Origin: the human T2T-CHM13v2.0 reference genome, Homo sapiens
Assembly (NCBI RefSeq): GCF_009914755.1
Contig: NC_060947.1
Reading direction: 5' to 3' (one strand)
DNA length: 64,000 bases
Shown here piece after piece: positions 1 to 64,000 of the stretch. Position numbers and translations under genes: made by a program. The notes beneath the pieces were generated by a model that saw only the letters and a program-made list of their open reading frames with translations, did no database searches and was not told the DNA's origin. Numbering within the stretch: position 1 is the stretch's first letter; each line of letters starts with the position of its first letter.

Positions 1-18
1 GAGATCCGCCCCACTTAC

Positions 19-250
19 CAGTAATTTACTTTAACGCCTCGAAAGCATGATTTGGTTTACGGAATTGCAGCAAATAAAAGAAAATCAAGTCTCCTTGAGA
101 CACTGTCCTCCTCCTCCCTAGGACGCACATTCACACGGAACACTCTCCTTTCGCTCTCAACCCCGAACACGCTCTGGACTATCCCAAGAGGGTCTTTGGG
201 GACCCGCCAGAGATCGATACTGCTCCCACGTGCCTCCATTAAACCCTTGT
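19..250 (-). other. Candidate non-coding first/5'UTR exon (5' boundary uncertain)
   Basis: Minus strand reads TTACTG|GTAAGT, a consensus donor at 18-13, at the CpG-island edge. The nearest ATG opens only ATG CTT TCG AGG CGT TAA. Confidence 0.45.
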
Positions 251-289
251 CCAAACATGCACAAGGCGCCAAGGGCATGTGCAGTATCA

Positions 290-1400
290 GCCCTCAGAGT
301 AAGTTCAGCAAACCCATTCCCTACCCCCGAAAGCGCGAGGGAGCACCCTGACGCAAGCGCCGGCCCCGGCAGACAATACTCAAGCAACTCCAGCCTTCCG
401 CGCACACGCCCCGACCGGTCCAGCCACCACTCTCTCCTCCCATGGTCCCTACAGTCTTCGGGCCGGGAGCAGGGGGCGTCCTGATGGTTGCTGGGTGTGG
501 ACTGTGAAGAGAAGGGCAACCTGCACACGCCACCGATACTGCGGGGCGGGTAGGAGATCGCAGTTTTCCAAAGCCCCACCGGTGTGCCCAGCTCCTCAGA
601 AGGGGTGGGGTGGGGACAGTGGAACCGAGGGAGTGAACCCTAAGGGAGGCAGCTTTTCTGCACCTCTTTCCCACCTACCACAGCGCGCGCGCAGAAGCGC
701 GCCCACCACGGGGCCGTGCACCTTCCTTCTGCCCCTGGACCTACCCAGCCCTCGCCCCCAAGCGCAGTGGCCTGGAAGAGCGGGCGTCCGGCCCGCGGTG
801 GCCGGGGGAGCCGGCAGAGCGCCGCGCTCGGGGGTGCCCACCTGCGCGCAGGGTCGTCGCTGCTGCCGGTGCACCCGCCGCTGTTGCAGTCTCCAGCTGC
901 AGGAGGAAGAGGCGCGGCGGCTGAGCCCCCGGACTCCACGCGCCTACTCGCGCCCCGGAGCGGTGGTCCTCATTTCCCTTCGTCCCGGCTGGCGAGCCAC
1001 CCACCTCGCCCGCAGGTTCTGCCAGTCCCGCGGCCCGCCAGAGCCCAAGCTATCCTCTCCGCCCCTTTCCCGCCGCCCCGCGCTGCGCTGCGCTCCGCCC
1101 CCTGCCCGCCCATCCCCGCCGGGGCCCAGCCGGGGGCTGCGGGCGCCGCGCCTCGTGCCGCAGATTTCGGGTTCTTGGGTCTGTGGCGGTAGAAAGGGGA
1201 TGGGGGGGACCAGGGGTGCGGCCCTGGGGTCCGCCCCCAACCCCGCTCTCCCAACCGGTTCCCCACTCCTGGGGCCCGCGGCGGCCGCCCGCGGCTAAGG
1301 GTGTGGGAACCGTGCACTCTGCCCCCGCTCTTCCGGCGTCTCCCCGCATGGCACCTTCCGTGGCCCAGAGGGTGCCTCGTGTCTTAGGGGGAGGGGGGTT
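290..1400. promoter_or_regulatory. CpG island / probable promoter of a minus-strand gene
   Basis: Very GC- and CpG-dense sequence that switches to AT-rich DNA after ~1600. CCGCCC GC boxes at 1059, 1073, 1095, 1106 and 1231. No TATA box seen. Confidence 0.9.
842..1000 (-). other. Candidate alternative non-coding first exon (5' boundary uncertain)
   Basis: Minus strand reads GCGCAG|GTGGGC (donor at 841-836), just downstream of the GC-box cluster at 1059-1111. Confidence 0.35.
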
Positions 1401-4375
1401 GGTGAAGCAAGGTGGAGTGAGCCTGAGAGTGGAAGCGAAGAAATTACCATGTGAATTGCCAGGGGATGCAAGTTGCTGCCTGTGCCCTGTTTCTTCTACA
1501 TTAACTACCTGGATGTGCTGCTTCCCTTGCTACAACCGCAGTAATATTCAGAAGCTTGAATATAAGATTTCCAAGTTAATTGGCTGTAGGGTGGTTGGGT
1601 TTTTTTTTTTTTAATGTAATGATGGCAGAAGACAACAGATTCACTCTTTTTAAAAAGTTACTTTACATATATGTACAATATATAAAGCCATATTTCTAAT
1701 TTAAAAAATAGCAAAATGTAAATAACAGAACAGCTGTGTTTTACAGAAACAAATCCAGTGTGTATGTGTTATTTAAACCCACGGTAATTATATTAATTGG
1801 TTCGTTTTAAAGTGTATTTTAGGTATTTCTTAAAACGGACTCAGAATTTAGGGATTAGGAACCCCTGAGTTTTAATTTGGCTTTTTGTCATAGTTCTAAA
1901 ATGTCAATTTCATGGAAATTACTAAATGAGGTTGTTTAGAAAAATGGGTTCTTTTTCTTCCAGGTTGGCAGCATTTTCAGATCTGGCAAAGGACAGAATT
2001 TTTTTTAAAGCCAAGAGATAATAAAATTCTCATTCATTTTCTGATGAGGGAATATCTGGTCTGGTAGCTTTTTCTTTGTTTCTCTCTTTGAGGCAAACTT
2101 CTTTTCTGTTTCTTCTTACACGTTTTTCTTCCAAAATTTCTCCTAAGTATAGGCAAAGTTATGGAAGCCGTGATTTTTGAGCCTTTGTTTTCTTAAAAGA
2201 GATGGAAAATTAATTATAATTCATTATCAATATCTATCCCAGGCTCATGATACTACATTTCACATTGATTAACCCTGTTTTTCAACTCTGCTTTTAGTAA
2301 TTTCACCTACCACTTGAGAACCAAGAGTTTTTTAAGTTTCATCCTTATAAGAATGAAAGGCACACTTTAATTAACATTTTGAACCAAAATTAAATTCATT
2401 AAATTCACTAATGGAAAGTACGTTAGTACAGTATGTGTTGCTGGGTAAATGAGGACAATGTGGATGATAAACAGTTCTGAAGAAAAGACTCTGAAGCAAA
2501 GAAAACAATCCTTAGAAAAACTGATGATCCCCTTTTCAAGGAAAGGATGACAAATGCCAGTAATTATGCAAAGAATGACTCCTGCCTCTCTTTGCTTTGG
2601 TTTTGTGGCTAGGCCTGCATTTATCTCTCTTGATCATCATAATAAAAGTAAAGTAATTCAGCATTCCGGTGACACTGCTTAGTAAATTAGCAATTTGAAA
2701 ATGCTTTTATTACCTAATTAATCCAAGCAAATGCCTTCGATAAATCCAGTTTTACTCTTAACATTTTTTGTGCCTCCAGAGAAACACTTGCATGAAATAA
2801 AAACAGCTAAGGCAAGCTCTAAAACAATTGCTAGCCAGATTCCTTGGGTGTGTGAGTGCAGCAATAGAGTTGATATTAAGTGACCTTTGGGTCTTAAATT
2901 ATATATCAGATATTGGTTCTGAGTTGCTCACTGGCATCTTCTTGAGTGAGTTTCTGTGTGTTTGCTTTGCCGTTTATTCCCCAGAAGCATGCTTCATTTC
3001 TTCCTTTCTGCCTTACTGAATCTACCTTAGTCTAAATTATGTTCATTGAACTCTCACCAAAAAATCAGACCCTAATCCATAGCCCACTTGACAATCATCT
3101 TTGTCCTTCAAGTTTAGTCTCTTTTGAGGTCTTTGGTAAGAATCCAGCATGATTAAACATCCAAAATTGGAAAGAGTACTTCATTAGGCATGGTTCTAAC
3201 TAAGAGATAACAACCAGATTTCTCAAAACAAAAGGGTGTGCCATTTGAATAAAAAGAAGAAAGAAATAAAAACAGCAAATCCATTTTGTTCAGGTCAAAA
3301 CTAAGCCAACAAAATCACAATTGAAATCCTTTCTAAGCCTGAATTGTGCTACGAGATATGTAAAAAGTACAATTAAAATACACTACAAATCCTTTGCTCC
3401 ACTGACCAAACACCATTATGCTTCACATTTCCCTTTTAGTTCCCGTGCTATTGAGTTTTTTTCACTGATCTTTAAATAAGAAAGTGCTCTGGACACTCCC
3501 ATTATCCCCAAGGAATTCTGTGTCACCCTCCATTTGGTTTCAAAAGTTCTCTTGAAATGTCTGTGACATTGATGAGGACAGATCTGAACATCCCATGTAG
3601 ACCTGTGGAAAGGGAGCTCCATGACTAGTCTACATTCAAGACAGTGGGATTAAAACAAAACATGAGTTTTGTTCTAGCAGTTTAATCCAATTGGCATCTC
3701 CCATTCTGATGCTCACTGCAGCGAAAGGTTTTATAATGTGTGTTTTTCCCTCTTGAGAAATTTTCTCTTGATAATTATTTTAATAATTTTTTGTTCGTTT
3801 ACTCTTTGAGTTGTGAGCCTGAACATAATGCACAGTCTTCTCTCTTTTCTTTCCTGTGATAACTGATAATTGATTTAAGGGGAAAAGGGACACAATGAGA
3901 CAACACTTTTGCCAGTTTTTTCTTCTGGCTCTAAGAAAAGCATGAATTAGCTTTCTTTACTTTGGTTGATTGGATTGAGTGGCATCATTGATTCAAATTT
4001 GCAGAATGTCAGTTGCTTTAATTGATCTCCTCGTGTTAGGGAAATACATCACTAGTTATCTCACAAGACAATGAAGATAGAGACAATACTACCCATATAA
4101 TGCTCAGATTGAAATGTTGATGATCTAAGTTACTTAAAAATATGTGTGTGTATATGTGGGTGTGTATATGTATAATTCAAAGCTAAATATAAACCTGATT
4201 ACTTGTAATAGATTCTTCAGTTACAAAACCTTTGGTAAGCTCTCTCATGTTTTTGGAGTATGTGATAAACTGAAGAATACCTCACTACCTTACTCACAGG
4301 AAAGTACTTTTTTTCTGATCCAGATCTCCACATAAATTCCCAACATCAACTATTTAACCGTATCATCTCATGGTT

Positions 4376-4500
4376 AAAAAAAGAAAAAAGAAGAAGATGA
4401 TGATGAAAGAAAAGAAGAAAGAATGAAAGAAAAAGCAGGAAAGAAGAGAGAGAGAGAGAAAGAGGGGGAGGAGGGGGAGGAAGAAAAAGATAAAGAGGAA
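4376..4500. repeat. GA-rich low-complexity tract
   Basis: Almost purine-only runs (GAA, GAGA, GGAG). Confidence 0.9.
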
Positions 4501-4515
4501 CAGAGTAAAGACTGT

Positions 4516-4770
4516 GGCCAAGCACAGTAGCTCACAGCTGTACTTCCAGCACTTTGGGAGGCCGAGGGGGGTGGATCACTTGAGCTCAGGAGTTCGAGAT
4601 CAGCCTGGGCAACATGGCGAAACCCCATATCTACAAAAAAATACAAAAAGCCAGGCGAGGCTGAGGCAGGAGAATCGCATAAACCCGGGAGGCGGAGTTT
4701 TCAGTGAGCGGAGACTGAGCCACCGCACTCCAGCCTGGGTGGTAGAGTGAGATTCTGTCTCAAAAAACAA
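4516..4770 (+). mobile_element. Alu with ~34-bp internal deletion in the right arm
   Basis: Alu consensus. TSD AGAGTAAAGAC(T/A)GT at 4502-4515 and 4771-4784. Deletion junction at 4656/4657. Confidence 0.95.
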
Positions 4771-4951
4771 AGAGTAAAGACAGTATGGTAGGGTGAATAC
4801 GTGTATGACAGGTTAGCACAACTGATAAGCACATCGGGTTAGTAAGATAATGGTTTTCTCTCCCCGTGGACCATTTTGCTTTGTTTTGCTTCATGGCTAT
4901 CAATCAAAGCCCTATTCCTAGACATGAACAAATGTAGTCCTAGTCACCAGA

Positions 4952-5134
4952 TACGGTGGCTGGAATTGTGTCCCCCAAAAAGATATGTCGAAGTTGTACA
5001 CCTGTGACCTGTGAAAGTGACCTTATTTGGAAAGAGGGTCACTGCAGATATAATTACGATGTAAATTAAGATTAGGTCATACTGGAATAGAGTGAGCCCT
5101 TAATCCAATATGACTGGTATCCTTACAAGAAAAT

Positions 5135-5177
<43 letters not shown>

Positions 5178-5419
5178 GGAAATGGTCATTTAAAAATGAA
5201 GGCAGAGATTGGAATTATGCTGCTACAAGCAAGGAACAGCTGAGAGTACCAGAAGCTGGAAGAGACAAGAAAGTGTCCTCCCCTAGAGGAACTGGAGGGG
5301 GCATGGACCTGCCAACACTTCGATTTTGGACTTCTGGCCTCCAAAACTGGAAAACAATAAATATCAGTTGTCTTCAACCATCCAGTTTGTGGGACTTTGT
5401 AGCCCTAGAAACCAATACA
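4952..5419 (+). mobile_element. MaLR solo LTR (MLT1B/C-like) containing (CA)n at 5136-5174
   Basis: GTGACCTTATTTGGAAA, GACTTCTGGCCTCCAAAACTG, AATAAA and terminal AATACA, typical of MLT1. Confidence 0.85.
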
Positions 5420-5520
5420 CCAGGAATTCATCACGAACTTTTAGTGATGCCAGCCCATCATTTTCTGTACCCAACCCAGAGTAAATGTTCAAGTGTAAAG
5501 TGTTTAAGAATGATAAGCAG

Positions 5521-5833
<313 letters not shown>

Positions 5834-5944
5834 CTACATGAAGGACAACAGCAGGGTAGAATCATCCAGGAATTAGAAAGAATCTTGAGAATTCACCTAA
5901 TCCAATAAATGGCTCCTCCAAAATATGACTCTGCTACAATTTAG

Positions 5945-6269
<325 letters not shown>

Positions 6270-6604
6270 GAGTAACAGAATCTTAACATGTTAAAAGAAT
6301 CTTGGAGATTTTTCTCTTTTTTTGAGATTATGTGATACCTAGGTGGTATGACTTTTAAAAATGCAGGATGGGGTCCTCTGCACATATTGTGCCCCTCAAT
6401 ACTCAATCATGCTCCATTGATTCAATTTCACCTCTAGTTCTTGGCTTGTAATAGCTTCCTCCCTTTAAGCCTTGAAAGCTTTTGGTCTTCAATAGTCCCA
6501 AATTAAAATATAAATGAGTCTGGAAGATTTCCCAGCCTGAACTCAAACCAGTTCTCAACTTGACTGCTTATCAGTACATGGTTGTATTCCCCTATTGTCT
6601 AGTA

Positions 6605-6940
6605 CAGTGGTCCCCAACGTTTTTGGCACCAGGGACGGGTTTTGTGGAAGACAATTTTTCTGCGGACTGGGGGATAGTGGTGGGGGAATGATTTTGCAAT
6701 GAAGCTGTTCCACCTCAGATCATCAGGCATTAGTTAGATTATCATAAGGGGTGCACAACCTGGATCCCTCCCATGCACAGTTCACAACAGGGTTCATGCT
6801 CCTATGGGAATCTAATGCAACTGCTGATCTGACATGAGGCGGAGCTCAGGCGGTAATGCTCGCTTGCCCAAAGCTCACCTCCTGCTGTGCGGCCTTCAAG
6901 GACTGGTACCAGTCCTCAGCCAGGGGTTGGGGACCCCCTG
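6605..6940 (+). mobile_element. MER1B hAT-Charlie DNA transposon
   Basis: TIRs CAGTGGTCCCCAAC and GTTGGGGACCCCCTG. Degenerate 8-bp TSD GTCTAGTA/GTTTAGAA. Internal sequence matches recalled MER1B. Confidence 0.9.
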
Positions 6941-7069
6941 GTTTAGAAGAACGCTGAGCTCATAGAGTATCCTCCATAAATATCTGCCAAGTTAACAGAG
7001 AAGCAGAGTTTAGCATGAACTCAGAGAAGTAGAGGTTAGCATGAATTAGATGCAGGATTGGGTATGATA

Positions 7070-7421
7070 GTGTCTCAGTCCATTCACCCTGCTATCACAA
7101 AATACCTGAAACTGGGTAATGTGTAAAAACAGAAATTTATTTCTAACAGTTTTGGAGGCTGGGAAGTCCAAGATCAAGGTGCTGGCAGATTTGGTGCCTG
7201 GTGAGGGCCTTTCCTTATACAGGGCATTCTTGCTGTGTCCTCACATGGCAGAAGGCAGAAGGGCAAAAGGACCTCGCTAGTTCCCTCTAGCCCTTTTACT
7301 GTAAGTGCCAATCCATCCATGAGAGCAGAGCCCTCATGGCCTGATCACCTGTTAATACTGTTGCATTGAAGATTAAGTTTCAACATGAATTTTGAAAGGC
7401 ACAAACATTCAAACCATAGCA
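7070..7421 (-). mobile_element. MaLR solo LTR (MSTD/MSTC-like)
   Basis: Minus strand begins TGCTATGGTTTGAATG. Contains GGAGGCTGGGAAGTCCAAGATCAAGGTG on the plus strand. Confidence 0.85.
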
Positions 7422-8274
7422 TGTGGGTAGAGGAGAAACGAAGAAGAGGAAGAAAAGGAGAGCCCGAGACACATTTACTCTCAGAGCTTTATATAGAAGT
7501 CTACATAAAGTCCCACCTGACTCTGATTGTAATATGGACTGTAACATAGGAGTAAAAAGTCATCTGGGAGCTTTATTCACTTTACTCCTCCCCGTCTAGT
7601 CATCAATTATGGTCATAAGGGGTGGTGCAGGAGGGGCAAGAAGGAGCTTTCATCCTCTCTAAAAACCTCCACCAACTCTCTCACTCCCTCTCCAGCCATC
7701 CACCTAGAATACACAAGCTGAATAAATATAATGCGTTTGGTATACAAATGCAACTTTGAGCAAGTTGTAACCAGCATGACTCTCCATCCCAGCTTCTACT
7801 TCCAAATTCTAATCAGAGGCAACCCCTATGCCCTTCCTTAATACACATGCTGGAGCTGCCACTGCTAGTGGGAACTCATTTTCAAATGTATGCCTGGGAC
7901 AGACCCCAGCGTAAACCCACCAACATCAGAAATCCGCCCCCTGTGTTTATTATCCATAAAAGAGAAGCAAATACTTTTGAGAGAAGACTGCATCACTTGA
8001 AGATGAATAGAGTGGTTCTTCAGTCAGAAGTGCTAGGAGAAATAAATAGGAAAGTGTCAATTCTCTGAAGAAAGGAGAGCTGGAGTACTTCTCCATATGT
8101 CTATTGTTAGATCTTGATATCTAGACTCTAAAAACTTTTGAAAATGTTTGAAACAGGAGCTTCACTGGATTTATTCTCTCATGAATACGTGCAGAAGTAT
8201 TCCAGCTATAGCCAACAAATTGAATCATGGTGTTACAATAGAATGAAAATAAAGTTTACATTCAATTTTTTTTA

Positions 8275-8592
<318 letters not shown>

Positions 8593-8879
8593 AATGGGCC
8601 CATGAAGGGAAGTCAACAATTTAAAATGTAAGTGGTCTACTCATGGTATTTTTGTTATGATATCCTCAGTAAAGGATCACTCTTCTTTGTAATGCACATG
8701 AAGTCCATCAACCACTAAACCTACTCCATGGTATAAATAGGGCATCTGACTCCGTCTCTGGAGATGCTACCTAGCAGTTGAGTCACAGGGCACCAAACTT
8801 TCTCTGGCCCTCTGAGGTAGTGGTAGCCAATCCCAGCCAAAAATGAGAAAAAAACTTCCCCAGAATCCAAGGCCAGAGT

Positions 8880-9152
8880 CATTATTTAGATATTGCCTGA
8901 ACTGCAGCTCCCAACCCCCACCAACCTCCAAGCTCCAACAGCTCCATTTACTGCTTTATATTTCTCTGAAGCATCTTCTCCTATCAAACATTCTTTGTAT
9001 CTTTTTCATTTTTATTATCCACCTCTCCCCACTAGAATATACATTTCCTGAGAGCAGGGATTTTTGGCTATTTTGCTTAGGCTATGGCCTCAGCACCTAG
9101 GATAGCGTCTGCAATGTTGTAGGTGGTCGATAAATATTTGTTGAATGATTGA
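8880..9152 (+). mobile_element. L2 3' end
   Basis: CCACTAGAAT...GAGAGCAGGGA...ATAAATATTTGTTGAATGA, the L2 terminus. Confidence 0.75.
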
Positions 9153-9230
9153 TGCACACATTATAATTTCACATATTACACGAATAGGACTGAAAAAAGT
9201 TCTAAGTATTTGCCTATTTATTGGTAGGAA

Positions 9231-9368
9231 GGCCAGGCATGGTGACTCATGCCTGTAATCCCAGCACATTGGGAGGCCGAGGTGGGAGCATGGCTTGAGG
9301 CCAGGAGTTTGAGACCAGCCTGGGAAACATGGCAAGACTTCGTCTCTACAAAAAAAGAAAGAAAGAAC
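9231..9368 (+). mobile_element. Alu monomer (FLAM-like)
   Basis: Left monomer plus A-tail. TSD TTG(G/A)TAGGAA. Confidence 0.9.
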
Positions 9369-10284
9369 AATCTTGATAGGAAAGTCAATTCATATTTTGA
9401 CTGATTTTATATTATTGAAGCAAAGAATTGTTACTAATGAGAGATAGTGTACAATGTAGCCAAAAAGATTCATGATGAGCATTTTGTGTGCTTTTTGTCA
9501 TTGTCTCAATTTTTATTTGTGAATATATTAACAGATCCACCTGACAATTTCTGAATCATAGGACTTGTCTACTCAAGACCTTCCTTTTGCATAATTTGAG
9601 CTCTTCCCCTTGTTTTTGTGTAATAACTCAAGTGTTCCAATGACACAGATGAGGATGGGAGTCTTTGACTCAAAGAAATCCAGATTCAGCCAAGGCTATC
9701 TCCAGAGAGAGAGAACAATAAGAAAAGTCATCTTGGACTTTTCTATCTACTTTTCTCTCTAGCCTCTGTCCTGCAAGTCTCATTCACTCCTTTTAGTTTC
9801 TAGGGGTCAGAGACTTCTACTAGTAGATGGCTCACTTTGGTTCCAGACAAATGGCTCATTGCCTTGGCGTCTCACAGTTTCAAGTCCTCACTGGACACCC
9901 AGCTGAAAGGAAAACCTAAAGGTGGCTTCCCCTTTCTCACCTATGAGGGGCACACAAAGTAAATCAACCCCTTAGCCTGTTTATTTGAAGAACAGTGGAC
10001 CAGGAAAGAGGCAGTGCCCATCCCTGTTTCTCTAACCCAGGGTCCCAGGGCTGGATGTTGCAGTTGTGGTGGCAGACACTTCTCTCAGCAAGGCTCACAC
10101 TGCTTGTCTCCATTGAGACAGGGCAAGTGGGTGGGGTCAGAAGATCTTCTGGGAAGGCGGAGCCCAGCAGCTCTGGCAGGGTAACAGCTAGTCTTTTTAG
10201 AGGCTCCAGGTTCACTCATCAGCAGGAGGGTGTCTGCTGTTTACTGGCAAGCTTATCCAAGGCTTCTTTATTAGTGCACTTAAT

Positions 10285-10630
10285 TCAGTGCTTCTTAGAT
10301 TGAAATCATCTGGGAAGATTTAAAAAGTGCACTAATGTCCAGATCCATGGCTTGCTACATAATTTGTGGGCCCAGGGAAAAATAAAAATATGGGGCTGCT
10401 TGTTTAAAAATTACTAAGAATTTAAAGATGGCAGAGCTTTAAACCCAACATAGGGCTCTTCTAAGTGCTGCCTGGTACAACTGCACAGGTTGCCTGCCTG
10501 TAAAGCCCATCTTGCCGAGACTCCGCCCCCAGAAAGTCAGATTTTATTGATCTTGAGTAAAGTTCAGACATTGGAATTATTCTAAAGCTCCCCAAATATT
10601 TCTTATGTGTAGTTAGGATTAAGAACCTTG
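10285..10630. mobile_element. MER5-type element interrupted by MER45A (10346-10514)
   Basis: MER5-like halves (AATCATCTGGG; AAGCTCCCCAAATATTTCTTATGTG...AAGAACC) flank GCTACATAATTTGTGGGCCCAG...CTGCACAGGTTG, which matches recalled MER45A. Confidence 0.7.
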
Positions 10631-11261
10631 ATTCTAGCTCAGTGAATCATTAAATACAAAAGATTCTTACAATTACAATTGACACCTGCATACAAACTTA
10701 TCTCTAATTCAATAACTCAAAATCCTCACTCTGAAACATTTTCAGCTTACCCAGGGTGAAATCATCATGACAACATTCTTTAGAAAAATTTTCAACCCAT
10801 ACATAAGTTATAAGCTGTAGTCATGAATCACCTTTTGATTCCCTTTTTCAAAAACAAAAAAAGTCATGAAAATGGCATATTTTCTCATATAGAAAATTAA
10901 TATAATTTGAGGTGTTATTACTCATCGTCATTCACATTAAATTTGAAATAAAGCTAAACAAGAATATTGCTAAATGGAAATTTATTACCACATCAATAGA
11001 ATTCACAATGACACTTTAAAAATATTCAAAAGAATGTCAAACATCTTCCCCTGTGCTCTGCACTAAAGAATAAGAAGCAAATATGCACTATTCTGAGAAT
11101 TTCATCTAGGAGAAAGAATCTCCGGGAAAGGTCCATGGATAGTCCTCCACCCCAAGCCAGTCCCACTACTGCAAGTCTCTCTAGAGAATCTTTGCACCGT
11201 CTCCCATCCTTTGGAATCCTGAGGTCTTCCTCAGAAGCACATCTTTAAAAGCGCGCTCCTG

Positions 11262-11910
11262 ATGCTTTTACACTGTTGGTGGGAGTGTAAATTAGTTCGA
11301 CCATTGTGGAAGACAGTGTGGTGATTTCTGAAAGACCTAGAAACAGAAATACCATTTGACCTAGCAATCCCATTACTGGGTATATACCCAAAGTAATAGA
11401 AATCATTCTATTATAAAGATACATGCATGCATATGTTCATTACAGCACTATTCACAATAGCAAAGACATGGAATCAACCCAAATGCCCATCAGTGATAGA
11501 CTGGATAAAGAAAATGTGATACATATACACCGCGGAATACTATGCAGCCATACAAAGGAACGAGATCTGTCCTTTGCAGGGACATGGATGGAGCTGGAAG
11601 CCATTATCCTCAGCAAACTAATGCAGGAACAGAAAACCAAACACTGCATGTTTTCATCTATAAGTGGGAGCTGAACAATGAGAACACATGGACACATGGG
11701 GGGAACAACACACACTGAGGCCTGTCGGGGGTGGGGGCACAGGGGTAGGGAGAGCATCAGGAAGAACAGCTATTGGATGCTGGGCTTAATGCCTAGGTGA
11801 TGGGTTGATCTATGCAGCAAAACACCATAGCACATGTTTACCTGTGTAACAAACCTGCACATCCTGCACATGTACCCTGGAGTTTAAAACAAAAGTTTGA
11901 GAAAAAAAAA
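11262..11910 (+). mobile_element. 5'-truncated L1PA (ORF2 end + 3'UTR + poly-A)
   Basis: L1PA 3' consensus. TSD AAAAG(C/T)G(C/T)GCTCCTG at 11247-11261 and 11908-11922, at a TT/AAAA site. Confidence 0.96.
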
Positions 11911-12192
11911 AGTGTGCTCCTGCTGCCCTGGTTTATAAAAGCCATCACTGTACTTAAAAGAAAATCCAAAGCTGAAGCCCTCTCATCCTTCTCTACAGGC
12001 CCTGCATCCCTTGTTGAGACTCCATTTCTTCCCCGTTAAGGACTTGTGCTCTCAACACAGCTATGGAAACTACCAAGTACCACATCAGGGAAAATTTGTG
12101 ACCTTTCTGCACTCACAACTGGCTCTACTTCTCTTGGATCTTTCATGAGAAAACCTGATAATTCTTCGTGGAGTGACTCTTCAGATACAGAA

Positions 12193-12282
12193 AGGGTGGT
12201 GACCCACCTTTCCGGATTACCCAGGATCGGCTAACTTTCAGCACTGAAAATGCAGCATCCTAGGATACCGCTTGTCACCTTA
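12193..12282. mobile_element. MER81-like hAT-Blackjack MITE
   Basis: GGTGACC...GTCACCTTA termini and internal AGCACTGAAA. Confidence 0.55.
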
Positions 12283-12422
12283 GAAGCAAAGTGTCATTCA
12301 CAATCACTTCCAAAGCCTCCAGAACCTAAAAATATGCATAGGAGGAAAATTTTGCTTGTTTTCCCCTGGAATTTGGTTTAACTGTGTGTTAACCAATTGC
12401 AGATGTGCTTCTGAAAGGGCTC

Positions 12423-12902
12423 TGTAGCAGCTGCTGCTGGTGCTCTGGCCAGACCCCCTCCACTACTCTCCTTTATAGGTTCTGTGCACCCATCCCCCAA
12501 CTTCTGCAGGCTTGTCTCCTAACTGCTCACACCTGCAGCTTTCTTCAGAGAACTACCCTTGGGCTACCGGACCCACTTCACTGGACCTGCTGAGAGCTGG
12601 CAGGCTTATGTCCCTCCCCATCTCTCCCTCCACCACCCCCAATTCTGATCCTGGGCAGCCCATAAGCAATAACTAACAGGTAAAGAAGTGTGAAAGCTCC
12701 TTCTCCCTTGCCACAAGGGAAACAAACTCTGAGGTGTAATTTATACTTCCAAACTAAGTGCGGGATCAGCCTAAGGCTGGGACATCACTTGTCTTGCTTG
12801 CCCCACTCCCTTACTGGTTTCTCCTGAAGGTGCTTTTTTCATAAAAAGCTTCTATCTAAATCCTCATCTCAGCCTCTGCTCTGGGGAACCTGACCCAAGA
12901 CA
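12423..12902 (+). mobile_element. ERVL solo LTR (LTR16 family)
   Basis: Starts TGTAGCAG and ends TCTCAGCCTCTGCTCTGGGGAACCTGACCCAAGACA. Confidence 0.75.
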
Positions 12903-13349
12903 GGCTTGATTCTTTATACATAAAAATATAACAAACACTAATAAGCAAGGTGGGTCTTTGCTTAGTTGTCTGCCGGAGGAAAGGAGAGCTCTGTCTTTAC
13001 AAAGTCAAGGGATGATAAATGCATAATCAATCTTCATGCTACCAACAGAGAATATTCCTGAAAACCCCAAGTGAACTTGGGTAATTCTTTCACTCTCTCA
13101 TTGCATTTACCTTCATTACAGCAATTCTTTTATGGTGTTACAGTATTTTGTGTGTCCAGTCTTGTCATCTTGGCAGATTATAAGCCACTAAAAGGTAGTA
13201 ACAAAGCATTTTCTTCCTGAATCACAAGTCTTACACAAAATGGTGACTTATAGCGCAGAATGCATGCTTACATAATAGATAGAAACACCATTCAAAAATG
13301 TTTAGAACTTTTCCCCATTCTAGTAAATATCTATTAATATTTCATTGAT

Positions 13350-13648
<299 letters not shown>

Positions 13649-13660
13649 ATATTTCATTGA

Positions 13661-14155
13661 CTATCAACTGGGGTTCTGGCAACAGGAACCAGAAGGCACA
13701 CCCAAATGGAATTCTGAAGACAATTCAATAAAGAGAATATTTGCAAAAGTGAAGGCAGGGAAATGAGAACCAGCAATGGATGGTGAAGCACCTTGGAACC
13801 TGTAAGTGGGAAGCTGCTGTTATCCTTAGGTTTGAAGGGGAAAGTAAGAGGGGGAAATCGTAGGAACCCAGTGACATCTATAGCTGTTGGAAAGAGCCAC
13901 AACTCCTGCCAAGACAGGAGCCAGGACTCCAGCAGAACTCAATCACTGCCAATCTGCAACTTGGCAGGGTGGAATTCAGGACAAATAAATATTCTCGTCT
14001 CTCTCCTCCTACTTTCAGATCTCTTCCCGAGATTGGCCAAACCCAACTAAAAGCCAGGCAGCAAGGTAACCTGGGTGATACCATCTAAAGGAGTTCGAAT
14101 CAGAGTAGAGAAGGCTAGAGAATGATCTGGAAGGGCAAATGGGGAGTAATCTGAA
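13661..14155 (-). mobile_element. ERVL LTR (LTR33-like)
   Basis: CAGGAACCAGAAGGCACAC...AATAAAGAG...GGATGGTGAAGCACC matches the recalled reverse complement of LTR33. Confidence 0.65.
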
Positions 14156-14186
14156 TACTAAACAACACTCTAAATCCCACCCCATG

Positions 14187-14611
14187 TGATATGGTTTGGA
14201 TGTTTGTCCCCTCCAAATCTCATGTTGAAATGTGATTCTCAGTTTTGGAGGTGAGGCCTGTTGGGAGGTGATCAGATCATGGGGGCGGACGTCTCACGAA
14301 TGATTTAACAGCATCCCTTTTGTGATAAGTGAGTTCTCTCTCAGTCAGTTCATGTGAGATCTGGTCCTATAAAATAACATGGGACCTCCCCCTTCTCTCT
14401 CTCTTGCTCCCACTCTTGCCATGTGACATGCTGGCTGGCTCCCCATCACCTTCGACCATGATTGTAGGCTTCCTGAGGCCCTCACCAGAAGTAGATTGCC
14501 AGCACCATGCTTATACAGCCTGCAGAACCACGAGCGAATTAGACTTCTTTTTTTTGTAAGTTACCCAGCCTCAGGTATTCTTTTACAGCAATGCAAGAAT
14601 GGACTCACATA
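14187..14611 (+). mobile_element. MSTB-type MaLR solo LTR
   Basis: Starts TGATATGGTTTGGATGTTTGTCCCCTCCAAATCTCATGTTG. Perfect 5-bp TSD CCATG at 14182-14186 and 14612-14616. Confidence 0.92.
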
Positions 14612-15364
14612 CCATGTTTGGCACTTGGCCACATGTAAAACAAACCATGGATGATAGCTCCTGTTTTAAGTCTTTATTTCTTAATACTCTCTGTTTACTA
14701 TTTCCATTCATTTCTGTTTCTTCCTATCTCTCTTTCTTGGGTTCCTGGCTCTGTACTTCTCCCTGCTTCTTCCTCTGACATTCATGACACCCTTTGGATT
14801 TTTCTTAGGTTCCTGAATGTTAGCTTTCTAGTAGGTTCTTGGCTCTCTGTTAATGACTCTCATTTTTGATTCTCTCCAAGGAGAAACTTCTCACTCTTGC
14901 TTTAGGCTTGTGGAGTCCCACCAGTCATGACCAGTTTCCTGACCAATTGAAAATCCATTGTTCAAGGAAAAGTAACTTCTATAGCCACTAATAGACCAAC
15001 ATAAGATGGTGACTTTGACATGGAACATGTGCCTAAATTATAGAATTCTTAGCTTTGAGAGTCATTTATTAGAAAGAACTCAGCCTAAAAGTCATGTGTG
15101 CGTGTTCTGCTAGACACAAATTTGATCTATAAAACCCTTCTGTGCGGGCAGAAAATGAACACACTTTTTCCAAAAGGCAAATTAACGTGGAAGCACACTC
15201 TTTTTGTTTTCATTTTTTGTGTATATCTCCATTAGCAAGTGGAAATAGCTGTAGAACTATGAGTGGTGTAGACATTGTGATGTGAATTCTTAACTCGGAG
15301 TACTGGCATATAGAAAACAAAAATTTTCTGCAATTCACCTATCAGTTGTGATATGAAAAAAATG

Positions 15365-15741
<377 letters not shown>

Positions 15742-15855
15742 TCACTCGTTGGAAAGAAGATGAAGATACAGACAAAATCAGAATAGGGTATTTACTTTAA
15801 CCAGACCTGAACAAGGGTTTCAGTGAGGAGAAATTGAAGGTAGACATCAGAACTA

Positions 15856-16728
15856 TAGCAGGTCCTTGAATAAGTTATTTTATTCAACATTGTTTCATTC
15901 AACATGATTTTATTATAACTTTGATGAGAAAAAATATCAATTCCTGGCCAGGGCCACCGGGCCACTGTCTGTGTGGAGTCTGCACGTTCTCCCCATGTGT
16001 GCAGGAGTTTTCCTCAGGTACTCTGGTTTACTCCCATATCCCAAAGCTGTGCATATTAGGTGAATGGGCGTGTCTACATGGTCCCAGTCTGCGTGAGTAT
16101 GGGTGTGTGTATGAGTGGGCCCTGCAGTGGGATGGCATCCTGTCCAGGGTGGATTCCTGCCAGGCAACCTGAGCTGCTGGGATAGGCTGTGGCCACCTAC
16201 CACTCTGAACTGGAATCAGGAGGTTGGAAGATGAATTAATGAGTGAATACAAATGATCGTAAAATAGAAATCTGTAAAGTCTACAATAATCATATACACA
16301 TGCACAACAATAAACGCTGCAGGATGAAGGCACTCAGACAGCCCCTTGCTAGTTGTGATTGATTTTGAACTGCATGGTGGTATGAGGTGCTCCTTATTAC
16401 GTTCACTTTGCAAACACTTATTCCTTGATTTAGCCCACCACCACCATGACTGCCATTGCTACTCATTTGCCAGAAACTGGGTAAATAATTTTCTTACTTA
16501 TTTTTATTATGTTTCTTAAATGTATGTAGAGCTCACATTAATTTCAATGTTTAATAGTAGAAATGTTTTGGGGTCTTTATTTAGAAGTTTGGTGATGTTT
16601 TTGTCACCATACGAACTTAATTCCTAATTAGATCAATTAACAAACCTACAGGAAAATTGGTTCCTCACAACTCTTTTTGCTTAAAGTTGCCATTTCCAAG
16701 AGCCTATTGACAACATTGAGGGCTACTA
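15856..16728 (+). mobile_element. MER6 (TcMar-Tigger non-autonomous element), near full length
   Basis: Starts AGCAGGTCCTTGAATAA. Internal TGTGTGGAGTCTGCACGTTCTCCCC. End region TTTCCAAGAGCCTATTGAC. Confidence 0.85.
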
Positions 16729-17442
16729 TATGTAATTAGCTGACTTATTTATATCTCATCTTCTTTTATAAACACATTATTGGGAAAAATAATTTTCTAT
16801 GCAGCAAGTTTTATTATCTGTGATGAAAAAGTGCAAAAAGTCTTACTTCAGAAAGAAGTTAGTGCAGATTAATGCCAGTTGTCTATAAATCTCTTTTATT
16901 CATTCGCCAGCATTAACAAACACTATCTAATAATTTTACTAACCAATTGATTGTGATCAGAAAGCAAACACTTCCTTAATAAAGCATGTTATGGATTATT
17001 ATTTGCAGCACAAGGGTACCACTTGATCAAGAGAGAATGCATATCCAATATTTTCACCAGTAATACAGGTATTCAATTCATTCAGCACACATTATTTGAA
17101 AATTTACTCTTTGATAGGCACTAGGCTGAGGACCGGAAGAGACAATTGTCATAGAATTTTGCTGTGAGGAATTAGGAATTCTAATTAGGAATCTTTCACA
17201 AGCCTGGTGATCAGAATTTGTACCAAGCCACTCCAAGGACAAAATTAAGCCAGTAGTCATGGAGTGGATGATAATATCCAACTTTTAATAACAATTTCAG
17301 AAGCTGAAAGAAACAGATATTGCATCTGGTTTCTTTAAGGGTTTCTTTTTGTCTAAGAAATCCTAAGATCCACATTACAAAGTGGTACGCAGTAACTGTA
17401 GAGTTCTAAACCCATTTGATTCACGGCTTCCTACAACATGGC

Positions 17443-17977
17443 TGTGGTAGGCACAATAACAACCCCCAAAGATGTCCACAAAGATGTCCGCAAAGTATAA
17501 CAATCCATACTTTCACGGCATGACATGGCAAAGGGACTTTGTAGGTATGAATAAATGGAGGATATTAAGATGGGGAAGATTTTCCTGGATCACCTGAGTG
17601 GGCCCAATGTATCACAAGGGTTCTTATAAGAGGAAGGCTAGAAGCTCAGAATCAGAGAGATGTGATGACAGAAGCAGAGATGAGAGAGAGAGAGACAGAG
17701 AAAGAGTGATAGAGAAATATTTAAAGATGAAATGATATTTAAGATTGAAAGCTGACTGTGAAGATGGAGAAAGGGGTCATGAATCAAGAAGTGTAGGTGG
17801 TCGCTAGAAAACGGAAAACACGAGAAAATGGATTCTCCTCTGAAGCCTTCAGAAGGAAAGCAGTTCTGCCATTGCCTTGACTTTAGCCCTGTATGACTCA
17901 TTTCAGTCTTCTGACCTCCAGAACTGTAAAATAATAAATTTGTGTTGTTTTAAGCTACTATGTTTGAAACTAATACA
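17443..17977 (+). mobile_element. MLT1D-type MaLR solo LTR
   Basis: TGTGGTAGGC...AAACTAATACA. TSD ATGGC/ATGAC. Confidence 0.88.
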
Positions 17978-18104
17978 ATGACTGAGTGTAGAATGTTTAC
18001 AGAAAACGTGACAACAAACTCACCTTTGAGTAACTCCAAATGTGTGATGACTGCAGACACAGTAGGTTCAAAGGAAGTGCTGAGGTACAAGAATCAATCA
18101 TGCA

Positions 18105-18280
18105 GTGTGACAATTTGAAACATGGCCCCAAGTTCTTTCACAGACCTCCTTTTGAGAGGTAGGATCTGTGTCCCCTACTCTTGAATCTGCATCCTCTTGG
18201 GACTGCTTTGACCAATACAGTGTATAAATGCTGATAAATGACATTTAAGGCCAGGTCATAGAAGACCACAGAGTTTCCAA
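18105..18280 (+). mobile_element. MLT1F/G/H-type LTR fragment
   Basis: CTTGAATCTG...GACTGCTTTGACCAATA...GGTCATAGAAG. Confidence 0.55.
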
Positions 18281-19939
18281 TGAGAAACATGACTGTCCCT
18301 ATGTTCTTTTTCACTCTGTGAAACTATAATTTGATAAATGATTACATCTTCTAAAGAAAGTACCAGTGAGAATAAACACATTTCATCAAAGAGAAAGAAA
18401 TTAAGCTACACTGCATGTAAGATTCCAATTCAAATAAATTATGGGTAATTTTCATCTGCTATTTTTTAAGACATTGTATCAGTCTTTGAGCTCATTTTCT
18501 CACCAGGTTTGAACATATTCCTTCTTTTCATCCTGTGTTTTGCCGTTTTGATGTTACAAGAATTATTTTCAGTGCCACTTCCTTTATTTGCTATAACAAA
18601 AGGAAGGAGAAATTAGTTTTCACTCTCCAATCTGGCTTCAGCAATGCTGATTTTTTAAATTATTATTTCCACATGTTCTCATCTTCTAGTCTTTACTGCT
18701 ATCCCTTCTTAGACCCTCCCCCCCTTCTATCTACCACCTTTCAAACACATGTAACATTAAGGATTTATCCTCTAACAACACTTCTTTAAACAAGAACGCT
18801 CTTCTCCATCCATTCTTCTCGTTCCTTTCCAGTTTAGGGAAGCAATCAAGTTTCTTGAGGCTGTTTGGCCATATGGACAGGCAACTCCAAAATTCTTTCT
18901 GATAAAATGTTTGTTCAACTTTGCTTCATTGAAGAGACAAACTTTGGAGCTTCAGTAAGAATAATGGGTTCTATGGGAAGATGTAATAAGTGGTGGCTCT
19001 ATATAAGACATATCACCTGAAATCTCATATGTAAAGGCCCAGTTCAGGTTTAGAAACCACTAAAAGGTGATTTTCACAGGTAATTTACAACAATGACTAT
19101 GAAAGATACAATTTTTTCTGAACCATTTTAAAGTAAGTTAATGTTCACATGTCCTTTACTCCTTCAGGGTATGTTTCCAAAAACAAGGACATTCCCCTAC
19201 CTAACTGCAATATAATTGTCAATGATTTAGATGGACTTCTAATATCTGTTCCCTTCTAAAATTCTGAGTATCTTTCAAAGGAAATTTTGGTTGGAACACA
19301 TTGCTATAATCAGGTAAAATCTATAGCTGTTGCATGCTTTTTATATTGGGAGCTCCGGAGGGTGGAAAAGTCCTCTCTCTCCTGTTAAAGATGTACAGAT
19401 TTTGTCCCAAGTTCCTTTTGTCCCTGTAAGTGGGGGGAGGAAGGGGAGGCTTCTGAATTCAGGACTAAAATGAAGCCAAAAATTTAACTCATGAATCCAC
19501 TCTGTGCATGTGTCCCCCCATTCTGGTGTGATTAGGTTTACTAAATCTTTCTAGATTTTCTGAAAGTATGATCTAAAATGGTCCTAAACTGGACTTAGAT
19601 CTGTGTTGGATCTATGCAAAAGTTAGGAGATTCTCACTTTCTTTAGGGATGCAATTTTCACTTCACGTAGATCTCTGTAAGATTTATATTTTCTGGACTT
19701 CGGTAAAGTACACTGCTTGTTATACCATGTTTGTCCAGCTTTTGAGGAGAGCTTTACTACTATCTTCCAGGACATTTTCTAATTTGTAATTTCCTATAAT
19801 TCCCCTACTTTCAGCTCAACTCTCTAATATATTATTTTACTTTCATATTTATTTGAACAGAGAAAGTCAATTTTAAAATCATTGATCTATTCTTTAGCTT
19901 CACTTGAACAACTTTGCCATGGAAATTAGTAGAATTGGG

Positions 19940-20599
<660 letters not shown>

Positions 20600-20899
20600 T
20601 AATAAACCATTTCCCCAAATGCTAAAGCACACAATTTTAAAATAATTATTTTAAGTAACAAAATGTAGTTTTTAAATGTTTGGTAAAATAAAATATGTTA
20701 TTGCAGAATAAATTTTATTCTACTTTGTACAAGATAGGTGCAAATTGGATGGTTAATTGAAGGCATTTGGTAAACAGCGAAAGTACAATTGGAAGCATGG
20801 AATTGACAGAAATCACTGGGTTGGTGTAGGTATTTTATTAATGATATTGTTGAAATTCATGGCATACTAAATTAGGAGGTACCATAAGCATCCATAGAC

Positions 20900-21707
20900 T
20901 TAGATTTATTTCTAGGTGTATGATGGCATCTTAAGCTATTCTAGTGATATTGTTTTTCATTTTCCAATTGTCTTTTGTTAGCACAGGCATACCTCGGAAA
21001 TATTGCAGGTTCAGTTCCAGACCACTGCAATAAAGCAAATATCACAATAAAGCAAGTCACATGGAATTTTTGGTTTCTCAGTGCATATAAAAGTTATGTT
21101 TACACTATACTGTAATCTATTAAGTGTGCAATAGCATTACATATAAAAAATGTTCATACCTTAATTAAAAATACTTTATTGCTAAGACATGCTACCAAAA
21201 CAAGCACATGTTGTTGGAAAAATGATACTCATAGACTTGCTTGATACAAGGTTGCCACAAACCTTCAATTTGGAAAAAAAAATGCAATATCTGCAAAGCA
21301 AAATAAAGCAAAGTACAATAAAATGATGTATGCCTGAATAGAGAAGTCCAGTTTATTTTTGTATATTGACCTTGTACCATGCAACCTTGCTGAACTCACT
21401 TATTTTACCAGGATTTTTTTTTGTAGATTGTTTAGGATTTTCTATGTACAGTCATTTTGTCTGTAAAGTTTTAATTTTTCTTTCCACTTTTTACATTTTT
21501 GCATTTCTTTTTCTTGCTTTATTTCACTGGCTAGGAGTTATTAAACAGTGTTGAATCAAAACGATGAGAGCAGATATCTTTTCCTTGTTCTTGATCTTAG
21601 GGGAAAAATGTTTAGTATTTTGCCATTAAGAATGATCTTTGCTGTAGATTTCTCACATATGCTCTTTATTGGGTGGCAGAAGATTCCTTCTATTAGTTTG
21701 CTGAGAA
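20900..21707 (-). mobile_element. Old L1M ORF2 fragment interrupted by Tigger1
   Basis: TTTTTGTATATTGACCTTGTA...CAACCTTGCTGAACTCACTTATT and CTTGTTCTTGATCTTAGGGGAAAA match antisense L1M ORF2. Confidence 0.85.
20984..21336 (-). mobile_element. Internally deleted Tigger1 with both TIRs
   Basis: Termini CAGGCATACCTC and GTATGCCTG. Only ~350 bp remain. Confidence 0.9.
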
Positions 21708-22204
21708 GACCCACCATCTGACACGTGGTTAAACAATTACCCAAAATAATAACAATCAAGACTGCTTTGGGAAAATCTGAGTATGTGAGGTTGCTATATC
21801 TTCACCTTTTACCTTTGAGTTTCAGGCAAACCTAAAGCTGTGAGCTTTCTTCTTCCTGCCTTCTGAAGCTTGCCCTGGTACCTTTTAGCCCTTTCAAAGT
21901 AGAGACGTCTCCTAAGCAGAAAGTAATCCCCAGTTCTAGATGTGCCTCCATGCAAGAATGCACTACATATTCTGTTAAAACCCCAGAAAAATATCATTCA
22001 AGGTCAAAAGCCCTTCCAGCTCATATGAGCCATTTAATCTTCCTTCTGAAAGTCCTACCCTCAATCTAGTGAAGGAAAGGGAAATGGTGAAAGCTAAAAG
22101 AGACGCATCTCTCAGCCCTTCTAGTCCTAAATGACTCTGTGGGTAGCACTCTTAAGTAGGTGTGAAGGGGACTGCACAGGGCTACAAATGAGTGGTGAGG
22201 ATGC

Positions 22205-22392
22205 AGGTGGTGTGGTGAAAAGAGCCTGGACTGGCAGTAAGGAGACCTGGGCTCTGTTGTGTATTCTGTCCCTCTCCAGCTATTTGACCTTGAAGAAAGC
22301 TCCATGGTGAACTCCCTGGCCTCAGTATCTTCATCTGTAAATTGCATGGATTGAACCAACATATGAACTCCAAGGGCCTTCTGATATTCTGG
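22205..22392 (+). mobile_element. MIR-family SINE
   Basis: GGAGACCTGGGCTCT...GCCTCAGTATCTTCATCTGTAAA core. Confidence 0.75.
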
Positions 22393-23073
22393 ATCACTAT
22401 GACTCTAAATTAGAACAACTAAACATACAGAAAGACTAATCACCACAAAATGAGGAATCTACTAGAGAGCAAATGCAAATACTCTTCTCAACTGTTTAGT
22501 AGATAACTGGAGTCATATTCACTGCAAGGTTATCTACATATTGATTACTCTGTCCCAGGAAATGTCTCCACATTTATGTCCTCAGCTGGATCACAGCTTC
22601 CTAGCCAGTAAGAAATGCACTGAGTAAGACTTACTAATTTTTCACACAGGGAACAAGAAATATTCTCCTTCAGCTTTGTCAGGGAAGAAGTGGGTAGAAA
22701 ATCTCAAGTTATGGCACTGCCCAGGAAGGGATGAAGAAGAAGGGGTGAAGAGTAGGGGAAGCTGGCAGTGGAAGATCTCCTCACTTAAATGGGGAAAAAA
22801 AGAAAAGGCATCTCACCTGCATTAATGGAAGTGCTTAATTTGGGAGAATTCCCTGGAGATCCAAGATGTCTGATAAGTGCAGAATAAAATTTGTTGGACA
22901 CCAGAGTATTACAGTTAACAGGCCCAAGTCAACAGGTTCAATTTCCATCATTGCGGTATTGAAGCCAACATGGTCTTGCCTTTCTGGGACAGTGCAGATT
23001 TCATGTAATTTAATAGAGGTCATTAGTGACATATTTTATGTAATTCAATAAGGGTCATTAGTGAAAATATAAT

Positions 23074-23653
23074 TGTGGTGGTTTTAAAGCAAATTCTTTG
23101 ACACACCCATGGGCAAGCAGGGGTCTATGTCCCCTCCCTTTGAATCTTAGCAGACTCTCAGCTGGTTTAACCAATAGAGTCCAGCAGAAGTAGTGCTATG
23201 TGACTTCCAAGGCTAGATCAGAAAAGGTGATGCAGCTTCTACTTTGCTTGCCTAGAACATTATCTCTTGGAGCTCTGAGCCACCACATGAGATGTCAGAC
23301 TATTTTGAGATACCGTGCTGTGAGGAAGCCCAAATCAAATAAAGGGGTCATGTATAGGTGTTCCAATCATCAGTCCCAGCTGATCTCAGTCTCCAAGACA
23401 TCCCAGACTAGATACCTGACATGTGAGTGAGGAAGCCTGTAAATGATTCCAGGCCTTAGCCAATTAAGCCACTCCCAGCCTTCTGAATCTTCACAGCTGA
23501 GTCCTCAGACATTGTGAAAGAGAGATAAGCCACACCTGCTGTCCCCTGCCTTAATTACTGACCTACAGAATCCGTAAGCATAATGAAATCGTTGTTTCTT
23601 TCTGCTATTAAGTTTGAATGATTCATTAAACAGTAATAGATAATCAAATAACA
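23074..23653 (+). mobile_element. MLT1G/H-type MaLR solo LTR
   Basis: TGTGGTGGTTTTAAA...ACCAATAGAG...TGTGACTTCCAAGGCTAG...GTAATAGATAA. Confidence 0.8.
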
Positions 23654-24009
23654 ACCAACAAATGTGATTTAATCATTAAATTTGAAAACTAAATCTTTGC
23701 TTAGAGAGCATCATTCAGTCTTTTATTTGAGGAAGTAGGATCACTGTTATCTATTATCCATAATGTGCCCCATCCTCCCAAATGAAAACTGGAGGATTTT
23801 ATGAATATGTTGATATATGAGTCAGCTGATATTTACTGAGCACACACTAAATATATAACCCAGAGTAAGTTTTAAAGCAATAATATGGAACACAAGACAC
23901 ATTCCGTCTTTCAGTAATTTGCATCTGAATTGGATGAATGGACCAAAATACAGAACAAATGCAAATTTGCTTACAGAAGGGCTCACCAGTATTTACAAGA
24001 ACAAGTTGT

Positions 24010-24430
24010 AGACTACAACCACCTGGGATTTGAATCCTCAGGTTCAAATTCAGATTCAGACCCCCTCCCTTCCAGTTGTATGACATCAAGCAAGCTACTT
24101 AACCCCTTTGTACCTCAATTTCCTCATCTGCAAAATGAGGGTATCAGTAGTACCCTGATGTTAGGTGTCAATATTACAAGAGTACCCTGATGTTAGGTGT
24201 CAATATTACAAGAGTACCCTGATGTTAGGTGTCAATATTACAAGAGTAGCCTGATGTTAGGTGTCAATATTACAAGAGTACCCTGATGTTAGGTGTCAAT
24301 ATTACAAGAGTACCCTGATGTTAGGTGTCAATATTACAAGAGTACCCTGATGTTAGGTGTCAATATTACAAGGGTGTTTGAGAGGGTGCTCAGGTGTTTA
24401 GACATAGCCCACACAGCAAATGCAGACTAA
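24010..24430 (+). mobile_element. MIR interrupted by a minisatellite
   Basis: TTACTTAACCCC-like stretch and CCTCAATTTCCTCATCTGCAAAATGAGG core before the array. Degenerate MIR tail after it. Confidence 0.7.
24149..24372. repeat. Minisatellite, 7 x 32 bp (AGTACCCTGATGTTAGGTGTCAATATTACAAG)
   Basis: Seven head-to-tail copies with a single substitution (C>G at 24249) and no spacers. Confidence 0.99.
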
Positions 24431-24599
24431 AGCAAAGTTGCTGTACAAAAAGTCATTTCAATAATCCATGGGCTAAAGGCTCAAGTGTAACCCTGAGCAA
24501 AAGGCTTCACGCTGGAGACTGAGTGAATACCCTGCTTTGCTCCTTCTCTTCTCCCCAGTCACTGACTACCTCTGGCTCCCCCATCTTGCCTGGCTGTGG

Positions 24600-24790
24600 A
24601 CGTGATGAAAGCGCTTGAATTCTGGAGTCAGACAGGTAATGAGTCCCAACCTTGGCACTTACTACCGTGACCTTGGGTAAATTCATTAGCATTCTAGTTT
24701 CCCTCCTTGGTAAACTGGAGAAAACAATGCCTACATTTATGGAGTGTTGTTAGGACTAATAATCTAAGATAGAAGGTACTTGATAAGAAT
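24600..24790 (+). mobile_element. MIR-family SINE
   Basis: TCTGGAGTCAGAC...GTGACCTTGGGTAAATT. Confidence 0.75.
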
Positions 24791-25059
24791 TCCTTTCATG
24801 ATAGGGTAGTGGGAAAAAGAGTTAGGGAAGATGCCTCAACTACACTTGTATAAATGTTTATTGATACACAATTCTGATTAGCCTGTCCTCAGAACAGCCT
24901 TCAAAAGCAGTTGCCTTACCACAGGTGGAATTGATCATGTTCTAAACATACAGTGTTGTTGGATTTTAGTGTGCCAGGGTCCATAAATATGTGTTTACCT
25001 TCTCGGGACAAACAGATTCTAGACATTCAGGATTTAAGGTATAAAAGCTTCTCATAGGA

Positions 25060-25630
<571 letters not shown>

Positions 25631-25889
25631 TGTCCCAGGAAGGTGCTGCCATTACTACTTTCCTTTAATTTGCCAGTGGTGGGAATGAGGAAGAGAAGAG
25701 TAGTGTAGAGGCTCTTACTATGTCTGGTTGTAGACCAAAGCCTTCATTTTGGTAATTACTTTTAATTTAGCAGAAAAGGCTTGATGCAGCAACAACAGCG
25801 TGATTCAGCTCCCTGCTTTCCCACAGCACTCTCTGAAATGAAGGCACGGCAGGGGGGATATATGTAATTCCTTTCTTCATGTATAAAGG

Positions 25890-26050
25890 GCTTATAAATA
25901 GTAATACCAACCTCAGTGCCGGGCATTTCCTGGGGAATTAATAGCCAGCTGGGGTTAACAGTCCTTGGTTCGACTTTAGGCCATCAACTCTTCTTGCTGC
26001 TCATTAATTCCCAGAAAGTGCCCTGTGCCTTGATGGTTATTGCTTAAATA
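25890..26050 (-). mobile_element. Eulor5-like ancient (Crypton-type) hairpin element
   Basis: Minus strand TTAAGCAATAACCATCAAGGCACAGGGCACTTTCTGGGAATTAATG...GAGTTGATGGCC...TTAACCCCAGC...CCCCAGGAAATGCCC...TATAAGC matches recalled Eulor5A. An internal inverted repeat is visible. Confidence 0.75.
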
Positions 26051-26224
26051 CATTAAAATCAAGTTAAGGGGCTGACTTAATGTTTAGGTGTGATAATGTA
26101 AAACACAAGGAAGTACTCCCAGCAGACACATTCACTGTCGTGTGTTTTTATTTAACTAATTTTCTTCTATATGTTTGAGTAGTGCAATGGAGTGATGCAT
26201 ATGGACATTTTTGCAGCTGTTGCT

Positions 26225-26225
<1 letters not shown>

Positions 26226-26261
<36 letters not shown>
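26226..26261. repeat. (TG)n microsatellite
   Basis: About 18 perfect GT units. Confidence 0.99.
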
Positions 26262-26263
<2 letters not shown>

Positions 26264-26916
26264 AATGCTCATAACTAATCAGACAAGACCTGCACAGAGA
26301 CCTTGCTAAAAAAAACTTTACAATGGGTTCATCATTTCAGTGAAAATTCTCTATTTGGATTCAAGAGAAAATATTTACATACAAGAGAAAATATGAGGAA
26401 ATAGTTTAGGAAAATGTGGGTTAAATAAGTCATCTGTTCTTTATTAGCTTAGCACAAAGACATTTTGGGGTAGGCCCAAGAGAGGCCTGAAACATGGGGA
26501 GGCACCCTTTAAAACAACATTTCCCCTTTGGAAGATGGAAAAGAACCCTTCCTAGGGCTTTCTGCTTATTGCTGCCCAGTAGAGGAGAATCATCTTAAGG
26601 CAATTCCAAGCAGTTCTTGAAATAGGAAAGCAGGCACATTTTTAATTTTAAAACATCCTCTTTGTTTAATTCAATAAAGTGGGCATTTATCGTAAGCATC
26701 TTTTGTGCAAGGGTAGGGAGGGGAGCATAGTTGACTGTGAAGCCCTAGCCCTTCATAGCTCACAGTCAAATGTGAGAGATGGGCAGATGGACCCAGACCA
26801 GGCTACTAGGCAAAATGTTTTCATCTCTGTAATCAAGACAAATATCACATGCTTCAAGAAAACAGATGGGAAGTTTATTGTGAATAGAAAAGATTCAGGG
26901 ATCACCCAAATTATGA

Positions 26917-27740
<824 letters not shown>

Positions 27741-28569
27741 TAACTGGTTTTATGATTTGGAAATTTTGTTTAGCTTCTTGCAGGCTAGGACCACTTCTAA
27801 TTCACTCTTATCTTCCTATGGCCCAGATAATGCTTGGCATACCCTATGCTCAAAACGTATTTGATAAGTGGAGGAATGGATGAATTGGTGAAGGTAAGTT
27901 CATATTTGAATGGCTAGCAGCCTCCTTTCCAACTGTTCCCATGATCAAAACACTCATCCAAAATAGATGTTAACCTGGAAATGGTCTGAATTCTCTAAGA
28001 CTGACAACTATTTGGGGATGTGTGCATTTGCCAAGTCCCTGGTTTGGATGCCACACCTGGTAGAGGTAAAACCTGGTTACTACATACAAAAGATGTGCTA
28101 TCACCTGTATTAGAACAATTGAGAAAAATTCTCTGTGGCAATTAGGAAGGATACAGCTGGGATTCGCACTAAACTGAAATTTAAATGTCTACATAGACAA
28201 TGAAAAAATAAAATCCTATCACTGACTGTCTTTCTCTCCATCCATCCATCTGTGAACTATGGATAATAATTACATATACCTTTTCTACCTCCCAGAGTTG
28301 GAGAATATATAATGTACGTGAAATTTATCAGTTGTATAGTATTACATAAATACCAATTCTTATTAGCATCTCTACTTTCTATTGGTAAATATTTCTGTGG
28401 TGAATATTTCACTTAAAGTGTGTCTTCCCATTCACAGCACATTCCAAGAAGCCTGTATCCCTCACCACCAGACTAAGATGTGCCCCTCAGGTTAAGTATA
28501 ATTATTTTAGCAGGAGTTTAAGAAAAACATAGCAGGAAGATAAATGCTAAGCAAAACAGAATTTTTTAA

Positions 28570-28894
<325 letters not shown>

Positions 28895-29983
28895 TCTATT
28901 TTGGATAATTTATGCCTTTCATTTTCTTAGATAATTAGGAGTTAATTACCAGCACACACCGTGTTCAGCTTATCATGATAACTTGGAGAGATCTTTACTA
29001 GAAGGAAGTGCCATTTAACTGGTACACTTGACTTTCCCCCATATCCCAGGTGGTTATTTTTTTTTTCCAGCTAGCCAAGTTATTTTCATCATATTTCTTT
29101 TCATCTTAAGTTCACATAACCCCCAGAACCTGAATCTAGGGCAAAAGAAGAGAGATCAGACCTAACACTATCGATTCATTGATGTGGGCTCCGTTGGTTT
29201 TGATTTTAGAAGGTCAATGCCCTATGGGCCAAATTTGTTCAAAGGACAAACACACAATAATGATATGGTGCTTCCTGCCTTTAAAAATCCAACTACCACT
29301 GTTTAAATATAGTTAAGTATTAGTGGGAAAATGTAACGTATACTTTAAAAAGTAAGTCTCTGTGTGGTTTAGAGTCATTCTATAATTATGTTTTAAATAA
29401 ATGATGACCTTTTAAAATATATAATAATAATATTGTTGATACTTCAGATAAATGGTTCCTGTTTCATTTTTAATATGTCATTAACTTACCATTACTAAAA
29501 ATTCAACCATGCTTTAAAAAATTTTCAGATGGAAATGAGATTATATTAGTAATTTACAATAGAGCAATACATTTCCATTATGCTTATTTAATAGCACATT
29601 TATATCATGCAAATTCCTTTAGATGTAAAATTGCCATCTGGTTTTACTGGGGGGTTGGTAGGAAATAAGAAAAAAAAATCCAAATAGGAGTTTTGAGGAA
29701 AGATGACAAATATGCAAAGCAGAGTTTCTTCCTATCAATAGCACAGTACCTTGGGGAGGAGGCTTTAAAATATATTTTGGAAAGAAGGGCTAAAGGAAGT
29801 TTGTGCGTGGGTGTATTGTGTTTAAAAGAAAAATAACTCCTAAAATATAGACTGAAATTATTCTTCAATGTCCAGAATGTTCATTTATTTAAAAAAAAAC
29901 TCAGGGCCATTACATTTACCAACCAGCTAAATTCACTTCAATGCCACTCCTTACAGGTATATAATGCTTTAGAGTTTTATTGT

Positions 29984-30428
29984 TGCTATAGTTTGAGTAC
30001 TTGACGATCCAAACCTCATGTTGAAATTTGATCCCCAATGTTGGAGGCGGGGCCTAGTGGAAGATGTTTGGGTTAGGGAGATGGATCCTTCATGAATGGC
30101 TTGGTGCCATTCTTGCAGTAATGAATGAGTTTTCCCTCTGTTAGTTTTCGCAAGAGTTCCCCAACAGCTGATTGCTAAAAAGAGCCTGAGACCTTCCCCC
30201 TCTCTTGCCTCTGCTCTCTCACCATGTGATCTCTACATGCCAGCTCCTCTTTGCCTCCCTTTTGTCTTCTGTCATGAGTGGAAGCAGTCTGAGTTTCTCT
30301 CCAGAAGCAGATGCTGGCACCATGCTTCTTGTATGGACTGCAGAACCATGAGCCAGATACATTTATTTTCTTTATAAATTACCCAGCCTCAGGTGTTCCT
30401 TTATAGCAATACAAAATGGACTGAGATA
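29984..30428 (+). mobile_element. MSTB1/2-type MaLR solo LTR
   Basis: TGCTATAGTTTG...ATAAATTACCCAGCCTCAGG. TSD ATTGT/ATAGT. Confidence 0.88.
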
Positions 30429-30994
30429 ATAGTATACAGAAAATGTCACCTACAGCTACCATGATAGTTGAAGGCCTAGCTGTAGATGTCATCATGCAGA
30501 TGATGCTGTGTCTCTGTTTTCAACATTGGCTTACAACCAACCTTACCGTGTGAAAATCTGAAATTGTCCTGGGCTTCATGTTCTTTCCAAAGCTCCCTAC
30601 CTACTGTATGATCTAGTATGATCTTTTATGTTGATTTTAAATTTCATGCTGATTACCCGTTTGCCAAATGTTACTGAAGTTATTTTTATCTCCTTATGGT
30701 GGTTCCTTAAAACCACTTTGTTACTTGATTTATAAAAAGAAGTGGACCAAAGGACACTTATCCCAGAAGGTCTTAGCCTGGAAAGCTTCAAGCATCACCA
30801 ACTCTCAGAAGTTTCATATTTGATTTGCATATCTGTATGCCCTATTCTAGGGAGAGGGTTCCTAGTTTTTGTTAGAGTGTAAGAGATTAGAAAACTGAGA
30901 GGTTTTCAGATCCACTGCAAGATGAAGCCAATGGCAGGGCCAGAGGCAGAGCAAGAAAAGAGGGCAAACTGAAGAGGCAAAAGGAGAGGGAGGG

Positions 30995-31789
<795 letters not shown>

Positions 31790-32744
31790 AGGGACAAGAG
31801 AAAAACAGGAGAAAGAAAAGTTAGAAGAAAGAAGCAAGAAGAACAGAAGGAACAGAGAAGACAAGAAGTTGGGAGCAAAGAAAAATAAAGGTGAGTCAGA
31901 GAAGGAAAGGAAAAGGAAAAGAGGCGGATAAATTTAAAAAAGAAGAAGACTCATCCTTCAGCCTTCCCCAGGGCTCAGGGCACCAGGAAACTTCCCCTTC
32001 CCTCAGCCAGGTGTCCCCCAGCAGGTCCAGCTTCTGTCTAGCTATGGCGCCTTTATTCTTTCCTATTTGTTTGAGTCATTCTGTGACTATTGACTCAAAC
32101 ACAGGTTTCCACTTGGGCAAAGGTCCCATACAATGAATTAAATGATGGCTTCAAATGCGCATTAGAAGAATGAAGATTGTTCAGCCTCACAGTGAATACA
32201 CTCCTATTTGGGTGTATTCAAATAGGCTAACCTAAATGAATAGTCTTGAGCAGCAACTTGGGGTCTAATGAACATTAGACACTCCTACCGACAATGAGAA
32301 AGAAACCTGTTGTCTAGGGTGAAAAACATAGCAAAATGCAGGTCCTTCACAGAGTTCAAAAGCTTCAGGATTTCAGGGAAAATAAACTTTTATATGAAAA
32401 ATAAAATTGGAAATAAAAAATAGAAGTCCTGAATTTACATTAAAATAATGCTTTAAAAAAACCACTGGGTTCTAGGAGTAGACTTTTGGAGTGGAATTTG
32501 AATGATCAAGAGATTATATTATTTAAAACCAAGTAAACAGAAATTCCCCATAGTACTTGAAGTGGTGTAGTGGAGACTACTCCACGAAGATACCCTTTTC
32601 AGATATTAACTTTGGTACTCATAAACACCTATGCTGAAGCTCTGATGTTGTCTCAGAAAAGCACGGAGGAACATGGTAGAACTGCTTAACATTTGCTAAT
32701 AAGACTAAATTACCATTAAACTGTTCCAAATGGCCCCTATTTAT

Positions 32745-32876
32745 AGAGTGAACATATGACTTATCCAAACTGGGAGATTTTAGAGAGTAGAAAGAGGTGT
32801 CATTAACAAATTAAGCCAGGGCAGTAGTCATAAATTGACACTGTCCCTGGGAAATTGGGGTGTATGATCAACTCTG
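32745..32876. mobile_element. MER94-like hAT-Blackjack MITE
   Basis: TCCAAACTGGGA...GAGAGTAGAAAG...CTGTCCCTGGGAAA...TATGATCA. Confidence 0.6.
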
Positions 32877-32980
32877 TCTCTACAGAACTTCTCACTGCTT
32901 GGAAGTGAAATAAAACAAAACAGGCAAACAAACAAATAAACAAAAGCAAAATAATAGGAACGATTATTAAAATGGTAATG

Positions 32981-33278
32981 GGCCAGGTGCCATGGCTCAC
33001 GCCTGTAATCCCAGCACTTTGGGAGACCAAGTTGGGAGGATCACTTGAGTCCAGGACTTTGAGACCAGACTGAGCAACATAGGGAGACCCTGTCTCTAAA
33101 AAAAATTTAAAAATTAGCTGAGGATGATGGTGCGTTCCTGTAGTCCTAGCTACTCAGGAGGCTGAGGTGGGAGGATTGCTTGAGCCTGGGAGGTCAAGGC
33201 TGCAGTGAGCCGCAATGGCACCACTGCACTCCAGGTGTCCAGGTGACAGAGCAAGACCCTGTCTCAAAACAAACAAAC
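32981..33278 (+). mobile_element. AluJ
   Basis: J-type GGAGGATTGCTTGAGCCTGGGAGGTCAAGGCTGCAG. Confidence 0.95.
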
Positions 33279-33970
33279 CTGTAATGAAATCTGGTTCCAT
33301 ATGGAACCCAAAGAAATTCAGGGATTTTAACTACCAAATCTCATCACTTTTGTGGCTACCATTTAGCCACAAAAGTGTTGTGTAAAAGAGGTGTAAAATA
33401 AGGCATAAGGCATTTGGATACTTTCTCAATTTAAATGAAAGATCCTGGCTAACATGCAATTTAAGCATTGATGGGAAGGAGCCTCCTGATGACTGACAGT
33501 GGCCACTTTCCAGCAGCAGCTGCAGGTGAAGGGAGTATCGGGAATTTAGTCCCAATGTAAGGGAAAACTTTCTATTAAGAATATATAATATTTTGTAATA
33601 TACAGGAGTTGGCTGTATTTTATTGGATGACTGTCTCTTGTCTTTTTTTAAGTCTGGTTTTTTTTTTTTTCAATCTTCTGATGAGTCAAAAAAGCCTTGG
33701 GTTCTGTCCTGAATTCACAAGGCTTTCTAGAGGCCAGAAGAGACGGGCAGAAATGAAAGCTTTTCATCAGTCTTCTGGGCCATTGCAACACGATGTTAAA
33801 AAATACATACATACATGCATACAAAACAACCTCTCATTTGTTCTGATTCATTCCTGAACCAACAAGACAGTGGGATAGACATTTTAGTGGGTGGGGTGAG
33901 GAGCCTTCCCAGAATGTCTCCCGGAAATTGGGGCAATACTCACTCTGCTTACTTCTAAAGATAATTCTAC

Positions 33971-34339
33971 TATAATGGTTAACCGAATATATCAACTTGA
34001 CTGGGCCATGGGATGCCCCGACATTTGGTCAAACATTATTCTGGGTGTGTCTGTGCTTTTGGAGGAGGGTGGTTTTGGATGAGATTAAAATTGGTAGACT
34101 GAGTAAAGCACATTGCCCTCCCTAATGTGGGTGGCCCTCATTCAATCAATTGAAGATTTAAATAGAACAAAAAGACTAAGAGGGAACTTCACCTGACTGC
34201 TTGAGCTGGTACATTGGTCTTTTTCTGCTCCCTGACTAGAACTACACCATCAGCTCTTCTGGGTCTCCAGCTTGCCCACTGCATATCATGGGACTTCTTA
34301 GCCTCCATAATTGCATAAGTCAATTCCTTATAGTAAATC

Positions 34340-34388
<49 letters not shown>

Positions 34389-34455
34389 TCTATCTATCCA
34401 TCCCTCTATCTCTCTATATTTATATCTATATCTATCTCCTATTGGTTCTGTTTCT
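33971..34455 (+). mobile_element. MLT2 (ERVL) solo LTR
   Basis: TCAACTTGACTGGGCCA...GACTGAGTAAAGCA...CCTATTGGTTCTGTTTCT. Confidence 0.88.
34341..34388. repeat. (CTAT)12 tetranucleotide STR
   Basis: 12 perfect units followed by degenerate units, inside the MLT2 LTR. Confidence 0.99.
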
Positions 34456-35870
34456 TTGGCGAACCCTGACAAATAGTCCTACCTTAGGGCTATCTGAGTC
34501 CAACAGTGCCTTAAGTTACAGCCAAGAATAGGTCTGTGATCCATTTAAAGTTAAAAAAAAAAAATCTCACACTGTATATCCCATGGAGAATGATCAGAAG
34601 GGGCATTGGCCTGTCCTGGCACCAACCACAGCTGTAAACATAAAGCAGGCTGGGCCAAAATCAATGGGTCCCCTGACTTTCAAATCACTGCTCTGCATTG
34701 TGGAAGGCCCCTGATACTTGTGTGTCCCCCAAAGTTCCATCACCTATCTGACACTCTTCATATTTGCAGTCTAACCCTTAGGAACAAATCCAGGACTGAG
34801 GACAAAGTTTGAATTCTGGGGCTACCTGCTTGGGAGAGGCCACAGGAATAACCAAGGGATCAAGAACTTCAACCAAGCACTTCACAGAAAAAGCAGCAAA
34901 CCATGAGATGAAGAAGGAGTATGGTTGAAAGCTAACTTAGTCAATAGATCAGGGATCCGAATGGAAAGTGAGAAATGGAGAGAAGACAACATCCTCAAAT
35001 AATGCACGCCTGCCTCTGTAATCTTTGGGCCCAATTATTCATGTTTCTATTGGCCCAGGCAGGTCCCCAAAGTACCTGTGCCTTGCTGGATACCTCAGGG
35101 AACTAGACATTAATTCTCAATCCTACTTTATGGGCATTCTATCTTCACGATTTTGTCTCATTCCTGCCTTTAGATTCATCACAAGATTTTATAGCAGTTG
35201 GACAAATCTTCCCCATTTCCAGACAATTATTGTCCATAATTTTCAACCATTTATTTTAAACATAAAAGCATTTTTTCCGTCCTCACTCCTGTTCATGGCT
35301 GAGGTTAAAAAGGCAACTGTAAACTTTGTCTGATAAATTTTCCATTCATTCTCCTCCTTTCCTTCAATATGCCAATCAGGCTGTCAGCTTGCTTTCTCTG
35401 CAGATTCATAACACTTCACCTTCAGTCTCATTAACTGATTTTCCTTTTGTTTCACATGAAGAAAACTCATCTCAACACTTAAAACCCTGGGAGTTACAAT
35501 TTAGAACTTCTTCGGCTGACTTGGATTTTTAGCTCCCACTGATTGTTCTTTATTTTCTGCCTTTCAGATAAAAAAAAAAAAAATTCTTTTCCTTTTAACC
35601 ACCTTTTGCTGACCTCATCTTTAAATACAGAATAAGATTTACGCTCATATTGTAGCTTTTATGTGGGTCAACTTTTATAAATTTCAAAATATTGGCTCAT
35701 TTGGACTCTGGATTTTGTGAAAATTAGGATGAAACCTGGGTTACAGTTTGCTTAGTTGTGCCCCTCCCCATGAGGGTAATAATTGCCCTAAAATATTTTA
35801 TGTGCAATAGAGAATGTAATCTGTATTTTAGAGTACTATTGAACCCGGGTTGCCCTAAAGTAGAATTGTC

Positions 35871-36515
<645 letters not shown>

Positions 36516-36636
36516 GTCAGCAGAGTGAGTACAAATCAGAGAGCATTCACAAATGCAGATGACCTTTGCTGGTGCTACTTGATGAAAGCATTTGAAGTTA
36601 ATGTAAGCTCCTTGATAGCTGAAAAATTATGTTTCT

Positions 36637-36947
36637 TTTTTTCTTTTCTTTTCTTTTTTTGTTCTTTTTGAGACAGAGCCTTGCTCTGTCGCCCAGGCTG
36701 GAGTGCAGTGGTGTGATCTCAGCTCACTGCAACTTCTGCCAGGTTCAAGCAATTCTCCTGCCTCAGCCTCCTGAGTAGCTAGGACTACAGATGCCCGCCA
36801 CCACACCCAGCTAATTTTTGTATTTTTAGTAGAGAGGGGGGTTTGCTATGTTGGCCAGGCTGGTCTCGAACTCCCAGCCTCAAGTGATCTGCTGGCCTTG
36901 GCCTCCCAAAGTGCTGGGATTACAAGCGTGAGCCACTGCATCTGGTG
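36637..36947 (-). mobile_element. AluS
   Basis: TSD GAAAAATTATGTTTCT at 36621 and 36948. Confidence 0.97.
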
Positions 36948-36979
36948 GAAAAATTATGTTTCTAAAGCCTAAAACTTTA

Positions 36980-37185
36980 TATTGTAGTTAAGGATGCAGT
37001 TTTAGAGTCAGGCTGTCTTGTTTGGAATCCTAGCTCCACCATTAAGTTACTGTGTGATCTTGAGCCAGTTACTTCTTAGTGCCTCCATTTCTTATCTGTA
37101 AGGCATGGGAAAATACAGTGAATACCTCTTAAAGTTGTCAAATACAACTTTATGTCAAATACTTTGCACATTGCCAGGAAGAAGG
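36980..37185 (+). mobile_element. MIR
   Basis: AGAGTCAGGCTG...GAATCCTAGCTCCACC...TGTGTGATCTTGAGC. Confidence 0.75.
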
Positions 37186-37201
37186 TACTCTCACAGGCAG
37201 C

Positions 37202-37520
37202 TGACCAAGTTTGTATTCTCCCAGAAGCAGGTCCTGGGACAAGAGTTTGAGTGCAAGTAATTTGTTTATCTGGGAGATGATCTCAGAAAACACTAACAAA
37301 GGAGTGTGGAAATGAGACAGGGGAGGGAAGGCAGCCAATAAAGGGTGCAATATCAAGTAGGTTATCACTGTGGGCAACTGGTTCTCAGTCCCGCTAGGGA
37401 TCTTTGGGAAACTGTAGCGTATCCATATGAGAGCTATGCCCAGACCCCCTGCCAAGCGCTAAGGAAGCTGGGTGTTTATAGAGCAATTCCTAATGATTAT
37501 GCCCGGAGTACTGCCTGGGA
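37202..37520 (-). mobile_element. LTR16-family ERVL LTR
   Basis: CCCAGAAGCAG...GAGTGCAAGTAATTT...GGAAGGCAGCCAATAAAGGGTG. Confidence 0.75.
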
Positions 37521-38392
37521 CAAAGGAGACATTGACTCTGCCTTTGTGGATCTTACATTTTAATGGGAGTAAAATAGAGCATCTTGGAGTCTGACTGCAT
37601 TTAACAAAATTATCTGGGTCCTACCAGTGAGGTTGTGGTCAATCACGACGGGGTAGCTATGCTCTCAGAAGAGCCAAGTTTGGATCCAGATTATCAACAG
37701 TGTATGTTAAATCCACTTGATTTTATTCAAAAGTATGTTAAAACCTTCATTTTATTCAAAGTTCAGCTCAAATATTACCCCGTCAAGAAAGCTATCTTCC
37801 CCAAATACCCCTTCTCCTTTGCATATTGTTATGCTACCCTGTGAATCTCCTTTGTGACACTTATTTTAATATCTTGATAAAATGACACGATCAGTTGTGT
37901 CATTAGCCATTTGATGGCTACCCTCCTAAGAAATCTGTGACCTTCACCACCTTATCCAAGGACTTTGCATAGTGCAGGCCAGAGATGCTGCTCGTAATAA
38001 TTTGTTGAATAAAAGAGCAAGTATTGCTGTGTGAAGTTTATAAAATATTGCATAGGCCAGTAAATAGTAGCCAAAGAAATGCAAAAACAGCCCCTCCTGG
38101 ATGATTTTTCCACTGATTCTTTCAGCAGTGTTTCTCTGCTACTCTCTCTATGCTTGGAATAGTCCCAGCCCCCTCTGTTGCTGGGCAAAGCAAAGTGCCT
38201 TTCTCAGCAACATCCTGAGTGACCAGCTGCTCAGGAAGTGCCCTTGATTGGTGAATATAATGCTGTGAAGCTTTTGCAATCAATGATTCAAATTTGAGGC
38301 AATGGCTGAGGCCTAACTGTTTTCTCAGGGGTCTTCTGCAGGTCACTGCATCAGATACTTGCCCCAAGTGAGCCCTCCTACTTCCACTACAT

Positions 38393-38684
<292 letters not shown>

Positions 38685-38994
38685 TACTTCCACCAGTCTT
38701 TTCAGGAGCAGGCTTTGAGTGTGGTGCTTTTCTCTCCCTTAAGAGTGTTCAATCCTAGATATCTAAGGGCCTTGGTCATAACCCCAAACCATCTTCCCTC
38801 TCCTGTGGGGTGGAAGGGCACTTGTGTAAGCATTCTAGGGACATCTTGGGTCATCCCATGATCGTCAAGTTATTTGTACAAATTAAACTCTGACAGTAAC
38901 CCTGGGAAAACACTTTTTTACTCAGAGTTGTGAGAGGCAATGGAATCGCATGGTTTTGCTACAGTTAGTCCTTGCTTTGCACAGTTTTGATGTA

Positions 38995-39351
38995 CAGTAG
39001 TCCCCACTTATCTGAGGGCGATACCTTCCAGGACTCCCAGTGGATGCCTGAAACTACAGGGAGTACCGAACTCTCTATCTACTAATTTTTTTTCCATCTC
39101 ATAACTGAGACGGTGACTAGTGACTAACAGATGGTAGGTCAAAGTCAGCGTGGACCTGCTGAACAAAGGGATGATTCACCTCCGGGTGGGATGGAGTAGG
39201 ATGGCTCAAGATTTAATCGCTCTACTCAGAAAGATTCACAATTTACAACTTGTTTATTTCTGTAAGTTTCCATTTAATATTTTCAGACTGCGGTTGATTG
39301 CAGTTAATTGAAACCATGGAAAGTGAAACCGTGGATAAGGGGAAACTACTG
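38995..39351 (-). mobile_element. MER44A (Tigger-type MITE)
   Basis: TIRs CAGTAGTCCCCACTTATC and GGATAAGGGGAAACTACTG, flanked by TA on both sides. Confidence 0.9.
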
Positions 39352-39538
39352 TACTGGAAGTTAAATTTGCATCAAACATAAATGGAGTTATAGAAGAAAA
39401 AGATGACTGTGGGAATGTTGACCCTGCCTCCATTCTCAAGAGATTCCTATGCAGCCAGAGGAACTTAGTGAAGGGGAACTTATGAAACTTACAAATGAGG
39501 AAAATGGTGGTGCTGAAAAGATGTCTCCAAGGGAGTGA

Positions 39539-39995
<457 letters not shown>

Positions 39996-40519
39996 TACTT
40001 TTGATAACTTTTTACAAAGACATGAAACACTCTAATTCTCAGTGTGTCTGTTTTAAATTGCAATGCACTAAATAAACATTAATTTTACTGTTTCTGCTTT
40101 CCTATACATTTCTAAGTGACAGGAAGATAAATTTTGATGTTTTTAACAATAATTTGTAAAGTTCACAGAACAATTATAATTATTCCTACTGGTTATTAAG
40201 ATTGCTTTTGCACAGTTGGCAATACAAGGGCTGCCTGTAATTTGTTACAATGAAATACATACAGATGTTTTGACAAGCCCAGTGGTATTATGACAGTATT
40301 AACAAACTAACAATTGTATAAAGTCAGATATTCATATTCTGATAGCAGGGCAGAATATTTAAATTTGAGACTCTCCTGGAAAAATAAAGTTACTCAAAAA
40401 TAATAGCATAATATCAGGTATCTAGAGCAAGAGATTTTAGCACTATTGCATTGTCTCAATTTTTAATGCTACCAAATCTTGCTATCTCCCCTCTTTTCTA
40501 TTCAGTGTGTGTGTGTGGT

Positions 40520-40812
<293 letters not shown>

Positions 40813-42054
40813 GTGTTCTAAATATTAGTAAGAAAGCTTAAATTCCATCCTCTGATCTATTGATGAATAAGAGAGAGTTTTGGACACATCTCATTATCTT
40901 CGTATACCTCAAACCTTTCAACTGTGTGATTAAACATATTTATAGGTATGTTACAAAGATTGACAATAAAATAATTTTAGATAATTCTGGACAGTATGTG
41001 ATGCTGATAAACTGCATGTATTAAAATACATTTTATGGGGGATTCTTGCAGATCTTACGGTCAGGAGCATCCTCCCTGTTGCAATAGTTTCCTCCACCTT
41101 GCAATAATACTTTCTTACGTGCACCTATTACCTAATGATCCTTATGTATACATACACATTGGAAGCTGAAATCCCAAGCTCTAGCCTAAATTGGCCAATG
41201 CCTGCCAAATGTAGGAACCTCTCATTAATATGAGATGAGTCTGGTCTACAAAGTTATTAGGATTTGTCTTCCTCTCCAATCCAACATTTTCAGCATCGCC
41301 CACAGGGCAATCTGTGATCTCGCAGCCACAGCTTGGGCTCGTCTCTTTCGTCTTGATCTGGAACCCAAGGAAGGGGGCCAAAGGACTCCCCCTGTGACCT
41401 ACCAAAAGAGATGTGAGCTTGCCTCAGGAAACACTCTTGGTTCCTGTTTTGTGTATAGGCCTTGCTCAATACATATTTGTGGACCTGACCAAAGTATATT
41501 ATTTGATTGTTTGTGGGGACACAGTTGTAGGGCCCTGAGCAAAGTGGGGACAAAAAAGCCCAGAACCGTAGGCCTTAGCTCCTGGAGATGATGAGATTAC
41601 ATAAGTTGGATTGTTAAATGGGTTTATAGATTGCTAAAAGTAACCACAACAACTTTATTTCTTCTGGGCTACTGGAGACTAACAGTCATTAGAAAGCCAA
41701 TCAACCTACCCAGATGGCTGGTTGTGAACAGAGTGATGTGGAGGGCACGGCAGGAGCTGGGAAACAAATGAGAAGACGGCTCCAGAAATGGACATGTTGG
41801 TGTCCCCTGTGGGGCATTTCACACAGTATCAACCCTTTCATCCCCTCTCAACTATTTTTATGTTTATTATTGTAAATTTGTGTACATTTGTAAATAGAGA
41901 AAAGTGCACCAGATAAGATGCACCCCAATAGTACCTCTAAATATAACAACTGTTCCATTTGTACTCTCTAAATATAATCATTGCTTCTATCTTGGTTTAG
42001 ATGCTTCCAGCCTTTTTAACTTGTAATATTTATTTATTTTAAAAATTGTGGTAA

Positions 42055-42364
<310 letters not shown>

Positions 42365-42381
42365 TTACCTTCTTAACCATT

Positions 42382-42462
42382 AAAAAAAATTGTCCCAGAT
42401 ACATCAGACAAATATTAAATCTCTTGATGATTCAATCTGCTGAACTATGCAACTATCATAGT
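42382..42462 (-). pseudogene. SNORD77: Retrocopy of C/D-box snoRNA U77
   Basis: Minus strand ACTATGATAGTTGCATAGTTCAGCAGATTGAATCATCAAGAGATTTAATATTTGTCTGATGTATCTG has a degenerate box C, box D CTGA, and guide GCATAGTTCA complementary to 28S TGAACTATGC. 15-bp TSD at 42367-42381 and 42463-42477. Confidence 0.85.
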
Positions 42463-42704
42463 ACCCTTTTAACCATTTTTAAGCGTACAGTTCAGTAGTG
42501 TTTAGTGTGTTCACATGGTTGTGCAATGAATCCCCAGAACTCTCTTCATTTACCAAAACTGAAACTTGATACGCATTAAACAATAATTTCTCATTCTCTC
42601 CTATCTACAGCCCTCAGCAACCACCTTCTCAAACTATTTTTTTCTCAACTGTAAAATAGGGACACTATTCCAAAAGGATTGTTATGAGACTTAAATGAGT
42701 TAAG

Positions 42705-43055
42705 TGTCATGGACTAAATGTTTATGTCCCCCCAAAATTCAGATGTTGAAATCCTAACCTTCATTGTGATGGTATGAGGAGATGAGCCTTTGGGAGGGGA
42801 TTAGGTCCTGAGGATGAAGCCCTAGTGAAAGGGATTAGTGCCCTTATAAAAGAGTCCCCAAAGAGCTCTGTAGTTCTCTTTCTGCCATGTGAAGCTACAA
42901 GGAGAAATCGGTAGTCTGCAACCAGGAAGAGGACCCTCCCCAGAACCCACGCCTGATCTATTTCTAACCTCCAGCACTGTGAGAAGTAAATTTCTGTTGT
43001 TTATAAGCTACCCAGTCTATGGTACTTTGTTATACACCCCAAACTGACTAAGACA
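42705..43055 (+). mobile_element. MLT1A0-type solo LTR inserted in a MIR (MIR at ~42640-42704 and 43056-43130)
   Basis: TGTCATGGACTAAATG...GATTAGTGCCCTTATAAAAGAG...GACTAAGACA, with MIR halves on either side. Confidence 0.88.
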
Positions 43056-43444
43056 ATAATGTATGCAAATTGCTTGCTATAGTGCTTCATACACAATTTA
43101 AGTGCTCAGTAAGTGTTAGATATTATTATTTATGATTCTGTCTTAATGATTTTTTTGAAAACACCACTAATTAACATGGGTGAAATTGGGTATATAAACA
43201 CAAATAAAGGCTATAATTAGAGAAAGATGAGTATGAAGGAAGTGAGCAACAAGAGACCGTATGTGGAAGAGGAAAGAGGAGGATGAATACTCTTATGGTC
43301 TTATCATGGAGACAGGGAGTTAGGATGCAGGTCCTGATCTACCTTGCCTTGATTGGTGGCTGTATATGAGCCTTAATTTCCACTTGCTTATTTCCTGTGG
43401 GCAGGGGCTTAAGAGACCTGGGCAATTTTCCATTTGTCTGATGC

Positions 43445-43700
43445 AGAGGTGGCACATAGCAGTGGGTTTTTGTTTAGCTTAATGTAAAGCATGTTATTTA
43501 AAAAGTGAATTAGTCTTCAACCTTTATTGATTGGGATTTTCACATAAAAATCTGTATTTCAGGCTTCATTCACTTGGAAGATCTGCTAAAAAGTGGTCCT
43601 CATTTAATTGAGGCAACAATTGGCTGGACTGTGTAGATGATTTCATCTCAGCCCATATCACTCAACTATGTTACCTGCTTAGCCTCTGAGGAAGGTGGTC
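43445..43700. mobile_element. MER102-like hAT-Charlie relic
   Basis: TTTCACATAAAAATCTG...GGAAGATCTG...GGCAACAATTGGCTGGA. Confidence 0.6.
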
Positions 43701-43892
43701 TGTAAGGTTAATCAGGCAACTTATTTTTTTCATATAATCAAACTCATATTCCCAATATACGATCATGACCACTATCGTGACACATACTGACAATTCTACC
43801 TTTTCTAGGAAACTTGATATCCTGACTACCAATGTGTCTATAGATTATGTTCTCCCAAGTTAGTACCTTCAAGAACTGTGAAAGGTCTAAGA

Positions 43893-44305
43893 TTTTTTTT
43901 TTTTAACTTTTATTTTAAGTTCATGGGTACATGTGCCAGACATACAGGTTTGTTACATAGGTAAACTTGTGTCATGGGGGTTTGTTGTACAGTTACTTCC
44001 TCACCCAGCTATTAAGCCTAGTCTCCATTGGTAATTTTTCCTAATCGCCACCCTCCTCCCAACCTCCACCCTCCTAAAAGCCCCCGTGTGTGTTGTTCCC
44101 CTCTATGTATCCATGTGTTCTTGTCATTTAGCTCCCACTTATAAGTGGAAGCATTTGGAATTTGGTTTTCTGTTCCTGCATTAATTTGCTAAGGATAATG
44201 GCCTCTGGCTCCATCCATATCCCTGCAAAGGACATATTTCACTCTTTTTTATGGCTGCATAGTATTCCATGATGTATATGTACCACATTTTCTTTATCTA
44301 GTCCA
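43893..44305 (-). mobile_element. 5'-truncated L1PA 3' end
   Basis: Antisense L1PA 3'UTR with poly-T. TSD TAAGATTTT. Confidence 0.93.
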
Positions 44306-44354
44306 TAAGATTTTACTCATAAACAAAAAAGTTATCTTAGCACAGTTTTATAGA

Positions 44355-45046
44355 TGCTAGTGAAGATATGAGACTCTGGGGTTAGAGACATAGGATAAGG
44401 ACAGTTCATTCCTCACAGCAATAGCTGTAGCCAGAGCATCAGCATTTGTGCTGCTTCCCTAAGCCTAATTCTTACAGGGCAACACAAAGAGGATCAGATG
44501 ACACCTGCACGTGTGTGGGTTGCATTATAGGAGTGGGACCCTAAGTTTAGGGAACTCAAATCTTTCATAATGGTCAGTAAGCATACTTGACCTTTGCTCT
44601 AGAGCAAGTTTTTCCAGCACACAGCCCATGGGCCGCATGCGGCCTGGGACAGCTTTGAATGTGGCCCAACACAAGTTCATGAACTTTCTTAGAACTTGAG
44701 ATTTTTTTGTGATTTTTTTTTTTTTTTTTTTTTTTTTTTAGCTCATCAGCTGTGGTTAGTGTTAGTGTATTTTATGTGTGGCCCAAGACAATTCTTCTTT
44801 TTCCAGTGTGGCCCAGGGAAGTTGAAAGATTGGACACCCCTTCTCTAGAGGGAGATACTATCTTTGTTATAATGGGACAATCAATAAACCTGCCCTTTGC
44901 TCTGAAGGGAGACATAATTTCTCTCTTCTAAGGCTGTTTGCTATGTAAATATTCTGGAAAAGTTAGTCTGGAACAAAGGCAGTCAGTGCCTCTGCTTGTA
45001 AGATGTGCGGAAACACCAAAGACCTGTGGAGAATTGTCTCCCAACA
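44355..45046 (-). mobile_element. LTR40 (ERVL) solo LTR interrupted by MER30
   Basis: Minus strand starts TGTTGGGAGACAATTCTCCAC and matches recalled LTR40. Confidence 0.8.
44605..44842. mobile_element. MER30 hAT-Charlie MITE
   Basis: GTGTGGCCCAGGGAAG...AAAGATTGGACACCCCT. Perfect 8-bp TSD CTCTAGAG at 44597-44604 and 44843-44850. Confidence 0.92.
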
Positions 45047-45104
45047 TGCACCCAGCACCATTTGTCCTGTCAACTTTACCTTCACTTTAGAACAAGTTTG
45101 CACT

Positions 45105-46635
<1,531 letters not shown>

Positions 46636-46684
46636 TAACCCAAAGGAAACAAACAGGGAACATTATGGATGAAGTATACTGGGT

Positions 46685-47365
46685 ATTCATTTGCTTATTA
46701 AGCAAATATTTATTACACGCTTACGATGATAAGAGATGCGCTAGGCCCCAGAAATACAAACTTGAAAACAACCCACTCTTTCCCTTCAAGGTGCTTATAA
46801 TCTAGTTTGTAAGTCAGGCAAGTAAATTGGCAATTACAGCACAGTGTAACAAATGCTACCTGTGGGCAAAGGAAGTCCTGGGGTGAAGGGAAAGAGAGAA
46901 AGGTGGTTTCCAGGAGGAGGGCTCACTTCACCAAAACCATGAAAGTGGAGTAGTAGTTGGGGGAATGAGAAGTGGGGAGAATTAGCCCAGGATGTCAGGC
47001 AAGAGAGGAGAAAGAGGCAGGTTATGAATTGGCGGACTGTGATGAGAAATTTGGATTTACAGGAGAGCAATGTGGGAATAGCCCTGGAGGAAGAGAGACC
47101 AGTTAAGAGGCTTTTGCAAGAGTCTAGACATGAGATGGTGCTGGGTTGAAATAAGAAAGTGGCAACAGAAATGAAGGGAAGAGGACACAGCTGAGTGATA
47201 TTGAAGAGGTATAGAATTGATCGGACTTGGTAATGAACTGGATGAGGCAATAAGGGGAGAAAAATAATCTTTGTGCCCAGCTTTTGTCTTGGGAAACTGG
47301 GTGATTGGTGATGGCATTAACTGAGTTAGAGAAGACAGGAGGAGGAGGACCAGGTTTTGGCTGAA
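46685..47365 (-). mobile_element. L2 fragment
   Basis: ATTCATT...AAATATTTATT terminus, GGAGACC/AGTTAAGAGGCT-like and GGACTTGGTAATG segments. Confidence 0.75.
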
Positions 47366-48757
47366 TATAACCAGTAGGTAAATAGACATACAAGAATCTT
47401 ATGCCGTGTAAATTCAAGATACTATTTTTTAATTGTTAGTATTGCATTAATGCACTTTATACTTTAAAAATTAATTACTTCAACATATTAGATTATATGC
47501 AAATCAATAACTATCAAATACTATATATAGGAAGCACATAATGACTTGTACATAACTGACAGAGAAAAGTACAGCTAAAACATGCTGTGTGGGCATCCAT
47601 TAAGTAGGCAACTCACAGACCTGAATGCAAACTCAGAGTACTTAACAGTATGCTCTCTTCATACTCAAGTAAATCTTTTAAGGAAAGGAAATAGCACTTC
47701 ATTTTAAGTCAGGGTGCCATTTCCACTGTAATTGCAGCTGACATATTGCTAATGCACCAAGACAATTTGTGATTTAAAAAAAAACCCCAGAAGTTCACTA
47801 TATTACAGTTCATAATCACTAGGGCTTTCTTTGCTCAGTTCTAACTTTTAAAAAGCTTACATTTACCATCCAAATGCCATGATAAAATAGCTACTCTTGC
47901 CTGTGACGTTGTCATTATTACCAGAACAAGATAAAATTCCAAATTGTTAATGAACTGAGTGAATTTTAATTTGGGGACTTTGTAAGAAAGAAACATTCCC
48001 CATTAAATACTGTATATTTATTTATTGAGCTAAAAAAAATGAAATGCTTCCCACCAAATCCTATAGTGTATATTTGTCACAATCAGTAAAAACAAAAATG
48101 AGTAGGACCAGGCATAATTGGAAACCAATTGTCCCTTCATCCATCACTAATGTTTCCAATCTGTTAAAGTCACGTTTGCCTTTTTCCAGGCTATGCTGTG
48201 GTTCATATTTCCCACAGACTCATCGTGAAAGCATTGACAATAGTAAGCTTCCACTCTTCACTGTTCAGTCCTACCTTAATTACAGCATCAAATGAATACT
48301 GAGGAAAGGAATATTGTATTATCTCACTGGTACAGCAAGACAGATCATTCCAATCAGATCACACGCAAGTTGTAGTTCAGACAATCACTGTCTTAGACTT
48401 TTTATTTGTGTTTTTCTTTTCTCTAAATTTCAGCTATAGTAGGACATATCCGCATTATTTCCACTTTTTAAAAGCCACCACTATAGGAACATTTTGGGAT
48501 GCTAAATATTTGCTTCCAAGTTGACATTAAAGATGGCAAGTTTTCTCCTCCTGAAGAATATATTACAAACAATCGTTTACCTATAAGCTATATTTCCTCA
48601 AATGCTTTCCAATCCATTTTCCCTGAGAACATAAAAGCAAAGGTGAACAGCCCTTAGTGAATTATCTTGTGATCCCTGAAATGCAGTAATGATTGAAGAA
48701 AAAGGGAGGGAGATGGTCAATGATCTTCTGCATGTTACTCGGTAATCAAGTATCATT

Positions 48758-48858
48758 GATTATCTCTTTGATATACTGATTTCCTTTCTTTTGGGTATAT
48801 ACCCAGCAGTGGGATTGCTGGATCATATGGTAGCTCTATTTTTAGTTTGTTGAGGAAT
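48758..48858 (-). mobile_element. Short L1 (L1MA/PB) fragment
   Basis: TTTGGGTATATACCCAGCAGTGGGATTGCTGGATCATATGGTAG. Confidence 0.85.
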
Positions 48859-49257
48859 GATTGAGACTAGTTTTCACTTCAGAACCAAGCAACCATTGCA
48901 TTCTTCAACTTTTCTAGTCTCCTCACTGAAGTTAAACAATTTCATGAAGATGAACATTGTAAGATATCTGATCTTTTGTTTCAATCAATGCCAGCAATAA
49001 TTCTGGGGATCATTCCATACAGAGCTTGCCAGGGTCAGAGTAAAGCGTCCTCATCAAAATCATTATCTCTTTTATGCTTGGAAGCATTAGCTCCTGACAG
49101 GCCTCCAGATTCCAGAGGCTTAGCTGTGATTACTATTCTGATCTCATTCGAGAGCATCTTATGTCCGGGGTGGCCCAGAATCTTCATGGCTTGAATTTAA
49201 CAGGTGTAATTATTAGAACAGGTTCCAAGAACATAGTGTAAAAACAGAAGAAAATGA

Positions 49258-49612
<355 letters not shown>

Positions 49613-49945
49613 CCAAGGCAGAATTCTAAAGTGCACTTCCAAGGGAGAGCAAGTCAAGTCTACTTTAAGGTTGAGGAGAGGGTCATTTGAAACTTGGGGA
49701 GAGGGTTGCGGTGGCAGGTTGCCCATGAGGAGGTTTCAAGGGGTTAAGCCAGCAGGAGATGGTGGAGACATTCACAGAGTGTGACGGGGAAAGACAAGTG
49801 GAAAGGGAAAGACAAGTGTATGAAACATATTTGTCTACTTGGGAAATTTCCCCTGCTTTAGTTCATAGCCACTAGACTGTTTTGTGGTGTGTCACGCTTC
49901 TAGATACCGAGTGATCACTGCTGTGGGCTGTGAGCAGAGCTTTAA

Positions 49946-50257
<312 letters not shown>

Positions 50258-50879
50258 TGACTTCTCAGACACACATAAATGCTAAAGACTCAAATGGGCC
50301 CGAGTGAAATTCTAAGGCACATTCTCTGGCATTTTTTCAGACATTACCAGATTCACTCTAGTCTAGAACATTAAGCAATCCATTTTAACCGTGCATTCCT
50401 CCCGAGACAAAGCATGTGTCTATAAAAGGCCCCTGCTGCTCAGTGAAGGGAGGGCGACCTTCCAGTGTATAGAAACCAGTAAAGCACTTTGAGTCTGGCA
50501 AAACCCCAGCCCATCATGGCTCCACAGATGTTACTTTTAGTTAAAAAAAAAAAAAAAATCAGATGCATTTGCCATGGGAACAGCAATGGAAGGTCACTCT
50601 CTTCTGTACTTATTTTTATGTGTGTGAGTCGCTGAGCCCTCGTCCTCCTCCAGCCAGCTCTCTTCAAGCTACCCCCTCATTGCTATGTTGTCAGCCCTGC
50701 CTCTGCCTCTTCTTCCAGCCAGTTTCAGCTCGCCCTCCAACTCTTCCCTTGCCCTCCCTTTGCTGCTTCTATCAAAGGAGCTATTAGTCTAACAGAAACT
50801 TTCAGGGGGAAAGGCAGTGAATATTGTTTTTGCAGAGGCAAAATCAGTCTTCTCTGTGAGCTGGACAGTGTTGCAAAGG

Positions 50880-51025
50880 CACGGCTGGTCAGAAAGGGCA
50901 CTGGTACAGGAGGGAGGCAGGAGACCTGGGTCTAGTCCCAGCTCTGTCCCCAGCCGGCAGGGAGACTAGGGACAAGCCACTTTCCTTTGGTCTCAGGCTT
51001 CCTTGTCTGTAAAAAAAGGAAGTTC
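50880..51025 (+). mobile_element. MIR-family SINE
   Basis: GGAGACCTGGGTCTAGTCCCAGCTCTG...TCTGTAAAA. Confidence 0.7.
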
Positions 51026-51317
51026 CCTATTTGTAGAAACTCAGGAATATTGTTCATAATCAAGAAAATGAGGTTGGAGGGTTGGAGGCATAGTTGTCCT
51101 GAAAAAATCATCCTTTTCTAAAGCCTGAAATTAAAATAGTACAGTTTTTTAAATTGTAAAATTACTTGCTCATTAGAAACAACGAAAACATCTCTCTCCC
51201 TCTCTCTCTCTCTCTCTCACACACACACATACACAATGAGAAAAGTCAGAATTATCTAAAATCTCTTCATTTAGAATAAGATTATTCTTAGGAGATCTAT
51301 CAGTGTCACCTTAATAA

Positions 51318-51625
<308 letters not shown>

Positions 51626-51699
51626 ATAAATCTTCCTTCTAAAGGCACTGTGCCCAGAGAAGTTTTTAGCACCCCAAAGTAACAGATAAAAGTTTGAAC

Positions 51700-52605
<906 letters not shown>

Positions 52606-52879
52606 ACATAATGAAAAGCTCAAATTGCCTTAATATTGAACACATTCTGTGCAATAAAAATAAACAGAAGCAAAGGTAAGGATTTATGCATCATATTTAT
52701 CTTGTGTCAAATCGACCTGGTGAAGTAGAATAAATTTGGGACCTGAAATTAGAATAACAGGGTGCTTGTCCTGACCCAGGCTTTTATTGGCTATATTTGT
52801 CAGTCAAGCTGTTTTTTCTCCATTTGTTCCTTGCTTCCCTCAACAAAGACATGTGCACATGCACGCACACATGTACACG

Positions 52880-53337
52880 TACACGCACAGATCTTCCCTC
52901 TCATTTTTTGCCCTGACTGGGCCCCTGGAGACTAACCTTTATGGACTGCATCACCCTTGGCCTCTGGCTTTTTATTAAGTTTGGTCAATGGGAGGCACCA
53001 GCTGGAGACAGGAGGGTGGGAGGAGAGAAAGGTGTATTTATTCCCCACCTTCTATCTCTCCCTCCTTGGTAAGATGTGATTTTGGCAGTTCCTTTTTCCG
53101 GTGTCTATAGCCACAGCTCTGCCAGGAAGCCCCTCTTCCAAGACTACAGGTCTCATCTTCTCTGGTAATCCTACTGCCTCCCCTTGCCCTTGCTGGCCCA
53201 CGGAAGGTAAAGCCACAACAATTCCCCACCATACTCTATCAGGATCCACATCGATGTAAACAGTCTCTTCGTTCAACTCGCTTTGGTTACCCTGTTGAGT
53301 GCACCATCTGTTTCCTGCCAGGATCCTGCCTGATACA
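52880..53337 (+). mobile_element. LTR33-like ERVL LTR
   Basis: Ends TGAGTGCACCATCTGTTTCCTGCCAGGATCCTGCCTGATACA. Confidence 0.7.
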
Positions 53338-53344
53338 GAGTCTA

Positions 53345-53800
53345 GCCAGTAAACAGAACCCTCTTGAGTGTTTAACCCAGAGCACTTTAATGCAGGGAGC
53401 TGGTTATTCAGGTAAAGGAATTGCTGAGAAGCCAAACAGGCCACTTGGCAACTCAGAGATTAGCAACAGCAGGAAGCCACAAAAACAGAGGGAGAAGGGG
53501 AGGAGCCCATGACACAGGCACTGAGGAGCAGGAGTCAACCCGTGAAAGCTGGCACCAGGACGGGTCTGTCCTTCAAGGGAAAAGACATAGCCCCTGTGGG
53601 AGAAGCCATCCAAGGCAGGGAGGGGTGGTCTAGCTTTCCCCTCCGAACCATTCCTTCCATTGGCTGCACCCAGGCAGCTGACACAGGAGCTTACTCAGAA
53701 AACTGGCCTGCAGGGGTCAACCCTCCTGCCCTACAAAGTGGAACTGGAAAACGACACAAAAATAAATTGAGAGCAAGTAGGTCCAGAACTAGCATAATAG
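53345..53800 (-). mobile_element. Old ERVL LTR (LTR67B/LTR79-like)
   Basis: TTTAATGCAGGGAGCTGGTTA...GCTGAGAAGCCAAACAGG and CTTCCATTGGCTG...CTGCAGGGGTCA. Confidence 0.5.
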
Positions 53801-54662
53801 CTGTAAACCTTGGGCTAGTTACTAAACCACTCTGAGCTTTCCTGTCCTCACATACGAAAGAAGATGGTTAATACTTTACTTACTTCGTGGGATGCTCTGA
53901 ACTAAAACGAAATGAGCTAGAGGATGTATAAGTGTTTGGTAAATTCTGAGGTGCTATATAAAATAAGGTGTCAGAGTGTCCTGAAGTTTATGAGCCTGTG
54001 AGTTTCTAATACTATCACTTTCATTCTTGGGCAATTGCTTTTAGTGTAATACCTCAACCAAAGAAATACCTTTGCCAGATCCATTCACTTAAACTGCCTA
54101 TAAGCCTGTTTTGCAAGGAAAGGCAATTAAAGCACAGGCTCAGGAAATGGAATCATTTGTTTGTGACCAGGGTCTACTGGCTACCAAATCAAGAGGTCTG
54201 CAGGGGGGCCCAGCTACTGTCTTGCTCAGCCCAGATGCATCCTTGAGGACGTGTGCCAAGCCCATTGTGGCACACTGAGAAAAGTGTGCCCCCTTAGCAG
54301 TCCCCATACCAGGCAGTCTCTAGGGAAGGATAGCAGAGAGCCAGATGGAAAACAGACACATCTCTACACAGGATTAGCTTCTATGTCCCCTGTGCTCTGG
54401 GGAAGCCAGAAGCCAAGCTGGGGAGTCAGCCGCCTGCACAGAATCACCACCTCACCAGTAGGGATGCATTTGCTCAGCACCTGTTTCTGAGGACGGTGGA
54501 GATTGCCTTCGGTATCTACCTAGTCCTTCCTCCTTCAGCCATTTATTTCTCCTCTGATCCTCTTCCCAGGTGAATCCTTTCTTCTTTCCACCTTTGTTTT
54601 AATATTCGTCTTCAAGAGGGATCTGTAGCTAGGCTTTCGAATCAGTGTACCACATTACCTTG

Positions 54663-55700
54663 GCAGTGGTTTTGGAATCTGGCTGCATTTGGAAGCATCT
54701 TGGGAGATTTTAAAAATCCCAATGTCTAGGCCATACCCTAGACCAATATCAGAATCTCTGGAAGCTGGAGCTACACAATTGGTTTTTTTAAGCTTTTATT
54801 TTAGGATCAGGGGTACATGTGCAGGTTTGTTATGCAGGTAAATTGCGTGGCATGGAGGTTTGGCATGCAGATAATTTCATCACCCGGGTAATGAGCATAG
54901 TACTCAATAGTATTTTTTCTGATCCTCTCCATATTCCCACTCTTCACCCTCAAGTACACCCCAGTGTCTGTTGTTCCCCTCCTAGTATCCATGTGTTCTT
55001 ATTTTTTAGCTCCCACTTATAAGCAAGAGTATATGGTATTTGATTTTGCATTAATTTGCTTGGGAAAATGGCCTCCAGCTCCATCCTTGTTGCTGCAGAG
55101 GACATGATCTCATTCTGTTTTATGGCTGCATAGTATTCCATGGTGTATGGTGCCACATTTTCTTTATCTAGTCTACCATTGATGGACATTTAGGTTGATT
55201 CCATGTCCTTACTATTGTGGATAGTGCTGTGATGAACATACGCGTGCATGTGTCTTTATGGTAGAATGATTTATATTCCTTTGGGTATATATACCCAATA
55301 ATAAGATTGTTGGGTCAAATGGTAATTCTGTTTCAAGTTCTTTGAGGAATTGCCACACTGCTTTCCACAATGGCTAAACTAATTTACACTCCTGCCGGCA
55401 GTGTATAAGCGTTCCCTTTTCTCCACAACCTCACCAGCATCTGTTCTTTTTTGACTTTTTAATGATAGCCATTCTGACTGGTGTGAGATGGTATCTCATT
55501 GTGGTTTGGATTTGCATTTCTCTAATGATTAGTGGTGTTGAGCATTTTTTCATATGCTTGTTAGCTGTGTGTATGTCTTCTTTTGAGAAGTGTCTATTCA
55601 TGTCCTTTGCCCGCTTTTTCATGGGGTCGTTGGTGACACTGGTATTTTTTTAAAGTTCCCCCAGGTGATGTGAATGTGCAGCCAAGGTTAAGAGCTTGTG
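54663..55700. mobile_element. MER5A split by an antisense L1PA 3' fragment (54783-55635, -)
   Basis: MER5 halves (CAGAATCTCTGG; CCCCAGGTGATGTGAATGTGCAGCCAAGG) flank an L1PA antisense 3'UTR/ORF2 end. Confidence 0.88.
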
Positions 55701-56440
55701 AAACAAAACCATGCTCCTCCCTCTGAAGGAATATCAGCCAGAGGCTTGTAGGGCAAATAATCTTCCAGAATCACAAGTGGGCTGCCTGAGAAGGAGCTTG
55801 CAGGGTGATGAATGGTCAGTTCCTTCCAGGGCGGGAGGCAACCCCAGACTACTGCACTTCTGGAGCAATTCACAACCCCACTATTACCACCCAGTCTAGC
55901 GCCAAAACTATAGTCTTCTCAAAGTTGACTAAAGTCTTGGAATGGGGCAAGAAGAGATCAAACTCTCTTTGAATCACGGAAGCTTTGGACCAAGGGGTCT
56001 CAGTTGATTTTAGACATTATCTAAAATGAGAAGAGGAGAAAATGTCAGCCTGAGAGGTTAGGTAACTTTTCTGCAGTCCCACAATGGGCTTTTGGCAGAG
56101 TTGGGATGGACTGCAGGTCTCCTTCCTCAAGATCCTGCCTCAGTTCTATTCCCCTCTCCCTGAATCCTCATGCTTCTGCTGGCATTTGAGCCCCCTTAGC
56201 AAAATTTTGAAGGCTTTTCAAATGACGATTCTTGTACTAGGATCCAAATAAGTAAGGCGAGACAGCGATAATGATTAGGAAATATTTATAGTTTTTCTGC
56301 ATGAGGCCTTCACATGCTGATTTGTTTACCTAGCAAATAAACTGGAGCCTGTGGTGCCACTACACATGGAAGAAAAGTTTAAACATTCATCTCTGCAAGC
56401 AAGGAAAAGAAAACTTATTCTATTTGTGAGAAATAGGTGA

Positions 56441-56916
<476 letters not shown>

Positions 56917-57136
56917 TGACAGCTAACATGAAATGATATCATGAAGACGTCTTACAGTTTCCAAGTTTTAGGAAGGGTTCAGTTTGAGCAGTGTGCTAAT
57001 TGCCTTTATTTGTGAGACAGAAATGAGCTTATAAAGGCATAAGATATTGGAAACTTAGGCACTGACTTAGAGTTTTGAGACCTAATTTCTTCTCGTTACT
57101 GTGCTGCCTGAGTCCAAGAAGACCTGGAGTCAATGA

Positions 57137-57535
57137 TTGATTGAGACAAGTCTCAATCATTTTAGGAGGTTTATTTGCCAAAGTTAAGGACACACGCCCA
57201 GGAGACAGGTGTATGCCTTTCTCCAAAGATAATTTTGAGGGCTCCAAATTTAATGGGGAAAGGGTGCGACATTGAGGAGTACACAATTTTCATGTAAGAG
57301 GGGTGTAGGGAAAAACAGTCATTCATGCCTTTGTCTGGCTCAGTGAATCTGCATTTTTTTTACATAAGATGACACAGACAAATGGGGCAGAGGAAAAATG
57401 CTGGGAATCTGCATTTTACATAAGATAACAAAGACAAAATGGGGCAGGGGAACAATCAGGTATGCATTCGTGTCTGTGGAGGGTGGAGGAGGGGGTGTGT
57501 GTGACTGCACTTCTAAAGATAAGCTATCAATTTAC
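57137..57535 (-). mobile_element. MER4A-type ERV1 LTR fragment
   Basis: GAGACAAGTCTCAATCA...TTTATTTGCCAAAGTTAAGGAC, with an internal duplicated GAATCTGCATTTT...ACATAAGAT unit. Confidence 0.8.
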
Positions 57536-57785
57536 CAAAGAGATGCAGAAAAAAAAAAAAAAGGATGCAGGAGAGAGTAAAAAGAGAGCCTAGGAACTCA
57601 AGTGAAAAAGGGCAGGATATATTAAAAACCAAATCTTCATGAAGGATCACCATGAGAATCTAGGAAGTAGTTTATCTAACTGGAGCATGTATTAGAAGAC
57701 CCTGGAGGGTTTATGGCTAGACACCACCTCCCAGAGTTTCGGATTCAGTGGTAAGTCTGGACCAGTTCTAACAAGCTGCATTTCT

Positions 57786-58538
<753 letters not shown>

Positions 58539-58685
58539 ACAAGCTGCATTTCTAACAATGCTGCCAGGTGCCGCTACTGGCCTTGGGGGGATGAGGGCGG
58601 GGCACGGATACTTGAGAACTGCTGTTCTGGAGCAGTGTCTCTCAAACTGGGGTCTCTGACTGAGAATCTAAGCATGTTTAAAAAT

Positions 58686-59146
58686 GTACCTGGGATTTGT
58701 TTAAATCAGGTATGGCAAGGTGACAGACACTGAGACAACTGCCTTACAATTAGGCAGAAAGAGTGAGGGGTCACAATGGGCAAAAGCCTTTTGTTTTTTG
58801 CAGGAAGAAATGGGCAGGGCAAGGTGAGCAGTTTAGGGTTGGCTACTTTAAATAAATAATTTCAGTGGGCGCTGGGCTATAGGCATAGTCTCTAGTTCAG
58901 TGCGTGGTCCTAGGGTGCTTTAGGGCAGGCTTGGTGTGTAAAAGTTAGATAAGGGAGGTAGTGGGGAGGCGGAGGCAGCATGGGCTATGAATTGTTAGTT
59001 TGCATGTGAAAGGTGCCCTGGAAGGCAACTTGTTTGCTATCTCTAGGAATTAGCTGGCCCCCACAGGGGCAGTCTCTCTGGGATTAGCAAGGCCCCAAGA
59101 TATCAGTATCATAAAATACAGAAAAATTAAAAACATGATTAATACA
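58686..59146 (-). mobile_element. MER74/MER73-like ERVL LTR
   Basis: Minus strand starts TGTATTAATCATGTTTT...TCTTGGGGCCTTGCT...AATTCCTAGAGATAGCAAAC. Confidence 0.75.
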
Positions 59147-59159
59147 AAGAGTAATTTTC

Positions 59160-59467
<308 letters not shown>

Positions 59468-59759
59468 CTATTCTGTCTTTATTGTAATAATAATCTTTTT
59501 TTTGGTACTGGTTGTAAAGACCAAATTTTTTTCCTGGTGATAATTCCCAATTTAAAGATAGTTTCACAAAATGAAATTTAGTTTATGAACTCATTGTCTT
59601 TAAAACTGTGGACTAAGGACCCTCAGAAATCCAAACATATATCTTTACATGTCCAAGGGAATTTTTCAAACCATTAAAGGGACTTCATACTTAACTTTGA
59701 GAAACATATTGTTTTGGCATTCACATTAATCTATACTAACAGCCCCCTTCAGTCAATGA

Positions 59760-60074
<315 letters not shown>

Positions 60075-61554
60075 TTTTATTGTTTTCTTAAAAGCAAACT
60101 TTTGAAAAACAGTATATAGGGCATCAGAAATGTTAAAGAGTCATGAGATCATTGTCCCTATCAAGTCATTTCCTTTCCTTTGTCTTTTATGTGCTCACAA
60201 AACTTTTTATAAGCCCACAAGACTCTGTGTGTATGTGTATGTATGTGCATGCTTACACAACGGGTTTCACTAAGATACTCTGAATTTTACTTTCAGGAAT
60301 GGTTATATAGGTTACTCTACTGCTTCAAACATCAACTAATTTTATCTGTGTGTGTGGGGAGGGGAGGGTGGTGTCTTCCATTGTGTCCGTGTGGCAAGAC
60401 AAATGGGGGAAAAAGTCCACTTTTCTCTGAAGAGAATCCAGTGTACTATGAGGATAAAAGTAGCATCAATTTTGTCTGTCACACATTGCTACTGCTCAAT
60501 GAGCAGGTGACTATTTATAAAGTGACACTCTGCATTCGCTGCTCAGCATTTGAGGAGTTTCCTGAAAAATCAGGGTTCCTTCCAAACTTTATTCAGGTCA
60601 TTGAAGCTGAGGTTTCAGTGATACTTGAAATCTTTTCTGAGCTGAACAGTATATAGAATCCCCCAACAGAACCATAATAAAGTCTGGAAATTACTTGTGG
60701 CTGGGGTAGAGTTTTCATGAGGGACTTAAAAAGCCTTAAGTGTGTACTTAGCTGGCTATAAGGGAAGCCATGCGCACTCCAGCAAAATAGAGCGATACAC
60801 AATAAAACATTTCATGGCCCACAAACTGTCCCTTACTAATTTGGATAACTGGGGCACAGAGTTTATTTTTGCTCATCTTACTTATTTTTGTTTTGCTGAA
60901 AACCTATGGCGTGCTGAGGCATATCTACCCCACCTTTAGCACTGCTATTTTTCCAGCTTTTTTCATGTTTCTTCCTTCTCAAACTCTTTATTTCTTTGAC
61001 CCCCATGCCAGTGTTCCTGCCATTTCTTTCTTTTCCTATTATCAGTCAATAAATAATTAAATGAATATTAAATTATACTGGCTAAGTATTTACTAATATT
61101 TCCTAACTTACACGGATAGGGAACAAGAAAGCACGACATATAGTCCCTGAGCATAAATTTCAAATTTTTGCTACTAGGTACAGACTCCTTTTTCAATCCC
61201 CATGAAGTTTGCCTTTCTGAAGATTGTAATTATTAGTAAAAGCATCAGCCAGTAGCCTGCCTGGAGCAACCCTGCAAGGTAAAAATGCTGCAAGGGCTGA
61301 GTCTGGTGACAGACAGTGGAGAAGGACATGGAGGGCCACAGAGGGCATAGGATTGCGTTCCCAGAAGGAAGTTCTGGAATCAGGAATAGAAGCACAGAAG
61401 GTCATTCCGAAATGAAGGAAGCATTTTCCTCTGTTCACAGCTGAAAATGGAATAGAAAGCTAGAGAATTTACAAAGATAGATAGAGTTAGATATTTAGCT
61501 ATTATGGTTTAGGCAATAAAATGGAGGAAAGGGACTTAGATTTATGGAAACCAT

Positions 61555-61750
61555 ATAGTGTACTAGGCATTTAACTACGTGCTTTATGTACATGATCTCA
61601 TTTAACCCTTTTAACAATCCTGTGGGCTAGCTATTACTCTTGCCATTTCATATTTAAGAAACTCATCCAAAGTCATACAGTTAGAAAATGGTAATGTCAG
61701 GATATGCATCAAGGTCTTTCTGACTGCAGAGCCCACGCACTTCCCATCCT
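61555..61750 (-). mobile_element. MIR
   Basis: ATCTCATTTAACC...AACAATCCTGTG...CCAAAGTCATACAG...TCTGACTGCAGAGCCC. Confidence 0.75.
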
Positions 61751-62267
61751 ATCTTGCAGATGGCCCAGTTTGAGACTGATGGGAACGCGCTGTAGGTATT
61801 TATGTCTACCTTGCAAGCCAGAGACTGTGCTATTACATCAACTTGCATGTCATCTGTCAGAGAAGTTTTGTGTGTGCGTGAATGTTTTATTGTTATTATT
61901 ATTGTTGCTCTGATTCTGGAGGTAAATGTCTTTAGAATTTCAAATAACGCATGACTCATTTCCTGATATACACTGTCACCACGATTTCTTTTATGAAAGT
62001 ATTGAATGCAGGCTCTGGAAATAAGAAAGGCTTTCTACACATGCACTGTAGAATAATGCTTAAGCTCAAAAGAAAGAAAAAAAAAGAAAGGTGACCTTAT
62101 TAACCCTTTCTGCATAAAATTCCTGCAAACTGTCAGCATCCCACAAGATTCCACCCACCTGGCAAATCCTAGTGCCATACTTTGAACAAAGACATCTACC
62201 ACAATAATATTTCAGGCAGCTACTGAAACCATCTTTGGGATACAGGGCTTTCTTGACCAGCTCTGTA

Positions 62268-64000
62268 CAGTTGACCCTTGAACAACATGGATTGAACTGT
62301 GGGCGTCCACTTATATGTGGATTGAAAATATAGTATTTAGGTGTGGGGGCTGGGGGTCATATGACTCAGGTGTCCCCGGGCCCTGCTGCCTTCACAGCCT
62401 GGGGCAGCCATGGGATGCCAGAGTGTGGGGATTGGTGGCCAGTGGGTCTGAGGCTGTGTCTACTGAGGCTAAGATGACTGCCTTTCTTGACTGGCCTTGA
62501 CTTTTCCATACATTGTGTGACTCTTGCCCCATGGCCCTTTGGCTGACCTTACCGGAAGCCATGATGACAGCGGCCTTTTGCCATTAGATGCAGGGAGATG
62601 GTGGTGGAAGTGGATACAGCAGTCAGAGAACATCTGGCAGAGACAAATATGGACCACCTGTTCATACAGAATACGAGCTTATTATAGAAAGTCTTTCTAG
62701 TTGTTACAGTTGGCAAGATTTAAAGGATTTTATGCAACAAGCAGATGAAGTAACCTATGTTGATGCTCACAAGGAATGCACAAGTGAGGGCGTTGAGTTT
62801 CACTCCTATTTTGACATGAAGCTTGCTTTGGACAAACTGGATGGTGCAGAAATATTAGGCTTATTGAAGGTAAGCCAGGCACAAGCCATAGGCGATCTGA
62901 TTCTGGAAGCAGATCCAGGTATAGATCTAGAAGATGGTCACGAAGTAGGAGTCGCAGGAGCAGCCACAGTAGATCTCGAAGTATCTCAAAAAGTCACTCC
63001 TGATCAGGTTGCGGAGCAAAGGTCGATCACGTTCTCGTTCAAAAGGCAGGAAATCTAGCTCAAGGAGCAAATCTATGCCCAAATCTGATCTGGGCTCCTG
63101 TTCTTGTTCTCAAAGCAGATCTAAGGATGAGTATGAGAAATCTCCAAGCAGGTCTCTGTCCCGATCTTCCAAAGAAAATGGAAAAGGTGATATGAAGTCA
63201 AAATACAGATCAAGGAGCCAGTCTCGTTCCAATTCACCCCTACCTGCTCCACCCTCAAAGGGTCATTCTGTGTCCCCTCCGCCAAAAAGAGCTACTTCAA
63301 GATCCCGTTCTAGATCCCATTCAAAATAAAGATCAGGGTGCAGGTTGAGTTCCAGAGATTAATCCAGAACTCTTCATTCATTGCGCACTATTATGGAACA
63401 CTTTTCTACTTGCTTAGGCAGTTGTTCTTCCATGTTTATACTTGGCTTCTTTTGCAAGAGGAATCTCCTGAAAACAGGGGCACACAGAAATTTGATTTGT
63501 GGCCAAATTTGATGAAAAAGATGAGGCTCTAAGGAAATGGTGGCATAAAGTCAAAGACCCTCTCCCTTCTTTGTAGAATTAAGATAACTTCAATTTTATA
63601 GCTTTTGAGCTAAAATAACTTTTGTAAAGATTAAGCTCATTTAGATGTTTTTAAAAGTATTTCAGCAGGATCTGCTGCAGGGTTTGTTGTTGTTGTTGTT
63701 GTGTTACTTGTTTGCTTATTTTAAAATTAACCGTTTCAAGCTTTGAATACTTAAGGCTTTAGAGGGACAACCCAATTTTCAATTACATTTGCTTTTTATA
63801 AAGCTTGAGTTATGTAAGCTTTAAATAAAAGTTTGCTACCAAAAAAAAAAAAAGAAAATACAGTATTCACAAGATGTGAAACCCAAGTATAGGGAGGGCC
63901 AACTTCTCATATACGTGGGTTCTGTAGGGCTGACTGTGGGACTTGAGTATATGTGAATTTGGGTATACCCCAGGGACCTTGAACAAATCCCCTGCATGTA
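62268..64000 (+). mobile_element. MER8 (Tigger2-derived MITE) split by the pseudogene (62268-62337 and 63854-64000)
   Basis: Starts CAGTTGACCCTTGAACAAC and resumes GAAAATACAGTATTC...GGAGGGCCAACTT...GGGACTTGAGTAT. Confidence 0.88.
62338..63853 (+). pseudogene. SRSF6: 5'-truncated processed pseudogene of SRSF6 (SRp55), including poison-exon sequence
   Basis: Intronless [20 protein letters not shown]...SWQDLKD (RRM2) and RS domain ending at TAA 63360-63362. Frameshift near 62848 and internal stops. AATAAA at 63824-63829, poly-A at 63841-63853, TSD GAAAATA(T/C)AGTATT at 62324-62337 and 63854-63867. Confidence 0.96.

What the first reader, a model, noticed from the sequence alone, without database searches (positions are those of the whole stretch)
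62436..62600. SRSF6 retrocopy preserves the ultraconserved poison exon (fossil of an NMD-type isoform)
Seen: the ~165 nt before the coding block at 62601 translate as SEAVSTEAKMTAFLDWP*LFHTLCDSCPMALWLTLPEAMMTAAFCH*, with TAG at 62585-62587. Established: this matches the recalled C-terminus of the truncated SRp55-2 isoform, encoded by the ultraconserved, PTC-containing poison exon used for SRSF6 autoregulation. Inference: L1 machinery copied a poison-exon-containing mRNA in the germ line. The copy is also a neutrally decaying duplicate of an ultraconserved element, useful as a control for its mutation rate.
Basis: partly seen in the sequence, partly recalled or inferred. Interest (0 to 1): 0.8.

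Follow-up and report, generated by a model that had tools for sequence, protein, structure and literature searches.

The report
SRSF6 pseudogene carrying a poison-exon copy
An old, dead retrocopy of the splicing-factor gene SRSF6 on the X chromosome carries a decayed copy of the first 165 bases of that gene's ultraconserved poison exon, a tidy but ordinary fossil of an unproductive transcript.

Summary
Window 62436-62600 aligns without gaps to 165 nt inside SRSF6 intron 2 on chr20, with 151 of 165 bases identical (E 3.7e-60 genome-wide). The parental stretch is flanked by AG and GT. Published RT-PCR primers and product sizes (498/230 bp) place the 268-nt SRSF6 poison cassette exon at the same acceptor. 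The copy therefore holds poison-exon nt 1-165, including the TAG (62585-62587). It is joined to exon 3 through an internal GTGAGG donor, not the published donor. The paralogous SRSF4 poison exon also matches.

The retrocopy spans 62340-63853. It has precise intron loss, AATAAA, a 13-A tail and a 16-nt target-site duplication, confirmed against an uninterrupted relative of the host repeat.

Upstream of the poison exon lies not exon 2 but 96 nt from deeper in intron 2, spliced on through a GT-AG intron. The source RNA was therefore a non-canonical unproductive transcript. It either started inside intron 2 or was 5'-truncated after use of an alternative exon-2 donor.

The poison-exon copy has diverged 8.5%, against 8.9% for exons 3-6 (Fisher p = 1.0), consistent with neutral decay.

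It is a new member of a known kind and of modest interest.

The parts
62324..62339 (.). Left copy of the 16-nt target-site duplication
   Evidence: 14 of 16 bases identical to 63854-63869. An uninterrupted relative of the host repeat (L017, chr6) holds this stretch once.
62340..62435 (+). Piece A: 96-nt copy of SRSF6 intron-2 sequence (L014 4861-4959 = chr20:45191861-45191959). It lies 83-181 nt past the exon-2 donor and forms the 5' end of the retrocopy.
   Evidence: 80 of 96 aligned bases identical, with one 3-nt gap. Ten of the 16 differences are CpG transitions. In the parent it is followed by GT (GG|GTTTGG) and joined exactly to the poison-exon acceptor.
62436..62600 (+). Copy of nt 1-165 of the 268-nt SRSF6 poison cassette exon (L014 5422-5586 = chr20:45192422-45192586)
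   Evidence: 151 of 165 bases identical with no gaps. The parent is flanked by AG and GTGAGG. The acceptor is that of the exon defined by the published primers and product sizes. The SRSF4 paralog matches.
62498..62500 (+). New TGA in the poison-exon frame, created in the copy
   Evidence: G to A at 62500, where the parent has TGG (difference list).
62585..62587 (+). Copy of the poison exon's premature TAG
   Evidence: In the parent, the TAG at L014 5571-5573 ends the reading frame after 135 aa. The same TAG is kept in the SRSF4 alignment.
62601..62725 (+). Copy of constitutive exon 3 (L014 6040-6164)
   Evidence: 114 of 125 bases identical.
62726..62918 (+). Copy of exon 4 (L014 6302-6510), with 16 bases of gaps
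   Evidence: 175 of 193 aligned bases identical.
62919..63002 (+). Copy of exon 5 (L014 6784-6867)
   Evidence: 78 of 84 bases identical.
63003..63840 (+). Copy of the last exon (RS-domain coding part and 3'UTR up to a proximal poly(A) site, L014 6972-7811). AATAAA lies at 63824-63829.
   Evidence: 742 of 815 aligned bases identical, with 8 gap events. The poly(A) signal and cleavage site are shown. The coding frame is broken into at least three pieces.
63841..63853 (+). Poly(A) tail of 13 A
   Evidence: The parent genome reads AAGATG here.
63854..63869 (.). Right copy of the target-site duplication

Best explanation
Window 62340-63853 is an L1-type processed pseudogene (SRSF6P1). It was made in the germ line from an unproductive SRSF6 transcript. 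The template consisted of a 99-nt piece of intron 2, the first 165 nt of the poison cassette exon, constitutive exons 3 to 6, and a proximal poly(A) site. The two intron-2 pieces were joined by removal of a GT-AG intron ending at the known poison-exon acceptor. The poison exon was joined to exon 3 from an internal GTGAGG donor 103 nt upstream of the published donor. Since insertion the whole copy, including the part that is ultraconserved in the parent gene, has decayed at one uniform rate of about 9%. It has no sign of function. My preferred reading, by inference only at about 60:40, is that the template RNA started inside intron 2. With no strong exon-2 donor on that RNA, the weak GTTTGG donor would have been the one used.
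For: Exon map. Searches give six collinear blocks on chr20. One search gives the base-level alignment, with junctions exactly at parental splice sites.

Splice signals. They are AG|TGACC (acceptor), ATG|GTGAGG (internal donor), GAT|GTAAGT (published donor) and TGG|GTTTGG (piece A donor).

Identity of the poison exon. Mapped on the locus, primers hSRSF6_exon2_fw and exon3_rev from PMC9881134 Supplementary Table S1 predict 230 bp without the exon and 498 bp with L014 5422-5689. These are the published sizes. One of that paper's two guides aimed at the exon's 3' splice site, sgRNA B2, lies at L014 5580-5599. SRSF4 intron 2 aligns at 74% over 204 columns and keeps the TAG. This matches the homologous SRSF4/SRSF6 poison exon, ultraconserved in SRSF6, described in PMC4379411 (passages).

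Reading frame. The protein is 135 aa with the exon and 344 aa without it.

Retroposition. There is a 13-A tail after AATAAA. A 16-nt duplication is present once in an uninterrupted relative of the host repeat.

Uniform decay. Differences are 14 of 165 in the poison-exon copy against 108 of 1217 in exons 3-6 (Fisher p = 1.0). At non-CpG sites the figures are 12 of 159 against 89 of 1143.

Loss of coding capacity. The coding frame is broken.
Against: The internal donor and the piece-A donor were not found in any transcript annotation available to me. One preprint states that only two SRSF6 transcripts are annotated, with the exon in or out (PMC13307980, passage). The published RT-PCR table lists only 498 and 230 bp, not the 395 bp expected for the short form.

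The piece-A donor GTTTGG is weak.

Whether the 5' end at 62340 is a transcription start or an L1 reverse-transcription truncation cannot be told from sequence.

No other primate or mammal genome was available. The age was therefore not tested, nor the assumption that nearly all differences arose in the copy.
Confidence: 0.9

Rival explanations
1. The retrocopy is the same, but the template RNA began at the normal promoter. Exon 2 was extended 181 nt by use of the downstream GTTTGG donor, and L1 reverse transcription stopped early inside that extension.
For: 5' truncation is common in L1-mediated copies (general knowledge). Piece A lies only 83-181 nt past the exon-2 donor. No promoter evidence was obtainable.
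Against: It needs a weak donor (TGG|GTTTGG) to win over the strong exon-2 donor (GCA|GTGAGT) on the same RNA. It also needs truncation to fall within a 181-nt stretch of a roughly 2-kb RNA.
Confidence: 0.35
2. The full 268-nt poison exon was retrocopied, and 103 nt were later deleted from the pseudogene.
For: The pseudogene has other deletions: 16 gap bases in exon 4 and 49 in the last exon.
Against: The breakpoint would have to fall exactly between poison-exon nt 165 and exon-3 nt 1, at a GT that reads GTGAGG in the parent. This motif is also conserved in SRSF4.
Confidence: 0.03
3. The copy of the poison exon is under selection or has been put to use, for example as an SR-protein-binding RNA or an exapted exon, and is not decaying neutrally.
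For: None found. C to T at 62589 happens to create an ATG just after the TAG, opening a 156-aa frame at 62588-63058.
Against: Divergence equals that of the rest of the pseudogene. If the poison-exon copy mutated or fixed changes at half the rate of the rest, 14 or more differences would have probability 0.016. There is an extra stop in the poison-exon frame and frameshifts in the coding part. No Rfam family reaches its gathering score: 0 of 2 weak matches.
Confidence: 0.03
4. The locus arose by DNA-level duplication or gene conversion from SRSF6, not by retroposition.
For: None.
Against: Five introns are removed precisely at splice sites. There is a poly(A) tail at a poly(A) site and a target-site duplication.
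Confidence: 0.01

Closest known systems
SRSF6 poison cassette exon ('exon 3', PCE; isoform NR_034009 as named in PMC8669609)
   Same: It uses the same acceptor and has the same sequence (92% identity). It has the same in-frame TAG and the same position between exon 2 and the next constitutive exon.
   Different: Only nt 1-165 of 268 are present, through an internal donor. Its upstream partner is an intron-2 piece, not exon 2. The copy is not conserved and has 14 substitutions.
Processed pseudogenes as fossils of splice variants (Shemesh et al. 2006, PNAS; seen only in reference lists, content recalled)
   Same: A retrocopy records an alternative, unproductive splice form of its parent gene.
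   Different: The recorded exon is an ultraconserved poison exon. The form combines two donors that I could not find annotated.
SRSF6 retrocopy on chr17 (G000:C17:16518613-16519869, locus L006)
   Same: It has the same parent gene and is also intronless.
   Different: It is younger, at 95-99% identity per exon. It is full length from exon 1. Exon 2 is joined directly to exon 3, so it has no poison exon. It uses a more distal poly(A) site.
SRSF4 intron-2 poison exon (paralog, chr1)
   Same: The sequence is homologous, with 150 of 204 alignment columns identical. The TAG and the GTGAGGAT motif are kept. The homology is stated in PMC4379411.
   Different: It is an ancient gene duplicate that stays in its intron, not a retrocopy.

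Membership tests
L1-mediated processed pseudogene | Parental introns removed exactly at splice junctions | tested here: met
   Five junctions fall at parental GT/AG sites.
L1-mediated processed pseudogene | Poly(A) tail downstream of a poly(A) signal and absent from the parent genome | tested here: met
   AATAAA lies at 63824-63829 and 13 A at 63841-63853. The parent reads AAGATG there.
L1-mediated processed pseudogene | Target-site duplication flanking the insert | tested here: met
   The duplication is 16 nt, with 14 of 16 bases identical. It is single in an uninterrupted relative of the host repeat.
L1-mediated processed pseudogene | A-rich target resembling the L1 endonuclease site | tested here: inconclusive
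   The target reads GATT|GAAAAT. It resembles the recalled TT|AAAA consensus, but no statistical test was made.
SRSF6 poison cassette exon | Lies in intron 2 and uses the published acceptor | tested here: met
   Published primers and product sizes place the 268-nt exon at L014 5422-5689. The copy starts at 5422.
SRSF6 poison cassette exon | In-frame premature stop when read from exon 2 | tested here: met
   The parent gives 135 aa with the exon and 344 aa without it. The TAG is kept at 62585-62587.
SRSF6 poison cassette exon | Full 268-nt exon ending at the GTAAGT donor | tested here: not met
   The copy ends at nt 165, at an internal GTGAGG donor. Nt 166-268 are absent.
SRSF6 poison cassette exon | Homology to the SRSF4 intron-2 poison exon | tested here: met
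   and the literature statement.
SRSF6 poison cassette exon | Ultraconservation of the parental exon among mammals | not testable with these tools
   No other vertebrate genome is held. The claim is taken from PMC4379411, PMC9881134 and PMC3064809 (passages).
SRp55-2 / NR_034009-type mRNA (exon 2 - poison exon - exon 3) | Exon 2 spliced to the poison exon | tested here: not met
   The 96 nt upstream of the poison-exon copy align to intron 2 (L014 4861-4959), not to exon 2 (4630-4778).

The most novel reading that the evidence does not exclude
The pseudogene may be the only record of a class of SRSF6 RNAs that start at an internal promoter in the CpG-rich 5' part of intron 2. Such RNAs would splice from a cap-proximal weak donor into the poison exon and leave it at an internal donor, giving a 165-nt, frame-preserving short form. 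They would carry the ultraconserved SR-protein-binding exon without the RRM1 coding exons. They could therefore act as non-coding regulators or decoys and not as simple NMD substrates. Conservation of the GTGAGGAT donor motif in SRSF4 would then reflect use of this site.
Probability: 0.15. Interest if true: 0.5.

Novelty: new member of a known kind. Interest (0 to 1): 0.3.

Why it matters
The pseudogene is a natural control. The same 165 bases that are ultraconserved in their native intron (from the literature) have picked up 14 substitutions here. That is the same rate as the neighbouring pseudogene sequence. It argues that ultraconservation of this exon reflects selection in place and not low mutability. 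This conclusion is already accepted on other grounds, and the test here has limited power: it excludes a two-fold lower rate only at p about 0.016.

The copy also shows that poison-exon-containing SRSF6 RNA was present in the germ line tens of millions of years ago. It points to two splice donors worth looking for in long-read data.

The RefSeq pseudogene annotation (62601-63550) misses 261 nt at the 5' end and about 300 nt at the 3' end.

Tried and rejected

Four papers were not held, so several points rest on recollection or reference lists. They are Screaton 1995, Leclair 2020 and Shemesh 2006. The affected points are the SRp55-2 name, the 135-aa figure and the content of the 'genomic fossils' paper.

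Literature searches gave little. 'SRSF6P1' found 0 papers. 'SFRS6P1', 'SRSF6 pseudogene', 'SFRS6 pseudogene' and 'SRp55 pseudogene' together found 0 papers. 'Processed pseudogene' with 'poison exon' found 11 papers, 9 listed, and none was about a retrocopied poison exon by title or abstract. 'SRp55-2' found 1 unrelated paper. The mentions of 'ultraconserved' in Baertsch 2008 are only in its reference list.

My first segment-wise alignment had wrong end-gap settings and was discarded in favour.

My first retrocopy start, 62341, was corrected to 62340.

My first attempt to translate from exon 1 used a wrong exon-2 start and returned nothing. It was corrected.

The Rfam scan of 61500-64000 gave only two chance-level matches far below gathering scores.

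Full report
**What is in the sequence**

The window is T2T-CHM13 chrX:45260001-45324000, and the whole assembly could be searched. One search lists an open stretch ending ...SGSEAVSTEAKMTAFLDWP, with a stop at 62498-62500. It is followed by LFHTLCDSCPMALWLTLPEAMMTAAFCH up to the TAG at 62585-62587.

**Where it comes from**

A genome-wide DNA search with 62341-62600 gave four matches:
- the window itself;
- chr20:45192421-45192586, at 92% identity and E 3.7e-60;
- chr20:45191868-45191959, at 83% identity;
- chr1:29002575-29002708 on the minus strand, at 73% identity.

A search with the whole retrocopy added four more collinear chr20 blocks and a second retrocopy on chr17.

I fetched chr20:45187001-45197000 as L014. 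I used the chr17 retrocopy, which is full length and 95-99% identical per exon, to define the canonical exons. Splice signals refined the boundaries. In L014 coordinates the exons are:
- exon 1 to 4409;
- exon 2 at 4630-4778;
- exon 3 at 6040-6164;
- exon 4 at 6302-6510;
- exon 5 at 6784-6867;
- the last exon from 6972.

Joined in silico, these exons give a 344-aa protein. A review of SRSF6 states the same length (PMC8669609, passage).

**Identity of 62436-62600**

This block aligns end to end to L014 5422-5586, with 151 of 165 bases identical and no gap. In the parent the block is preceded by AG and followed by GTGAGG.

To test whether this is the published poison exon, I took the primers of de Oliveira Freitas Machado et al. 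2023 (PMC9881134, Supplementary Table S1) and mapped them on L014. Exon skipping predicts 230 bp. Inclusion of 5422-5689, which is 268 nt and ends at GAT|GTAAGT, predicts 498 bp. These are exactly the published sizes. One of that paper's two guides for deleting the exon's 3' splice site, sgRNA B2, sits at 5580-5599.

The block is therefore nt 1-165 of the 268-nt poison cassette exon, with the same acceptor.

Read from exon 2, the exon stops translation after 135 aa in both the 165-nt and the 268-nt form. I recall 135 aa as the database length of isoform SRp55-2, but I could not check this because Screaton 1995 is not held.

The chr1 match is SRSF4 intron 2. A direct alignment gives 150 of 204 columns identical and keeps both the TAG and the GTGAGGAT motif. 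Lareau & Brenner 2015 state that SRSF4 and SRSF6 share a homologous poison cassette exon in intron 2, ultraconserved in SRSF6 (PMC4379411, passages). Two further papers call the SRSF6 exon ultraconserved or place it inside an ultraconserved cDNA segment (PMC9881134; PMC3064809).

A search of the genome with the full 268-nt exon found three places only: the parent, this retrocopy (nt 1-168) and SRSF4. The tool notes that such counts are lower bounds.

**The retrocopy as a whole**

The boundaries are 62340 and 63853. A 16-nt stretch at 62324-62339 recurs at 63854-63869, with 14 of 16 bases identical.

The flanks belong to an interspersed repeat, for which the first look found 464 candidates and scored 40. 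An uninterrupted relative on chr6 (L017) runs straight from the left flank into the right flank and holds the 16-nt stretch once. That is the signature of a target-site duplication.

The 3' end has AATAAA at 63824-63829 and 13 A, where the parent genome reads AAGATG. The chr17 copy used a more distal site.

RefSeq annotates only 62601-63550.

**The unexpected 5' part**

Upstream of the poison exon there is no exon 2. Instead, 62340-62435 (96 nt) aligns to L014 4861-4959, with 80 of 96 bases identical and one 3-nt gap. This lies in intron 2, 83-181 nt past the exon-2 donor. Ten of the 16 differences are CpG transitions in a stretch with 12 CpGs. At non-CpG sites its divergence (6 of 71) does not differ from the rest.

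In the parent this piece is followed by GT (TGG|GTTTGG), and the next retrocopy base is the first base of the poison exon. A canonical GT-AG intron (L014 4960-5421) was therefore spliced out.

The template was thus not the standard exon1-exon2-poison exon-exon3 RNA. Two readings remain.

- The RNA started inside intron 2. I prefer this at about 60:40. On such an RNA the weak GTTTGG donor would have no strong competitor, whereas on a normal pre-mRNA the strong exon-2 donor lies 181 nt upstream.
- The RNA had an extended exon 2, and reverse transcription was truncated.

This preference is inference, not a result.

On the template as reconstructed from the parent, the ATGs within the first 300 nt open frames of only 8 to 37 aa. 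The RNA was therefore unproductive in either case.

**Short form of the poison exon**

The copy passes from poison-exon nt 165 directly to exon-3 nt 1, at a parental ATG|GTGAGG. A later 103-nt deletion hitting exactly this point is very unlikely.

The published RT-PCR table lists no 395-bp product. One preprint says only two SRSF6 transcripts are annotated (PMC13307980, passage). I could not consult GENCODE.

**Decay**

Differences from the parent:

| Segment | Differences | Percent |
|---|---|---|
| Piece A | 16 of 96 | 16.7 |
| Poison-exon copy | 14 of 165 | 8.5 |
| Exon 3 | 11 of 125 | 8.8 |
| Exon 4 | 18 of 193 | 9.3 |
| Exon 5 | 6 of 84 | 7.1 |
| Last exon | 73 of 815 | 9.0 |

The 14 poison-exon differences are 2 CpG transitions, 10 other transitions and 2 transversions.

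The poison exon against exons 3-6 is 14 of 165 versus 108 of 1217, Fisher p = 1.0. At non-CpG sites it is 12 of 159 versus 89 of 1143, p = 1.0. If the poison-exon copy changed at half the rate of the rest, 14 or more differences would have probability 0.016.

The copy of the ultraconserved exon therefore behaves like the rest of the pseudogene. The caveat is that I assumed the parent is nearly unchanged since the copy was made. That is reasonable for an ultraconserved exon and conserved coding exons, but less so for the 3'UTR.

The Jukes-Cantor distance is 0.10 over all sites and 0.082 at non-CpG sites. With assumed rates of 1.0-2.2e-9 per site per year, this gives roughly 37-100 My. The age was not tested against other genomes.

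The coding part is dead. The frame is split among three reading frames, and there are 16 gap bases in exon 4 and 49 in the last exon.

**Other strand and RNA families**

The minus strand has only short chance frames. Rfam gave two weak matches far below their gathering scores.

**Comparison and novelty**

The phenomenon of processed pseudogenes preserving alternative splice forms is known. Shemesh et al. 2006 covers it, though I saw that paper only in reference lists and recall its content.

I found no paper that names this pseudogene or a retrocopied SR-gene poison exon, within the limits of the held library:
- 0 papers for 'SRSF6P1';
- 0 papers for the four pseudogene name variants;
- 11 papers for 'processed pseudogene' with 'poison exon', 9 listed, none on this topic by title or abstract.

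It is a new member of a known kind.

**Verdict**

Interest is modest. It is a neat natural control and gives a pointer to two unannotated donors, but it does not overturn current views.

Noticed in passing
window 62588-63058: A CpG transition (C to T at 62589, where the parent has ACG) creates an ATG immediately after the poison-exon TAG. It opens a 156-aa frame through the decayed RRM2 copy until a frameshift. It is most likely chance.
   Followed up: partly
G000:C17:16518613-16519869 (locus L006): A second, younger SRSF6 retrocopy lies on chr17. It is 95-99% identical to the parent per exon and full length from exon 1. Exon 2 is joined directly to exon 3, so it has no poison exon, and it uses a more distal poly(A) site.
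   Followed up: partly
window 62266-62339 and 63854-63992: The retrocopy sits inside an older interspersed repeat. The first look found 464 candidate copies in the genome and scored 40. I did not identify the repeat family.
   Followed up: partly
L014 5571-5600 and L004 (SRSF4), alignment: The internal donor motif GTGAGGAT and the following CCAAGGGTTAGACA are conserved between the SRSF6 and SRSF4 poison exons. This suggests that the site used by the retrocopied RNA lies in a functionally constrained part of the exon.
   Followed up: no
window 62601-63550 (RefSeq SRSF6P1 span): The annotated pseudogene span omits 261 nt at the 5' end (the intron-2 piece and the poison exon). It also omits about 300 nt of 3'UTR, the poly(A) tail and the duplications.
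   Followed up: yes
window 63683-63706: A short (GTT)n run lies in the 3'UTR copy. I did not compare it in detail with the parent.
   Followed up: no
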